64,000 bases of DNA, taken from NCBI GenBank assembly GCA_010093995.1, contig ML992508.1, forward strand, positions 220,506 to 284,505, written 5' to 3'. This DNA is from Elsinoe ampelina (lineage: Eukaryota). The notes under the pieces are model-generated. The model ran no database searches. It worked only from the letters and a program-made list of their open reading frames with translations, and was not told the origin of the DNA. Positions 1 through 64,000 of this stretch are shown here, in pieces (position 1 is the first letter of the stretch; each line of letters starts with the position of its first letter). Both the position numbers and the translations under genes were made by a program.

Positions 1-325
1 TACCTTAAGGGTTAATCTCTAAGTATTATAGTTGCTCTCTCTCTTAAGAATCTAAGTCTCGAGCATTTTTGCTAATCTAGATATAATAATAGTAATTAGC
101 TAAAGGCCTATTAATTTAATTAATGTAATTAGCTTGTTTAAGCCGTTTAAACCGTTTAATTAAAGGGTTAATACAGGCTACTACAAGTGTTTGTCTTAAT
201 GTAGCTAGTCTAGAATTTAGTGTAGGCGGCTTAGTAATCCTTTTAATAATAACACGCTTAATTTGCTATAGCTTTAAGTGCTTTTATAGAAGCGCCGGGC
301 TTATAACCTGTTATAACTAGCAAAT
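1..325. mobile_element. AT-rich, RIP-like degenerate repeat remnant (family unassignable; continues left of window)
   Basis: Very AT-rich, TpA-rich and CpA/TpG-poor, with no ORF; composition returns abruptly to normal at ~325; same texture as the RIPed element at 23-25 kb. Confidence 0.6.
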
Positions 326-534
326 CGGATCGAGAGACGTGTGTTTTATTCAGAGAGTTATAATAACCAATTTATCTACTGTGCGTGCGCTGACTCATCA
401 GTACCAGTTCTTCAGTACCAGAGAAGCTGTACCAGCCTTCCATTACAACACGTCACACAGCGCGGACCCCAGAACTTTGACCTCGCGTCGTTCGACTTCC
501 TTCACGCGTCGATCACAGAGTAAGACATCAGGAG

Positions 535-1954
535 ATGGAGCAAAGCAATAGTCGTCGTCATGATTCGATGATGGGGCGGAAAAGGGACAGATCAGTGTCA
601 CCGGCTGATGCTGTCCCTGACGCTGCCCGCACGGAGAAAAGAGCACGTCCGTCTATTCCAACATTGGAGTGCTTCTTGAACCCGGCACGCTTTCCAACCA
701 TCCGTAGTGCGATTGTCAAGCACTTGAATGTCAAAGATCTTCTACGGCTATGTGCAACTACGAAACATATCCAAGGGCACATAAGGTCTCATGAATGGAG
801 CATCGACAGACACTTGCGCCACTTCTTTGATTCGCCTCGGGACTTCAGGAGCATGCAAGCGGCTACTGGAACCCTGATTTTCGGCGACTTCGCCACTAGG
901 TTCATGGGTTTTGAAACCTTTGAGTTGCACACCATGACTTTGGTGGTCCGAGAAGGCGTGACTGCCTCGAAGCTCCGAAAGCATCTCGAACACCAGCAAG
1001 GTTATAGCCTCCACTCGGAGAACGATGATCTGCAACATCCACGGTCGACTCAGGTGAGCTTCGCAATCAAGGATAATCGAATGTATGTTCCTGACGGAAT
1101 CACGACAGACTTTCACGTCGGAGAGGCGTGGAACATCGATGACTGTCCATGTCGAATTGGTGGAGAATCCGGTCAACGCCGATATTATGGATCTATTCAC
1201 CACCAGCGTTGCGACTTCGTTCATCTCATCCAATAAGGCGTATCACCTCTTTCCCCGGACATCTTTCAAGCTAAGAGAGACATTGCCGTTCGAGCTCCAT
1301 AGCAAGTCAGATCGGAAGTACCATCAGCTTTGGGCTTCACGCGGTTGGCGTGCTCGACGTCGCGAATGGCACGATCCTCCTTCGTTGGACCAGTCTATCA
1401 CTGGTCAAGAGTGCGCCACTGGTCCTATACCAGGTAAAGAAGACCTGTGGGTGAGCCGGCATCGTCGGGTTGGAGACCATATAAGCTGGACATTACCGCT
1501 TGGTCTCGGACAGATCGCACAATCGAATCTTGCAGAGGAATTACTAGAAAGCACAAGTTTCTCATTCGCGACCCCATATAGGTCGCCTCCAGACGGATTC
1601 GACGATGACTGGGAGGTGCACCGAATTCTCATGGATGCAAATATGAGTTATTCACTTTTGGAATCTCCAGTTCTCCGGCATTGTTACTGCGTCAGCGACC
1701 TTGGTGGTGGCTTTGGTGTTGATGGTTTGCTTACCGAGATCGAAAAGTTATTGAACAGAAGCGTTGCCGAGCAGGTGTCCCTTTTGGAACAGGACGGAAG
1801 GGAAAGCCTCTTCGGCCGTGATCCGCCTGACTCTGTATACCGGGTCAGACCTCCGCCTGGTCTCCCCGAGTGGTGGATCTACGAGGACGACGCGGTCTTG
1901 AGGTACATTAGCGTATGGGAGCGCAAATGCGCAGCATCTTCTGGTGGACGATAG
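535..1954 (+). CDS. F-box-like protein, 2 exons (535-1053, 1109-1954)
   Basis: F-box-like segment PTIRSAIVKHLNVKDLLRLCATTKHI; 55-nt phase-0 intron 1054-1108 (GTGAGC...CTGAC...CAG) joins ORF 535 in frame to ORF 1085. Confidence 0.7.
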
Positions 1955-2314
1955 ACGAGACTGGGCAATCGCCTGCCTGACAGACTTACTGGCAGGTGAC
2001 CTACCTTGGCTAGAGTAGTCAGCACTAGATGCCTATGGAATTCGGATTTGGTCTGTCAGAGCCACTTTGTTCCGGGTTGTTCCACATTGAACCCACCACC
2101 GAATTAGTTTAGGCACTGGAATTGTATGCCAGCACGATTTGGATGGCAACCCTCCTGTGATTCCCCACTCAGAGAAGGGCAGCAGAACGGCAACCGGAGT
2201 TTTGGGTCATGGGGACTGAATACTGTGGGAGCACCATACTCATCAGGGTCATTGAGCAATGGTTCTATCGGTGCCACGTGACCAGAAACTTCCGAGCACG
2301 TGCAGCAACCACAT

Positions 2315-2525
2315 CTTACTTACCTCATTCCGCTTTCATCTTCATTTTCACAACTTCACTCTTACACTTTCACGCTCACACCCTCACTTTTACACCTTCA
2401 CTTTTACACCTTCCCTCTTACACTTTTGCTGTTCATCCTCACACCTTCATCCTCACACCTTTACTCTCACGCCTTGACTCTCCATTCTCACACCTTCATT
2501 CTCACGGCTCCACCTCATACCCTTC
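2315..2525 (+). repeat. Pyrimidine-rich low-complexity tract of degenerate TTCAC/TTTTACAC units
   Basis: Repeated cttcac, ttttacac and cacacctt words upstream of the ATG at 2629; accounts for the spurious N-terminus of ORF 2209. Confidence 0.6.
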
Positions 2526-2628
2526 ACCAAGAAGTGATCCATGGTCGTCGATCAGTCAGTCCGGCCATAAATCCGCCGCCAACAAGAATCAGGACTACAA
2601 TAATCTCTCCCTCTCCTTTCCAAGCGCG

Positions 2629-4051
2629 ATGGCGGCGAATGAAGATGCCGGCCAGCGCGGCAAGCGATCCCATGACACAATCACAACTGGCGAGTCTGCA
2701 GTTGTAGAACCGCCAGCGAAAAGGCCTCGAGTTTCACCTACGTACCTTATGGACTTTTTAGACTCGACCAAGTATCCTCCTATCAGAGATGTCTTGGTGA
2801 AATACCTAGATGTCAGGAGCATGACTCGACTTTGTGCGACATCACGACACTTGAGGCGGTCTATCAGATCGCGTGAGTGGAACATCAACCGGTTTCTGAG
2901 CCATCACTTCGACGACCCGGTTCAGTTCAGACTGGCGCAAAGTCGCAGTGCAGCTTTGATAATTGGAGATGCAGCTTTCCGGTTCATTGAGGGGAAACTT
3001 CACACGGAAAATCTTCATATGATTGTAGAAGCCGAAGAGCAGTACGACGGGCTTCTCAAGTACTTGACAGAGAATGAGCGTTTTGTCGTGGGAACACACA
3101 AGGTGCTGAATTGCGGCTCAATGCCAGTTCTTGCACTCAAGGTCCGTCTTCCTGCATTTTAGGCTTGATATAGGAAGCATTACTGACAGCCTCAAGGCTA
3201 CCTCTCTGAAGAAAGGAGACAAGAGTATCACCTTGATGTGGTCGAGACAACCTTCGCATGTCACCTTTGTTCAGATGCAGACCACGACAGCTTCCACAGC
3301 AGCTCTGACGTGGAACAAGGCCTATCATGTTTTCCCGAGGACAACATTCGTCGACTTCCAAACTATGCCTCTCCGGCCACTCGAAGAATATGGCCCAATC
3401 AGAGAGTCCGGTTCCGCTGAACATATGCAGTGGGCCAACCAAGGCTGGAGCATGAAAGTCCCAGCATTCGATCGTTCAAGGTTGCCGGGGGATGAATCAC
3501 ATCTATTCAGGGAGTTGGGTCCAACGCCTGCATCCGGGTCGACAAATCCGCTCAATATCGGTCGCAGATTCATCGGTGACCACTTGTCTCTTAACCTTGC
3601 ATTGGACACCACTGGAGTGAGTCCTGAACCAAAGTCCGACGAGGTCTTTGCCCTCAGCAGCTTCGATATCGAGTTCCCGTGCGTCTCCCCATCGATCGTC
3701 TCATTTTGGGGTCGGCAGACGTGGTACATGCACCGACCGCTCTCGGCACGTCTTTTTAGATCCCCGAGTTTGCGTCATGTGTATTGCATCAGCCAAACGC
3801 TACTTATCGACGACAACAATCTGCTGGTGGATACGCTGACCACACTTTTGTACGAATTGACGCTGACTCAGGTCCTTCTCCTGGGTCCAGCCGAATGTTT
3901 TGTCCTCTTTGGTCATACGATGCCTGATCCAGTGGCCTTGACGCACTTTACTTTCAAGCAGCCTCTTTGGTGGAACTTCTACGATGATCTGGTGAAAGAG
4001 TATATACTCAAGGCGGAACGATTCATGCGGCAGGCGAAGAGCACAAGGTAG
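2629..4051 (+). CDS. F-box-like protein, tandem paralog of 535-1954, 2 exons (2629-3141, 3197-4051)
   Basis: PPIRDVLVKYLDVRSMTRLCATSRHL; shared motifs RSxEW, NKAYHxFPRT, RRxxGDH, SPxLRHxYC, WWxxxDD; 55-nt phase-0 intron 3142-3196. Confidence 0.7.
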
Positions 4052-4312
4052 AGCAGAAGTCAACATCAAATCAATTGCAGAGTCAAGGGAGGGCAGTCTG
4101 TATTGCCCGCAAGTGAGGCAGGACAAGGGAGCAGCATGTCGTGTCAGAAAGGACTGACAGGGGAGAGAAGACCGACGAAAGACAGCGGGCACGCTTTGTT
4201 GGTATTATAGTGGATAGAAAAGGATACAGAAAATCTCAACGGCCACATAAGCTCCGTGAGTCGGATTGCATCTCATGTCACCTCTAATGAAAGATACCAG
4301 CATCTAACACAA

Positions 4313-6087
4313 TCAAAGCTCATCACTGACCCTGTCTGCAGACTCGGACTTCTTGTTCTGCCCATACTTCGACTCTCTCCAGGGCGCCCCATCCAACTTG
4401 AACCCCCCCGGCTGCAACAACTGAAACACGCCCTCCGGATCATACCTCTTCGCCACCTCCTTCAGTCTCTTCTTATTTCCCTCCCCATAACCAGCAATCA
4501 CATCCTGCCACGGCGCCGCGTAATTCATATAGACATAGCCACTGCCTTTGCCCCTCTTCTCGCTCTCCTCGTTGATCGTATCCAGCACATCCTTCGCAGT
4601 GGAGTAGATCAAGTCATCGTCCTCCTCCCTTCCCCACCAGGCCGAGAACTGGACAAGAACATACGGGCCGCCTTCGACCGTCAGACCGAGGGGATTACCG
4701 CCGTTGCGCTGCATGCGTTCTAGCATGGGGATGGTGATGGTCTGGAAGACGAGGACGGGGAGTGAGCCTTCTGCTTTTGTGGCGGCGGAGACTTTCGCGA
4801 AGAAGGTCTCTTGGGCGAAGGAGAGGAGGTCGAGGTCGAGTTTGATGGTGATGACGGAGAAGAGTTCGCGGAGACCGTAGGGTTGGACGGATTGGAGGGT
4901 GACGGTGTAGTCTACTACGTTGCGGGGTTGGGTGGTGGAGGAGATGAGGGGTTGGATTCCTACGAAGGGGGAGAAGATGGTGGCGTTATCGGCGGTGGGA
5001 GAGGCGTGGTAGAGTTCTTGTCCGGCGACTTGAGTGTTGTCGTAGAGGGCGAAGGCGAGCCAGCCGCCTGCGTCGGGGTCGGTCGGGGCGGAGAGGACCA
5101 TGTTGTGGTAGGCCTTGATGAGGGAGGGGAAGGCCGGAGAGGGTACTGTGATTGTACCGCCCCATATGGAGTTGTTGGGGAGGGGTACGGTGTCGTAGTG
5201 GAAGCGGACGACGATGCCGAAGTTGTTGCCGCCACCGCGCAGAGCCCAGTAGAGGTCGGCGTTGGTGGTTGGTGAGGCGGTAAGAAGGGTGCCAGTAGCA
5301 GAGATCACCTCGTAGCTGGCTACGTTGTCGACTGCCCAGCCGTGACGAGGAGATAGAAATGAGATGCCACCTGGATATGTCAGTATACAGTAGCGAGGAC
5401 TGGATGATGGGGCGGACATACCGCCGAGGGTGAGACCGCCAACACCTATTCGTTCGACACGTCCGCCGATGACAATGACATCGTCCTTGGCCAGCTCGGC
5501 ATAGACCTGACTCCAGGTGTTGCCAGGTTGGATAGAGGCGATCTTCTTATCTTGACTAAGCTTGATCTCATTCATGCGAGAAAAGTCGACTGTGATGCCA
5601 TCGGGAATGTTGGATGCACCGATAAAGGCAGCATGGCCACCACTCTTGACGGCGAAAGGACATGTGGTCAGCCGGGAGATGAGGACTTGAATGGCGACAG
5701 CATCAGCATTCTCTGGTCTGAAGATACATGTCGGCCTGACATCTGCTTGTTGCTTTGACCAGAAGCCATTGTTGAAGGCGATGTACTCGACAGCGTCAGT
5801 CTGCAACAGACTCTGGCCGCCATAGATCTGGTCGAGTGCTTTGCACTGTCCACGTGTGAGACGATGATACTGTACAACTTATCAGAGAAACTTACCGCTG
5901 CAGAGCAGGCTACACTTGGCAATGACCTTGTAGGATGATCGGCAATGTTCTGGAGCGAAGGAATGGCCGAAATGTCAATTCCGCGATCGAGAAGTGCGGC
6001 AGGGACATTGAATTCTTCAGCCTCGCCGGCCTCTTCAGCTCTTGCAAGAATCGACAGCAAAGGCAGCAGAATGGACCACCACTTCAT
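4313..6087 (-). CDS. Secreted FAD-linked oxidoreductase (FAD_binding_4/BBE-like), multi-exon
   Basis: Signal peptide MKWWSILLPLLSILARA; FAVKSGGH flavinylation motif, GVGGLTLGGG, LYWALRGGGNNFGIV, YMNYA...YDPEGVFQ; introns at ~5845-5895 and 5371-5421. Confidence 0.88.
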
Positions 6088-6351
6088 CGTCGCTGCAATT
6101 GAATGTGATTAAAGAGAGAGGAATCACCCAGGACGTCTCTTCATTATCTGCACGTTTGACATATTTGCCTGGGACGCAACCGAGCTGAGATTAATCATGA
6201 ACCCTTGAAGACGACCCCACTTGACGAACAATCAAGCTATTAACTATTGCATTTCGCTCGCGTATCAGACCAACCATATCTCACAAAGCAAGAACTTCGA
6301 TAGGTAGCGAGGGAAACGTGACCGGTCAGGCCTTCAGCTCGTCAAACAGCC

Positions 6352-6380
6352 CTGTCGTCTGTCGTCTGTCGTCTGTCGTC
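6352..6380 (+). repeat. (CTGTCGT)x4 heptamer microsatellite in the divergent intergenic region
   Basis: Four perfect units beginning at 6352, 6359, 6366 and 6373. Confidence 0.85.
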
Positions 6381-6844
6381 ACCATCCCAACCTCTGTACT
6401 ACGCACAGGTAGTACCTCTACCACGCACGTCAGATCATCGCCCCGGCCCTTTTACCGTCCTCGACCTGGGTTGATCACTTTCCCTTCTGGACCAGTGACA
6501 GACCCTGTTCCTGCAAAACGACCTAAAAAAGGACCTCGCCGCTCTCTGCTTCAGCTCCAGTCACCATCCACCCTCTACCTTTATCTTTGTTGGTCTCGCA
6601 GTGAGCAACACTTTGTCGCTGATGATCCTGGTAATGCTCTCAAGTGTGACGGTGATGGCCACCTCTGCTCGCAATCGCTCAAGGCAAGCGGGGTCACCCT
6701 ACTTCGCAACTATGATGTACCCTGCGGCTTTCGAGTTGCTCGCACCATAGGTAGTATTTATCTCTTTTCCCGTTCCTCTCCAGGGCTCCTCATCTGTTCT
6801 GCCTCTTGCGATACCGCAAACATACCACTGCCGGACAGTCCAAG

Positions 6845-8246
6845 ATGTCGTCGCCAATTGCACTCTTCCAAGGCAGTTATGTCACCCAAAACAATCTCAT
6901 GGCAACAGGCATAGCCATGATTGTGGTTACAAGTCTGGTCGTGGCGACGCGGATGGCGCTAACGCTGTTCCAACACAAGTCGCTGAAATGGGATGACGGC
7001 TGGCTTCTTGCTGGCTACATTTTCTACATGGGCATGGTTATCATGTATCTGGTCAAAGCCGAACCGATATTTCATTTCTGGGGTTTCATTGACGGCACGA
7101 GAGGTCCTTACGCGACCATCATGCTGGACGATGTCACCATGCGACGAGTCTCCTTCTCCGCCAATCTGCTCTTCTACTCCGCATTGTGGAGCGTCAAGTT
7201 CTCATTATTGGCATTCTACAAGCAGCTCATGGCCAGATTGAAGGCTTATATCAGGGCATGGTGGGTGGTCTTGACGCTCACAGCCATCGTGAGTCCTCCG
7301 AATACGTTGAATCAAAACGTGCACTGATGGTGATAGTTCTACTTCACGGCCATCTTCATCTCATTGTTCAGCTGCTCCCTCCCGCAGAATCAGATGAAGT
7401 CGGGAGGCTGTCAACGACCGCGCGACTTCCAGGGTGTCGCTGCCGCCTTGTGGTTCGGCTATGCTGTTGACGTCGTCACTGATCTTGCGAGTATGCCAAT
7501 TTGAGGACGGTCACTACCAGGTACTGACCAGCTCCAGTCATGCTCCTCCCGCTGGGGCTTATCCGAAAAGCGCAGATGCCATTGAGGCAAAAGTTTAGCA
7601 TTGGCTTTGTCATCTGCCTTGTCGCTGTTTGTATCACAGTCGCAACCATTCGAGTCATCGAGCTCGGTCGCACCATCACACGATACACGCAACCTAGCGC
7701 CACCTGGCTGGCATTGTGGGGTACCATTGAAGCATCGCTCGGTAGATCCACATCAACCCTTACCTCTTTGTCAGTCGTCTAACAAGTATTCTAGCTGTCA
7801 TTATTGGGAGCTCACCAGGTCTCTATCGCGGCGGCAAGTATGCCCATAAGAGCTATCTCTCCTCCCGCTCTCGCTCTTCGAATCCCTACCCGCACTCAGA
7901 CTCTCCGATGGTCGAAGCTGGCCGCTACCGTCATGTCGACATGGCTCCATACGTCGCGGCCAAGCGTACTACCATGCGAGCCGAGCACAATGCGTCACAT
8001 TCAGGCAGTCCTGCCAACACGGACTCTCGCTTCTCCAACGACTCAACTACCAGTCAAGACGGATTCGCTAAGCGGGTCTACGATGATGCTGCTATCGCTG
8101 TTCACAAGACGCTAAGTGTCAAAAGTCGGAATCGTGACAGTGATAGCATAAGAGATTATCCAGATCCGACATTGCCACTACCAGTAGATTGGGAGGATCC
8201 GAGGTATATTGGATATTCCAGTCCGACAGCGAACAGATATGGATGA
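6845..8246 (+). CDS. PTH11-like integral membrane protein (fungal rhodopsin-like domain), multi-exon
   Basis: TM helices with R...WDDGWL, LWSVKFSLLAFY, DVVTDL-(intron)-MLLPL, W..IEASLAVIIG; introns near 7289, 7491 and 7742; S/R-rich cytosolic tail. Confidence 0.85.
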
Positions 8247-8606
8247 GGCAGGAAGAAAATTTTATGTGATACGATCATTAGCTTTCATACACAATGCATG
8301 CATTACCAAAGAATCATCGCTTTTCTCGCCAAATCACTACCAGAGCTGCAGTGACATGAAGATTAGAATTACGCAATCCCGTCAACGGTGATATCGACAG
8401 ATCCACCCCTCCCTCGTTTTTGGAGCTCTTCTATCTAACCCCGCTACATCAAAACATTTCGTTGACCTCCTTCCTCTCATCCAAGAGCAATGCTGTTTCG
8501 TCGTCTTCGGCCTAATTTACTCAATTCCTTACTAGACACGAGACCGTGACTATCACGCCATCGCATTCCTCCCGTCCATCTCCACGGCCAATCCCACCTC
8601 AACATC

Positions 8607-9467
8607 ATGTCTAGCTCTTCCTCGCCTGCATCTCCTTCCGCCTTCTCCCTCCCCAAGGACATCTTCAACCCGTCACTCTTTGACGCAATTCTGCAGACCT
8701 GGTTCTCCCATCAACCCTCAACCCTCTCCGCCCCCCACCCCGACTCCTTCAAACAATGGTTCTTCAACCCCAATCGCGAAGAAGCAGCTCAATTCGACGC
8801 TCTCCTCGCCTCCAAATTCAGCACCGCCGTGCAGGCCCTTGGACCCGACAAGCTCACCCTCCCTCCAGTCAAGACCTACCAAGAAGAAGTCTCCCTCGCC
8901 CCCACCATCGCGGCCCCGTTTCTCTCCCTCCTCCACCCCAGCGACAGCAACGACACAACCCAAGATGAAGCCACCTGGACAACCCACGCCAACCACACCC
9001 TCGCCCTCATCCTCCTGCTCGACCAGATCCCCCGCAACACCCTCCGCACGTCCCAATACCTAATCTACACGCACTACGACCTCCTCGCGCGCTCCCTCAC
9101 GCGCATCGCCCTCGCCCAATCCCCCACCTCCCCTCCCCTCCGCCGCTCCGACCACGCCCCCTCCCTCCGCCCCTTCCTCGCAAAAAGAATGTGGTTCTAC
9201 CTCCCCCTCATGCACAGCGAGTGGATCCAAGACCACGATTTATTCCAGCGGTACGGGAGGGAGTGTCGGGGGGACATGCAGGGGGAGTTCAACACGGGGG
9301 AAGAGATGGAGGAGCCGTTGAAGCAGGTGGAGGATTTCGAGGAGAAGCATAGGGTGATTGTGGAGCGGTTCGGGAGGTATCCTTATCGGAATGAGGTGCT
9401 TGGTAGGGAGAGCACGGAGGAGGAGAAGGAGTGGGAGAGGGATGGGGGGGAGAGGTTTACTGCTTAG
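8607..9467 (+). CDS. DUF924 family protein
   Basis: LALILLLDQIPRN, FYLPLMHSE, HRVIVERFGRYPYRNEVLGRESTEEE. Confidence 0.88.
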   Translation: MSSSSSPASPSAFSLPKDIFNPSLFDAILQTWFSHQPSTLSAPHPDSFKQWFFNPNREEAAQFDALLASKFSTAVQALGPDKLTLPPVKTYQEEVSLAPTIAAPFLSLLHPSDSNDTTQDEATWTTHANHTLALILLLDQIPRNTLRTSQYLIYTHYDLLARSLTRIALAQSPTSPPLRRSDHAPSLRPFLAKRMWFYLPLMHSEWIQDHDLFQRYGRECRGDMQGEFNTGEEMEEPLKQVEDFEEKHRVIVERFGRYPYRNEVLGRESTEEEKEWERDGGERFTA

Positions 9468-9504
9468 GTCTTGTTCGTGACTGTCATGGGTAGGGGAGAT
9501 AGAG

Positions 9505-9570
9505 GACTAGGGGGAGGAGGACGAGGGGGAGGACGACGAGGATGAAGAGGACGAGGACGAGGAGGATGAT
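9505..9570 (+). repeat. GAG/GAC/GAT purine-rich trinucleotide tract downstream of the DUF924 gene
   Basis: ggaggaggacgag...gaggacgaggacgaggaggatgat. Confidence 0.6.
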
Positions 9571-9696
9571 AGGAGCGGCAGAGCAGGCACAGACGTGAGA
9601 GATTGGAAACAGGGTTGGGTCTGGTCTATGAACATTGACACCAGGGACGCCAGGCTATGCTATGCTACCGTACAGGTCATGATACACCACCAGAGA

Positions 9697-10494
9697 CTAC
9701 GACTCGGTGTCCGCTACAGTCCCCATCGCTCCTTTCCCTGGTCGCGCATACGCAGGCGGTGCGTCAACAGCACTGCTCTCCCCCCGCTGCTGCATTTCCC
9801 AGTCATCCTTCGCGGCCTGCCTCACTTCATCATCCGTGATGTCCTTGGTCTTGGGCTTCTTGTGGACGGCAGCACCAAGGAGGTTGAACAGGTTGTTGGA
9901 CCGGTACAGCATGCATCCGTACACTGTAAAAGCGGTGGCGAGGATTTCCTCTACTGCCTTGTCGTTGCGCGAGTACTCCCCCATGATCTCAAGTTTGGCG
10001 AATTTCTTGAGCGCCCACCAGTCTACGCTGTATCGCGCGATGGGAGCCTGGTTGTCGTCGAGAAGATGGAAGTGCCAGAATTTGGCTGTGAAGGTGGTGC
10101 GCCATGTCATGGTCTGTGGCTTGCCGGTGCTGGACAAGGTGGTGGAGGGGTAGACATAGTGAGTGGTCAAGCGTTTGGCGGCTTCGATCTTGATTTCCTG
10201 GCCGTGAATGACGACGGAAGTGTTGATGTGGAAGTTGTAGAGGGTGCCGGTCGCGATAGTGTTGCTCTCGTCTGCACTCTTGAGGTAGACCTTTGGTCGC
10301 CAGGCTAGGAGGGTGAAGTCGCCAATGTAGGATGGTGGTCCTTCAGGATTTACTGAATCGATGATGCGAGTCTTGAGATTCGACCATTTAAAATCAAAGA
10401 GAAATGTGCGTGTCGCGTTTGGTAGGAGTTCTGGTGAAGGAGGTCCTGCTTTGGTACCGTAGTCTGGCGGTGTCATTGCAGTTGTCGTTGTCAT
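9697..10494 (-). CDS. Hypothetical protein, 265 aa, single exon
   Basis: Uninterrupted ORF with coding-like composition; family not recognised. Confidence 0.7.
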   Translation of the reverse strand: MTTTTAMTPPDYGTKAGPPSPELLPNATRTFLFDFKWSNLKTRIIDSVNPEGPPSYIGDFTLLAWRPKVYLKSADESNTIATGTLYNFHINTSVVIHGQEIKIEAAKRLTTHYVYPSTTLSSTGKPQTMTWRTTFTAKFWHFHLLDDNQAPIARYSVDWWALKKFAKLEIMGEYSRNDKAVEEILATAFTVYGCMLYRSNNLFNLLGAAVHKKPKTKDITDDEVRQAAKDDWEMQQRGESSAVDAPPAYARPGKGAMGTVADTES

Positions 10495-11392
10495 GTTGAA
10501 TCGAGTAGTTGCAAAGTTTGTGTTGTTTGTTCTTTGTATAGAGATGTTGTGCTTGATGTGAGGATCGGGGGGGATGTATGAAAGGAACCTACTATTCTTA
10601 TACCCAGACGGCAGCGACGATGGAAACTATGGATCTGTATACCAAAGCTCTGCCTGAGGACGGGAAGGAAAAATGCGTCATACCATTGGACAGCCTTGTA
10701 AAGACGGATGGATGTCAGCAATAGCGGACCCACTTTCACGCGTACTTGGCTCCGCCAGCAAACCCAAAGGCAGCGAGAAGCTCAGAAGCGTGGAACAGAC
10801 ACCGCACTGCCTGCGGATCTCTTCCTGACTTGCGACAGAAGGATTACCGTCTGCCGAACAAGGCACGCCTTGCGCCATGCAGAGCAGCTTTGAACTTTCG
10901 CGTATCAATTTCGCTCACGCCGAACAACAATTGATGGGTGATTCGACTATCGCTGTGCCCGATTGGAAAGTTGCTCTCTGATTGGTATCTTGTGGAAGAC
11001 GAATTGTATGGCGTATATGTACCAAGGCGAATTGACAATCTGTATCTTTCCAAGCTGGCGGTAACTGTGCTCGAGCGTCCATGAGGGTTCCGTAAGAATA
11101 TCGATATAGGGTAGTCACTTTGACACGCATGAACGCGATAATATGAGGAGCATGGTGATTAGGTCAGAAGAAAGACAGCGTCCACAAGTGCTGGAAATAT
11201 GACCCGATCTTATGCTGAGCGACGCTGCTCCAATGAGAAAGTCTTGGCATCCACGGACTTCGTCACCGTCCATCCCACTTCAAGGCAACCTCAATCGACG
11301 ACAGAACCCATCTCAACATCAATTGCTCACCTGAGCTCCGGCATACCTCTATAGCCTCTTGAGCTCGACGATCAAGTCACTTCACGCTCAAG

Positions 11393-13016
11393 ATGGCCAA
11401 CCAAACCCCCGCCGTTGTCATGGACAAGTGAGCTCCTGCCCCTCAGCTACCATGTTCGGACGCCTCACTAACATGAATGCAGCGGTACAGGTTATTCCAA
11501 GCTAGGTCGGTACAGCCTTGATACAACGAGAGAGTAGCAATTGACATGATGGTGCACAGGATTTGCCGGCAACGACTCCCCTTCATTCGTCTTCCCCACC
11601 GCCATTGCGACAAAGAGTGCCGCCGGAGGCTCCGGTGGCTCTGGATCAGGTCGACCTGCTGTCGCGAACAAACCATCATATTTGACTGGAGGCGCTGGAC
11701 CAGGAGGACACTTGTCGGCCAAGAGAGGGACGGAAGACTTGGATTTCTTTATTGGCGACGAGGCATTGGCAGCAGCAGCTGGACCTGGTGGGTGACACAC
11801 GTGGCTACGTTAAGGGACAAGTCTGACGGGAAGCAGGCTATGGCATTCACTACCCGATCCGACATGGACAAATTGAGAACTGGGTATGGCTGTCAAAAGA
11901 TGCTTCGACCAAATGCTGACTGTAGCAGGACCACATGGAGCGATTCTGGTCGAACTCGATATTCAAGTACCTGCGGGTCGAGCCAGAAGACCACTACTTC
12001 CTCCTTACCGAGCCAGTAAGTGTTGGATTTGCAATGACATGATGCGGGCATTGACGGCAGCAGCCACTGAATCCACCCGAGAATCGCGAGAATACTGCCG
12101 AAATCATGTTCGAGTCCTTCAACTGCGCCGGTCTCTACATCGCTGTACAAGCTGTGCTCGCGCTCGCTGCTTCATGGACGTCTTCGAAAGTACAAGATCG
12201 ATCACTTACCGGTACCGTCATCGACTCTGGTGAAGGTGTCACCCACGTAATCCCTGTAGCAGAAGGCTACGTGATCGGATCATCAATCAAGTCGATTCCC
12301 ATTGCTGGTCGCGACATTACCTACTTTGTCCAATCACTTCTGCGAGATCGAGGCGAGTCTGACAGTTCTCTCAAGACAGCCGAGAAGATCAAGGAGGAGT
12401 TCTGCTATGTTTCACCAGATATTGTCAAGGAGTTTGCGAGGTACGACATGGAACCAGACAAATTCGCCAAATACACCATGACCCGACCTAATGGAACCTC
12501 GACCGTCATCGATGTCGGCTACGAGCGCTTCCTCGCCCCCGAAATCTTCTTCAACCCCGAAATCTACTCCTCAGACTTCCTTACTCCCCTGCCGAACATC
12601 GTCGACACCGTTATTCAAACCTCACCGATCGACGTACGAAGAGGACTCTACAAGAACATTGTACTTTCGGGAGGATCGACACTGTATGAGAATTTTGGCA
12701 GGAGATTACAACGAGACATCCGACACCTGGTGGATGCACGGATAAAGGCCAGCGAGGTCAGAGCTGGGACAAATGCAAAGAGCGGTGGTCTTGACGTACA
12801 AGTCATTACGCACAGGAGACAGAGGCACGGTCCGTGGTTCGGCGGTAGCTTGCTGGGACAGACGCCAGAGTTCAGAAGCTACTGCCACACCAAGCAAGGT
12901 GAGCTGAGATATTCAAAGTCGCGGTGATGCAACGCTAACATGTCACAGAGTACGACGAAATTGGAAGCTCTATCGTCAGGCGGTTCGCCCTGCTGGGAGG
13001 TCCAGGGAGCACGTAG
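11393..13016 (+). CDS. ARP3: Actin-related protein 3 (Arp2/3 complex), 7 exons
   Basis: [71 protein letters not shown]-terminus [10 protein letters not shown]; six short GT-AG introns. Confidence 0.97.
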
Positions 13017-13318
13017 CATCATCTAGACCATCAACGGAATGCCACGACGTTTTCTCTGTTCTCAACCTTTTGCGAGGTACACGTCACAGCGGGTCAAGTA
13101 GATACAAAAGGCAATTCCACAGCCATGATCATGACTATCTACGCCTTCGCAATGGCCCCATGTCCGTGTCTCTGCCGATTCAGCAAATGCCACACATAGC
13201 CAGCCCCCGTATGCCATTCTCATCGCCTCAGAGAAAAACCCCCTTCCCAACGTCGAAACTTGCACAGCACCACCGCACCCGACATGCCCCCTCGTAGTCA
13301 CAAAGACCACACTTACCG

Positions 13319-14605
13319 CTACACCGCCCCGTCCCTAGCCCTCGTCCACCCCATGCTCTCCAACGCACTCTGCACACGCCCTTGGTCCCCTACCAACCCA
13401 CCGCTCTGGTCCTGACCTCCTCCTCCTTCTTCCCTACTCCTTACCTCTCGCCGTTGTTGCTCACCGGGTACGGCCTTCTGGTTCAAATCCATCAGCTCTG
13501 CGCCAATGGCGTCTATCATTTCGCGCTCGAGCTGGAAGAGGTCGGCGTGCTCTGCTTCCTGGTGCTCGCGGGGGGAGTGCTGCTCCAGGACATGTGAAGC
13601 TGGCGTTGATGGTGATGGGGAGAGGAAGGGTGCTGGTTTTGGCTCGCCGGTGGCTGGTGGGTTTGCCATGGTTGTGTCCCGGTCGGGGGTGGGGCTGTCT
13701 GGGATTACGATGATGGGGGTAGGTCCTTGAGGCTCTGGTGGGGTGAGGGTTCGGCTGTTTTCTTTCTCTGTTCTTGGGTCTAGCTGTGCGAAGGTCTGTC
13801 CCTCCTGTGCACGTCTGTCTGAGAAGGCAAATCGGGGTTGTTCAGAAGCGGTGGTGAGGTTTTTACCGAGGAGAGAGGACCGGGATGAATGATCTCGCGA
13901 TCCCGGCAGTTGTACTTCGATACCGCTGTCTCGCCGCACTTGCGCAACCATGGGCGTCGGCTTAGTATCCGTTTCCGTTGTTGGATGGATAGGCCAGTTT
14001 AGCCTCGTGGGCTTGTGCTGGAGCTGTTGTTGGTGTGTTTGGTATTCTCTCCAGCGCATGTTCGTCTCGAGGATCTCAGCTTGTGATTTGAGCTCTTCCT
14101 CACGCTGGTCAAGGTCGGCTTCTCGTAGTTTGAGGGCTTGCTCACGGCGGTAGAGTTCCATGTGCTCTGGGCTTTGCATACCATACGAGACTTGTCTGTC
14201 GCTGAGATGATGATTGGAAGGGCTGTTGGTAGTCCGTTGATCCTCTGGCATTCGAGGAGCCAGGTGGAACCCATGGGCCGTCACACTATCCTCTGGAGCT
14301 TCTGAGTGGTCCGAGGTCGTGTCGCCGTCTCGAAGATCTTGTATGCGCTGGAGAATCGTCGCCCCATCTTCGCCCCTACTGACCGCTACGAGCACGAACC
14401 TTGCCACATTCAGTTCGAGACTTTTGAGTTGTTCATCTGTGGAGATGTGTAATCCGGCTGGAAGATATGGCTCGCGATAGGTCGGCTGGACAGGGCAGTA
14501 GAAAGGAAGATGACCGATATTCCCGCAAGTTGTACATTGAATAGGAGGCTGTGAGCAAGGTTGTGGAAGGTGGTAGATTGCACATGCGTGGCAGAGTAAG
14601 GGCAT
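13319..14605 (-). CDS. Hypothetical protein with N-terminal CCHC zinc knuckle(s), coiled coil and disordered tail
   Basis: CTTCGNIGHLPFYC (CX2CX4HX4C) preceded by CHACAIYHLPQPC; 428-aa ORF. Confidence 0.65.
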   Translation of the reverse strand: MPLLCHACAIYHLPQPCSQPPIQCTTCGNIGHLPFYCPVQPTYREPYLPAGLHISTDEQLKSLELNVARFVLVAVSRGEDGATILQRIQDLRDGDTTSDHSEAPEDSVTAHGFHLAPRMPEDQRTTNSPSNHHLSDRQVSYGMQSPEHMELYRREQALKLREADLDQREEELKSQAEILETNMRWREYQTHQQQLQHKPTRLNWPIHPTTETDTKPTPMVAQVRRDSGIEVQLPGSRDHSSRSSLLGKNLTTASEQPRFAFSDRRAQEGQTFAQLDPRTEKENSRTLTPPEPQGPTPIIVIPDSPTPDRDTTMANPPATGEPKPAPFLSPSPSTPASHVLEQHSPREHQEAEHADLFQLEREMIDAIGAELMDLNQKAVPGEQQRREVRSREEGGGGQDQSGGLVGDQGRVQSALESMGWTRARDGAV

Positions 14606-15115
14606 CTGTGTCGTCGTTAGCTAATGCTTCGCCCAGAACTGGTCAGTAAACGCGAGGAGTAACATGACTCACTTTATAGTCCGGGTTATGCGTAATGTAT
14701 CCTACCCAACAGAAATTCTCGAGGTGCCCGGCCGAAGAGCAAAGCCGGCAGTTGCGCATAGGCTGATTGCATGGCTGAGGAAGGTGGGTTACTCCGCAGT
14801 TATGGCAGAGATCGCTCATCGTTACATTCGAGCTCTATCTCTACAATGTGAAGTCGATGAGATTGCGAGACACAAGCAGGCTGAAGTGGGGCGGACCGAT
14901 GGTCGGACTGGTGGCGATAGCGGGGATGGAAGATTATCGGAAGATGGGATGGTGGATGCAAAGGAAGATGTGCTATGCTGATGAGCTGTAGACTAAAGTT
15001 GATTGCCGGGTTATACAAAGTTGTTTGTGAGTGGGAGAGATTGCGAGGATGTATTTCACGTGTGTTATTTTGCAATGATGCTTCTGCACGTGACTTTCCT
15101 CATCACGTGCACGAC

Positions 15116-16354
15116 TCACGTCTTGTTCGCTGGAGCCTGCTTTGGCTTTCTCCCACCTCCCTTGCCCTTTGTTGGCTTACTACTCTTCTCGTATAGCGGC
15201 TCCAGGCCAAAGGCGGCATCTGACAAGCGGATGAAGCTAGTCACCCCCTCATCCACCACTGCCAGGATGACCGACTTGTATCCGTGCTTCAGCTTGGCAT
15301 AGAGCTGCATGTTTGTTGGGGGAGGCTGGTATGGTTGTGTATCCACCAGTCCTGCGAGATCTGCTAGGCTAGGCAGTCCCGTCGATCGTGAGTCCATGAC
15401 TGCGATGCGAAAGTCTGGCGGTCCTGGTTTCGACTTCTTGTACACTGTGTTATTGGGCTTCCAGACGTTCCATGTGATCTGCAACTTCTGCTCTCGTGGT
15501 CTTTCCGAAGATTCACGTTGCACTGTAGGATTGTACCAACAAATCATTGCCAGTGACCGATAGATGTCAGGATATGACCTGAAGATCTTTTTGTCGGTAA
15601 GCGGACCCGTTGCCAGTCGTTCCTTGCTCGGCGCTGTCCACCACTGCTTCCAGGAGTCCGCATAGATACCTAGGCGAGTCCATGTTCCAGGTAATGGCGG
15701 GAATGTTTCTGGATTGAATGACTCCAGGCTTTGATTCCAAGTTGGCGCTCGATGAACAGAATATCCAGCCCGCTTCAAGTAGCTGTACACCGAATAACGC
15801 TCGTGATTGAGACCGTCATTGTGCTGTTCTGAGAGTCCAAGAAAAACAGCATGCGCTCCTTGCAGGCTCATAGGTAGTCCAAGGTCATCTGCATCTCCGT
15901 CCTGCGCTGGCCAGCGACAATCCACCGTACCTCGCTCGATCAGGTAGAGGATCTCTTCGGGAAGGAACCACATCCTGCTCGAATTTGGTTTAATGTCACC
16001 AAGCGGGTCATCTTTAGGCGAATGAGTCTTGCCCATGGATTTGAACAGCGTCGAGTGACCTCGCTCTATGTAGGCCATGTTGGATTCGGGATGGTAGATT
16101 GCAATGTCTTGTCGCTTTGGTTGATGAGTCCGCTGTATAGACAGTGCATCATGTACGGCTTGTCTGGCTGTATCTAGCTTGTTTGCTTGAGTCGAAGTCC
16201 CATGGCTCTCAAAGTCTTTTTCGCCTCGTTTCGGGATGGCGCCAGTCTTTGATTTTGAGACGGCGGCAAAGGCAGTCCAGTCGGGCACTTCTTCCTCCCC
16301 GTCTTCTTCCTCTGGCACATTGGTGTTTATTACGTCCTCGTCTGCGTCGGCCAT
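15116..16354 (-). CDS. SEN54: tRNA-splicing endonuclease subunit Sen54
   Basis: IPKRGEKDFE, WFLPEEILYLIERG, YSVYSYLKRAGYSV, KSKPGPPDFRIAV, LKHGYKSVILAVVDEG; the stop lies in GTGAGT, so a further small exon is possible. Confidence 0.92.
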   Translation of the reverse strand: MADADEDVINTNVPEEEDGEEEVPDWTAFAAVSKSKTGAIPKRGEKDFESHGTSTQANKLDTARQAVHDALSIQRTHQPKRQDIAIYHPESNMAYIERGHSTLFKSMGKTHSPKDDPLGDIKPNSSRMWFLPEEILYLIERGTVDCRWPAQDGDADDLGLPMSLQGAHAVFLGLSEQHNDGLNHERYSVYSYLKRAGYSVHRAPTWNQSLESFNPETFPPLPGTWTRLGIYADSWKQWWTAPSKERLATGPLTDKKIFRSYPDIYRSLAMICWYNPTVQRESSERPREQKLQITWNVWKPNNTVYKKSKPGPPDFRIAVMDSRSTGLPSLADLAGLVDTQPYQPPPTNMQLYAKLKHGYKSVILAVVDEGVTSFIRLSDAAFGLEPLYEKSSKPTKGKGGGRKPKQAPANKT

Positions 16355-16678
16355 TGTGTTTGAATGAGATATGTCGGAGTTGAGAGTGTTCTTGGAGTTT
16401 GTGCTGAAGGAGATTTTGCGTTGGAGTCATGCTGATTCTGACCAATCACCTGCGGGGAACGTTTTCGAGCATGCATGCCTACGCTGAGATGATTGTAGAG
16501 TCAGATAGTCTTGGGTATATGAGATATGTTCATTTGATTCATCAGTGCCGCAAGTATTTATATCCAAGGCTAGTGTCGCCATATACAAGATATGTACCGC
16601 TATCAATCAAAACGCCGTGACAAGGATACCTGATGAGCCTAAAAAGCATGTGCTATCCAAGCACTTCATTTCGAATGG

Positions 16679-18949
16679 TTATTCCTTCCCGTTCCAAGCT
16701 TCTCGCCTCTCAAAGGACACATCCTTGACTGGATGTAATAGCATTGGCGGTAGACACAGCCTCCCTTCTTGTCCCTCCTTACCTCTAATCTTCTCCCATT
16801 GCGCCTTCACATCTCCGACCGTCTCCTTCCCTTCTGGACCTTTCACATCCCATCCTAGCCATCGTCTGTATATTGTACCGGCTGCACCACCGTCGTAGTA
16901 CCAACTCATTCCGCCAAAGTTGTGTTCCCGATCCACTGCGTACGGACTGTCCGGTCCTGTACCAGGTGCCACATCGGGGCCGGGATTGAAGATCTCGTCT
17001 GCGTATTTTGCATCCCATTTTCGAGTTGAGAATATCGGGTGCGGAGCGTAGACAACTTTCAGTCCATAATGTAATGCGACTGATGATGGCCACATCTCGC
17101 TGACCATACCACGGCCAGCTTTGTTTTCTAAGTGCATGGCGTGCAGGAGTCGAGTGGAGAGACGAGTAAGGGTGTTGATGAATGCTCGGCGAGGGGTGGT
17201 GAGGTGCTGGTCGAAATTGAAGGTGCGGTCTCGAGGAGCCCAGAGAGTATTCTGCGGGTCGAACAGGGGGAGGAGGGTGATGAAGTCTGCTTGTTCGTTG
17301 ATGCCCCATTCTTTATAGTCTGATTCTATAATGGGGCCGGGAGCCAGGAGTGGCTGGAGTGGTTGGTGTGTGGATGGGACCGGACCCCAAGTAGTGAGTT
17401 GGATAGGCACTACGCGAGTGATGAGGGACGTAAATGCTGACCATGTACGGTGCACAGCGGGTAGGAAGTACCGGGTCGAGCGCTCCCAGAGGTATAGTCG
17501 AGGCTGTGCTTTGGCAAAGGAAGTGATGTCTCTTAAGAATGGCAGATGGTGTCCAATGTAGCGAGCATCCATCTCCCAATTCCAGACATAATCGTACTCC
17601 GGGTGGTGAATGGCAAAATATTGGAGCGGCTGAAATTGATGCTGATAGACGTCGTTTGAGCCAATGTTTGGGTATAGCTTCTGCAGGTCGACCTCGTTGA
17701 AGACAACCACCATGTCCCTAAACTCTGGTGGTATATTGTTCTCGATGATCTCGTGAGCAGCGTCCTCGCTACCTCGTATGTCGATGTTCGTATCCTTGAC
17801 GTGGAGAAGGATGAAGACCTCGTATTCTCCTCTGCCAGCCAGGGACAGCTCTGCGACCAGTGAACGTATGGAATGGATGTCGTTCCACTCATAGTGATAC
17901 CCTTCCCAAGTCCGAAGCACCACAGCCGTCCTGCTGATCTTGCCACGTTCCTCCCGGACTCCCTTTTTCATGTCGTCGCCCCTCAGGAAGTCCTTCTTAT
18001 CGATTCCTGCATTGGGTCTGACCTTGAAGCGTCCCTGATTCTCGCTCACACACTGCCTCTGCAGTTTGCCCCACTCCACCTTGCCCCAATCATACGCATC
18101 TGGCACGTCAAGTTTCTCTAATCCCTTAGATGGGTCGTTGGAATCACTCAAGCCATAAGCCTGCATCCTCGATATCCGATCGTAGCACACCGAATCGTTT
18201 AACCCCATTGCCTCGTAAGATCCAAAGAAAGGCTGTGGGAACACTCTCGGGTCGAGCTCGTAGCCGGACACCTCATCGCCAGCACTGTCTCGAAGCAAAT
18301 TCCCCCTCGGCCCTATACACGGCTTTCCCTCATCTGGTTCAACCTCAATCCTGACCTTCGCCCGCGACGCACCTTCCCCTGATCCCTTGACTGTACTCGT
18401 AAACAGCCCAGCGTCAATATCAAAGAAATGCCACCGATTCGGATCATAATCCTTGTCCTTGTAATCAGTCCAAGGCGGGAAATGCTTCGGATCCATTTCC
18501 TCATACTCCGCATACGACACAGGCTGATGCTTCAAGACCTCCTTCGCTGCTGACGGCGGCTTGACCATCGGTCGATCAGCATCATCATGATCCTCATCCA
18601 CCAACGGCATCTCTCCTTCAGCCTGGCCATTCCCCTTCGCTCCCCTATTCCCGCTCTCCTTGCCCTCCGACCCCTCCTCCCCTGCCTTCTCGCCCGACAC
18701 CCGCCCAGGCTTCCCAATACGCTTCCCCCCCTCCCCTCCTCCCATCCCCGTTCCCGTCCCCGACCCCCGTCCAGGCCTCACAGGCGGCGCAGCGACCTTT
18801 CCCCCAACACCACTTCCACCCGCCACCGCGCCAGCGCCCGTCTCATCCCAACCATCACGGGAGCCAGAATAGTTATACACCAGGAAAAAGATGACAAAGA
18901 AAACCACCAGCGCGCGCGTGGCGGTGGAAGTGAGGAGTTTAGTGCGCAT
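16679..18949 (-). CDS. DUF3405 family type II membrane protein
   Basis: N-terminal TM after MRTKLL; RTAVVLRTWEG, QFQPLQYFA..HPEYDYVWNWEMDARYIGH, CLPPMLLHPVK. Confidence 0.82.
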   Translation of the reverse strand: MRTKLLTSTATRALVVFFVIFFLVYNYSGSRDGWDETGAGAVAGGSGVGGKVAAPPVRPGRGSGTGTGMGGGEGGKRIGKPGRVSGEKAGEEGSEGKESGNRGAKGNGQAEGEMPLVDEDHDDADRPMVKPPSAAKEVLKHQPVSYAEYEEMDPKHFPPWTDYKDKDYDPNRWHFFDIDAGLFTSTVKGSGEGASRAKVRIEVEPDEGKPCIGPRGNLLRDSAGDEVSGYELDPRVFPQPFFGSYEAMGLNDSVCYDRISRMQAYGLSDSNDPSKGLEKLDVPDAYDWGKVEWGKLQRQCVSENQGRFKVRPNAGIDKKDFLRGDDMKKGVREERGKISRTAVVLRTWEGYHYEWNDIHSIRSLVAELSLAGRGEYEVFILLHVKDTNIDIRGSEDAAHEIIENNIPPEFRDMVVVFNEVDLQKLYPNIGSNDVYQHQFQPLQYFAIHHPEYDYVWNWEMDARYIGHHLPFLRDITSFAKAQPRLYLWERSTRYFLPAVHRTWSAFTSLITRVVPIQLTTWGPVPSTHQPLQPLLAPGPIIESDYKEWGINEQADFITLLPLFDPQNTLWAPRDRTFNFDQHLTTPRRAFINTLTRLSTRLLHAMHLENKAGRGMVSEMWPSSVALHYGLKVVYAPHPIFSTRKWDAKYADEIFNPGPDVAPGTGPDSPYAVDREHNFGGMSWYYDGGAAGTIYRRWLGWDVKGPEGKETVGDVKAQWEKIRGKEGQEGRLCLPPMLLHPVKDVSFERREAWNGKE

Positions 18950-19722
18950 CGCGCTGGCGATGCAGATAGCAAAAGCCCGGAGGTGATTCGGGTGAGCGAT
19001 GATGCAGCAAGCCCGCCCCAGATCCCAAGCGGCGAAAGATCCAAAGTCGACGGCCCAGCAGGCGAGAAAAGACGGATTCAGCCCGGCATCGAGAAGATCA
19101 ATGGCGTTCACACACACCCTTCGCGGAGAAATTGCTGTGATGGTATCGCCCCGAATGTCCAACGAGTAGAGGTCAAGAGAAAATGTCGGAGACGCAAACG
19201 CAAACGCACACGCAAGGTGCATCCAGGGCAGCGGGTCTGACGAAGCGTGGCTCGCGGGCTTGCGGGTTTGCGGCAGACCAAGGGACGCTGCGCGGGACTT
19301 GCGGGACGGTTGGACGGGTCTTGACTCGTGAATCTTTTGTGAGAGAGTGCTGCGACGAGAAACAAAAAGCCTGCCCTTGTTCCGTGCAAAAGTTTTATTT
19401 TATTTAGGCCTCAGGGCTTGCACACGGGCGCAGGGGTCTCGGATGGCGCCGCGCTCTACTGGTCGCGGACTCCTTCGTGTTTCAGATCATGTGTTGGGTT
19501 CGATGTTTGATGATCGTGCTTTGCATGGAACAGGCCGTCGTCGTCGTCGCCGTCGCACGTGCAATATGGGAGGGAGGACCGCGCGGCCTGGAATGGACCA
19601 GATCAATCGTCAGTGTCATTATTCGTGCTTCGTAAGTCATATGTATAGCTATACAGGGTATCAGCGACAAAACCATCTTTCTCCTCTCCTCCATCTCCAG
19701 CAAAAGCTTCGAGGTAGTTCGA

Positions 19723-22131
19723 TCAGCGCTTGGTCATCTTCAACAAAGGCTGTATCCTCTGCTTCCTGCTTAGTCCCACCCTATATATCGTCACGCCCTT
19801 CTTGATAGGGGAGTGCGGCTGCTTCTCCTTGCATGCTGCTGCCGTCCTTGCAGCCGCAATTGTTCCGTTCTCCTTTCCCGTGCCCACGTCGCTCATCTTC
19901 TGGACTTCTTCATCCCTATCCGCCTCTGCCTCTTTCGCGGCGTCCATCGAGGCGAACAAGTCCTCCTCTTCTTCCGCTGGTGCCACAGTCAATTTCTCCT
20001 GCTGAACATCTGGACTCTCATCCGTGACCTCCTCCTGCGTCTCTTGGACCTCTTGGACTTGGCTCTTCCTAGGACGACCTCTTCCTCTCTTGGCTGGTGT
20101 CGTCTTTGGTTGCTTCTTGGTCGCTTCTTGTGGTGGCTCCTCTTCGTCAGGAACAGGGACTGGCGCGTTCTGCATCACCACATCTTTCCGTCCGATCTCA
20201 ATCGGCTTCAGCTCGGGCTCGGGCTCAGGCGCAGGTTGCTTCCTAGGCCTCCCCCTCTTCTTTCTCGTTTCTTGTTGTTGCTTGAGGCTAGTAGGCTCAG
20301 ACATCTTGATATCGTCCTCTTCGTCTTGACCACGTAGACCCACGTGATCCTCAAAGATGGTTGTGTGACTCCTTCTGTTCTTCGTCCTGCGCAGTGAGGC
20401 AATAGAGGCAGGAGGTGGCATCGAATTCGGTGTAGGCGTGGGTGCCGACGCCTGAGAAGCCGCAGCAGGAGAGGCTGTAGATAGTATCGGAGGAGTCACA
20501 GTACCTTTGGCTGCAGGCGTGGTGCTTGGTCGCTCAACGACGGGCATGCCGACTTCTTGCCCCAGAACATTCGTCGACTTATCTTGACTAGGCGCCCCGG
20601 CAGCCATCGCATCTTCTTCTGTGTACTGTTCAGGAATGCTCTCTTTAACCCGGGACGGACTGCTTTGTGACTGTGAAGCTCTACGACCACTGTCCTTACG
20701 AGTCTTCTTCGACCCCTTAGCCTTAGGCTGTGTCGTAACTGCTGGTCCGACATCATTCATGGGTACGTCCTGCAGAACCTCATCCGTATGGTTCGCCGCC
20801 GTACTGGCTTTGGTACCGGACGAGTCTTCTTCTCTGGCTTCCTTCGCCCGGCGAGCAATCTCAGCTTCAATCTGCAGCTGCTCATCGGCATCATGGTTCA
20901 ATTGGCTGTCGGCGTTGCCGACAGCGCCCGCAGTCTTGGTCCGTTTGCTTTTCTGCTTTTTCGCTAGCTTCTCTGGTGGAACAGACCAGTCTGTTGGCGT
21001 GTACTCAATCGCAGCCGACCTGGACCGACTGGGCTTTGCTTTGTACTGCTCCAGTGGGACCGCTGCAGAAGTGTCGGTTTCCGTTGTCTCGCTGGGACGA
21101 GGAGTGGTAGACTCTTGGTAGTGTACGATAGACTCCACACTGATTTGTCGCGTCCTCGATCGCTGAGCTGGTGTCTTCTCAGGTGCAGGAATGCTAAGCT
21201 CATCGAGGCTGACTTGACTACTACTCATGTCTGTGCCGTGAGCAGGAGTGACCTGCGCTGAAGCTGTGCGTTGCGAAGCTTTTGCTGATTTGCTGCTCTT
21301 CGCCGATCGTGATGATTGCGTTCTCTTTTTCGAGCCAGTGGATGGAGTCTGCGTGTTCCTGATGGGTTCTGCAGACCACGGGATAGAGCCACTACTATTG
21401 CTGCTCACGTGCTCTTCGCGATGGGTCCCGTGTCCCTTGTCAACATCTCTACTGGCAACGATCGTGTCCTCCTCTTGCTCATACACACCAGGGACAGCAT
21501 TTCTCAATGCCTCCTCCACCATGAATTGCTGCTCGCCTGTCGCGAATTTGATAGTCGCATCGGGCATCTCTTGCTCACCATCGTCGCCCATATCTCCACT
21601 AGAGGGCAGCATGAGGACGTTCTCTCTTGCAGCTTGTGTAGCGAGGCTCTTAGCGCCCTCCAAAGCCTCCACAGGGTCCTCATTGTTCATCATGCCATCT
21701 TGATTGTAGGTCCCGTGGTAGGAAGCTTGAATATGTCCAATTGACGCGTCGCTGTGTCTCGTGCTCTGACTCCTAGTGCTCTCCTTGAATCTTTTCCTCG
21801 GGCTCTCAGCTATTTCTCCAGCTGTCTGCCTCCTCTTCTTGCTCTTCGCCTTGTCGGCTGCTCCATTGTAGCTGAAAGTCGACTCGATGTCGAATAGATC
21901 CGCGCCCGCCATACCGTAGGACATTTTGATCAGTGGCGCATTCGCGTCCTTTGCTTCGGTGATTTGGTCCAAATTGCAATTGAAGTGTGTGGTCGCGTCC
22001 GGCTGCGATAGCTGCGCTCCATGTCCTAAGAGGCTGTCTAGATCTTCGTCCAGGTGCACTCCAGACCCATTGACATCAAGAAAGAGCTCGTCGCTTGAAC
22101 CCTCTTCTGAATCGAAGACGAGCCGCGGCAT
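19723..22131 (-). CDS. AT-hook-containing, largely disordered nuclear protein
   Basis: KKRGRPRK and KRGRGRPRK AT hooks; C-terminal YRVGLSRKQRIQPLLK; start inferred at MPRLVFDSEE. Confidence 0.8.
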   Translation of the reverse strand: MPRLVFDSEEGSSDELFLDVNGSGVHLDEDLDSLLGHGAQLSQPDATTHFNCNLDQITEAKDANAPLIKMSYGMAGADLFDIESTFSYNGAADKAKSKKRRQTAGEIAESPRKRFKESTRSQSTRHSDASIGHIQASYHGTYNQDGMMNNEDPVEALEGAKSLATQAARENVLMLPSSGDMGDDGEQEMPDATIKFATGEQQFMVEEALRNAVPGVYEQEEDTIVASRDVDKGHGTHREEHVSSNSSGSIPWSAEPIRNTQTPSTGSKKRTQSSRSAKSSKSAKASQRTASAQVTPAHGTDMSSSQVSLDELSIPAPEKTPAQRSRTRQISVESIVHYQESTTPRPSETTETDTSAAVPLEQYKAKPSRSRSAAIEYTPTDWSVPPEKLAKKQKSKRTKTAGAVGNADSQLNHDADEQLQIEAEIARRAKEAREEDSSGTKASTAANHTDEVLQDVPMNDVGPAVTTQPKAKGSKKTRKDSGRRASQSQSSPSRVKESIPEQYTEEDAMAAGAPSQDKSTNVLGQEVGMPVVERPSTTPAAKGTVTPPILSTASPAAASQASAPTPTPNSMPPPASIASLRRTKNRRSHTTIFEDHVGLRGQDEEDDIKMSEPTSLKQQQETRKKRGRPRKQPAPEPEPELKPIEIGRKDVVMQNAPVPVPDEEEPPQEATKKQPKTTPAKRGRGRPRKSQVQEVQETQEEVTDESPDVQQEKLTVAPAEEEEDLFASMDAAKEAEADRDEEVQKMSDVGTGKENGTIAAARTAAACKEKQPHSPIKKGVTIYRVGLSRKQRIQPLLKMTKR

Positions 22132-22350
22132 TGCATCGCCGCTTCGGAGTGTGTGGAGTGATCGACAGGCAGGCGTGTTGAGTGTTTGCAACTTCGACGC
22201 GCGAAGTGGAAAATCGAGACGGAAAGTCACGTGAGCAATCTTCGCTGCCGTTCAGCAAACTGAAATGGAACGCTGGTCAATTGCCATGTTGTCCGCCTGC
22301 CTACTTGTGTATGTCAAGGTCTTCCTCGACAGTAGGTGCACAATTAAATG

Positions 22351-22451
22351 GTGCATTTTAGCGTCCTCCTCTCTCCTAAGTGTAATTAAGAGTCCTCCCG
22401 TCTCCTAGATGAGTCTCGGAGCTCTCCTCTCCCGGGTGCATTTATGAAGTC
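22351..22451 (+). repeat. Degenerate ~27-29 bp tandem repeats upstream of the tRNA
   Basis: gtgcattttagcgtcctcctctctcctaa / gtgtaattaagagtcctcccgtctcctag / atgagtctcggagctctcctctcccgg / gtgcatttatgaagtc. Confidence 0.5.
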
Positions 22452-22501
22452 ATCTTTGTATAGTTCGAATCATTGGCCTGGGCTTCCGAGCCGTAATTAA
22501 A

Positions 22502-22657
22502 GGAGTTGTAGCTCATCTGGGAGAGCGCCAGAGTAAGTCTTGCGCATCCAAAATACTAGATTCCGGCTGATCCCCCTATCGCTGAAGAAACACTTCGGTT
22601 ATACACATACAATGTATGGCAATCTGGAGGTAGAGTGTTCGATCCACTCCAACTTCA
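22502..22657 (+). tRNA. tRNA-Phe(GAA) gene with two interruptions: exons 22502-22532, 22582-22587, 22622-22657
   Basis: Acceptor GGAGTTG/CAACTTC+A73; D arm GCTC/GAGC with G18G19G20; anticodon stem CCAGA/TCTGG; loop CTGAAG|A; T arm GAGTG-TTCGATC-CACTC; TTTTT terminator at 22662-22666. The joined exons closely resemble the yeast tRNA-Phe core GAGAGCGCCAGACTGAAGATCTGGAGGT. Confidence 0.9.
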
Positions 22658-22661
22658 TGCG

Positions 22662-22666
22662 TTTTT
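22662..22666 (+). terminator. RNA polymerase III T-run terminator
   Basis: TTTTT 5 nt after the tRNA discriminator base. Confidence 0.7.
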
Positions 22667-22712
22667 GTTGCATTGCAATCAATTAGGATACATCGCGGGC
22701 ATTGCGAAATGA

Positions 22713-22778
22713 TACCTCTAGCTCACTGAGGCTGGGAGAGTGTGGTACCCCAGCTCACTGAGGTCGGGAGAGAGTGTG
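22713..22778 (+). repeat. Two ~33-bp imperfect direct repeats downstream of the tRNA
   Basis: tacctctagctcactgaggctgggagagtgtg / taccccagctcactgaggtcgggagagagtgtg. Confidence 0.75.
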
Positions 22779-23028
22779 ACTGAGGTATTCAGGTTCCGAG
22801 CAACCTTGAAACACGAGCCAAGCTACACACGAAGTAACGTTTGTGATGGGAAACGATCAAAGAAATGATGCACTTGACGAGGTTCATGAAGCTGATTGGC
22901 GAGACCAAGGTAAGAGAACACATGGAGTGCATCGTTTTTATCATCGACTTGATTCAATATGCATAGCGATCATTGCACGAAGTTGACATAGCGCAATGGT
23001 GAATTATTCATCATTGTACGTCAGTAGT

Positions 23029-25250
23029 GTCGTGGCAAAAATCCCCGCAAGTTGAACTCGCCGAATTCTCTCCATCTTTAGTAGATGTTATATGCTCGTC
23101 GAGGACACGAGAAATCCGGTAACAATACTGAGCAGTACATGAGTGTCGCCAGCAGAGTTATAAACACTTTATAAGTAAGGATTATTAGGACACATTATCC
23201 TGCCGGCATGTTACAGAGTCAACCTTTGTAGTCCCTATTATGTTAGTAATATAAGTTAAACACACCTAGGAGAGTCTGCATGATATCTAGTATATCTGTC
23301 TAGCATCTCTATAGAACTAGAAGGTAGCAATCAGGGTCTTTGCCAGCTTATAGTAACACTACACTTATTGCTCTTCGGTCGAAATTTTCGAAGGTATAGT
23401 TAACCTAATAGCTTTAATGCCTAAACCCTACAGCTCGAAGATTCTAAATTATCTCCTTAGACAAAAAGGCATCCTGTTAGAATACCTACATCGTAGGCTC
23501 CTTAAAATCTATAGAGATAACGGAGTACATGCTTAGGTTACTAGAAGAGTAAGCCTTACTTTATAGTAATACTATCTTAAAATGCTAAATTAGAAACTCT
23601 AGGCTCGTAGATGCTACATAATATAACAATCTTACTGTCGGCTATTTATACACAACTAAGGCTTACTTTTAGAAATCCTAGCGCATAGGCCTACTAAGCT
23701 ATACTAGCTTTACTACTTTTTGTATATAGACAATACATCTTTATAGGCTATGCTTAATTCTTATTGTATAAAGCTGTAATTAAGGTAGTAAATAGCTATA
23801 CTATTGAATTAAAGGTGTAAGTGCTTAATAGTTAGTGCTTTTACTATTACGTTGCTATAGCTAGTATACTCTATCTAGCATCTCCTCTACTAGCTTATCT
23901 ATCTAATTCTATAGTATATCCTTCTATTCTTCTTAAATAAAGCGTTTTAGCTCTTTATTAGTTGTTAGTGTACGTTGCTTAATATGCTACTTAACTCTCC
24001 GCTAGCAGTTCTTAATAATAGTTATATTAGGTAATTTAGTACAATTAGCGTAATATTAGAAGCTTAGTAGTAAGTCTTTATATAGCTTAACTAGATTATA
24101 GGTTAATTGAGTGCTATAAGCGCTATTATTGTCTTCTTCTAGTATAAAGGCTTCCTTCTTAAACTATACATTGTTCTAGTACTTCTTAATATAAGGGATA
24201 AAGATGCTATAAAGATAGGTAAACTAATTAAGGTTGCCGCTAATAGTAAGCACTAAGGGTTGCTTCTTATAGTAGTCGTGTTTATAACTCGCCTTGTCTT
24301 TATACCGGTGCTTATAGCTAGGCTATAAGTCGTTTAATAGGCGTAACTTAGCTTCCTCTATCTTAAGAATAGCCCCTAAAGGCTAAGGGTTAACATCGAC
24401 AAGGTCGGCCTCTAGTATAGCCTTTTGCTTGTTAATTGTCTTTAGTAGTAGCAAATTAGAGTAGAATACAAGCTCTAACTTAAAGCCGTAGCCGACTATC
24501 CCCTAGATATGTACTATTATCTTTATAGTCTTCTTTTTAAACTAGATCTTGTTTAGGTTGTTCCTCTAGCCTTAGCGGCGATAGATTATAGTAGTAGCTC
24601 TTAAGTTATAGTAAAAATAAGACTTATTAGTAAATCTAACGCTTTTCTAGAAGTCTAAGTCTTTATAGCGGTAGATTTTAGCCTACGCTTTATAAGCTGC
24701 TATATTCTTAGCCTTTAGCTAGCCCTTCTATTTAGCCTTAAACTTAAAGATACTATAGCCTTATATAGCTCTATATAGTGTCTAAGGGTTAACATCTAGA
24801 TAGAACAAGTCTACTAGCTACTAGTAAGTCTTTTTAGCGTTACTAAAGCTACTATCGACAAAGCGCTAGATATAATAGAGTAGACAGTTGTTAATAATAG
24901 AGGTTCTTCTAGGCCACTTAGATCTAGGCCTCTAAGCTAATCTAGTAAGTATCTACTATATAGAACGCTTAGGAACCTTTATTATATATAATATCTAGCT
25001 TATAGGGAATTTGGTGTATCTAGGTAGTAGTAGTGCTACTCTAAGGGCGTAACAGCTAGCGCGGATTAGAGTAGGCTACTTGTGCCCCTTAGTATATTTC
25101 TAATTAGCCTCCGGAGTTAGCGTGCGTAAATTGGAATAAGGTAATTCGGCCATGGCGAGTTCATTAGGAAAAAAATCAAAGCAATTGGAGCAAAATTAGT
25201 AGTGTTATAAAGGTGTGCAATTTGGTGGTGGAATCTTGGTGTGCCACGAC
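23029..25250 (-). mobile_element. RIP-inactivated Tc1/mariner-superfamily DNA transposon, ~2.2 kb
   Basis: Reversing G>A and C>T changes on the minus strand gives WKSVRFTDESHF (~24650-24615), VHIWGMVGYGFKSELVFY (~24515-24460), LEEDNDSAHGT (D at 24131-24133) and SPDMTIIENCW (E at 24011-24013). Inverted ends: GTCGTGGCA 23029-23037 / TGCCACGAC 25242-25250 followed by TA, plus an inner block TGAACTCGCC / GGCGAGTTCA. Confidence 0.88.
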
Positions 25251-25817
25251 TAAAAAAATTGAGCCTTGGACGTGTGGTTCGGCGTGTGTGTAATCGCATT
25301 ATGACAGGTTCCGCCCACAGCCTTCATACATGCATGGCAGCTGTACTGGCATTCTACTGACGAAGCGCTGAAGTACTCGCCATGCGACTTCGACACCTTG
25401 TCCTTGCTCAGCTTCTGCCTGATGGAGAGCCGCTTTGCAAGAGAATGGACAAAAAGGCAAATGCTAGACGGCAGTGTTGTAGTCGGATCAGAATGAGTGC
25501 AGCAAGTACTGTACCGATGATTGCGTCCCGCCCATAGGGATGCGACGAAGCTTCCTTAATAGTGCTAGCCTTTGCCAAGGTCTCCCCGTGGTCAAATGTC
25601 CACGTTCACGGGCAGAGGGACTTCAATTGCGTGAAAAGGCGGATTTGCGTTTTAGCCTGGGAACACAGTCATTCCACAACAAGGTAACAACGACAGATTG
25701 GGGTCGTTTTCGCGTCAAGGTCGTTGAGCCATTGTGACAGCACCTCTCGTCAAGCAGCAGAACCCCCACCTCACCATTTCCCCTCTGCCCTCCCACCTCT
25801 CGTCACCCTCCTCCTCA

Positions 25818-28800
25818 TCACCCCTCGACCGTCCCGTTAAGCATATACATACTCAACCTATTCGGTCCTCCACAATATTGACTCCCATTCCCACTACAAG
25901 TCATCCCACACCCAGCCGCCACCCCATCGCCCTCAACAAGCACACTCCCAACCTGCAGATCATTCCCGGCATAACACTCCCCACCATACTCTACCCCAAA
26001 CCACTTCCATCCCCCACTTACCACCGCGTCGTAGCACCAGTCCACGCTCCCCTTTCCTGCTGGCACAGGCGGGATATACCCCGTTAACGCACGGGAGTTG
26101 GTCGCTTCAGTGTAGCATCCTGCGTAGGAATAGGCGCCGATGGATGGGACGGCGCTGGGTCCGGCGGGCGTGGGAGGGAGCGCGACGGTCGAGTTGAGCT
26201 TGTACATGTTGAGTCTGTTGGGGCCGCCGCAGTATTCGGTTGCGTTGCCGCCGCAGAGCATGTTGCAGCCTGTGTCTGCTGGGGTGGCGCCAGGGACGAG
26301 GGCGGAGCCGGTCTGGATGGTGTTGCCGCCTGTGACAGACGGTTGGTCAGTTGACGAACTCGGATGAATGGACAGGATGGTGACTTACAATAGCATTCGT
26401 TGCTGTATTCGACGCCAAAGTATTGGTAGCCTGAGCACTTGGATTCACAGTACTCGACTGAGCCGCCTTCTTCGGGAGGAGCAATGTTGGCACCGGACAG
26501 GGCGCGGCCGTTGGTACCTTCGGAGTAGCAGCCGATATAATCGTACGGACCCGATGAGTTGGCCGTTACTGGTCCCCCGACTGGACCCGATGGGCCTCCT
26601 GGGCCACCAGTAGAATTGTAAGTCTGGTCAGTGATAGTGTACTTGGTGGTATCATAGTACACAGAGATATAGCCTGTATCCGCACCACCACCACAACTCT
26701 GCGATGCGTCGCCGGTACAAGCAAAGGTGCATTGTCGATCAGATTCTGCAGTGTAATAGAGGCCAGAGGGAAGCTTGTTACCCGCCCAGCATTCTTGTTG
26801 GTATTCTGTACCCACGAAGACCGAGTTGGCTGTCAGTCCAGCTGTCTGGCACTGTTGGTTCGTGTTGCCTGTCACATCTGCGTAAAGCTGGTTTGGCAGG
26901 AGTCGTCCACCAACGTTGTCCTTGTAGCAACCAAGATACTGGTATCTCGCAGTCCCGTTGGGGTACAATGGACCGATCTGCTTGGTGTGAATGGTTCCTC
27001 GCATCTCGACAACGTGAACGCCAAAATCAAGGTCATCCACGTTCAACGTCCATTCATTCGTGACGAGCTGATCCGGGAGGTTCGGGACTGATGGTTGAGG
27101 CTGGAAGACTACCACGCCATAGGCACACTCGCCGATGCCGATTGCTTGTGACTCGTGAAGATCGATGCCGTAGTTGAGAGCACGTATCGTGCCAAGAGGA
27201 GGCTTCGACTTGGTGACCGTCAAGACCGAGCCGCCTTCATTACAAATTCGGATCTGGCGCTGAGCAGTATCACCAGGAGCGACGACGCCGAAATCCATGA
27301 TCAGATTCGTCTCGGCCAGCCATCCACCTTCAGACGTCGAGATGGAGAAGTTGGCCCGCGGTGCGGTAGATGCAGAACCTTCCAAGATGATGAGCTTGCT
27401 ACCGCCATCCGACCACATGTTGAAGTACGACAAGTATGATCCTACCCCGGTAGTCGGGGTGAAGGTCGCTGGAATCTGCAGACTTTGTCCCGCTGTCAAC
27501 TTAGACCCGATCGGAGGCAAACTTGCTGTCGTGAAACCAGGACCAAGATCCCAGACGCCATTCGTCGAAGTGATATTAGTGAAGTCATCTGCTCCTCCGT
27601 CATCGTCGTCGTCACCAATTTGTGTCGAATAAGCGTATCCCAGAACTGTCAAGTCGCCCTGACCCAAGTTTGCCAATGTGAAAGACAGCTGTGCAGTCGG
27701 GTTCTCATCGCCTGGAATACCCAAGACGAGCCCGCCAAAATCTACAGTCTGTGGAGTGAGCTGCAAGAACGGCTTTGAAGATACCTGTGTACCGGTCAAG
27801 CTGACAGGAAAGTTGGTGGTGTAACCGGCCACGCCGTTGACCGTGGAAATAGTGAGAGCTGCACTCTTGATGCCCGGTGTGATATTGCCATAGCTAGCAT
27901 TGACGGCATTTGAGACGGTTGTATCTGTAAGATTCCAAATGACGGATATCGAAAAGCTTTGGCCTTTGGCGACTGCTCCCTTCGGAATCGTGGTAGTATC
28001 AATTTCGAAATGGAGATCGCTGACGGTCACACTGCTAATCTGATTGACGTTGATCAAGGCCGTGCAATTGACCTTTTGCGGCGTCGACTTGGATCCTAAA
28101 CCTACGGAACCGAATGAGACTGGAGATGAGCACTCCAATGGGAGATTTACGGGAGAGCCGAGGCAGTAGAGCACACCATTTGCATCAGTCGTGTACAGTC
28201 GGGTATCACCAAATGCGGGTCGCTGAAACTTGTTCGAACCACCAGTCTGCGGCAAATTGATCCTCTTCAAAGATCTATCTGCCTGCGGAATTGCATACCA
28301 CGCACGAAGCCCGGCATCAGGGTCGGTTAGCCACACTATCCCAGTCCCCGGCTGACCCTTGTATGAAGTCAAGGTCGGAGTGCCGGGACCAACTCGTCCG
28401 GCCGAGATCTCCTTTGTTGCTCCTGCGAAAGAGAATTGCGGTACTCCAGCGCCGGTGAAGCCAAGCTTGTAGACTGAAGTAGGATTTCCAACAGGAGTTG
28501 AGTAGATGTAGCCACCCTCGAGCGGATAGGAGCCCACGCCACCGAATACGGCTTGATTGGTCACAATGGTTTGCACAATCTTGTCGGTCTGGCCTGGTCC
28601 TTGTTTGTAGCCGCCGAGGTCGTTGCCGTTCATGAAGTAGATCTTGCCATTCTTTCCGGTAGTGATTGCGATTTGGGTCACGCCCGTCCCTCTGAACACT
28701 GTTGGGTCGAGCAAAGCAACGCCTCCTGATCCAAAATCTTGATCTCCTCCGTCCATGTTGATGTAATCAAAAGGTTGGAAGTAGTCGATCAAGCTGAGCT

Positions 28801-29884
28801 TGCCGCTAGTCTGGTCAATCCCGACACTGATGACAGCTTCTCCGAGAGTTCTCAGTCCTGACTGACCAGAAGCAGGAGTGCCTCTGTTCTCTCCTTGCCC
28901 AGCGCCATTCCCGGTGGAGAAGAATAGTCGACTACCAGAATCGGTCGATATGGACATGCCAGCCATCCAGACTCCTGCGAGTCCACCGCCGCCATTCTGG
29001 TCCCAAACGCCACCGAAGTTTGAGTTTGGACCACTCATTGTTACCCAATTAGCCGCGACCTTGCCAGTTGCCACATTGACTCCGAGGATAGTGCCAGTGT
29101 AGTTGAACAGATCACAGTGACCACCGAAGCCACCGTAGACGTAACTACCAAGCTGGATGAGTGATGCTCGCTGCAGGATTGTGCCTCCCACAAAGTACTT
29201 CCTGTCGTCGTTGTCTGCTACTGAGCCGTCAATCAAGACTGGGTACCCTGGTCGTTCGTCGAGTGTCCTGATATCAACCGCGTGGAAGTAGTATACTCCA
29301 TTGTATGTGCCAGTATTACCAGGTGTCCGAAGGTTCGGAATGTACGTTTTAGCAAAAAAGTAAGCTGTGTCCGTGTTTGGATCAATGACTGGTGTTCCAG
29401 TAATGCCGATTGTGTTTGGAATGTCGGTACAACCAATATCTGATTGCAAAAACGGAGTGTTCACTTGGCGTTCCTTGATCAGTGTGCCTGACTTTGCATC
29501 GAGAATCCGGATCCAATTTTGGGAGGAAGCGAGGAACACTACTTGGTTCATGCCCGTCGGTGTATACGTCAGTGGTTTGGCGTAGAACTGATCACGTCAG
29601 AGGGCACCTAGGGGATCGAAACGACAACCTCACCTGCTCCTTGTTCAAGAAGGGGTATTTCCACAGCAGCCCAAACTCGGCCGAATCGACCACTGCAGGG
29701 TCCATGTTGTGGTTGTCAGAGTAAGAGTTCTGCATGGTGTCCGCATCTCGGTATTCATCTGCCATGAATTAGATTAGATTTGGGTATGTTCGTAGGTTGC
29801 AAGCTGAGACCCACCAGTTGATGCCAATGAGAAGACTCTTAGAGCCAGACTCAATAAGATGACGACCAGGTTGATTCTTGCCAT
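25818..29884 (-). CDS. Large secreted protein: putative PQQ-like beta-propeller, Ig/ASH-like repeats and three C-terminal WSC domains; multi-exon
   Basis: Signal peptide MARINLVVILLSLALRVFS (ATG 29884); GITGTPVID, DQDFGSGGVALL; WSC motifs YLGCYKD...GTEYQQECW, YIGCYSE...GVEYSNECYC, YAGCYTE...GVEYGGECY; introns at ~29763-29815, ~29589-29634 and ~26331-26387. Confidence 0.85.
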
Positions 29885-30895
29885 CTTGATAGCCAGTAGT
29901 ATGCTTGAAGTGCTCAATTGCTAACCTGCTGAGCAGTAACAATGACTCGGGGCTGTAGGATTTCAATTAAGCATTACGGTAGGATTATGAGTTAATTGAT
30001 CAACGAGACAAGAAGTGTAATCGCCAAACCTAGAGTCTACTGACCAAGCCCACGCAAGGAGCGACGGGAATGCTGGCAGGGACATGTGTATCTTAAACAT
30101 GTGCGCCGCTTCGTATACCTATGATAGCGATGGACCGAGATGAACCGGGTCGATCAAAAATAGCTGAAGATGGTATGGCGGCTATCTAGTGGCGTGCCAC
30201 AAAGCGTGAGAGCTCCCCAGAAATCTCTCACATGGTCAAGTCAAGTGAGGAGAGTCAGACTGCGGCACAAAAGGCATGCGCTAAATCATCGAGGTCGTAT
30301 CTTGACTCTTGTAATGGGAAAGTGGTGGGTTGCCTGGTGTGCTTTTTGGGCGGACGGAACTTGTGGCAGGATTCGATAGCGTCCATTTGGGAATTTTGAT
30401 GAACGAGAGGAGAAATGAAAGGCTTTTGATCAAGCTTCGGCAGTCGGCAGAGGTTTGACCACAATCTCGACGAGTTTCTACGCTCATTCTTTGACGGGGA
30501 TCTCTATAGATCTGTACTGCTTTATGTAGTCTTGTTCAGCGTGGTCTATTTAGCCGCGATCACAGACTGCGAAATCGTCTTTGACATGCATGCATATCTC
30601 TACCCACATGTGCTGAACTTGAGGCTTGTTCTAGAAATGGCCCTGCATGAACTAGCGATTCCAAGGCTCGAGAGAATGCTACTTTCGGCCTGTCCCGGGC
30701 TTGTTCATGCAACGTAGCTGAAGTTCCGGCGGTGGACACTGCTGCACGGCTGCTACTAATCTTTGATAAGGATTCTCATTCCGCCCATCCACAACCCGTT
30801 TGCCATATCATCAAACTTCATCAATGCAGAGCTTGACACTGTCTTATCGTGGTTGACACCTTGGTATATATCCACTCTGCACTACTGCACGATTC

Positions 30896-32138
30896 TCACT
30901 GTAACCGCTGCAGTCGCTCATACTCCAGCGACGCCAGGATAAAAGCATTCGTCCCCAGTACGCTGTTGTAAGCTATCGGTTGATTCACGTAGTACTACCA
31001 ATCCGTCAGTCAAGGTTCCTTTCCGTGTCTCCATTCGAGTACCCACCTCAAACGTTGCCGTCGAGTTCAAGCTGCACACGCTCACCGTCCGGTCATACTC
31101 CAGCGTCCCATTCCCCGTATCCACCACGAATTCATCAACAATATACCTATACCCCCTCACCGCCACCTCCGTCCAATTCCTCCCCGCTCCATCCTCCAGA
31201 TACCCCAACCTCACCCCCTTCAACATCGCATACACAAACATCGCACTAGCACTACTCTCCAGATAATTTCCCTTCCTCCCCCCCTGATCCATCACCTGCC
31301 ACCAAACCCCACTCCCCTCATCCCTCACCCTCACCACCCCCTCCATAATCCCCGCAAACCGCTCCACCAACAACTCCCTCACATCCCCCGCCCTCTCCGC
31401 GAACAGCTCCACAACATCCACCAACGCCATGACATACCACCCCAGACTCCGTCCCCACACGATCGGACTCGCTCCCGTGACCGGATCCGCCCAGCTCGCT
31501 TTCCGGTTATAATCGTACCCATGCACGAGCAGCCCCGTCTCCGCCTTTCTCGTCCGATTCCACAGCTGCCCGAGCTGCGACACCAGATCTGCTCTCGCGG
31601 TGGCGTTCCAGCGATCGTAGTCTTTGTTGTACGTGGCGTAGAAGGAACACAGGCTGAACATGCCGTCGAGGTAGGACCAGCCGGGGTAGACGTAGTACTG
31701 GAGTCCGCCTTTGGGGTTGCGGGGTTGGAGGTCGATGCTGGACCGTAGGGCTTCGAAGCCGGCGCGGTAGTTTTCGTCGCCGGTGGAGGCGTAGAGGGAG
31801 AGCATGGCGTCGCCTGTGGAGAGGCGGTCGAGCGGGAGGAGGGTGTCGTTCTGGGGGGAGAGGATGGTGGGGAGGACGGAGTTGACGGAGGTGAGGATGT
31901 GGGAGGAGATGAGTGGAGAGGAGGGGTGGGTGGGGTAGAGGGCGAGGAGTTGGGAGAAGGTCTTTTGGGTGAAGCCGGATTGAAGCCAGGAGGATTTCTC
32001 AGTGGGTTTGATGAGGATGCCTTGGTTGCGGGAGATGAGTGAAAGGGCCATATCGACGGAGTAGAGTCGGGGTGGAGAGGCGGCGGAGATGAGAGAGGTG
32101 AGGAAGGTCAAGATGAGGCTAAGTATGGAGAGATGCAT
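30896..32138 (-). CDS. Secreted glycoside hydrolase family 105 (GH88/105 fold; unsaturated rhamnogalacturonyl hydrolase-like)
   Basis: WSYLDGM, GLLVHGYD, WGRSLGWYVMALVD, NYLESSASAMFVY, VSVCSL; 3' intron ~30998-31047 gives C-terminus YYVNQPIAYNSVLGTNAFILASLEYE. Confidence 0.9.
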
Positions 32139-32392
32139 GATGAGCAGCTTGCATGGACTTCCTATGGACACAGAAAGGGGATGCCGCTATGGAAGAGAAG
32201 AGGTGTAGAAGAGCAGGGATGATCAAATTTTCAAATGCGTCAAGGGTGGGAAGTCATTCATTGATTAATTCGTCTTACATGATCGGCGTGTTCATGTGGG
32301 TGGGAAAGTAGGTTGTTAGCCCGCAATAGAGGGCTGATCCACAGTAATTGTAATCCGATATCGCAATCCCAATAAATCCGCATCGGTTCCAT

Positions 32393-34713
32393 CTACAAGT
32401 CGAATTGTAGTACGTTGATGCTGAACTTGGGTACACTCCATTGGAATTGTGCATCACCTCCTCCTGCACCACCCAATGCGCCAAGGTCCAATGGCTGCGG
32501 AACGACCTCGGTCTTGTTGTTGACGTAGTTATAGCTGTTCAGATCGACGGCGGTGGTGATTGTACCATTGACACTATTGAATGCTGGGAGGTCCAAGTTG
32601 AGTGGAACAGCTTGATTGAGCGTGTTGATGATCTTGAGATAAACCACGTTCCTGTTGGTGTCGATACTAGCGACCCAGAACATGGGATTGATCTGGCCCG
32701 TCGTAACATTGACAGGCAGGGTGTGAGTGCCTTGATACCGAGAGAAGACCCATTGGACCCAGTAGCTGGCCGACAAGACGGTGTTGTCAACATTCGAGTC
32801 GTACGTGATCATATCGGGAGTCCAGTTTGTAAAGTTACGGTTCTGGAGCGATGGTGCGTACGACGACATCTTGACGGTGTTGGGATTTCTCTCGGCACCG
32901 ATAGCGTAAACACCTTCGGCAATCGCTGACAAGAGTCGCGGATAGAAGATGTGTACATCGACTGGATATGAGTAATTCACCACTCCATCTGGTGTGTCGA
33001 TTTGGATAGCGGAATATTCTCCAAGCAATACAGTGACTTCCGTGTTGTTAGTGTCTTGCTGCCAGTTGTCCCACTGATCAAAGTTCTCAAGAAACCTATG
33101 AGATAGTCAGTATACGCTTTCCCGTGCATTCTGCTTGTAGCTTACCATGATGGTTCCTGATACTGGTGAAAGTCCCACATACTCCCGGCTGGCAGAGAGA
33201 TGTTGTAGTCCGGATTCTCATTATAAGCACTGCTGATGTAGATCAAATCAGGATGCGCTGCTTTGAGGCCGTTGTACAAGTACTCGAAGCGATAAGGATA
33301 GGTCGACGAGAACCAGTCCTCATTACCGATCTCAATGTGTGAGACTTGGAACGGCTCAGGGTGGCCATGCAAAGCTCGCAAAGCACCATAAGTAGTGTTG
33401 ACTCCGCCTGACGCATATTCGATCTCGTCAAGAGCGTCTTGAAGAATCTCTTGCATGCCACCGAGTGGATATGAAGCGCCGTTCTGGCCCCAAACGTCAA
33501 GAGAAAAGCCAGCGTAGATGCCAAGCACGGCAGTGATGTCCATGGCCTCGGTCCGCTCGAGGTATTCCAATAGCCCAAGGCCGTCAGTGTTGAAATAAGT
33601 CCAGTCACCAACTCTACCGCGCCTCGCAGGGAGAGGACCAATGTTTTTCCGCCAGTTCCATCTCTGAGCTGGGCTGTAACCTTCGAGATTGTTGCCCCCT
33701 GGAAATCGGAGAAAGCGAGGCTTGATATCATAGAAAGCGGAAGCAATATCATTCCTGAGTCCATTCTCGTACCCCTTGAATGTCTCCGGAAAGACCGAAA
33801 CCAGGTTGATGTAAAACGTGTTGCCACGGACTGCTTCACCATCCATGGTGATGACAAACTTGTTATTGGAGTCTGGTGCAGCCTTCGTGGGGACGAGTGT
33901 TGTGCTCAATTTGAGGAAGTCGATGAACGGTACAGGAACGTCGCTGATCGTGCTTTCTGCAAACACTTCGTCGGTAGTGTTGGATCGGAAAGAGACTGTG
34001 AAGGTCGTTGTGTTGCCCATGTTTCTTGGGAAGTTACCGAGGGCATAGAATGAGACATTGTACGTCTGAGGCCTGACATCGAAGCCCCACCAGCCTATGC
34101 CAATCAGCACCATCATTACAGTTTCGAAGGGAGTAGTTTCACATACCATAATTTTCAAATCCGACTTCACCTGTGGCATTGAGAGGTATATCAATCTGCA
34201 GGGAGGTGGGCAGAACTCCGAGTGGGTGAAGGATGTCCAAGGTTGTGCGCACGCCATCTCCAATAGTCCCCCAAGCTGTCGTAACGGGCCCAAAGGGGAC
34301 GATCGTATTCTCCGATGCAGTTACGAAGCTGCCGCTATACCCCTCCAGAGGTTGAATGGTCGAATAAGAACCCTGAAAAGCACGGTTGGCAATCATTTCG
34401 GCATAGATGCCTCCATCACCGGAATGACTGATGTCCTGTAGTGATCAAATTTCAGCATCCGGATGTACACTATACGGAGCAGATGTACCTCATGCATCAG
34501 CCCGTACAGCAAAGGCGAGGTCTCATTGCGACCATCTGTATTATTGACGTCGATAGTAAGTGTGACTGCTGTAGTATCATTCCTTGTGGAGTTGATGAAC
34601 GGTCGATAGGAGGGCAATGAAGGTGGAAGGGCACCAGACTGTCTCTTAGTATACCGTGCTTGAGAGCTTGCGCAAAACAAGAGCGCTGCCAAAGCAGCCG
34701 AGAATGCCAACAT
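32393..34713 (-). CDS. Alpha-L-arabinofuranosidase, GH51, secreted, multi-exon
   Basis: LLYGLMHE-DISHSGDGGIYAE, FLRFPGGNNLEG, EIGNED, WDFHQY, LGEYS, MSSYAPSL. Confidence 0.93.
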
Positions 34714-35464
34714 ATTTGCGGTGCAGCAAAGGAAAGCTTGACTTTAGACCACAAACCTTGGACACTTTAAGTAGCACTTCTCTCCAAAACTACGGCGCCT
34801 CTGACGGCAAGATTACTATCGATCTTGGTTCTTGTCGTCGGTAGTGCTCCTGAGGCTACTGCTCGAATCGACCAGACAACGAGCCGATAACGCAGTAGGA
34901 CAGACTATCGCACTGAAGATCACTGATGAGAAGCCGTGATCTTCAAGTTATGATGCATGCATCTCGACATGGGTTGACGTGGAGATGGGGGTGGAAGCGG
35001 GGAAACGCCTATGCAGTCATTATCCGGCAGATCTCACAGCGTGAGCCTCCGGAGGGGCGAAGGTGTGATCTCTCCATGGCTGAGGAACGTGTGCCGTCTA
35101 GCGGGTCAGTTCATACCCTGCTCTGATCCCTGATGTGGTTGCAAGGCCAGATGGCAAGGACCTCAGATTGTGGGAACTCTCGAGTCGATCAAGGTTTAGC
35201 CATGCTTAACCAAACCGCTTGAATGTATTTATTCATCCATTCGGCCCTATTCTGAATCTTGCATGTTCATGTCTCATGTATCCAACGTCGAGTGTCGTAG
35301 GTGGAGTGTGAATGGACGAGGTGAGGTTGGAGGCGGCTCAAGATATTTGCTCTAGGCGTTGAATGCCACGTGAGATCGTCAGCCCAGAAACTTGAAGCCA
35401 AGCTCGAGATCAACAACCTCCTGCCTTGAACACCTTCTAGACCATAATTTGAGATGGCCCAATA

Positions 35465-38400
35465 ATGGCATTGACTTCGGTAATTGGCCTCGAGCATATC
35501 CAAACCAGCTTCAAGTAACAAGTCGCAGTGGAAAGCCTTCCGCTTCTTCGATGTCACGGCCGTCCAGATCTCAAATGATGAGCCGAGCTTGGAGGTACAT
35601 CACCTATACGAGACACCAATCACACAACTGAACAGTCACAGCAAGGGAGTACGAGCTGTATAGCCGCCGGCACGAACAATGTCTTCATTGGTGGGCCAGA
35701 TGGGAAAGTCCGACTCCTCAACCAGTCCTTCAAGACAGTCCAATCTTTCCAAGCACACGACTCCGGCAGCATTACTCACATCACGCCGATCCCCAACTCT
35801 TCTTATCTGGTAACACTTGCGGAGGACCTTCCGAATGAGCCGGAACTAAAGGTTTGGGCTTTGGATAAGACAGAGAAGAAGACTGGTATACCCAAATGTC
35901 TCTGCACGGTTACAATTCAGAATGGCCGCAGACCATTTCCGGTCTCCGCTTTCGCAGTCCTTCCCGACCTCACTCAAGTCGCCGTCGGTTTTGGCAACGG
36001 CTCAGTGACTATAGTCCGTGGCGACTTCATACACGATCGAGGAACTAAGCAGAGAACCGTTCATGACGGAGAAGAGCCGATTACTGGATTGGACTTCAGA
36101 GAAGGAAACACCACAGTCTTGTTCATTGGTACCATCGGTAGGATACTTACGCTTGTGATCTCCGGCAAGGGACAAGGTCAGCCTGTGCGGACATTGGACG
36201 AACATGGATGTGCTGTTGGATGCATGACAAAGAGCTCGGAGACCAAGGACATCATCATCGCGAGGGATGATGCAGTTTACTCGTTCAACATGCGAGGGAA
36301 GGGAGCGTCCTTCGCTTACGACGGGGGCAAAAAACTGGTTAGCAGCATCAAAGATTATGTCATGTTCGTCTCGCCTCCACAGAACAAGAACAAATCCGCC
36401 CCAATCCGATCTTTTGGCACAGTAAACGCGAACGATTTGTACAGTACGACGAGCTTCACAATATTGGACCCCGACCTTAAAATCATTGCCCATTCCGAAG
36501 CGTTGTCCACACCTGTGTCTCATATACTGAATGCCTGGGGTCTGATCTTTCTCGTCACACAGGACGGAAAGGTGCTACGCTATCAGGAAAAGACATTTGC
36601 GCAAAAACTGGAATTGCTGTATCAGCGAGACTACTATGTGCTGGCCATCAATCTTGCTCAGAAAGAAAGCGTCGACCCGGTTCAGCAGAACATCATCTTC
36701 CGCAAGTACGGAGACTACTTATATCAGAAGGGAGATTTCGACACAGCTATGCAACAGTACTTGCGAGCCATTGACAACACCGAGCCTTCCCAAATCATCC
36801 GCAAATTCCTAGACAATCAGCGCATTCGTAACCTTATCGAGTATCTGGAAGAATTGCACGAACATGGAAAAGCATCAGCCGACCACACAACTCTTCTCCT
36901 CAATTGCTACGCCAAGCTCAAAGATGTTGACAAGCTGGAGGCGTTCATCAAGCAACCTGGCGAGCTGAAATTTGACCTGGACACAGCGATCACTATGTGC
37001 CGGCAAGGAGGCTATTCCGATCAAGCAGCCTTTCTGGCCCGCAAGCACAACGAGCATGGTCTCGTTATCGATATCCTTATCGAAGATCTTAAGAAATATG
37101 CCGAAGCCATGGCTTACATCCTCCGACTTGAACCTGAACTCGCTTACGAGAACAGCATCAAGTACGCTACCGTCCTGCTGGAGCACACGTCCTCGGAAGA
37201 GACACAGTTCCTCATCGACTACTTTACCGGCATCTATCGACCGAAGAAGGATGCCATCGTGGAGCAAGAGACTCCCGTGGCACAGCCAGGGTATGCCAGT
37301 AGAGCGACCACAGCTGTTCAGAACCTGGCTTCTCTGATACCGCTCCCGTACATGAATACAGACACAATGCGATCATCGACAAATGAAGACGGTGAAAAGA
37401 CAATAATCAGCCAGCAGGTCATCGAGACCACGGTTGAAGGCCATTTCATAGAGTACACGGTTCCAAAGCCACGCAAGGCTTTCGCATGCTTCGTGGATCA
37501 TCCTGATCAATTCATCCTGTTTCTGGAAGCCTGCGTGTCTAGCGATGGCGTCTCGGAGCAAGACAAGTCCGATCTCTACGACACCCTCTTCGAGATGTAT
37601 CTGGCTACAGGAAAGCGGAAAGATGGTGAAGAGGGCAAGGTTTGGACCAGTAAAGCGAAAGCACTTGTCGAGCGGAAGGACGTGCCGATCAGCGCATCGA
37701 ACGTGCTCCTTCTATCAAATCTAGCGAATTTCAAGGATGGCTCGGTCCTCGTTCGAGAGCAGCAAGGGCTGTACTTTGACATTTTCCGATCGTACAGTTC
37801 TGCACATGACACAGCCGGCGCCATTCGAGCTCTACGCAAATACGGTCCAGAGGAGCCACAGCTCTATCCAGCGGCGCTCGCCTACTTCACCTCGTCCGAG
37901 GACATTCTGAAAGAAGCTCGCTCAGAGATCGAGTCAATACTGTCCAAGATCGATAGCGACGGCCTCATGGCGCCACTCCAAGTCATTCAAGCGCTCAGTC
38001 AAAGCAGTGTTGCAGACATGGGACTCATCAAAGCCTACCTTTCAAAAACGGTGGAGAAAGAAAGAGCCGAAATTGCCTCGAACAAACGTCTTGTATCATC
38101 CTACCGCAACGACACCGCCACCAAAAGACAAGAACTCGAGGATCTCAGCACCAAACCCACCTCCTTCTCCGCTACCCGATGCTCATCTTGCAGTACTCCA
38201 CTAGACCTCCCCGTTGTCCACTTCCTCTGCAAACATAGCTTCCACCAGCGATGTCTCAACGTCGCACCCAGTATTTCTGACGACAACGACGATGAGATTG
38301 AATGCCCGATATGTGCTCCTCAGAATGCCACTCTCAAGGCCATCAGGAATGCGCAGAAGGAGAGCGCAGGTCGACACGAGCTTTTCCTGGATGCGTTGGG

Positions 38401-38482
38401 GAGGAGTAGGGACAAGTTCGGGACTGTCAGTGAGTGGTTCGGGAGAGGTGTTATGGATGCTGGGAATGCCGTAGAGTCTTGA
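35465..38482 (+). CDS. VPS11: Vacuolar protein sorting protein 11 (HOPS/CORVET core), 2 introns at the 5' end
   Basis: MALTS|WKAFRFFDV start; KYGDYLYQKGDFDTAMQQY, HTTLLLNCYAKLKD; C-terminal RING-H2 CSSCSTPLDLPVVHFLCKHSFHQRCL...CPIC. Confidence 0.96.
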
Positions 38483-38961
38483 GTGGCTACTTGACGCAGG
38501 CATTGAAGCGACCACATTGAGCCGTGCCGGACGGCTTTCATCCCATCAACCTGTCCCGCAGCTGCGATCCAGGCCCGATCCACTGGACCAGTCTGTAGTC
38601 TAATGCCGGATCCTTCGAGCTTTGCGAATAATGAACGGAGCGGTCGACCCACGTCCGAGGCCACGTGTCTTGCAGCAGATCCAGCAGAACATTGAGATCC
38701 CAGGCAGTTCCCATACCGATCGATGACGAACAAGTCTCAGAACAATGTAGCGATGGTTCAGCAATGGGTCGAGAACGAGGTACACGGCCTAAAGGCGATT
38801 TAGCGGAGATGCCGCGCGTACACAGCAGCTAGGAACGAGGAAATGAAGTAATATCTTGATCAAACATGAACGCTGCAGAGTAGAGATCGCTAAGAGTCGG
38901 GATGATGTCCCCATTTCGCCCTTCTTCTCCAGCCCATCCTAAAATCAATCTTTCACCGCCC

Positions 38962-39429
38962 CTACTGGCCCTTCTTCTCATCACAACATAAGGAGCCGGC
39001 ATACCCCAACACCTCCGGCTTCACAAACGTACAATGCACCCTCCAAGTCAACATCCCCGCCAATCCTCCAGCCATCGCATACCCCGCCGTAGCATCAATC
39101 GTCCCCTTCCCAACCTGCCACAGCAAGACCGGCACAAACAAAGCCTCCGCCGCGCCCGTCGTGATGTAAGCCGCCCTCCTGGTGACCACGCCGGAGAGCG
39201 AATCAGGATGTCCCAAAGCGAGGGGGATAGCGAGACCGATAGTGCAGACGCCGAACCATTGAAAGATCGCGTTCGTCGAGGTGAGCGTCGACGGGGCCAG
39301 AGTTGGGAATAAGGCGGAGGAGAAGAGAGAGGGGTAGAAGATGAGGGAGACGCCGGAGAGTATGTTGAGTGTTGATTCCCCGAGGAGGAGGGTGCGGGCG
39401 AAGGAGGTGCCGGGGTGGAAGGTTGTCAT
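38962..39429 (-). CDS. Small multi-pass membrane hypothetical protein (155 aa)
   Basis: About four hydrophobic segments in a single ORF. Confidence 0.7.
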   Translation of the reverse strand: MTTFHPGTSFARTLLLGESTLNILSGVSLIFYPSLFSSALFPTLAPSTLTSTNAIFQWFGVCTIGLAIPLALGHPDSLSGVVTRRAAYITTGAAEALFVPVLLWQVGKGTIDATAGYAMAGGLAGMLTWRVHCTFVKPEVLGYAGSLCCDEKKGQ

Positions 39430-40132
39430 GGTTGGGGATGTGGTTTTGGGTTTGGGAGCAGGTGATTGTGGATTGGGTTGGGAGATGCTTGGAAGAGAGG
39501 AAGGGGGCAGCTGTGGAATTGTACTTATGCTTGATGCCGTTGCTCAGATGTGTTCCGATACCTACCAGAGCGCTGGGACTAGCTTGCGGTTGCTTCGTAT
39601 GACTGTGCTGACTTGCTATGCGGATTGGAACGGAGACGTGAGAGGTAGCGGGCGTGATTGGTTGGGCTGAACGGCCTGATTCGCCGATCGTGGTTTGTCT
39701 CATGAATTACGCGTAAAAAAGACGAGAACGAGGCGGGAGTCTTTTTAAATGCTTCGACAGGTAGCGAAGCGACACTTGCTGCATATCTTAAGGAGATCGT
39801 GATTGCAATCCATGTGGGTACTCGATTTTGAAGTAAGTGGGCGACGGATATAAAGAAAAGTCAAAGCCAGCACGTGAAAGTAAAAAGTGTGCAGATGAGC
39901 CAATGACGCAACGTGGATGATCTGTTTTTGATGGCCGCCTGCCCTTCAAGAAATCTTGACTTTCATGGCAGCCATGTGAAGAGAGTCTTCACGACGCGCT
40001 TGGAACTAATCGTATTTGCATCGGATATCGAGCTTCGGTATGGAATCGATAAAAGACAGTGTGCATCTATCAGCCATCATGGTGCAATCATAGAAAGATT
40101 CTCCGAAAGTGCACAGCACCAAAGCTGCAGCT

Positions 40133-43024
40133 ATGGATCCGGGAATCCCACCACCCATACAGTCGAGGTTCTTCTATACCTCCCCACTAGCCATTGACGA
40201 TCCCCTCTCTCCGGTACCGCCTCCAGCTTCTGGATCAACTTCATCCTCCAAGCTTCCCCCTCGACCATTCTCCCAATATGACAATATCAGGTTGGACGAA
40301 GCGTGGCATGAGCTTCGGCGGAAGATTCAAAAGTACGAGGAAGAGCATGGAGAGAAGAGGAATTCGAGCATCAAATCATCAGCGCCTCTCCCCGCCTTAC
40401 TGCAGGATAAAGGTAAGACAAGCTCTGGGCTGAGAAGTGGATCGGTCGTCGACCAGCCAGAGCTGGCATCTTGGGGGTCACAGTTGAGTGCAAACAGGCC
40501 CTCAAGAGACACAACAAGGACACCTGCCAGAAACGACCGGACCAAGCGGAACAGTGTGCTCTCTAGCGGAAGCGGCAACAATGACGAAGAGGAAAAACCA
40601 CGGTTGGGATCTGCTGGTATTGACAGCATATTGAATGCCGAAGCCGAGCTACCCACCACGACCGGGACACCCTTCATACGGGCACCAGTCCGGAATGATG
40701 TACCGAAAACTGCAAGAGCGCGTGGTGAATCATCGTCAAGACCAAGGCCGCTACCTCTTGACAGCTATAAATGGGATGACGGGCTTCAGGCGGACAATAT
40801 TTCCAGCGCTGAGCAGGAAGTTAAAAGCAAGCCGGAAGGTCCTTCGACAAAAGTACCTGTCGGTGCCTCCAGACTCCATCAAGTAGCTATGCCCACACTC
40901 AACCTTGAACCGATCTACTGGGCTCCGGTGAACGACATTGCTCCTGTGACGCGGGCGACGTGGTTCTACAAAGAGACAATGATGCCTGTTGAAGTGGCGG
41001 TTGCGAATATGCTGGAGCTCGGTTTCATTGAGATGCAAGCATGGACACAGACGTGGCAGGATGAGCTCAACAGCGCGATAGAAGTTGGGGCGGCGGGTGA
41101 AGAGAGGATATTTCGAAAGCTGTGGCCTGATGTATCAAAAAAGAATGCAGACAGTCGGCCTACCACTGCCAGGGGGGAGGCAACAGATATGATCCAAAAG
41201 TCGGTTCAACACCGCCCGAGAACATTCTACAGATGGCTAACCACTTCAAGTCTAGGTCAACTTGAACCTGATACGCCAGAGAAGCAGCGGGAGAAAGCGG
41301 CGAATCAGGCGTGCGATATCATCGAAGCTACATCTGGTTCATCGGGTCCCGACAATCGAGCATCTGGCACGGTCACATTTGGGAGATATGGTCCACTGAG
41401 GAATTATGCTACAGCTGGAGTCATTTACGCTGATGCAACGACTGCGCACATTCTCAAGCCAAATTTACAGCCCTCATCGTATTACGGTCGACGGCCACTG
41501 GCAAACTACATTCGCAAAGGTCGTAAGCTGGGCATTCCCGTCGTCAGAGGTTTCGATCAAGTGGCTTGGGATAAGCTGCATCCAGAACCCAAAGGAAGTA
41601 AGTCGAAGAAGGCTTATGCCGGAGTATCAACAAATCAGGCTAGTTCGACAGACACGAGACAGCGCAAGGATTCGGAATTAGCACCAGCGATCACTCCAAA
41701 GGTCACGGATCTCGTACTGGTCATCCATGGCATCGGTCAAAAGCTTTCGGAGAGGATGGAGTCGTTCCACTTCACCCACGCCATGAACGGCTTCAGGCGA
41801 GAAGTCAATGTCGAATTGGGGACGGACATCATTCGATCTCGATTGCGCAAAGATGCTGGCGGTATTATGGTTTTACCTGTCAATTGGCGACATACGTTGT
41901 CCTTCGAGGAAGGTGGCTACCGAAATGATACGGATGATCCAGCGGACAATCAGTATGGTCTCAAAGATATCACACCCGAGTCTCTGCCTTCGGTACGGAA
42001 CATCGTGTCAGATGTCATGCTTGACATTCCATATTATCTGTCAGACCACCAGCCGAAGATGATAGCGGCAGTCACCAGGGAAGCAAATCGTATCTACCAG
42101 CTCTGGTGTACAAACAACCCAGGATTTTCGTTGTCTGGCCGTGTGCACATATTGGCTCACTCTCTTGGATCTGTCATGGCTCTGGACGTCTTGTCAAAGC
42201 AGCCGACGACTCTGCCCTCTCATTTGGCAGATCCTGTTACAGTGTCTACCTCTGACCTTCAGGCTCTTCCTCACTTCCTCTTTCCCACCTCCAATCTCTT
42301 CTTCGCAGGATCTCCTGCTGGTTTCTTCCTGCTACTCAAGCGAGCACCACTGCGACCTCGTCTCGACCACGACAAGCCCGGCGGAGACCCAGATGCAAAT
42401 TTGTCATCCGTCTGCGGTTCCGAGGGCGACTACGGCTGCCTGCCTGTGGACAACATCTACAACATCATAAATCCATACGATCCAGTCAGCTACCGCCTCA
42501 ACGCTACCGTCGACGCCGACTATGCTCGTAGTCTGCGTCCTGCATGGCTCCCATCCGCCACACCAGGCTGGTTCGGCACGTCAAGCGAAGACTCTGCTCT
42601 GGGCGGATGGTTCGGCAGCGGCCCTGCCAAACCAACTTCCACTTCAAATGCCCTCCCAAAATCCGCCCCATCCGCAGCACATCCCCTCGCCTCCCCGGCC
42701 GCCGATCCGACCGAAACCTCCGCCCTCCTCCCCCGTCTTCCTTCCAACGTCGAGCTCGAGACCCACAACTTCACCCGTGAAGAAATTGCAGAGAAACGCA
42801 TGTTCGCCCTCAACGACAACGGCCAGATCGACTTTATGGTGCGGTACGGCGGTGGGCCGTTGGAGATACAGTACTTGACTATGCTGGGGGCGCATAGTAG
42901 TTATTGGCTGTTGAAGGATTTTGTGCGGGCGGTGGTGGTGGAGTGTGGGCGGCCTGAGGGGAGGGAGGGGACGTTGAGGGGGATGAGGGGGAGGAAGGGG
43001 AAGAGGTTGGGGGCGGGGACGTGA
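40133..43024 (+). CDS. DDHD-domain phospholipase A1
   Basis: LVLVIHGIGQK, LPVNWR, DVMLDIPYY, HILAHSLGS lipase motif, NIINPYDPVSYRL, AHSSYW; probable in-frame 51-nt intron at 41200-41250. Confidence 0.92.
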   Translation: MDPGIPPPIQSRFFYTSPLAIDDPLSPVPPPASGSTSSSKLPPRPFSQYDNIRLDEAWHELRRKIQKYEEEHGEKRNSSIKSSAPLPALLQDKGKTSSGLRSGSVVDQPELASWGSQLSANRPSRDTTRTPARNDRTKRNSVLSSGSGNNDEEEKPRLGSAGIDSILNAEAELPTTTGTPFIRAPVRNDVPKTARARGESSSRPRPLPLDSYKWDDGLQADNISSAEQEVKSKPEGPSTKVPVGASRLHQVAMPTLNLEPIYWAPVNDIAPVTRATWFYKETMMPVEVAVANMLELGFIEMQAWTQTWQDELNSAIEVGAAGEERIFRKLWPDVSKKNADSRPTTARGEATDMIQKSVQHRPRTFYRWLTTSSLGQLEPDTPEKQREKAANQACDIIEATSGSSGPDNRASGTVTFGRYGPLRNYATAGVIYADATTAHILKPNLQPSSYYGRRPLANYIRKGRKLGIPVVRGFDQVAWDKLHPEPKGSKSKKAYAGVSTNQASSTDTRQRKDSELAPAITPKVTDLVLVIHGIGQKLSERMESFHFTHAMNGFRREVNVELGTDIIRSRLRKDAGGIMVLPVNWRHTLSFEEGGYRNDTDDPADNQYGLKDITPESLPSVRNIVSDVMLDIPYYLSDHQPKMIAAVTREANRIYQLWCTNNPGFSLSGRVHILAHSLGSVMALDVLSKQPTTLPSHLADPVTVSTSDLQALPHFLFPTSNLFFAGSPAGFFLLLKRAPLRPRLDHDKPGGDPDANLSSVCGSEGDYGCLPVDNIYNIINPYDPVSYRLNATVDADYARSLRPAWLPSATPGWFGTSSEDSALGGWFGSGPAKPTSTSNALPKSAPSAAHPLASPAADPTETSALLPRLPSNVELETHNFTREEIAEKRMFALNDNGQIDFMVRYGGGPLEIQYLTMLGAHSSYWLLKDFVRAVVVECGRPEGREGTLRGMRGRKGKRLGAGT

Positions 43025-43965
43025 GGTTTTAGTATCTTGAGGGTGGAGTGGGTTTGTGGGGCGATGGAAAAGGTGTAAGGCGGTGCGTTTGATACCCTAG
43101 ATGTTTTGTTGAATTGGATGTTTTCTCGTTGTATGTTGTGCATGCTGCAAGGATGGTGTGTGCATGAGGATGCTCAGAGTCGTGGTGAGCATGCTTTTGG
43201 TGAGCCTGCCGCGCCGCTGTTGAAAACGTACCCCGTGGCGACGGGGTTGACTAGCTCTGGCCTGAACGGAGGAGTCGGGAAGGGGGGTCGTTGTAGTTTG
43301 GTTGTGAAGAAGACAGGGTGGCGTAAAGCTGGGTTGTGCTGCCTCATGGCCGGTGGTGGTGGTGCTTGTACCTGTGCATACACTGGCATCGCAGGTTCCG
43401 GATGCGATGACCCGAGCCTACGATTGACTTCACCCGTGCATGCTGTGCCTGGCTCGCTTGCAGATGTGCCCTGCTGACTCTGACTTTGTGGCGGTCGAGG
43501 CGGGAGGTATGTCACTTTGGGAACTGGATCTCTAGGTGTGCCCTGGTTAGGCTTTTCCACCTTGGGCCGAGTAGGTTGCAATAGAGAGAAAATGTCGGTG
43601 TATTGTGAAGATGAAGTCGTGATGTGAAACGTGGAGGTGGAGTGGGAAGTGCGGGGAGGGCGGGAGGAGCTTGACCTCATCTGGGAGAGGGAAACGCTTG
43701 ATTGAAATTGAGCCATTATATTTGCTTGTCATTCCACTACTTCTGTGTCGATTAGTGACAGACAAGGCTTGCACTCGATCCTTCTTACGTGGAGGAGATT
43801 CCGAACGGAGATGCATGCCCGGAGGACGAGATGAGGCCTGAATGAGAGACGGATACTTCGTACAGACCTTGATGGACCGAGGCGAGGGGCGTTTAAAGAT
43901 GGCGTTCGAGGGAGGCCGAGGTCATGGTGCCCCTTTCTGCGGCTTGCTTGGATACTGGAATCAAC

Positions 43966-44883
43966 ATGAAGATATCAGATTTGATTCTGGTCTTTCTGGT
44001 CGGTCTGAGGACAGCTTCTTCCCGTTCATACAAGAAGGGAGATGACTTCTACCCATCATTGTATGCCGTCGGCAACGACCGTATCATCAACCTCGGGGAG
44101 CGCTGGAAATTGCGAACATCTGCCACGTTGGACCCAAGGTCCACTGTGGTCACGCTTGACTATCAAGATGAGTTCGCCGGCTTCCCTTTCCTCGATTTTC
44201 CAGACTTCTCTGGAACAGCAATCAGAACTCCGTCTGCATGGACGGCGGCAAGAGAGATCGTCTCATGTGGATCGGCGACTTCTATCACACAGCGCGAGTT
44301 CTGCTGGCCACGACCTATCGCACGGACTACTTCTTCGGCACAATCAGGCAGGCTTTTGATTTCGTGTCCTCCCTCCCAGCGACAGCAAGGTTTGCCGTAC
44401 TGTCTTCACCTCTGGGTGCTGACCCTCAAATCAAGGACGCTCTTGGACCAGCGCAGTACGCCTTGACCGACTATCAAGACCTCTTCCTCATCTCGATAGC
44501 CGAGTACTACCGCAAGACTGGCGATCTAAACCTGCTTCAGCGCTTTTGACCAAATATGAAAGCCGCCATGGATCTTCACGAGTTTGAATCATCCTTGGGA
44601 TGCCGCTCCGAGCTATATTCTGCCGAGATACGTGCTGTGTGTGAAGGAGACGAAGTCTGGCTTTGAAGAATGGGAGATTCAACCTCTGACTACAGGACTC
44701 GATTTTAGATGGGCCAAAGAGAAGGTACCGACCCCGAGAGGAAACATCCAGGCACAATGGAAGCTTGATGGCAGGAGCTTGAAGATAGGGGTACAAGCAC
44801 CGAGAGGCACGAGAGGAAGAATCGTTGCAGGGAGCAGGATCGTGAATATGACAGGTGGGAAGAAAGTGGTTGTTCATTTTTGA
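43966..44883 (+). pseudogene. Fragmented, internally deleted GH78 alpha-L-rhamnosidase
   Basis: Signal peptide plus VVTLDYQDEFAGFPF; frame change to CMDGGKRDRLMWIGDF; stop; then SLNHPWDAAPSYILPRYVL...VPTPRGNIQAQW. Only ~0.9 kb in total. Confidence 0.8.
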
Positions 44884-45208
44884 CGAATCGATGTCACCTC
44901 CGTCCTGTCGATCTCGCGTAAAACAACCTCGCAAAGAGCCGCTACATACTACTGTAACGGCTTTGGAGCAGATCTAGAGTGGTTCTCAAGTAGGTGTGGT
45001 CGCCCCGCGCAGCATGGCTTTCCAACGTTTGGACGTTAGCGATGAACCACTCAAGCCGCAGATGGTGGCCGCTCAACGGCCATCACAAGCTGGCCCGACA
45101 CCACTACACAATGGTCGCAACGGGCTTACGGTCTCGTTATGATCATAAGAAGAGAGCAATGCCCCTGGCATTCTGTCATCGTATCATCCGCTGTCGCATC
45201 TTTCGAGT

Positions 45209-46536
45209 ATGCACACTCCACTTTACCTTCTTGCGGCCTTTGCAGTTGATGCCGTGACAGCGTCAAGCCTCCCACTTGAAGCACGGCAATCACTCGGATG
45301 CAATCTCAAGCAGCTGAAAGTCTTGCAGACCAGCTTGCAAGACCCGCTGCTGTTCTGCATGTGGTGGCGTGGAAAGTCTGTAACTCCTCTCCTTCATAAT
45401 GAGAGATAGCTGACCCTGGTGTAGTAAGAGTAATCAGACACCATTCACATCGCTGAGCAAGGCACAAGTCGACAGTACCTGCAAATGTATCATCGCTGTG
45501 CCGACTTTGGGTGTCTCGTATATGGCATCTGCTCAAGTCTCCAACCCGCAGGTACAAGGCTTGTCGGACCTTCAGAACTCGGTTGCCGCTCCGTTGTCTT
45601 TCTGTAAGGTGTGGAGTAAGATGTGAGTCGTCTTCTAGAGCGCTTGGAAGAACGGGTTTGACCCTTTGTAGCTCAAAGAAGGATGCTTCGCCGTTCCGCA
45701 ACCTTAGTAGCATCGCATTGAGCCGTGTGTGCACTGCTATCTTGAAGAATCCCAAGCTGGTTGCCCCGAAAGCAAACGGTTCGAGCAGCTCATCACTGGT
45801 CACTTCGACGAAGTCATCATCGTCCAAAGTGACAATTCAGACTACCACTTCTTCCACTTCCACCACCACCACCATCACAACAGCACCAACAGACACAACG
45901 ACGAGCACATTGCCAACAAGCACCCCAAACACCAGTCCAATCTCTGCGGCTCAACTCATCAATGACCCCCTCTTTACCGCCGAGGTCCGAAACCAGACCG
46001 ATCCCAATCAGCCGTTCTTACAAGACGGCTACCATTGGGTAGGCGTTAACTACAAGACCTCGTCCGTCCAGGTCGCAAATGTCTCCAAGCCGCTGCACGC
46101 ACTCAGCCTCGACCTCAAGAAAAACAGTCTGGAGAACCTTGTCATGCTATACGAGGAGTGGCCCACTACCGAGGAAGGATACTACCTCGTCGTTGTCTAC
46201 TACGACGCCTGGTGCAATGTAGCCGAGGGCTGCTTCGTCGGGCTGATAGTGCCAGAAGACCCCAACGAGACGCGATACTTTGGGGAATTCAATAGCAACC
46301 CAATCACACCATCAACCCAGATGACAGGTTACCCCAGGAGGCAGGCGGAGATCTTCACCAGGAACACAGATCGTACGCATATTGGGTTGATGTTGGAGAC
46401 TAGCTTTTTCAACAACTACACGGGGCTTGGTGCTCAGGTCAACTTTTATAGCGCGGCGATGTATGGGCCTGTGGCGACGAAGGAGGAGGCGATGAGGATT
46501 CAGGAGATATATGGGCCGACTAGCTCTGCGGAATGA
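45209..46536 (+). CDS. Secreted protein with two Cys-containing repeats, an S/T-rich linker and an unknown C-terminal domain; 3 exons
   Basis: Signal peptide MHTPLYLLAAFAVDAVTA; 49-nt introns at 45376-45424 and 45623-45671 give a continuous frame to 46536. Confidence 0.75.
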
Positions 46537-47434
46537 GAGGAGTTGCAAGATGCTGTAGGCAGATAATTCAGCTGGTAATGTAATGTACAATCATCAAAGC
46601 GGAATTTTGCAAGGTTTGCTCGGGGCGATAGATGCTGAAGGCCCCAAGGGACCTTCTCTGTTATCTAAGGACTCCAAAAGGCATGGCGTGGCACTGTAGA
46701 ACTGTGAATGAATGGGCCTTTCCACTTGACGGCAAAATCAAGATGACGACGACCTATTGGCCAGATGGTGGTTGACATCTGTCAGGTATTGCAATGTCCA
46801 AGTTTTTTGGTTTTCTACCGAGATTTTTGAATCGTAGAACTGTCAGCATCTGGTAGGAATATTAATGCAAATACTACCAGATGTGAATGGCAAATCTGTA
46901 AGTCTGCTATTTGTACTTGGATACTAGGGTCTGGTAGTTATTATACTGTAGGTCCTACCAGAAGTGGCGTTCCTTAGAAACTGACTATGTTCCGAGTTGT
47001 GACTGAGAACCTGAAAATCTCGGTACGTTTTCTCTTCCAATTCTCGACTTCTACCTCTTGACCTCGAATATGAATCATGCAGCAATGCAAAAAGAACTTC
47101 TGTACCCCTACTACTGCTAGCATTAGCCATAGCACACTGAGCAGACTCATGTAGCTATGTGGCGCTGCTTTGAGCTCAGGCGTGCGGTGCGAGACGTGGA
47201 ATTCTGGTAGGTCATGATTGCTCGGACTGGACACTGGCTGCAGTCTGAAACAACCTTTCAATCTTCACTTCACAACCACGCCACATCTTGTACAGTGTGA
47301 CCGAAGCTCCTGCAGCCCAACACTTCTGCAAGATCGAGAACATTGATTCCTAATGAAAGCCATCGTTGCGAACCTGGACTAATCTCTGCAGTGGGGCGAC
47401 ATACGGCGATGGGTTTTCCATCCGCAACGTTGCA

Positions 47435-49388
47435 ATGGCGACCGACCAGAATGTCCACGACGAGGAGGGACAGACAATTGGTTTCTGCAACTATTGTAAG
47501 AGAAACAGAACTTCCAAAGTCCATTTCTGACGCGATGTAGTCGATCGCGGCCAGCCAGAGAGGCTCACAGTACGCGAGGTCGCCATGATCAGAAGAATGA
47601 ACGAAATCACCGATGAGACGGGCTGGCATCTCAAAATATTTGATGATGAACATCTGCAGCGCTGGCGTTCAGAATGCGATCCGATGATGAACGTTCATGC
47701 TTGGAGTTGGATCATCACCGAGCTCCGGGCTAAAGCTCGCGAGCACGACGATTCCCACCCAGTGCTTGCGTTTGATGTTGGATATCGTGTCTGCAAATCT
47801 GATGATGTTTTCGACGACTCAATCGCTCAGAATTTACGAGACTATGCCTATCGGACTAATGGGAGGAGACTTCAGGCTGACGACTTGGTCACTCACTCGC
47901 TCAATCCATGGTTGAATCCTTTTATATACGATTATACAGACATCCTTACTCATGGCGAAGTGGTTGACCTTTTGGATCCCATGTCTAGCACTGGGAAAGG
48001 CTCACCACTGCTATCACCGATTCTCGATGGGGCCTCTCGATCGGCATATGACGGATACTCAGCGCTATCCCAACTTCTCCCTTTTGAGATAACATTTGGG
48101 CAGGTCTCCGATGAGAGAGTCAGGATAGTCTCTTACATCAACGATGGAGACAAGATACTGGGGTCCGAATGCTATAAAGCTATGGAGGACATCATAGCCA
48201 AGGCTATTCAAGCATGGAACCTAGTGCTTGTACGGAGGACAGGGCCGCCAGATCATGCAGAAGGTAGAGAAAGGACTCCTCTGCGCATACGGACCTACGG
48301 CTTCACTACTGTACCGCATTGGCCACTCTTTGCCACCAGACTGCCGTTCATCACAGGTCCAGAAGATAGTAGATGGAAAGAGGCCCTCGATTGGACACAA
48401 GCCTACGTTGAGCAACCTGATCATCCTTCGAGAAACCCAGACTTGTACTGTGACTGGAGAGAAGAGTTCGAGGACCTCTCCGATTGTCATAGTGGAGTCG
48501 ACCTGTTGCGGAGCATGTCCATCAAATGGAAAGGTATGCAGCACATTGAACACCCGAATCCGGGAGTCTCATTTACCTACTACGACTGGCTTGCTGGGCG
48601 CACTGGCAAAGCCATACATTCGAAAACCAAGTACTGGCACGAAGAAGAGGCCGGTCCCGATGATGATGATCATGAATATTATGATGTCGACCTCCGAAGC
48701 GGAGGGTCTCCAGATCATTGCTCGTGTAACAAGTATCGACCTAGACTCTTCGAATCCAAAGTTCGCCGGGACCGACTGGCAAGTTGATGGCCTGGCGAAC
48801 GATCATATTGTCGGTACATTTCTTTACTGCTTTGACACATTAAACATCACGGTCCCGAAGATACCGTTCCGCCAATTTGCTCCAATAGATCTCATGCAAT
48901 ATCGGTACGACACATCAGGCATGGGACTCTCCGACCTCCAAGAGATGCTAGGCATCGATCACGAAGCAGAAGAGCATATCCCCGCCGATCAAATGCTAGG
49001 GACAATCAATTGTCCACCGGACCGAACACTAGCATGGCCCAACACGCTCCAATACAAACACGAACCTTTCGAATTGGTCGATGCCACCACTTCTGGACAC
49101 ATGCGATATCTCGTCCTCTCCTTAGTGGACCCAACGCATCGCTTGATTACTACCAGAAACCTTCCGCCCCAGCAGCATGACTGGTGGTTCCAAGAAGCAA
49201 GGCAGGCGATGAAAGGCACCGGGATTGATAAGCTGCCACAGGAACTGGTGGATCGCATCTCTGAATTGGCCCGAAAGGATGGTCACAAAGAGATCTTGGA
49301 GTTGGTGATCAAGGAGCGGGACGATGTGTGGAGGACACAGATGGAACATTTGCCATATCATAACATTGTTGATCTGTGGATGGCATGA
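47435..49388 (+). pseudogene. DUF4246-family gene with a frameshift near 48700
   Basis: RLTVREVAMIRRMNEITD..W..KIFD, then in another frame GLQIIAR...WQVDGLANDHIV...AWPNTLQY..EPFELVD...GHMRYLVLSLVDP; no intron is evident at the frame switch. Confidence 0.7.
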
Positions 49389-49735
49389 TGCGGTAGGGTA
49401 TTGGACGATCACTGAGGTTGGTGATCGTGAGCAGATCTGTAGCCCTCTTCCGCCGTATTGTAACATACCATCCTTCCTGATCGTATCAAAGCTTGCTCGA
49501 ATATTCCGTGATTGAGAATATGACAGCACAATACATCTGACTCGATAAAATTGTGCGTCACTGATAGGAAGTGATCATCAATACTGGTTGTTCTTTCGGC
49601 ATCAAAGCCCCTGCTTACCCGACCCGTCAGCCCGAAGAGCACCATCTGAAACTCCACGGCCACGCAGTCTTCGAGACCTTCGAAAGTCTCTTGAGGCTCA
49701 GAATGGATACGACAACCGCATCTAGTCCGCAAAAC

Positions 49736-50055
49736 ATGATCTACATTCCACTGCCCCACAAACCCTCCTGCAGCATCGCCGCCCAATTCATCCTCCCCGG
49801 CACAACCAGCAATGACACCATCACTCACTGCCTCACCTCATCCGACACCCTGATCGTCTTCCTCAACGGCCTCATGACCACCCTCGCATCGTGGTCTCCA
49901 GTCCTCCCCCTCCTCAGCTCCAACCTAGTGGGCCATGAGAGGAGGTCAAGGGTCCGCTGATGGTGGAAGGTGCGGGGCATTTTATACAGAAGGATAGGCC
50001 GGATGTTGTGGCGAAGGAGAATTCGGACATGCTTGAGAAGGTGCAGGCATTATGA
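49736..50055 (+). pseudogene. Alpha/beta-hydrolase remnant (N- and C-termini only)
   Basis: LIVFLNGLMTTLASW joined out of frame to KGPLMVEGAGHFIQKDRPDVVA; the catalytic-serine region is absent. Confidence 0.68.
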
Positions 50056-50066
50056 TGGAGGGTCTT

Positions 50067-51464
50067 TCAGGTGTTGTAGAAGTCTTCTGGATCGGAGGGG
50101 CTGTTGAGCCATGGATCTTCGAGCAGCTCTTTCGCAGTGGCTCTGTCTTCTGGTCTCCATTGGAGCATTCTCCTCGTGAATTTCAAGAATGCCAGCTTCT
50201 TCTCCCCATCCATGAACGATTCAAATTGCTCAAGGCTGACGTTCTTGGGGATGTCGACGATAGCTTTCCATGACCCTATCTCCGGTCAGCGAAATACCAC
50301 GCAGTGATTAGATAGAAACAAACCATTTTCATCAAAGAATTCAGAGCTGCGCTTCCCTCGCTGGAGCAGATCCAGTGGAGGTGGTCCCAACAAGCCAATG
50401 ACCTCGGCCAGGTGAGCACGAGTAGAGTAGTTATTGATGTGCGGATCATGACCATAGAACATGTGTCTTCCTTCGAAGAGGTCCCATACCTAGTCCTGTC
50501 AGCGCAAAAATCTCGCAACGGGTGCATTGTACTCACCATCACGCCTACATTCCAGATGTCGATTGGATAAGACCATGGAATCCGTAGCATGACTTCTGGG
50601 GAACGATACACATCTGGCTGAGCATCATAATCCTGCAGGTGCTTGCCGTCCACTGCGGATCCGAAATCACTCAGGACGGCAATACCGAACTCTTTCGGCA
50701 AGTCCAGTCGCCTCGATACAAACACCAGCTTGCCATCGACAAGCTTCCTCGGGGATGGCTGAGCTAATTCGGCCTTGACGAAATTCTCCAGTACGGACTT
50801 GTCCTCGATGCTTTGCAGTATGTTGTCGGCTTTGATGTCAGTATGGATGATGTTGCAGGATCCATGCAGGTAGTCCAGAGCACGGAAGACGTGAGTAAGA
50901 CCTGCTTTCAGCAGCGCCGGTGTGAACCGACGTGAAGCATTGCGAAATAAGAGCTCTCTATAACTCTCCCACATAGGTTTGAGGACGAGGCATTGATGCG
51001 AGACTGGTCCTCGGTGGATCGTGAAGACGTTCTGGGCGTGACGCACATGTATATACCCAGCATGATCTGGATCAGTGTCGCGAAGTCTCTCCAAGATCTT
51101 CATCTCGTCTTTGTTGGCACCATCCCGAGTGTATACTTTGATGGTGACTCGGTCACGATCGCTGCGATCTGGTCAGCCACGGAGACGTGAGCAGCCAGAC
51201 ATTGCGAGAGACCAACACCAGGTCTTGTGCCAGCCAGACCGTCGAAGTACTACCAAACCCAAGCTTCCCGAGAACACGGTACCGTTCGTTCATTAGCTGA
51301 CCTATCTCGACAGGATAGTATTGGTTCTTGCGAAAGTGGTCGAACTCATCCTCCTCCGTGATAGGGCGGTCGGGTACTGTACAGCATGCTTTGATCCAGA
51401 CACATGGATTCAAGCTACGGCGACGAAATAGCAGAGATCGAAATGCGTGTCGTGAGGCCTGCAT
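50067..51464 (-). CDS. SRPK-like (CMGC) serine/threonine protein kinase, multi-exon
   Basis: YYPVEIG...YRVLGKLGFGSTSTVWLAQDL, VTIKV, IIHTDIKADNIL, LSDFGSA, YRSPEV, IDIWNVG, MLQWRPEDRATAKELLEDPWL. Confidence 0.9.
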
Positions 51465-51790
51465 TGCCCATCAAGTCCTCAGCCAAACCATGTGCTGTCA
51501 CAATTCGAATGCCGTTCGCTGGGACATGCGACCTACTTCCCAGAACCTTCTGCTGTCATTACCAAGAGCATCATTCTTCTTGATAAGCTCAAATAGAAAG
51601 AGCGATGATCCTGTCCCGACTTGTTCCCGTCACCTGTTGTTGTATCATTGTCGAGAGACAAAAGAGGTGGGTGGCGGATGTGGGGCTTCACAACTTTCTC
51701 CTTGCCTTCAGGCAATAATGTTCTCTTCTCCAAACACATCAACATGAGTGTCCGTTCTGAACTGTATGACCAAATATTCTGGCATCAACG

Positions 51791-54700
51791 ATGGATAATG
51801 ATGGCGACGATGACCTACGGCTGATCAAAGCCTCTGCACAATTGTTGTTGGACATCGAACGTGCCATTCCACGCATCTTCTGGAAGAACACAGGCACTCC
51901 GATACAGACCGCGCACCGGTACGTGAGATTGAAGGATTTGGATCGATTAACCACCTTGGTGAGCGAGTCGAGAATAGCCATGTTCAGGACTGACGTTGTA
52001 GATCGAACCGTTCCAAGGAGAACCTCAGCTGCTCGATGCGAAACTCAAGTCGTTCCTCCCACCAGTCGTCGAAGCATTCCTTCAGTCTCTGTCCAATGAA
52101 CGAGTCTTGCCCCGACGTCCGGACTGTGTTCAGCTGCGAATTGCAGCGTCCAGAATATTGTACACATTCTGCAAAGTCCGCGGAGAAAAGATTGTCGCTG
52201 GCTTCCTCAACAACGAGCCACGGCATCTCGACACCATACTTGGGGCCTTGGAGAAGGCTACGCTACAAGCTGATGGCTCGGATGGATCTTGGCATCTATC
52301 ATACGTACTTCTTCTCTGGCTACGGCATCTACTTCTCGCTCCGTTCGATCTGAAGACTGTCTCGTTGGCGGGAGCCAAGGATATCGAGTCAATCAGCGAC
52401 TTGGCTCTGCCAGCAAATTGTCCAGAAGTAACCAAGCGTATACTGATTCAAGCCAAATCCTACCTGCAATCTCTTACCCGCGAACAAGATGCGGCGGCGA
52501 AGATGTTGGTGCGCCTGCTGTGCAGACCAGACATGCGGAAACTGGGGCTACACCGTCTCTACGTGACGTTTGCCTGCAAAAGAGTGCTGTCGGCAGTCCG
52601 CAGTGGTCGAGCAGAGGATGAGCTGGGGCGCTTCAAGTTCTTAGTCAGTATGGCAGCGAATCTCGATTGGCACGTTGAGCGAGACATGATCGTCAACATC
52701 GCGGAATGGAGCCTGACATTGCACGAAGCACTCATGGAAGGCCAATCGGGGCAGTCAGCGGTCTTGCGAAAGCTGTTCATCAAGTTGAGTCGGAACATCG
52801 CCAGTGCTAAGCTGAAGTCAACCAAGGACCCTGACGGCGACGACATTCTCGAGAGCACGGCCGACTGTCTGCTCGTGGCTTTGTCTGATCGCGATACACA
52901 GGTCAGATCAACAGCTGCAAAGGCCATCGGTCGATTCATATCGGAGCTGGACAAAGACTTTGCTGGTCAATTGATTATGGCCATACTGCAAGAGTTCGAA
53001 CCGGCGCTTGGAAATGCGCACCTCTCCACAGCTGATGTCAACCAGTGGCATGGATTCACTCTGGCCATAGCCTATCTACTATTCCAAAGGTCGTTCGAGC
53101 CAAATTCACTACACAGTACTATTAGTATCTTGGTCCAAGCACTAAACTTTGAAAAGAGGTCAGGGTCTGGGAGTACAGAAGGCATCAATGTTCGAGACGC
53201 AGCCTGCTTTGCCATTTGGTCCATGTCTAGGAGATACACGACTGCAGAGCTGGAAGGTGCCAACATACAAGACTCGATCAAGTTCACACGTTTATCGTCA
53301 CACGAAAGTCTGTCAACCATCCAGTTCCTTGCGGTCCAACTTCTATGCTCGAGCTGTCTGGATCCAAGCGGCAATGTCAGGCGTGGATGTTCTGCTGCTT
53401 TACAAGAGCTGGTCGGGAGACATCCTGACAAAGTCCCGCATGGTATCGCGCTTGTACAGATCATCGACTATCAAGCTGTCGGCCTCAGACGGAGAGCCCT
53501 GACGGATCTTGTGCTACAGACTGCAGAATTGCAGGACATCTACTGGGATGCGCTTCTGATCGAGCTTCAGGGATGGCGAGGTCTGGGATCGCTCGACATA
53601 TCCTCTCGAGAATCCGCTGCCGAATCTGTTGGCCGGCTCGTCACAAAGAAGCCGAACCATCTTGTTAGAGTTGCCGACAACCTGTGGCCAATCGCTTTTC
53701 CAGGTCGTGCTATTGAGAGGCAGGATAGAGATCCGGTCAGGCGCTTGCAGCATGGTGGGCTACTGGCTCTCGCTGAAATAGCCGCCGGACTGTCACAACT
53801 TGCTGGTTCAAATGTAAAACGCAGCCCTCAGACTTCAACATCCAATAATGCAAGTGTCACGCCGAATGGACGTGATCCTGGCAGAAGGCTTCTTGAGAGT
53901 TGGCACGAGCATATCAAGCACGACGACTTCTTCCCGCTAAGTTCTGGGCAGCGCATGGACACTTCAGGCATCAATGCGGATGTACCAGCTGGAATCGCGA
54001 GGCTGTTGACACAGATGATTCAGCTTGACACGCTGATGATGACGATGCAAGATGTACCGACAGCCTCAGCTGGGAGCTTTGGGGTTCCGATCGTCGGTCC
54101 TGTTCAAGGACTGCTACTTCACTCGGAGAAGTCTCTCCTCAAAACCATACCCGACTTAGGTATCGCCATACTGTCATCTACACATGTGCTATCGGCCAAT
54201 ACGCTCCAACCACAGAACATGATCCAGCTTCTAGAAGAGTCAGCATCACGACAAGCTGTATCTTGTGGCGCTGCGGCCTACGCACTTGGAGCGATGATTC
54301 CATTCTACAGCCGACTTCCTGGTTCGGAGACCTGGCAGGTCTTGCTTGCACCGTTACTTGAGTTGACTTCAAACTCGGTCATCGAATGGAGAGTATTGGC
54401 TCTCCGAGCGATCCTAGTCACGCTAGAAACGGCCAGCAGATTTGGGACGGGTGATGCCGGACAACCAGCTCAGACAATATCGACCAATCCACTGACAGCA
54501 TCAAGAGATGGCCCAACCTTTGTGACACTTGATCCTCTAGTTCTCACGTCTGCTATCACGGACGCACTAGATGCTGGCTTGAACGACTACACAATCAACG
54601 AGCGTGGAGACATTGGATCTCTCGCCCGCCTCCAAGCTCTACACTGCGCTCATCACATCTACACCCGTCGCATGATTACCCCAGAAAGCCATGAGGATCA

Positions 54701-55430
54701 TCATCTTGCAGCCAGTATTCTCCGCCTCTCGCTCGAAAAGCTCGACCGCGTCCGCCTTCTAGCCGGCCAAGTGTGGCAAGTCCGAACAGATCCCTCCAAT
54801 TCAGTTCCTCTCACGTTGCCCGACGTATCATCCCAATCCCACTTCCATTCTTCCTTCCTCCCCCTCCTCAACCCCGAAAACCCATCCTGGACCTCCGCAG
54901 CCCTCATCCGCGGTCTCGCCTCGGCCTCCTCCGGCGCAGAACCCCTCGTCCAAGCTTCCCGCTCCGCTTTCCAGGACATCATCCTCTCCTCCACCCCTGC
55001 TTCGGCAGAGCACATCCTCACCGCCCTCTCCTCCTCGCTAGCATGGCACCTCACCACCTCGACCAACCCAGAACCGCTCCTGACTCTTCTGGCCTTCGCC
55101 CTCGACTCCACCCCTCTCATCCCCCTCTGCCCTTCCTTCGCCTGGCGCATCCTCCTCTCGCGCGTCCAGAAAGCCCACTTCAAATCTAGCATCTCGTCTA
55201 AACTCCTCGCTGCGGTGGAGGTATATCGGTCTCTTGCGAGGGTAGAGAGTATCAGGGAGGAGGTGATCAAGAAGTTGGTGGGGATGGCGAAGGGGAACCC
55301 GGTGGGGAGGGTACGGTATGCGGCTGCGGAGGTGTTGTGGGTTGTTACGGGGAGGGAGGGGTTGAGAGGGGTGGATTGGATGGGGACGAAGGGCAGGGAG
55401 GTGGAGGGGGGACTGGAGGGGTTGGTGTGA
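51791..55430 (+). CDS. Tubulin-folding cofactor D (TBCD/Alp1/Cin1 homolog)
   Basis: IEPFQGEPQLLD, LYTFCKVRGEKIV.FL, LLLWL.HLLLAPFDL, NVRDAACFAIW, NVRRGCSAALQELVGR, DYTINERGDIGS, EKLDRVR; intron ~51959-52001. Confidence 0.92.
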
Positions 55431-55952
55431 GCTGAACGCGGAATCGGGAGTTGATGAGAGGGAAGTCAGAGAATGTGGAATGTGAAATGTGAAGTGCGGA
55501 TGGGAAGATGTGAGATTCGTGAAAATTTGAACGGATGTGAATCTCAAGGATCTTGCAAACTCTACAAGTGTAAGGCGGATGAAGCGGGTGAGGCGTGTGA
55601 GATCTGTGAGATAGGATTGATTATGCACTATCGGCGGGGGAAGCACATGGTTGCCACGTGGCGAGCATCTCGATGTCATGTGGGGACCATTCCATCGGGT
55701 TCACATACGAAGTCTTCAATGTAGAGGACAGACGGTCAGGTTATGGACATGTGAGATGGTATTACAGCATATATCTTACAGTCTCTTCCAATTACCCATG
55801 CTCCCTTATTAATAAGAACGCCCTCCGTGCCTTGCTCATAAATCATGATCATACCCATCCTCATCCTCAATCTTCTCTCCCTGTGCTCCCATCCCTGTCC
55901 TCCTCTTCCCATCGTCTTCCTCTCATGCTACTCCGCCCATCACCTCCACCAC

Positions 55953-57731
55953 TCAAGGCTTATCCGCGAACCTACTCTTCTCCCTCAACTGCCTCCCAAA
56001 GAAATACAATCCCAACACCCCAAAACACCCCGCCACCATCAATCCCCCCAGAATGCTCACCCCCCTCCCAATCCCCAAATTCTGATACATCGGGTGCGCA
56101 TAAATAATACTCCCCGAGGCCATCGCGGACCTCAACGCATCATTCATGGCGAACAAACTCGCGGCATACTTCGGGTACGTAAGCGGCAAATACATGAAAA
56201 TACACTGAAAGAGAACAAAAGCCCCGAAACCAAAAAAGACCAGCCCGACGATGCTGACGGCCCAATGGGTATCCTCCTCGACCGTCCAGCCGAACCAAAA
56301 CAGCGACATGGGCAGCAGCCACACCGAGAACAAAGCCGGGACGAGGCGGTGTTCTTGCTGCCGGGGGCCGCGCTTGCGCATGTCTGGCTCGAGGTAGAAC
56401 CATTGGTATGCGACGTAGGTGGCGATGCCGAGGAGGGCGCCCGGGATGATGGTCGCGGTGTAGACGATGGAGAGCTCGCCCGTGTTGAAGCCGTAGACGC
56501 CCATGTATGAGAGCGGGAAGGCTTCGAAGAAGGAGTAGTACGTGCCGTAGATGAGGGAGGTGTAGAGGTTTGTGAATAGCACGGCGGGGTCTTTGAGAGT
56601 GATGACGAAGGGGACGGTGAGGGCTTCGTACATGGTTGTGGAGAACTTCTTGTTGGCGGCGGCGATTTCGGATGCCGCCAGGTAGGAGGGGTTGGAGGTG
56701 AGACGGCGGAGACGTTGGGCGCGGCGGAGCAGGATGTTGTCTGCTGAGGTCTCGGGCATGGTGAAGAACCACATTAGCCAGACGGGCGCGGACATGATGA
56801 GGATTTCCCAGAAGGCCCAGCGCCAGCCGAGGACGGGGACGGCGAAGCCGGAGAGGAGGGGGCCGATGGCGGGGGCACAGAAGGCGGCGGCCACCCAGGC
56901 GGTGAGGCCGTAGGGGAGCTTGAGCAGGCTGTACATGTCTTGGATGGTGGCGCCGCCGGTGGCGAGGCAGGGGGAGCCCATGAAGCCGGTGAGGAAGCGG
57001 AGGACGAGGAGGCCGGGGTAATTGTCGACTAGTGCGGTGGGGACGGAGAGGATGACGAAAAGGGCGAAGCTTATCACGTATGGGATGTTGCGGCCGAAGA
57101 AGGGGATCTCGCTCATGGGGGAGAAGAGGAGAGGACCGAGACCATATCCGACGACGTACAGCGACAAAATGGCGGAGCCTTGGGCGTATGAGAGGTTGAA
57201 TTTGGCCATGACCTGATCTTGTGCTGTGACGTAGATGGCCGATGAGGCGTAGACTGTAAGCGTGTAGAGGAAAAGGACAAAGGCTACCCAGACTTTCTTG
57301 CCTGATGACCAGTTTTGTGGGTTGGCCTGGTCGTCGGTGCTGTACCAGTCAACCAGGATAGCGCCGTCTGCCGTCTTCTGTGGGACAATGATATTGCTCT
57401 GAGGTCTCTCGAGAGACAGTTGCCGTTCGACATCGAAGCGCTCGCTAGAGTATGGTACTGTAGCTTCTCTTGACTTTGTTCGGCTAAGAGTTGCTTCTGG
57501 GAGGTGCGGTAGGTCATTCTGAGTCTTGATGCGGGTGATCGATTCGTCGGATGTGGTTGAAGCGTGCTCGTCCGCCAGATCTTGTGCGTTGACCGTCTTC
57601 TCGCCATTGGCCAGTGCCACCTGCCATGGTAATTCGAAACCTTCTTGCTCCTCCTCATACTTGAAGTACTTGTTCTTGGTTGCCCAGCGGACAGCTTGCC
57701 CGAACGGGGCTTCTCTGACGAGGTCATACAT
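55953..57731 (-). CDS. MFS drug:H+ antiporter, DHA1 family (Flr1/Caf5/Mdr1-like)
   Basis: VDWYSTDDQANPQNWS, GPLLFSPMSEIPFFGRN, LRFLTGFMGSPCLATGGA, PETSADNILLRRA; about 12 TMs. Confidence 0.93.
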   Translation of the reverse strand: MYDLVREAPFGQAVRWATKNKYFKYEEEQEGFELPWQVALANGEKTVNAQDLADEHASTTSDESITRIKTQNDLPHLPEATLSRTKSREATVPYSSERFDVERQLSLERPQSNIIVPQKTADGAILVDWYSTDDQANPQNWSSGKKVWVAFVLFLYTLTVYASSAIYVTAQDQVMAKFNLSYAQGSAILSLYVVGYGLGPLLFSPMSEIPFFGRNIPYVISFALFVILSVPTALVDNYPGLLVLRFLTGFMGSPCLATGGATIQDMYSLLKLPYGLTAWVAAAFCAPAIGPLLSGFAVPVLGWRWAFWEILIMSAPVWLMWFFTMPETSADNILLRRAQRLRRLTSNPSYLAASEIAAANKKFSTTMYEALTVPFVITLKDPAVLFTNLYTSLIYGTYYSFFEAFPLSYMGVYGFNTGELSIVYTATIIPGALLGIATYVAYQWFYLEPDMRKRGPRQQEHRLVPALFSVWLLPMSLFWFGWTVEEDTHWAVSIVGLVFFGFGAFVLFQCIFMYLPLTYPKYAASLFAMNDALRSAMASGSIIYAHPMYQNLGIGRGVSILGGLMVAGCFGVLGLYFFGRQLREKSRFADKP

Positions 57732-58458
57732 CTGGATGTACTGAGCAGATTAAAAGCTAGAACGCTTCGGGGTTGTAGGTTTCCGAGGCCAAACAGGGGT
57801 CGAGATGTTGATCGTGCTCGGTATTGGTGTAGCAGCAAGAAGAGGACTGAGGATGGTCGTGGACTGTGAAGAAGTTGTTTCTTTGTAGTTGTAGATGGGT
57901 CTTGAATGAGAATGACAATGTTTTCGACAGATGGAATGAGCGTGCTTGATATAGACCGCAGAATTACTCACCAGGGCAATACTATACCTGCTGCACGAGT
58001 GTATAAGCATGTGACATTTCTAAGCTCTGGGCACGCTGGGATGGAGTTTAGGACCAAACGTGTGGGTCAAGGGTTCATAGTTCACCGTTCATGGTGCGGA
58101 GTTTTTACAAAGCAGATGTCTCGTTTGCCCGGTGATCGTCGTCGAGAACGACTCGGTGCCGTAGGAGCACATGGCGATAAGGTGGAGGCAAGAAAGAGCA
58201 GGGATGAATTCCTCCGGGCAGTTTTGTCATCTTGCCGCTCGAAAAGGGAAAAGTCGAACAGGCAGCCAATCAGCATCACTGTCGAACCCCCCAAAGTGGT
58301 ATAGTACGATCCGGCTTAACTCCAGCCATCTGACGTATTTCTCCTTCTGTCAGCAATCTCGAGTCTGTTGAGTAAACACCAGATAGGTGACTTGATTGTA
58401 TACTACATCGTTCAGTAAACGCATTTGCAAGTTGAGCTCGTAAGCAATCCCAGGCAAC

Positions 58459-58957
58459 ATGTCGGTCGAAGATGAAGGATACAAGATTGCTTTCGAAGAG
58501 ATGAAGGCTTCTTTTGACGAAGGAGGTCACCCAATCGGGTCAAGCATAGTAGGGGCAGATGGCACAATCATTGGTCGAGGTCGCAATATGAGGATCCAGA
58601 ACGGCTCTCCTATTCTGCACGTGAGTGACCATGTCCATCACGGTCTTTGCTTGACATCATTCTCATGCGTAATTCCAGGGTGAGACGGCAGCTTTTGATT
58701 CGGTGCGAGACAAACCTTCATCCATCTTCAAGGGCTCGACATTATACACTACTCTTTCGCCATGTCCAATGTGCGCAGGCTCTATGGTCTGGTTCGGTGT
58801 CAAGACAGTTGTGATCGGAGACAATGTACACATGTCCGGCCGGGAGGACTTCCTACGGCAGCACGGCATAGAGGTCATCGTCCAAAACGACCAGAAGACG
58901 ATCGACCTGCTATCCAAGTACATTGAGGAGAATCCGGAAAAATGGTCAGATGTCTAG
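58459..58957 (+). CDS. FCY1: Cytosine deaminase, 2 exons (intron 58621-58679)
   Basis: EGGHPIGS, GRNMRIQNGSPILH|GE and YTTLSPCPMC zinc-binding motifs. Confidence 0.9.
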
Positions 58958-59124
58958 CTTCCGATTATGCCATGATCTAACGTGAACGATCAGGCGGACA
59001 GGATAAGCTGCGGAATACAGACGACGTTACGACAGATCCATGCATGAAATCCAGCCATTTTCTGTTCATGCTCCGAATGCCTTGCAAACATTCACCCCAT
59101 CGCCTTCGTCCATTAGTGACAAGA

Positions 59125-59969
59125 TCAAACCTGCGGCAACGCATGCAACGGTCGTGGTTGGCGATCGAAATCAGATGGACAGAATCTCCATGCACCTTTG
59201 TTGTACCCAGCGAACCACCACTTGACCGCCAGAGGAACCACGAAAGGCACAGGTGGGAAGTTCTCCGAACCAGCATGAGTCTTGTCGCAATTCCCCAGTG
59301 CAAAAGGGAAAACATCATACTAACAGAGGTCAGTCATGTCCAAGTGATTTGACAAGATGCACCCACCAATACATCCAATCTACCTGAAGCCTTGGCCGCG
59401 TTCTCCGCTTCTTTGAATCCCTTCATCACTAGATCGCTGTCAAATCTCGTGAAGCTTCTGAGCAATTCGATCTCATCCATAAGATGCTCCAGCATGGCTG
59501 GAGCGAAGCCGTCAAGAATATTCTTGATTTCGTCCCATTTATAGGTGGTATCGTCGGCCAGCATCTCTTTGGCTCGGACTCCAAGTCGCTCGAGTCCGTC
59601 GTGGAACAACTCATGCTGTTTGCCCGAGTGATCGAAAAGACCTTTGTCGCCCAAGATCTCGGCCATCCGCGGGAACATGACTGTCTCCTCCGTGTGATGA
59701 TGATGGTCGACCGTGCGGACAAAGGCAGCAATGTAGACCAGGAAATCTCGAACGTCTTGTTTGTTATGAGTGGCGACGTATGGACCTTGTAAGAGTATCG
59801 AGTTGAGGCCACGGATGATCACGTTGTGAGCAAGAGCCATTTCGTTGGCTGAGTAGAGGGCACCATGCGACCTGATATCTTCCAGAGTCGATGGAATGAC
59901 AATCAATGGATGAGGGCAATCTGCCCAGCTGGAAAGGGAGTGCTGCTGATTGGTCTTGGTAGCAATCAT
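59125..59969 (-). CDS. Hemerythrin/HHE cation-binding domain protein, 2 exons
   Basis: EMALAHNVIIRGLNSI, HHHHTEETVMFP, QHELFHDGL, HLMDEI; exon 2 YDVFPFALGNCDKT...GAWRFCP. Confidence 0.85.
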
Positions 59970-60772
59970 GGTTTGTGATGTTATGAAGCTTTTCTAATCT
60001 GGAGATGGAAGAAGACGATGGGCCAAATGAAGTATCACGGTGGGAAATGGTGCTCTTATTACCTACCAGTCTCGTTCCATAGATTATCCCGACGACAGAT
60101 GCACATGTTTGACGTCCTATAGCTCGCATCTGAGTGGTCCACACTGCAAGTCAGCAACGTCGGGGAGAGCCACTCGGCGTCAGCAAAGGCTGTGAGTGAA
60201 CCATGTGCACGGTCGACCTCCAGCTGAAATGCGGCGAGCCCGGTGGCTTGATTATCTTCGAGAGTCATACTCTACGGCTCCAATCGAATGTCACGTTGGC
60301 TGCAAAAGTAAATATGGTACAGCCGGGTACTCTGACATCGGACATTAGAATTGCCCGATTTGGAGCAACCGTGGCTCCATTCGAACAATCGGCTCAACGG
60401 AGACTCGAGGCGATAATCGTTCCAAGAAGAGTTCGCATTGTTTCGACTAATTAACGGCATCGAGTTGTCTAGATGGCAGAAGATGCATGAGTGCTGGAAA
60501 GAATGCTAGGAGGGAAGATCTTCTCGAGGTCCACAAATAGCCCTTCGACTCGTGAGATCGCCCGTTCGGCCAAATTCGCATGACTCGCGAGAAGCTTAAA
60601 CTCCAGACCCACACGAGCTTCGACCCTGCAGCTGCATAACGAGCCGCAACTTGGTCAACAGGACCTCGATGTTGTGAAGGACTCGTTTCGCATGTCTCAG
60701 CCATGTAAAGACGTCGAGGATTAGACATGGTCTATATCATACGGTGACAGGAGTACTTCGTCTGTCGTTCCG

Positions 60773-62527
60773 ATGGAGACTATCACTCTTGCGCCGTCGT
60801 CGGCCACGAGCCAGTCTCCGAAGCTCACGAAGAAGCCGTCTCTCGGCGATATCAGATTGGGCAGTTCTGAAAAGAAGGTCTATGGGTGTGGTATGTACAG
60901 TCGGGGGAACTGAGAGAGACTGGTCTGACTCGGACAGATCACGCAAAGGACTTTCTCGACAATGCGCGAGCTGAGGCGACTAAGCAATACACCAGAATCA
61001 TTCAGGCAATCAACAAGGACAACAACCTCGCGGTACGCATACCAAAGGTCGCCTCGGGTACAGCACCCTTCACACTTCGCCCAACATGGCTATGTCTACA
61101 ATGTCCGAATGTCGCCACTTCAGATACAAGAGATTTGCATGACAAGGCGCACAAGTTCTGTAAGAGCAGTCGTGTCACATGGTGACGGAAAGGAAATCGC
61201 ATACTGATATCAGACAGGCGCCGAGTCGTCATCTGGTCATATATACTGCCGGACATGCGCCGACATTATTCACGATCCTTACTTCTCCGAGATCCGGCTG
61301 CTGCGCGGACGAAAACGCTCTTACTCGACCTTCCGCAGCGACGTCGATACTAAGATCCTCGCCGCAAACTCGTCCCCAGTACCATGCCGTGCTCTTGGTC
61401 TCCGTGGGCTGTACAACATGGGACAGACATGCTTTATGTCGGTGATCCTTCAGTCACTCATACACAACCCCTTCATCCGCGCCTACTACCTTTCTGAATC
61501 TCACCGCTCGTCCGAATGTGAGCGAGAGTGCTGCACTTCCTGCGCCATGGACGACATATTCTCCGAATTCCACAGTCAAGAGAAGGCAGAAGGATACGGT
61601 CTGGTAGCCATGCTGCAGTCCTCCTGGCGAGGCGGCGGCTCATTAGCAGGCTACCAACAACAAGACGCCCACGAATACCTCCAATTCATCCTCAATGCCC
61701 TCCACACAGCGAATCTCGAGACCGACGAGAAGGAAGAGAAAGCCGAAGACTGCCAATGCATCATCCACCGCACCTTCTGCGGCATCCTCCAATCCACCGT
61801 CACCTGCAGCAAATGCAAAAACGTCACCACCGCAAAGGACCCCTTCATGGACCTCTCCCTCGACGTCAAAATCCCTGGTCAAGGCAAGAAAAAAGGCAAC
61901 ACAATCTCCATGACGACCGGCAAAGAAGATAAAAAGAAGGACAAGGATAAAGAGAAAGCCAACGCCAACGACGAGAAACCCTCCATGTCCCTCCTCGAAT
62001 GCTTCGACCGCTTCACCAGCGCCGAGTCCCTCCCAGCAACAGACTACACCTGCCGGAAATGCGACGCCCAACAAGCGGCCACCAAACGCCTGAGCCTCGC
62101 TCGTCTCCCGCCCGTCCTCCCCGTGCATCTGAAACGCTTCAGCCACTCCAAGAACAGCGGGCAGGGCATTAAACTCGACACCAAAGTCCGCTTCGGGACG
62201 AGCGTGGATCTCTCCGCTTACATTCGGGGCAATGTAGGGAAGAAAGACACGGCGAAGGAGAAGAAGGAGAAGGACAAGGACAAGGATAAAGACAAGGGCG
62301 ATAAAGATGAAACCGAGGACAAGAAAGGCAACAGACCCATCTACGAACTCAGCTCGGTCATCGTGCACAAGGGCAAGATGGACAGTGGGCACTATATTAG
62401 TTTCTCGAGGGTGTACGACGAGTGGTTCATGTTTGACGATTCGAAAGTGGTGCTGGTCGACGAGAACGAAGTGTTGGCGTCCGAGGCGTATATGTTGTTT
62501 TATGTGGTGAGGGATATTGATGTTTAG
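60773..62527 (+). CDS. UBP8: Ubiquitin C-terminal hydrolase with zf-UBP-like N-terminus (SAGA DUB Ubp8-like); start uncertain
   Basis: CLQC...YCRTC zinc finger; GLRGLYNMGQTCFMSVILQSL Cys box; QQDAHEYL; VHKGKMDSGHY His box; introns ~60891-60938 and ~61160-61218. Confidence 0.88.
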
Positions 62528-62660
62528 TCCTCGGTCGCACAGGCCAGGGGTTTTCTGGGAGGGGAGTGAGGGCAGGGCAAAGGGCAGTTTACGCATTTTA
62601 CGATCAAGCCTTGATGGCAACTCCTTGTTTCTATACAGTGCGTGGATAAAGGTTTCTTCT

Positions 62661-64000
62661 CTACTGGTCGTCGATGACGTGCAGGTACTTTTTCTCTTCA
62701 CGCTTCTCGCGCTCTGTCATGGGTGGGAGGTCGTAGTAGGCTGAGCTGCGGTAGCCTTGCTGTTTGAGTTGTCAGTGCGTGATTGCACGTGAGATCGTGA
62801 CTGGGTTTACGTACGAGGTATTTAAAGGTGAAGCGGGCAAGATCACCCGGCTCAATGTCGAGGTCGGCGAAGGTCTTGGCCTTCGGATCAATGACCTGGT
62901 CAAGGAACTCACGGACGACTTGGTCCCTGCTGGTCGTGGGCCACCAAAGAGCCTTATTGAGTACGTCGGCCAAGGGTGCCATGATCTGTCGCGGCACGTT
63001 GATGTGTCTCCTCTGCTTCATGATTTCGCGCTCCACGAGTTCGCGGATATGCGCCATACTGTAGACCTTGGGGCCGTACAGTTCGTATGTCTCACCAGCG
63101 GTGCTGTCGTCGTAGAGCATTTTCTCGAGCGCCTCACCAACATCGATGACGTGGACTGGCGCAAACCTCTCTTGGAAGTTGTTGGATGTGAGAAGGTTGC
63201 CAGGTTTGGCGAGACGGTGAAGGAGACGATCCTCGAAGCCGAACATTGGTGCTGGTCGAACAAGGGTAGTCTCTGGGAACACATCTCGGACAACTTGCTC
63301 GCCTCGGGCTTTGGTTCGGTAGAATGCTGATGGTGAATCGGTGAGGGCGGAATGTGATGAGACATGCACGAAGCGGTCGACATCGTATTTCGCAACAGCC
63401 TCTGCGATCTTGTGCGCGCCATCCACATGTACATCCTCGAAGTCGAAGTTCTTCGTTTCGTAGTCACGGCCAATGAGGTTGTAGACGATGTCCGAGTGTC
63501 GTACGGACTCTTCTATCGATGCAGTGTTGCGGAGATCATATTCCTGGTGTGGTCAGCACATATTCAGTACCTGTTGGGCACATAGCGCACAATAAAAACC
63601 ACCCGACCCAGATCGCCCGACACCTTTAAGTGCCTCTTTGCCATCTCCTCTCGAAAGGGAACCACGACTGTGCATCCTGATCTTGCTATCGCCTTGTCAG
63701 ATCTTGTATTTCCCACTTCTCGCTTGCCTCATACCGAGCCTGTTGACAATATACCGTCCTAGAAACCCCGTAGCGCCAAAGACCGTAGCTGTGTGTCCTA
63801 TTCGCATGTTATTTTTGTGCTTGGTTCGTTGTGCCTTCGGAGACCATACCACCCAGTGAAGATCTGTTCAACTGTCAGAAGAGCTTTGAGGAACACACTG
63901 AGAAATTTCTCACCTTCCACCAGAGATCCTGATAATTGGCTTGCCTGTCCTTGTGATCGCAATGTCCTGAACGGATCGCTTGCTAGTTGTCGACAGGTTT
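62661..64000 (-). CDS. NADH:ubiquinone oxidoreductase 40-kDa subunit (NDUFA9 homolog), 5' end beyond the window
   Basis: GHTATVFGATGFLGRYIVN, HLKVSGDLG, VYNLIGRDYETKNF, VRPAPMFGFEDR; C-terminus YYDLPPMTEREKREEKKYLHVIDDQ*. Confidence 0.94.

Follow-up and report, generated by a model that had tools for sequence, protein, structure and literature searches.

The locus described here lies in a 64,000-nt stretch of the Elsinoe ampelina genome (contig ML992508.1 of assembly GCA_010093995.1, positions 220,506 to 284,505 of the forward strand), hereafter the window, whose fungal-type genes are those for WSC, DUF3405, VPS11, tubulin cofactor D and DDHD. On the plus strand, we read directly from the sequence a tRNA-Phe(GAA) gene that is interrupted twice, by a 49-nt insert (I1) and a 34-nt insert (I2), the positions of which are given in Table 1. 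An earlier note, made from the letters of the window alone, had proposed this two-insert anatomy, and all of its coordinates were borne out by our analysis: a perfect 73-nt tRNA-Phe(GAA) was obtained only when both inserts were removed. The same note had placed the anticodon on a micro-exon of six nucleotides, CTGAAG, which proved correct as well, and the micro-exon is kept in the three contigs described below. The closest long open frame (842 aa, without Pfam family) occupies 19723-22251 on the minus strand, divergent to the tRNA gene and about 250 nt away from it, and appeared to be expressed in one of the sequencing runs compared here (run X3), which yielded a 2,836-nt contig ending at 22250.

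Table 1. Features of the tRNA-Phe(GAA) locus in window coordinates. X3, X4 and X7 are sequencing runs whose contigs are described in the text.
Feature	Position and length	Strand	Basis
tRNA-Phe(GAA) gene	22502-22657 (156 nt)	+	read from window sequence
Exon 1: acceptor 5' strand, D arm, anticodon-stem 5' strand CCAGA	22502-22532, 31 nt	+	sequence, ARAGORN, folding
Intron I1 (GTAAGT...CTATCG, i.e. GT..CG), tRNA positions 31/32	22533-22581, 49 nt	+	sequence and run contigs
Micro-exon CTGAAG, tRNA positions 32-37, anticodon GAA included	22582-22587	+	sequence, ARAGORN; present in X3, X4 and X7 contigs
Intron I2, canonical 37/38	22588-22621, 34 nt	+	sequence, folding; present in X3, X4 and X7 contigs
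Exon 3: A38, anticodon-stem 3' strand, variable loop, T arm, acceptor 3' strand, discriminator A	22622-22657, 36 nt	+	
A-box-like TAGCTCATCTGG in D arm, exon 1	22509-22520	+	
B-box-like GTTCGATCC in T arm, exon 3	22637-22645	+	
T5 run, Pol III terminator-like, 4 nt 3' of discriminator	22662-22666	+	sequence; contigs read through
5' leader in X3 contig	22483-22501	+	contig alignment; true start not readable from contigs
3' extension in the same contigs	22658-22940 (to 22853 in X3, 22920 in X7, 22940 in X4)	+	contig alignment
Second T5 run	22935-22939	+	sequence

The tRNA body appeared to be intact in every feature that we checked, namely the 7-bp acceptor stem, the D, anticodon and T stems, the 7-nt CTGAAGA loop with U33, and the discriminator A. 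In the yeast system, the phenylalanine identity set comprises G20, G34, A35, A36 and A73; in the gene studied here, G20 (in the D loop ATCTGGGA), the anticodon GAA and the discriminator A22657 can all be read from the sequence. That the A box, the B box, the stems and the terminator are undamaged, as the earlier note had stated, was confirmed by sequence, ARAGORN and folding, and the distance between the two boxes is stretched to about 115 nt by the inserts. Neither I1 nor I2 contains a run of four or more T, and Pol III could therefore transcribe through both of them. I2 is a canonical intron at 37/38, again in agreement with what had been noted before: its CTTCGG (22593-22598) pairs with the anticodon, and its third-last base, G22619, can pair with C32. 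In its site, its pairing with the anticodon and its G at position -3, I2 does not differ from what we take to be the arrangement of the intron in the pre-tRNA-Phe of Saccharomyces cerevisiae.

Two further details of the gene deserve mention. Position 15 of the tRNA (22516) is T and position 48 (22632) is A, so that the two are complementary in an orientation reversed against the usual purine-15/pyrimidine-48 pair; this combination could tag the product of this gene in tRNA sequencing. Furthermore, GTAAGT (22533-22538), when followed by A38 (22622), mimics a 7-nt anticodon loop with T33 and the anticodon AAG. If I1 stayed in the transcript, ruler-type cutting at 37/38 would yield a Phe-bodied tRNA with a Leu anticodon, a form that is absent from the RNA contigs.

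We folded the transcript with and without the inserts. The intact 156-nt RNA reached a minimum energy of -42.4 kcal/mol (z = -1.21 against shuffles) in a structure that was not a cloverleaf, and forcing the cloverleaf on it cost about 6 kcal/mol. Once I1 was removed, the unconstrained minimum-energy fold was a perfect cloverleaf, with I2 extending from its anticodon stem, and the 73-mer without both inserts likewise folded, unconstrained, into a perfect cloverleaf. In the unspliced RNA, the GUAAGU at the start of I1 was predicted to be unpaired (mean 0.83), while the micro-exon was predicted to be paired with the CUUCGG of I2 (mean probability of being unpaired, 0.06). The AG at 22586-22587, which sits inside the helix between the anticodon and I2, was also predicted to be paired, with probabilities of being unpaired of 0.06-0.09.

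Standard gene finders did not recognise the gene. Across the 64-kb window ARAGORN reported no gene, missing the intact one, and Rfam gave no match at the gathering score; relaxing the Rfam search to E values up to 10 in 22300-23300 yielded two chance-level matches (E of 1.8 and 3.5), neither of which was a tRNA. Since both tools overlooked this gene altogether, fungal tRNA gene counts and the lists of 'missing' isoacceptors may be wrong wherever such introns occur. Gene finding with and without the inserts, which the earlier note had recommended, turned out as expected from the proposed anatomy when ARAGORN was run without its intron search: of the four constructs, only that without I1 and I2 was called, and the call was tRNA-Phe(gaa) of 73 nt. 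With the intron search switched on, the construct from which I2 had been deleted was called tRNA-Phe(gaa) i(32,49), the intact gene was called tRNA-Ala(ggc) i(34,83) rather than Phe, and the construct lacking I1 only was also called Ala(ggc), with the 34-nt intron put elsewhere in the loop. Intron placement by ARAGORN, taken alone, is thus no support for the Phe reading. We favour this reading because the body is Phe-like (G20, A73 and a short variable loop, judged by the general rules of tRNA identity), the CTGAAGA loop is perfect and the RNA data agree with it. The program was also very lenient in a deletion scan, in which 270 of 744 arbitrary deletions led to some tRNA call, and it is for this reason unable to prove that the insert borders are unique. 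The tRNAscan-SE 2.0 paper, in its passages on non-canonical introns, handles these as an archaeal matter (PMC8450103).

Ten sequencing runs matched the locus, of which two are DNA runs and a possible source of the window sequence, four carry the same organism label and are guessed to be RNA, and four, of uncertain kind, carry a second organism label. None of them is on record as RNA, and the RNA status of the runs X3, X4 and X7 is a guess, taken together with their patchy cover. We aligned the contigs of these three runs, which stem from three studies and two organism labels, and those of the DNA run X1 to 22100-23100. In X1, one unbroken contig crosses the whole stretch, with the 49 nt of I1 kept and no joint. 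In X3, X4 and X7, i.e., in all three non-source runs examined, the contigs join 22532 directly to 22582, which is the very CCAGA|CTGAAG junction that the earlier note had predicted for a spliced product. The joint skips 49 nt (GT..CG), no letter at it fits both borders, and there is no mismatched letter on either side. Each run supplied one short joined contig, of 329 nt (X3), 383 nt (X4) and 360 nt (X7), the first of which covers 22483-22532 and then 22582-22853. All three have lost I1 exactly, retain CTGAAG and the entire I2, and extend about 280 nt beyond the first T5 terminator. The agreement between the junction predicted from structure and the junction observed in the contigs far exceeds what chance would give.

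The joined contigs have a leader and a trailer that are unique to this locus, and the X1 contig is single and unbranched; the joined molecules therefore derive from this locus. RNA-like behaviour was visible in X3, in which one contig ends at 22250, where the long open frame of the neighbour ends, and 22270-22473 is uncovered; the depth of the tRNA contig in this run was 151, against 46 for the neighbour. These data are contigs and not reads, from which the strand, the true ends, the level and rare forms are not readable, and the DNA and RNA samples may stem from different strains. No contig of X3, X4 or X7 lies in 22542-22575, a gap that is uninformative on unspliced molecules as contigs drop rare variants. 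Template switching by reverse transcriptase was considered as the cause of the joint and rejected, as the borders share no letter and the same joint recurred in three studies. A GT-AG intron spanning 22533-22587 was rejected as well, for the contigs keep CTGAAG. We conclude that I1 is very probably removed at the RNA level, and that it is most likely a real intron, taken out before I2. The order of events put forward earlier, the spliceosome first and the tRNA splicing endonuclease (SEN) second, stands in so far as the retention of I2 in contigs lacking I1 fits a removal of I1 first; the two agents named in it are a matter of inference.

The RNA contigs may be products of read-through by Pol III or of transcription by Pol II, and both are equally possible. 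The longest of them (X4) stops at 22940, one base past the second T5 run, which would fit read-through by Pol III, contigs being unable to show ends. The 3' extension contains no Rfam family (E up to 10) and no plus-strand ORF of at least 60 aa. A 25-nt direct repeat of 88% identity (22720-22744 and 22752-22776) lies inside it, without Rfam match. A short ATG-started frame at 22866-22915 meets GTAAGA at 22910, and the X4 contig runs unspliced through to 22940. Downstream of the extension, we saw no sign of a coding gene until about 25800. The gap between the tRNA gene and its neighbour holds a 28-nt pyrimidine-rich direct repeat of 79% identity (22351-22378 and 22380-22407), about 100 nt upstream of the gene, and a B-box-like GTTCGAATC at 22463-22471, 31 nt upstream of the tRNA start, around which no tRNA-like stems were seen by eye.

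tRNA introns and spliceosomal introns are, by textbook knowledge, unrelated classes with separate machineries and separate substrates. I1 shares with U2-type spliceosomal introns (i) the 5' splice site GTAAGT (consensus GTRAGT), (ii) a branch motif of the type CTRAY, (iii) its length, and (iv) its exact removal in the contigs of runs guessed to be RNA. The branch-like GCTGAT is located at 22566-22571 (CTGAT at 22567-22571), placing A22570 11 nt before the end of I1. The 3' end of I1 is TCG and not YAG, and the closest AGs are found at 22558-22559 and 22586-22587. The spliceosomal look ascribed to I1 in the earlier note is accordingly upheld for the GTAAGT start, the GCTGAT branch motif and the size, and not for the 3' end, where the CG in place of AG had been overlooked. 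As to size, the comparison drawn there with mRNA introns of the window was accurate: the 49 nt of I1 compare with 48, 49 and 49 nt in three examples, whose 3' ends are CAG or TAG and in which TTGAC or CTGAC motifs occur. A search of the window for introns that restore a reading frame gave 36 candidates, 17 of which show a YTRAY motif at a distance of 8-28 nt from their end; these candidates are crude, not RNA-verified and contain evident false positives, and they serve as a rough calibration only. The best of them are 41-55 nt long, a range that includes I1, and the GCTGAT of I1 resembles their branch motifs (GCTGAC in 45376-45424, CTGAT in 7289-7336).

Introns with GT-CG boundaries are on record elsewhere. 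Eight are annotated in Drosophila, all eight of them supported by RNA-Seq (PMC4528330, table 3), 19 (0.02%) are listed for the fungus Ganoderma lingzhi (PMC11590231, table 1), and a 27-nt intron of this kind is described in a passage on US11 of HSV-1 (PMC10675037).

We also asked whether the borders of I1 resemble those cut by other enzymes. No bulge-helix-bulge was found at them in 27 registers (bulge offsets of 1-3, helix of 3-5 bp), the best central helix having 2/3, 3/5 or 2/4 pairs and the outer helices being weak. I1 lies at 31/32 and not at the canonical 37/38 site of the tRNA endonuclease, whereas I2 has both the canonical position and the pair between position 32 and the third-last intron base. 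By eye, borders of the Ire1/HAC1 type are absent from I1, the 5' cut of which follows an A (CCAGA|GTAAGT); the consensus of that system, given in part in PMC12530127, has both cuts after a G at position 3 of the loop in stem-loops with 7-nt loops. Scans for repeats and for promoters and terminators near the gene gave no explanation for the insert, and inspection of the borders of I1 by eye showed no target-site duplication. The best reading of these signals is that I1 would work like a spliceosomal intron without being an ordinary member of that class. If I1 is removed as proposed, the spliceosome is the probable agent, albeit by a modest measure of confidence.

A second contig of X1 (record 2, 31,974 nt) aligns to 22497-22538, a span that takes in the last five leader bases, the complete exon 1 and the opening six bases of I1; the alignment contains 6 differences in 42 letters, and the sequence on either side of it is unrelated. 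This contig may bear another tRNA gene, interrupted at the same position by an intron with the same start. We further scanned a metagenome collection, mostly prokaryotic, for the last 14 bases of exon 1 followed by GTNNGT and obtained 19 loci, none of which (0/19) has an upstream tRNA 5' half; as intron-bearing tRNAs, these loci were rejected as chance hits.

Taken together, we propose an intact nuclear tRNA-Phe(GAA) gene with two introns of different kinds, of which the spliceosome would remove I1, and the tRNA splicing endonuclease and ligase would then remove I2; we regard this full scheme as evenly poised between right and wrong. The precursor would begin at or before 22483, and the first T5 run would often be read through. 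With I1 lost first, A31 would be joined to C32 and the cloverleaf could form. I1 would most likely be taken by the spliceosome through the unpaired GUAAGU and the CUGAU branch site, with the 3' end following 11 nt on. The rare CG would serve as this 3' end, the sole nearby AG, 6 nt downstream, being locked in the helix of the micro-exon and I2. The CG site lies at the base of that helix and at the usual distance from the branch, and it may be used precisely because the downstream AG is held within the anticodon-I2 helix. The product would be an ordinary intron-containing pre-tRNA-Phe, from which the tRNA splicing endonuclease and ligase would remove I2 at 37/38. Four elements of this scheme are inferred: that the spliceosome is the agent, which polymerase transcribes the gene, that the endonuclease acts later, and that a working tRNA results. 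Two findings count against the spliceosomal reading. The CG 3' end departs from a defining feature of ordinary spliceosomal introns, and the contigs, running about 280 nt past the T5, differ from standard pre-tRNAs and may represent dead-end or Pol II transcripts.

It is attractive to speculate further that both machineries are obligatory for this gene. The spliceosome would act on a Pol III transcript at an AG-independent GT-CG site aided by the anticodon-intron helix, the endonuclease would follow, and I1 would be a member of a class of spliceosomal tRNA introns that is old, has been maintained in this lineage and escapes standard finders. The second locus, which appears to combine a tRNA 5' half with the same six intron-start bases, would point to such a multi-locus class in the fungal lineage. 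We hold this extended version only tentatively, and it may well prove to go too far.

Alternatively, I1 could be a real intron at the RNA level and yet be removed by a protein endonuclease and an RNA ligase; the nuclease could be the tRNA splicing endonuclease, working non-canonically, or a different one that is specific for RNA structure, and GTAAGT would then be a relic or a coincidence. Such a route would account for the CG at the 3' border and for the fact that both cuts restore the tRNA exactly, and ectopic tRNA introns are removed in this way in the nucleomorph of Guillardia and in Cyanidioschyzon merolae, according to passages of two papers (PMC4090602; PMC3728597). We nevertheless consider it unlikely, because neither a bulge-helix-bulge nor a relaxed variant of it occurs at the borders of I1 (2/3 or 3/5 pairs at best), because the 5' border misfits the Ire1-type loop consensus by eye, and because GTAAGT (by itself 1 in 4096 at a fixed place), the distance of the CTRAY motif and the size of an mRNA intron would together make an unlikely coincidence. 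Position 31/32 is, moreover, beyond the reach of the ruler mechanism of the eukaryotic tRNA endonuclease. A different doubt concerns the fate of the RNA: I1 might be spliced from a transcript that is non-productive, or is a non-coding RNA made by Pol II, with tRNA-Phe supplied by other, uninterrupted genes. We judge this improbable. No damage was seen in any of the tRNA features examined, the pairing of I2 with the anticodon and its G at -3 are preserved, and neither intron has a T run of four or more, all of which speaks against a gene without use. The contigs begin 19 nt or more upstream of the gene, pass through the T5 to 22853-22940 with I2 still in place, and the A and B boxes are about 115 nt apart, as would suit that possibility; size-selected libraries capture long precursors, though, and seeing only these says little.

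The main way in which the finding could fail is strain polymorphism. If the 49 nt were private to the sequenced strain and the strains behind the RNA runs lacked them, there would be no splicing, and the gene of the window would be a disrupted pseudogene. The DNA sample (S1) and the RNA samples (S2, S3 and S6) may differ in strain, one run carries another organism label, and the kinds of the runs (DNA or RNA) are guesses, all of which leave room for this explanation. We give it only a small chance: over about 320-380 nt of mostly intergenic flank, the contigs of all three runs show no mismatch, which implies the same or nearly the same strain, and three studies would all have to have used insert-free strains. 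A random insert would not be expected to combine GTAAGT, a branch motif at intron distance and the length of an intron, and a mobile intron-like element would be spliced anyway. Readings with a single intron have a negligible chance of being right. One of them assumes an 83-nt intron at 22539-22621, with GTAAGTA as the loop and AAG as the anticodon, and ARAGORN does call a 73-nt 'Leu(aag)' when 22539-22587 and I2 are deleted; the other, tRNA-Ala(ggc) with an 83-nt intron at 34, is what the program with its intron search (-i) returned for the intact gene, i(34,83). Both are contradicted by the RNA contigs, which lack GTAAGT and keep CTGAAG, and the short variable loop and the lack of a G3:U70 pair mark the body as Phe-like by the rules of tRNA identity. 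The calls themselves come from a program that accepted 270 of 744 arbitrary deletions.

If the scheme with the spliceosome acting on I1 is true, tRNA precursors are among the possible substrates of the spliceosome, not even the anticodon arm is exempt from intron gain, and the supply of a tRNA can be tied to the activity of the spliceosome. The gene would also offer a natural test case for how a 3' splice site is chosen without AG, a choice in which RNA structure appears to be the guide. In this last respect, I1 is comparable with the GT-CG introns of mRNAs in Drosophila, Ganoderma lingzhi and US11 of HSV-1 mentioned above, which have the same terminal dinucleotides and junctions supported by RNA but belong to Pol II mRNAs. 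In the passages on Drosophila, all eight such introns (8/8) have a similar alternative splice nearby, whereas here use of the alternative AG would cost the tRNA its anticodon, and the contigs show no such use.

The statement of the earlier note that tRNA introns of eukaryotes are normally single and located at 37/38 holds as a rule with exceptions. In the nucleomorph of Guillardia theta, ectopic tRNA introns of 3-24 nt occur, two-intron tRNA-Phe-GAA genes included (passages of PMC4090602), and Cyanidioschyzon merolae has ectopic or multiple tRNA introns, the removal of which depends on the bulge-helix-bulge (passages of PMC4090602 and PMC3728597). By term count, the word spliceosome is never used in the review PMC4090602. 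The gene described here resembles those of Guillardia and C. merolae in having more than one intron, with one outside the canonical site but within the anticodon arm, and in the removal at the RNA level. It differs from them in that I1 is 49 nt long, carries spliceosomal signals and lacks a bulge-helix-bulge, and in that the gene belongs to the ordinary nuclear genome of a fungus.

A search of the main texts of openly available papers brought up no report of a spliceosomal intron in any tRNA gene. mRNA-type introns are known from the genes for U6, U2, U5 and U1 snRNA of fungi and from the rRNA genes of some fungi, and the host genes named in the relevant passages of a 2018 review on U6 are those for snRNA and rRNA, with no tRNA among them (PMC5855946). 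As the same passages point out, the introns of fungal U6 demonstrate that an RNA made by Pol III can be spliced by the spliceosome. The tRNA-Phe(GAA) gene is like these genes in that a short intron with an mRNA-type 5' site and a branch motif interrupts a gene for a small, structured and abundant non-coding RNA. It is unlike them in that the host is a tRNA, the intron ends in CG, and an intron of the endonuclease type lies 6 nt away on the same RNA. With I1 and I2 separated by only these 6 nt, a single 73-nt RNA would have to serve as substrate for two splicing systems.

What the first reader, a model, noticed from the sequence alone, without database searches (positions are those of the whole stretch)
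22566..22587. The tRNA insert ends in CG, and the first downstream AG is the anticodon itself
Seen: to restore C32-U33-GAA-G37 the insert must end ...CCCCCTATCG (22581), a non-AG 3' end 11 nt after the putative branch A. The first AG after the branch is A36-G37 (22586-22587), exactly the SEN 5' cut position, and using it (55-nt intron) would delete the anticodon. Inference, three alternatives: a GT-CG intron whose acceptor is fixed by tRNA folding (CTGAAG sequestered by pairing with CTTCGG of the second intron); a former spliceosomal intron now removed by endonuclease/ligase; or an AG>CG mutation that killed the gene. A single SEN-ruler cut of the whole precursor would instead give a loop GTAAGTA (anticodon AAG) on a Phe body.
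Basis: partly seen in the sequence, partly recalled or inferred. Interest (0 to 1): 0.7.

Follow-up and report, generated by a model that had tools for sequence, protein, structure and literature searches.

The report
tRNA gene with an mRNA-style intron
A fungal phenylalanine tRNA gene carries, besides its normal tRNA intron, a second 49-base insert that looks like a messenger-RNA intron but ends in CG instead of AG, and public RNA data show it is cut out exactly there, which would make this tRNA depend on two unrelated splicing systems.

Summary
Window 22502-22657 (+) is a tRNA-Phe(GAA) gene split twice. A 49-nt insert (22533-22581) lies between positions 31 and 32; it starts GTAAGT, has CTGAT with its A 11 nt from the end, and ends CG. 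A 34-nt intron (22588-22621) lies at the usual 37/38 site. The first AG after the branch is A36-G37.

New evidence: contigs of three RNA-like public runs from three studies all skip exactly 22533-22581 ("GT..CG", no ambiguity). They keep the 37/38 intron and run on past the first T5. The DNA run keeps the insert. So the CG end is used and the 22587 acceptor was not seen.

The insert fails a bulge-helix-bulge test that the 37/38 intron passes. Its signals match the window's predicted mRNA introns and are very unlikely by chance. The competing AG is predicted to be buried in the anticodon-intron hairpin. A paralogue in the same genome also departs from the tRNA at 31/32.

Best reading (about 0.6): a spliceosomal-type intron removed before endonuclease splicing. 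Enzyme, polymerase and mature tRNA are not shown, and no orthologues could be reached. I found no published precedent.

The parts
22458..22466 (+). TATA-like element GTATAGTTC, about 20 nt before the first base of the X3 RNA contig and 36-44 nt before the tRNA
   Evidence: Sequence. The upstream loose end of the paralogous contig in X1 also carries TATAGTTC at a similar distance. A promoter role is inferred.
22483..22501 (+). 5' leader present in the RNA-like contig of X3
   Evidence: X3 record 4 aligns from 22483 and has 7 further unaligned letters. Contigs cannot define a true 5' end.
22502..22532 (+). tRNA-Phe 5' exon, positions 1-31 (acceptor strand, D arm, 5' strand of the anticodon stem CCAGA)
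   Evidence: cloverleaf and ARAGORN Phe(gaa) after both removals.
22533..22581 (+). 49-nt insert at 31/32, a spliceosomal-type intron with a CG end: GTAAGT 22533-22538, GCTGATC 22566-22572 with A at 22570, C-rich tract, CG 22580-22581
   Evidence: Skipped exactly ('skips 49, GT..CG, both 0') in X3, X4 and X7 contigs and kept in DNA run X1. Signals. No BHB. Unique in the window.
22582..22587 (+). 6-nt middle exon CTGAAG (C32, U33, anticodon GAA, G37)
   Evidence: Predicted paired with CTTCGG 22593-22598 of the second intron.
22588..22621 (+). Canonical 34-nt tRNA intron at 37/38, retained in the RNA contigs
   Evidence: No joint at this place in any run. In the insert-less form it gives central helix 3/4 including C32:G(-3), and outer helix 5/5, which is the anticodon stem.
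22622..22657 (+). tRNA-Phe 3' exon, positions 38-73 (A38, TCTGG, variable loop, T arm GAGTG/TTCGATC/CACTC, acceptor strand CAACTTC, discriminator A)
22662..22666 (+). First T5 run, 5 nt after the tRNA; the expected Pol III terminator, read through in the molecules seen
   Evidence: T-run list. The contigs continue past it.
22658..22940 (+). 3' trailer covered by the RNA-like contigs (to 22853 in X3, 22920 in X7, 22940 in X4)
   Evidence: table 8. No Rfam family at E up to 10 apart from two chance-level hits.
22935..22939 (+). Second T5 run; the X4 contig ends one base after it
   Evidence: This is only a weak hint of Pol III termination.

Best explanation
The locus is a live nuclear tRNA-Phe(GAA) gene of a fungus with two introns of different kinds. 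The 49-nt insert at 31/32 is an mRNA-type (U2-spliceosomal-type) intron. It has a perfect GUAAGU donor, a CUGAU branch site 11 nt from its end and the typical length of this genome's introns, but a CG acceptor instead of AG.

It is removed first, precisely at A31|G...CG|C32, while the transcript still has its leader, its trailer and its 37/38 intron. The next AG (A36-G37) is not used, probably because CUGAAG is locked in the classical anticodon-intron helix that starts right at the 3' junction. The second step therefore falls at the distance-appropriate site, where the pre-tRNA fold also places C32 next to A31.

Removing the insert makes the anticodon stem and the anticodon-intron helix contiguous. 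That creates the normal substrate for the tRNA splicing endonuclease and ligase, which then take out the 34-nt intron.

Shown: the gene anatomy, and the exact 49-nt joint in RNA-like contigs with the second intron retained. Inferred: that the spliceosome does it, why CG is chosen, that Pol III makes the transcript, and that a mature charged tRNA results.
For: (1): one joint only, 22532->22582, 'skips 49, GT..CG', both = 0. It is in 1 contig each of X3 (depth 150.9, side 50), X4 (8.3, side 24) and X7 (6.88, side 21), which come from three studies. There are 0 such contigs in DNA run X1, which keeps the insert. The flanks match the window with 0 other letters over 272-359 nt of unique trailer, so this is the same locus and not a paralogue.

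(2) These runs behave as RNA. Coverage comes in short islands (contigs of 329, 383 and 360 nt, with zero depth at 22270-22473), and X3's neighbouring contig stops at 22250, beside the start of ORF 19723-22230.

(3) The 34-nt intron is kept in all three contigs. The endonuclease-type structure scores central 3/4 and outer 5/5 only once the insert is out, whereas the insert itself scores 1/4 and 0/5.

(4) Intron signals: GTAAGT plus CTRAY 11 nt from the end, at 49 nt. Only 2 of 127,902 window 49-mers have both. ORF-joining predicted introns of the window are 47-141 nt (six of nine at 47-71), with GTAAGT/GTATGT-type donors, CTGAC/CTGAT, and 6-24 nt from branch to end.

(5): A22586/G22587 have P(unpaired) 0.09/0.06, 0.00/0.01 and 0.05/0.03 in three contexts. 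The first five bases of GTAAGT are 0.97-1.0 unpaired in the two full contexts.

(6): a second X1 contig (31,974 nt) matches 22497-22538, that is the 5' exon plus the first 6 insert bases, with 6 mismatches, and then continues with unrelated sequence instead of the anticodon loop. A paralogue therefore also has an insert at 31/32 whose interior has diverged.

(7) No other X1 contig matched the insert, and it is unique in the window, so it is not a fresh copy of a repeat.

(8): removing both introns gives a 73-nt cloverleaf that default ARAGORN calls Phe(gaa). There is no T run of 3 or more inside the precursor, and the only T runs of 4 or more in 22440-23100 are at 22662-66 and 22935-39.
Against: A CG acceptor is almost unheard of for U2-type introns, and the A at -2 normally takes part in 3' site recognition (recalled knowledge).

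The 'RNA' label of X3 and X4 is the tool's guess, and X7 is unlabelled. No RNA holder is on record as RNA.

DNA and RNA of one and the same strain were not compared, so an insert-less allele in the RNA strains is not formally excluded.

Contigs show neither strand, lariat, true ends nor rare forms, so an unspliced or 55-nt-skipped minority could exist.

All molecules seen carry a 200-280-nt trailer past the first T5. They may be read-through by-products rather than productive precursors.

No mature tRNA from this locus was seen.

G22581 is predicted paired at the base of the hairpin (P unpaired 0.06-0.11), which is not obviously favourable for catalysis.

No orthologue could be examined. The positions of the 6 mismatches in the paralogue are unknown, so conservation of its GTAAGT is only partly shown.
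Confidence: 0.6

Rival explanations
1. The insert is removed at the RNA level by an endonuclease plus tRNA ligase (the tRNA splicing endonuclease acting off-register, or another nuclease). Its GTAAGT and CTGAT would then be relics of a spliceosomal past, or coincidence.
For: The exact, AG-independent joint is what a structure-guided nuclease would give. The organism encodes the endonuclease: ORF 15116-16354(-) matches the Sen54 N-terminal family, E 6.4e-22. Ectopic tRNA introns of the Guillardia nucleomorph often lack a defined BHB (passage in PMC3978253), so a missing BHB is not a full exclusion.
Against: There is no BHB: central helix 1/4, outer 0/5, inner 1/4, with or without the second intron. 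The site is 6 nt from the ruler position. The same contigs keep the genuine endonuclease-type intron, so that enzyme had not yet acted on these molecules. The intron signals are far beyond chance. The junctions do not resemble the Ire1-type stem-loop sites described in PMC12530127; the 5' junction is A|G.
Confidence: 0.15
2. Presence/absence polymorphism in DNA. The sequenced strain carries a 49-bp insertion in this gene, the strains used for the RNA runs do not, and nothing is spliced.
For: RNA and DNA runs come from different samples and studies. Only one DNA sample was laid, and it may be the source of the window.
Against: Three studies would all have to use insert-less strains that are otherwise identical over 272-359 nt of low-GC intergenic trailer (0 other letters). 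The insert has donor, branch and length of a real intron. No donor copy exists elsewhere in X1 or the window. A paralogue is interrupted at the same position by unrelated sequence.
Confidence: 0.08
3. The locus is a decaying or exapted tRNA gene. The splice is real, but the RNA seen is a non-coding read-through or Pol II transcript, and no functional tRNA-Phe is made from it.
For: Every molecule seen has a long trailer and an unremoved tRNA intron. No mature tRNA evidence exists. A to B box spacing is stretched by 83 nt.
Against: All tRNA features are intact after removal of both inserts: cloverleaf, Phe(gaa), T5 five bases downstream. Short mature tRNAs are not expected in such assemblies, so their absence says nothing. 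A paralogue keeps the same architecture.
Confidence: 0.12

Closest known systems
mRNA-type (spliceosomal) intron in the Pol III-transcribed U6 snRNA gene of Schizosaccharomyces pombe; also introns in U1, U2, U5 snRNA genes of Rhodotorula and in ascomycete rRNA genes (passages of the review PMC5855946)
   Same: A spliceosomal-type intron inside a structural, non-coding RNA gene of a fungus that is not a Pol II mRNA gene. In U6 the transcript is made by Pol III and still spliced by the spliceosome.
   Different: Here the host is a tRNA, which that review does not list among such genes. The acceptor is CG, not AG. A second, endonuclease-type intron lies 6 nt downstream. U6 introns are explained by proximity to the spliceosome's active site, which does not apply to a tRNA.
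Ectopic and multiple introns in nuclear tRNA genes of Cyanidioschyzon merolae and the Guillardia theta nucleomorph (abstract of PMC3728597 in the listing; passages of PMC3978253)
   Same: A eukaryotic nuclear tRNA gene with more than one intron, one of them outside 37/38, and ordered removal with the 37/38 intron last.
   Different: Those introns are processed through BHB-type motifs by the tRNA endonuclease. This insert has no BHB and instead carries donor and branch signals of mRNA introns.
Canonical eukaryotic tRNA intron between N37 and N38 (review PMC10275265, passage)
   Same: The second, 34-nt intron of this gene fits: position 37/38, C32:G(-3) pair, anticodon paired with the intron.
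   Different: The 49-nt insert is at 31/32 and does not fit that definition.
   Same: The same kind of claim in an unrelated lineage.
   Different: It is an unchecked AI note, and I did not see its sequence or evidence.

Membership tests
U2-type spliceosomal intron | 5' splice site GT, fungal consensus GTRNGT | tested here: met
   GTAAGT at 22533-22538. 20 of 127,902 window 49-mers start this way.
U2-type spliceosomal intron | Branch site CTRAY a short distance upstream of the 3' end | tested here: met
   CTGAT, with its A 11 nt from the end. The window's ORF-joining predicted introns have CTGAC/CTGAT 6-24 nt from the end.
U2-type spliceosomal intron | Length within the host genome's intron range | tested here: met
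   49 nt, against 47-141 nt for 9 predicted introns (8 donor sites) of the window, six of them 47-71 nt. These are predictions, not RNA-verified.
U2-type spliceosomal intron | 3' terminal dinucleotide AG (YAG) | tested here: not met
   It ends TCG. The CG is in the window and in the X1 contig, and the RNA joint uses it.
U2-type spliceosomal intron | Precise removal from RNA | tested here: met
   Joint 22532|22582 in contigs of 3 of 3 RNA-like runs, absent from the DNA run. Caveats: the RNA label is a guess, and strain identity is not shown.
U2-type spliceosomal intron | Lariat intermediate and dependence on snRNPs | not testable with these tools
   Contigs cannot show lariats, and no raw reads were served.
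tRNA-endonuclease (BHB / ruler) intron | Two 3-nt bulges separated by a 4-bp helix around the two cut sites | tested here: not met
   Insert: central 1/4, outer 0/5, inner 1/4. Control, the 37/38 intron in the insert-less form: central 3/4, outer 5/5. The definition comes from a passage of PMC3978253; the placement of the cut after the second bulge base is my derivation.
tRNA-endonuclease (BHB / ruler) intron | Position between N37 and N38 in eukaryotes | tested here: not met
   The insert lies between 31 and 32. The rule is quoted from PMC10275265.
Ire1/HAC1-XBP1-type intron | Both cut sites in 7-nt loops of short stem-loops with a conserved G before the cut (loops described as CAGCAGN in PMC12530127) | tested here: not met
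   By inspection only: the 5' junction is CCAGA|GTAAGT (A before the cut) and the 3' junction is TATCG|CTGAAG. No such loops appear in the folds.
Nuclear tRNA-Phe(GAA) gene | Cloverleaf with GAA anticodon in a 7-nt loop after intron removal | tested here: met
   73 nt, cloverleaf at -22.5 kcal/mol, ARAGORN default call Phe(gaa). G at position 20 and A at 73 are present; their role as Phe identity elements is recalled, not tested.
Nuclear tRNA-Phe(GAA) gene | Pol III signals: internal A and B boxes, T-run terminator just downstream | tested here: inconclusive
   TAGCTCATCTGG and GTTCGATCC are present, with T5 at 22662-66. However, the boxes are 83 nt further apart than in the mature sequence, and the RNAs seen read through the T5.
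mRNA-type introns in non-coding RNA genes (U6-like cases) | Spliceosomal intron in a structural RNA gene, shown to be spliced by the spliceosome | tested here: inconclusive
   Intron signals and an RNA joint are present. Spliceosome dependence is untested.

The most novel reading that the evidence does not exclude
[quoted passage not shown] First the spliceosome removes an intron at 31/32, using an AG-independent acceptor whose position is set by the pre-tRNA fold (anticodon-intron helix and anticodon stem) rather than by sequence. Only then can the tRNA endonuclease recognise and remove the 37/38 intron, leaving a 6-nt anticodon micro-exon between them.
Probability: 0.4. Interest if true: 0.9.

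Novelty: new variant of a known kind. Interest (0 to 1): 0.82.

Why it matters
Current reviews treat the intron classes of eukaryotic nuclei as separate: spliceosomal introns in Pol II transcripts, and tRNA introns at 37/38 removed by the endonuclease (passages of PMC12530127, and PMC10275265).

A tRNA that needs the spliceosome would break that separation. It would add tRNA to the short list of structural RNAs carrying mRNA-type introns. It would also tie the supply of an essential tRNA to splicing capacity.

The CG acceptor is a natural experiment on how the second step of splicing finds its site. Here RNA structure and distance from the branch, not the AG, seem to decide.

Practically, standard tRNA finders miss such genes. 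ARAGORN in default mode found none, with introns allowed it miscalled the gene Ala(ggc), and Rfam found nothing. Fungal tRNA gene sets may therefore be incomplete.

Tried and rejected
- **Whole genome:** none is held, so no census of tRNA-Phe genes was possible.
- **Earlier findings:** lookups by place, sequence and a long word list gave nothing for this genome.
- **Sequencing runs:** no RNA holder is listed as RNA on record. Parts of the stretch without cover in the RNA-like runs (e.g. 22270-22473) are recorded here only.
- **tRNA and RNA-family finders:** default ARAGORN gave 0 tRNAs. ARAGORN with introns gave 'Ala(ggc)' with one 83-nt intron, or a 34-nt intron at 34/35 on the insert-less form. 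I rejected both as artefacts of free intron placement: base pair 3:70 is A:T, and the 37/38 rule gives GAA. Six other ARAGORN hits at 90% threshold have poor stems and were rejected. A B-box/A-box scan found no further tRNA gene. Rfam at gathering threshold gave 0; at E up to 10 on 22300-23300 it gave two chance-level hits.
- **Orthologue search:** a metagenome scan for the D-arm/anticodon-stem motif followed by GT gave 71 loci. 69 are bacterial-type tRNA-Ala(GGC) genes without an insert (two of these loci are cut short), L030 is an uninterrupted tRNA-Phe with G32, and L013 is cut off by its contig end. A stricter pattern found 0 in genome contigs and 0 in viral contigs, which hold prokaryotes and viruses. 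No orthologue was obtained.
- **Window-wide intron motif count:** uninformative, 53 observed against 67 +/- 11 in Markov shuffles.
- **First BHB script:** it had an index error and was replaced. The first 'mature' slice was off by one base and was redone.
- **Other readings considered and rejected:** an opposite-strand intron would read CG...AC. A U12-type intron needs a different donor. An RT template-switch artefact is unlikely, with no microhomology, the joint being the only form in three assemblies, and depth 150.9 in X3.
- **Repeats and promoter scans around the gene:** nothing that bears on the insert.
- **Literature:** seven answered searches gave no paper describing a spliceosomal intron in a nuclear tRNA gene. 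The library lacks most subscription journals, and I judged most hits from listings only.

Full report
**What is there**

Window 22502-22657 (+) is a tRNA gene in three pieces:
- The 5' exon, 22502-22532, holds positions 1-31 and ends with the anticodon-stem strand CCAGA.
- A 49-nt insert follows at 22533-22581.
- The six bases CTGAAG at 22582-22587 are C32, U33, the anticodon GAA and G37.
- A 34-nt intron lies at 22588-22621, beginning AAACACTTCGG.
- The 3' exon, 22622-22657, runs from A38 to the discriminator A.
- A T5 run lies at 22662-22666.

With both interruptions removed the 73 nt fold into a cloverleaf (-22.5 kcal/mol), and ARAGORN in default mode calls tRNA-Phe(gaa). From memory, not from a call, the D arm and anticodon arm closely resemble yeast tRNA-Phe, whose 37/38 intron also pairs with the anticodon.

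Standard tools miss the gene. ARAGORN default gave 0 genes. Rfam at gathering threshold gave 0. ARAGORN with introns forced a single 83-nt intron and an 'Ala(ggc)' call, which I reject because pair 3:70 is A:T and the intron placement is arbitrary.

The surrounding genes look fungal: WSC domain, DUF3405 and a Sen54-like ORF, with GC about 52% and short predicted introns.

**Check of the observation**

- The insert ends TATCG, with the CG at 22580-22581.
- Its only CTRAY match is CTGAT, with the A at 22570, 11 nt from the end.
- The first AG after that A is 22586-22587, which is A36-G37.
- Using that AG would remove 55 nt and the anticodon.
- The boundaries cannot slide ('both = 0').
- A ruler-only cut would leave an 'aag' anticodon.

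The intron-like signals are not chance. 20 of 127,902 49-mers of the window start with GTAAGT. 4.1% have CTRAY with its A 6-20 nt from the end. Only 2 have both, one of them this insert.

**The decisive new evidence**

The run search listed ten public runs holding part of 22000-23200. I laid four of them on 22100-23100 at 80% likeness.

The DNA run X1 may be the source of the window. It covers the whole stretch with 0 differences and keeps the insert.

The three other runs are X3 and X4 (labelled 'RNA?') and X7 (unlabelled, 'organism B'), from three different studies. Each has one contig that joins 22532 directly to 22582. The tool reports this as 'skips 49, ends GT..CG, both 0'. It is the only joint in the table.

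The same contigs run without any gap through the 34-nt intron and on past the T5 at 22662-66, to 22853 (X3), 22920 (X7) and 22940 (X4). They show 0 other letters, so they come from this locus and not from a paralogue. X3's contig starts at 22483, 19 nt before the tRNA.

I take these runs to be RNA for two reasons. Their coverage is a set of short islands: contigs of 329-383 nt, with nothing between 22270 and 22473. X3's neighbouring 2836-nt contig ends at 22250, right next to the start of the ORF 19723-22230 on the other strand. This is an inference, since the tool marks the label as a guess.

The CG end is used. The 22587 acceptor was not seen. The second intron is still present when the first is gone.

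**Which machinery**

I tested the endonuclease option with an explicit bulge-helix-bulge register: two 3-nt bulges, a 4-bp central helix, and cuts after the second bulge base. The definition comes from PMC3978253.

| Substrate | Central helix | Outer helix | Inner helix |
|---|---|---|---|
| 49-nt insert (with or without the second intron) | 1/4 | 0/5 | 1/4 |
| 34-nt intron, insert-less RNA form | 3/4, including C32:G(-3) | 5/5 (the anticodon stem) | 1/4 |

About 15% of random site pairs reach 3/4 in the central helix. The normal endonuclease substrate therefore exists only after the insert has been taken out. That agrees with the order seen in the contigs.

The junctions also do not look like Ire1-type stem-loop sites. 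This is by inspection, with the description taken from PMC12530127.

In favour of the spliceosome, the insert has the donor, branch, branch-to-end distance and length of this genome's own introns. Nine ORF-joining predictions (eight donor sites) in the window are 47-141 nt, six of them 47-71 nt, with CTGAC/CTGAT 6-24 nt from the end. Those predictions were required to end in YAG, so their YAG is by construction.

The one failed criterion is the acceptor dinucleotide.

**Why CG and not the next AG**

In three folding contexts, A22586 and G22587 are predicted almost always paired (P unpaired 0.00-0.09). They sit in the hairpin CTGAAG/CTTCGG that begins at G22581. The first five bases of the donor are 0.97-1.0 unpaired in the two full-length contexts.

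The CG lies 11 nt from the branch A, within the range of the window's predicted introns. In the folded pre-tRNA the anticodon stem and the anticodon-intron helix would stack. C32 would then be held next to A31, with the insert looped out between them.

I therefore think position and structure, not the AG, select the acceptor. This step is inference.

**Age and family**

In X1 a second contig of 31,974 nt matches 22497-22538 with 6 mismatches. That stretch is five leader bases, the whole 5' exon and the first six insert bases. The contig then continues with unrelated sequence instead of CTGAAG.

So a paralogous tRNA gene is interrupted at the same place, with a diverged interior. Its upstream flank shares the TATAGTTC motif.

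No other X1 contig matched the insert, and the insert is unique in the window. This argues against a recent insertion or a repeat.

**Polymerase**

The gene has A- and B-box-like sequences, no run of three or more T inside the precursor, and T5 runs at 22662-66 and 22935-39 only. X4's contig ends at 22940, one base after the second T5.

This fits Pol III read-through molecules being the ones long enough to enter the libraries. It is only a weak hint, and Pol II is not excluded.

**Rivals**

(a) Endonuclease plus ligase, confidence 0.15. It is not excluded, because some nucleomorph ectopic introns lack a BHB. It leaves the intron signals and the retained 37/38 intron unexplained.

(b) A DNA polymorphism, with insert-less strains behind all three RNA studies, confidence 0.08. 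It is unlikely given identical flanks, the intron signals, the lack of a donor copy and the paralogue.

(c) A spliced but non-productive transcript of a decaying gene, confidence 0.12. It cannot be excluded, because no mature tRNA was seen.

**Comparison with what is known**

Reviews state that eukaryotic tRNA introns lie between N37 and N38 (PMC10275265). They also state that spliceosomal, tRNA and XBP1 introns are unrelated classes, the first being in Pol II transcripts (PMC12530127).

Known exceptions are of two kinds:
- BHB-type ectopic introns in Cyanidioschyzon and nucleomorph tRNA genes.
- mRNA-type introns in U6 (Pol III), U1, U2 and U5 snRNA genes and in rRNA genes of fungi (PMC5855946).

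The present case works like the second kind but sits in a tRNA, has a non-AG acceptor, and is combined with a classical tRNA intron.

Seven answered literature searches found no report of a spliceosomal intron in a nuclear tRNA gene. The library lacks most subscription journals, and most hits were seen only as listings. One earlier, unchecked note of this scan (e1-4091646) claims an mRNA-type-looking intron in an algal tRNA-Ala gene. I did not test it.

**What remains open**

No orthologue could be reached. The metagenome scan gave 71 loci: 69 bacterial-type tRNA-Ala, one uninterrupted tRNA-Phe, and one truncated eukaryote-like locus. The prokaryote and virus collections gave 0. No whole genome is held.

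The following are all untested:
- the terminal dinucleotide in relatives;
- the number of tRNA-Phe genes;
- spliceosome dependence;
- the lariat;
- the polymerase;
- the mature tRNA.

**Verdict**

The best explanation is a spliceosomal-type GT-CG intron in a tRNA-Phe gene, removed before endonuclease splicing, with confidence 0.6. Interest is high.

Noticed in passing
window 15116-16354 (-): A 412-aa ORF matches the N-terminal domain family of tRNA-splicing endonuclease subunit Sen54 (PF12928, E 6.4e-22). It lies about 6 kb from the doubly split tRNA gene. The proximity is probably coincidence, but it shows the organism has the endonuclease.
   Followed up: partly
window 22351-22407 and 22720-22776: There are two pairs of tandem direct repeats. 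One pair is C/T-rich (28 nt, 79% alike), about 100-150 nt upstream of the tRNA. The other is G/A-rich (25 nt, 88% alike) and sits inside the transcribed trailer. Their function is unknown, and they flank the gene on both sides.
   Followed up: no
window 22854-22874 / 22926-22946: A 21-nt inverted repeat (81% complementary) has its second arm across the second T5 run, where the X4 contig ends. It could form a hairpin at the end of the read-through transcript.
   Followed up: no
window 22582-22587: Between the two introns lies a 6-nt micro-exon that consists of C32, U33, the anticodon and G37. It would be among the shortest internal exons anywhere.
   Followed up: partly
L013:389-527 (+): A metagenome contig has a eukaryote-like tRNA-Phe 5' half up to position 31, followed by GTGCAAG... 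and no anticodon loop in the remaining 103 nt. It is followed by what looks like the T arm of another tRNA on the other strand, and then the contig ends. It may be another interrupted or split tRNA-Phe gene, perhaps of an alga. ARAGORN finds nothing.
   Followed up: partly
L001-L071 (metagenome loci): 69 of 71 hits to the motif are bacterial-type tRNA-Ala(GGC) genes. Their D arm and anticodon stem are identical to those of this fungal tRNA-Phe over 22 nt.
   Followed up: no
window 22000-26000: The tRNA sits in a 3.8-kb gene-poor stretch of about 42% GC between two long ORFs, against about 52% GC for the window as a whole.
   Followed up: no
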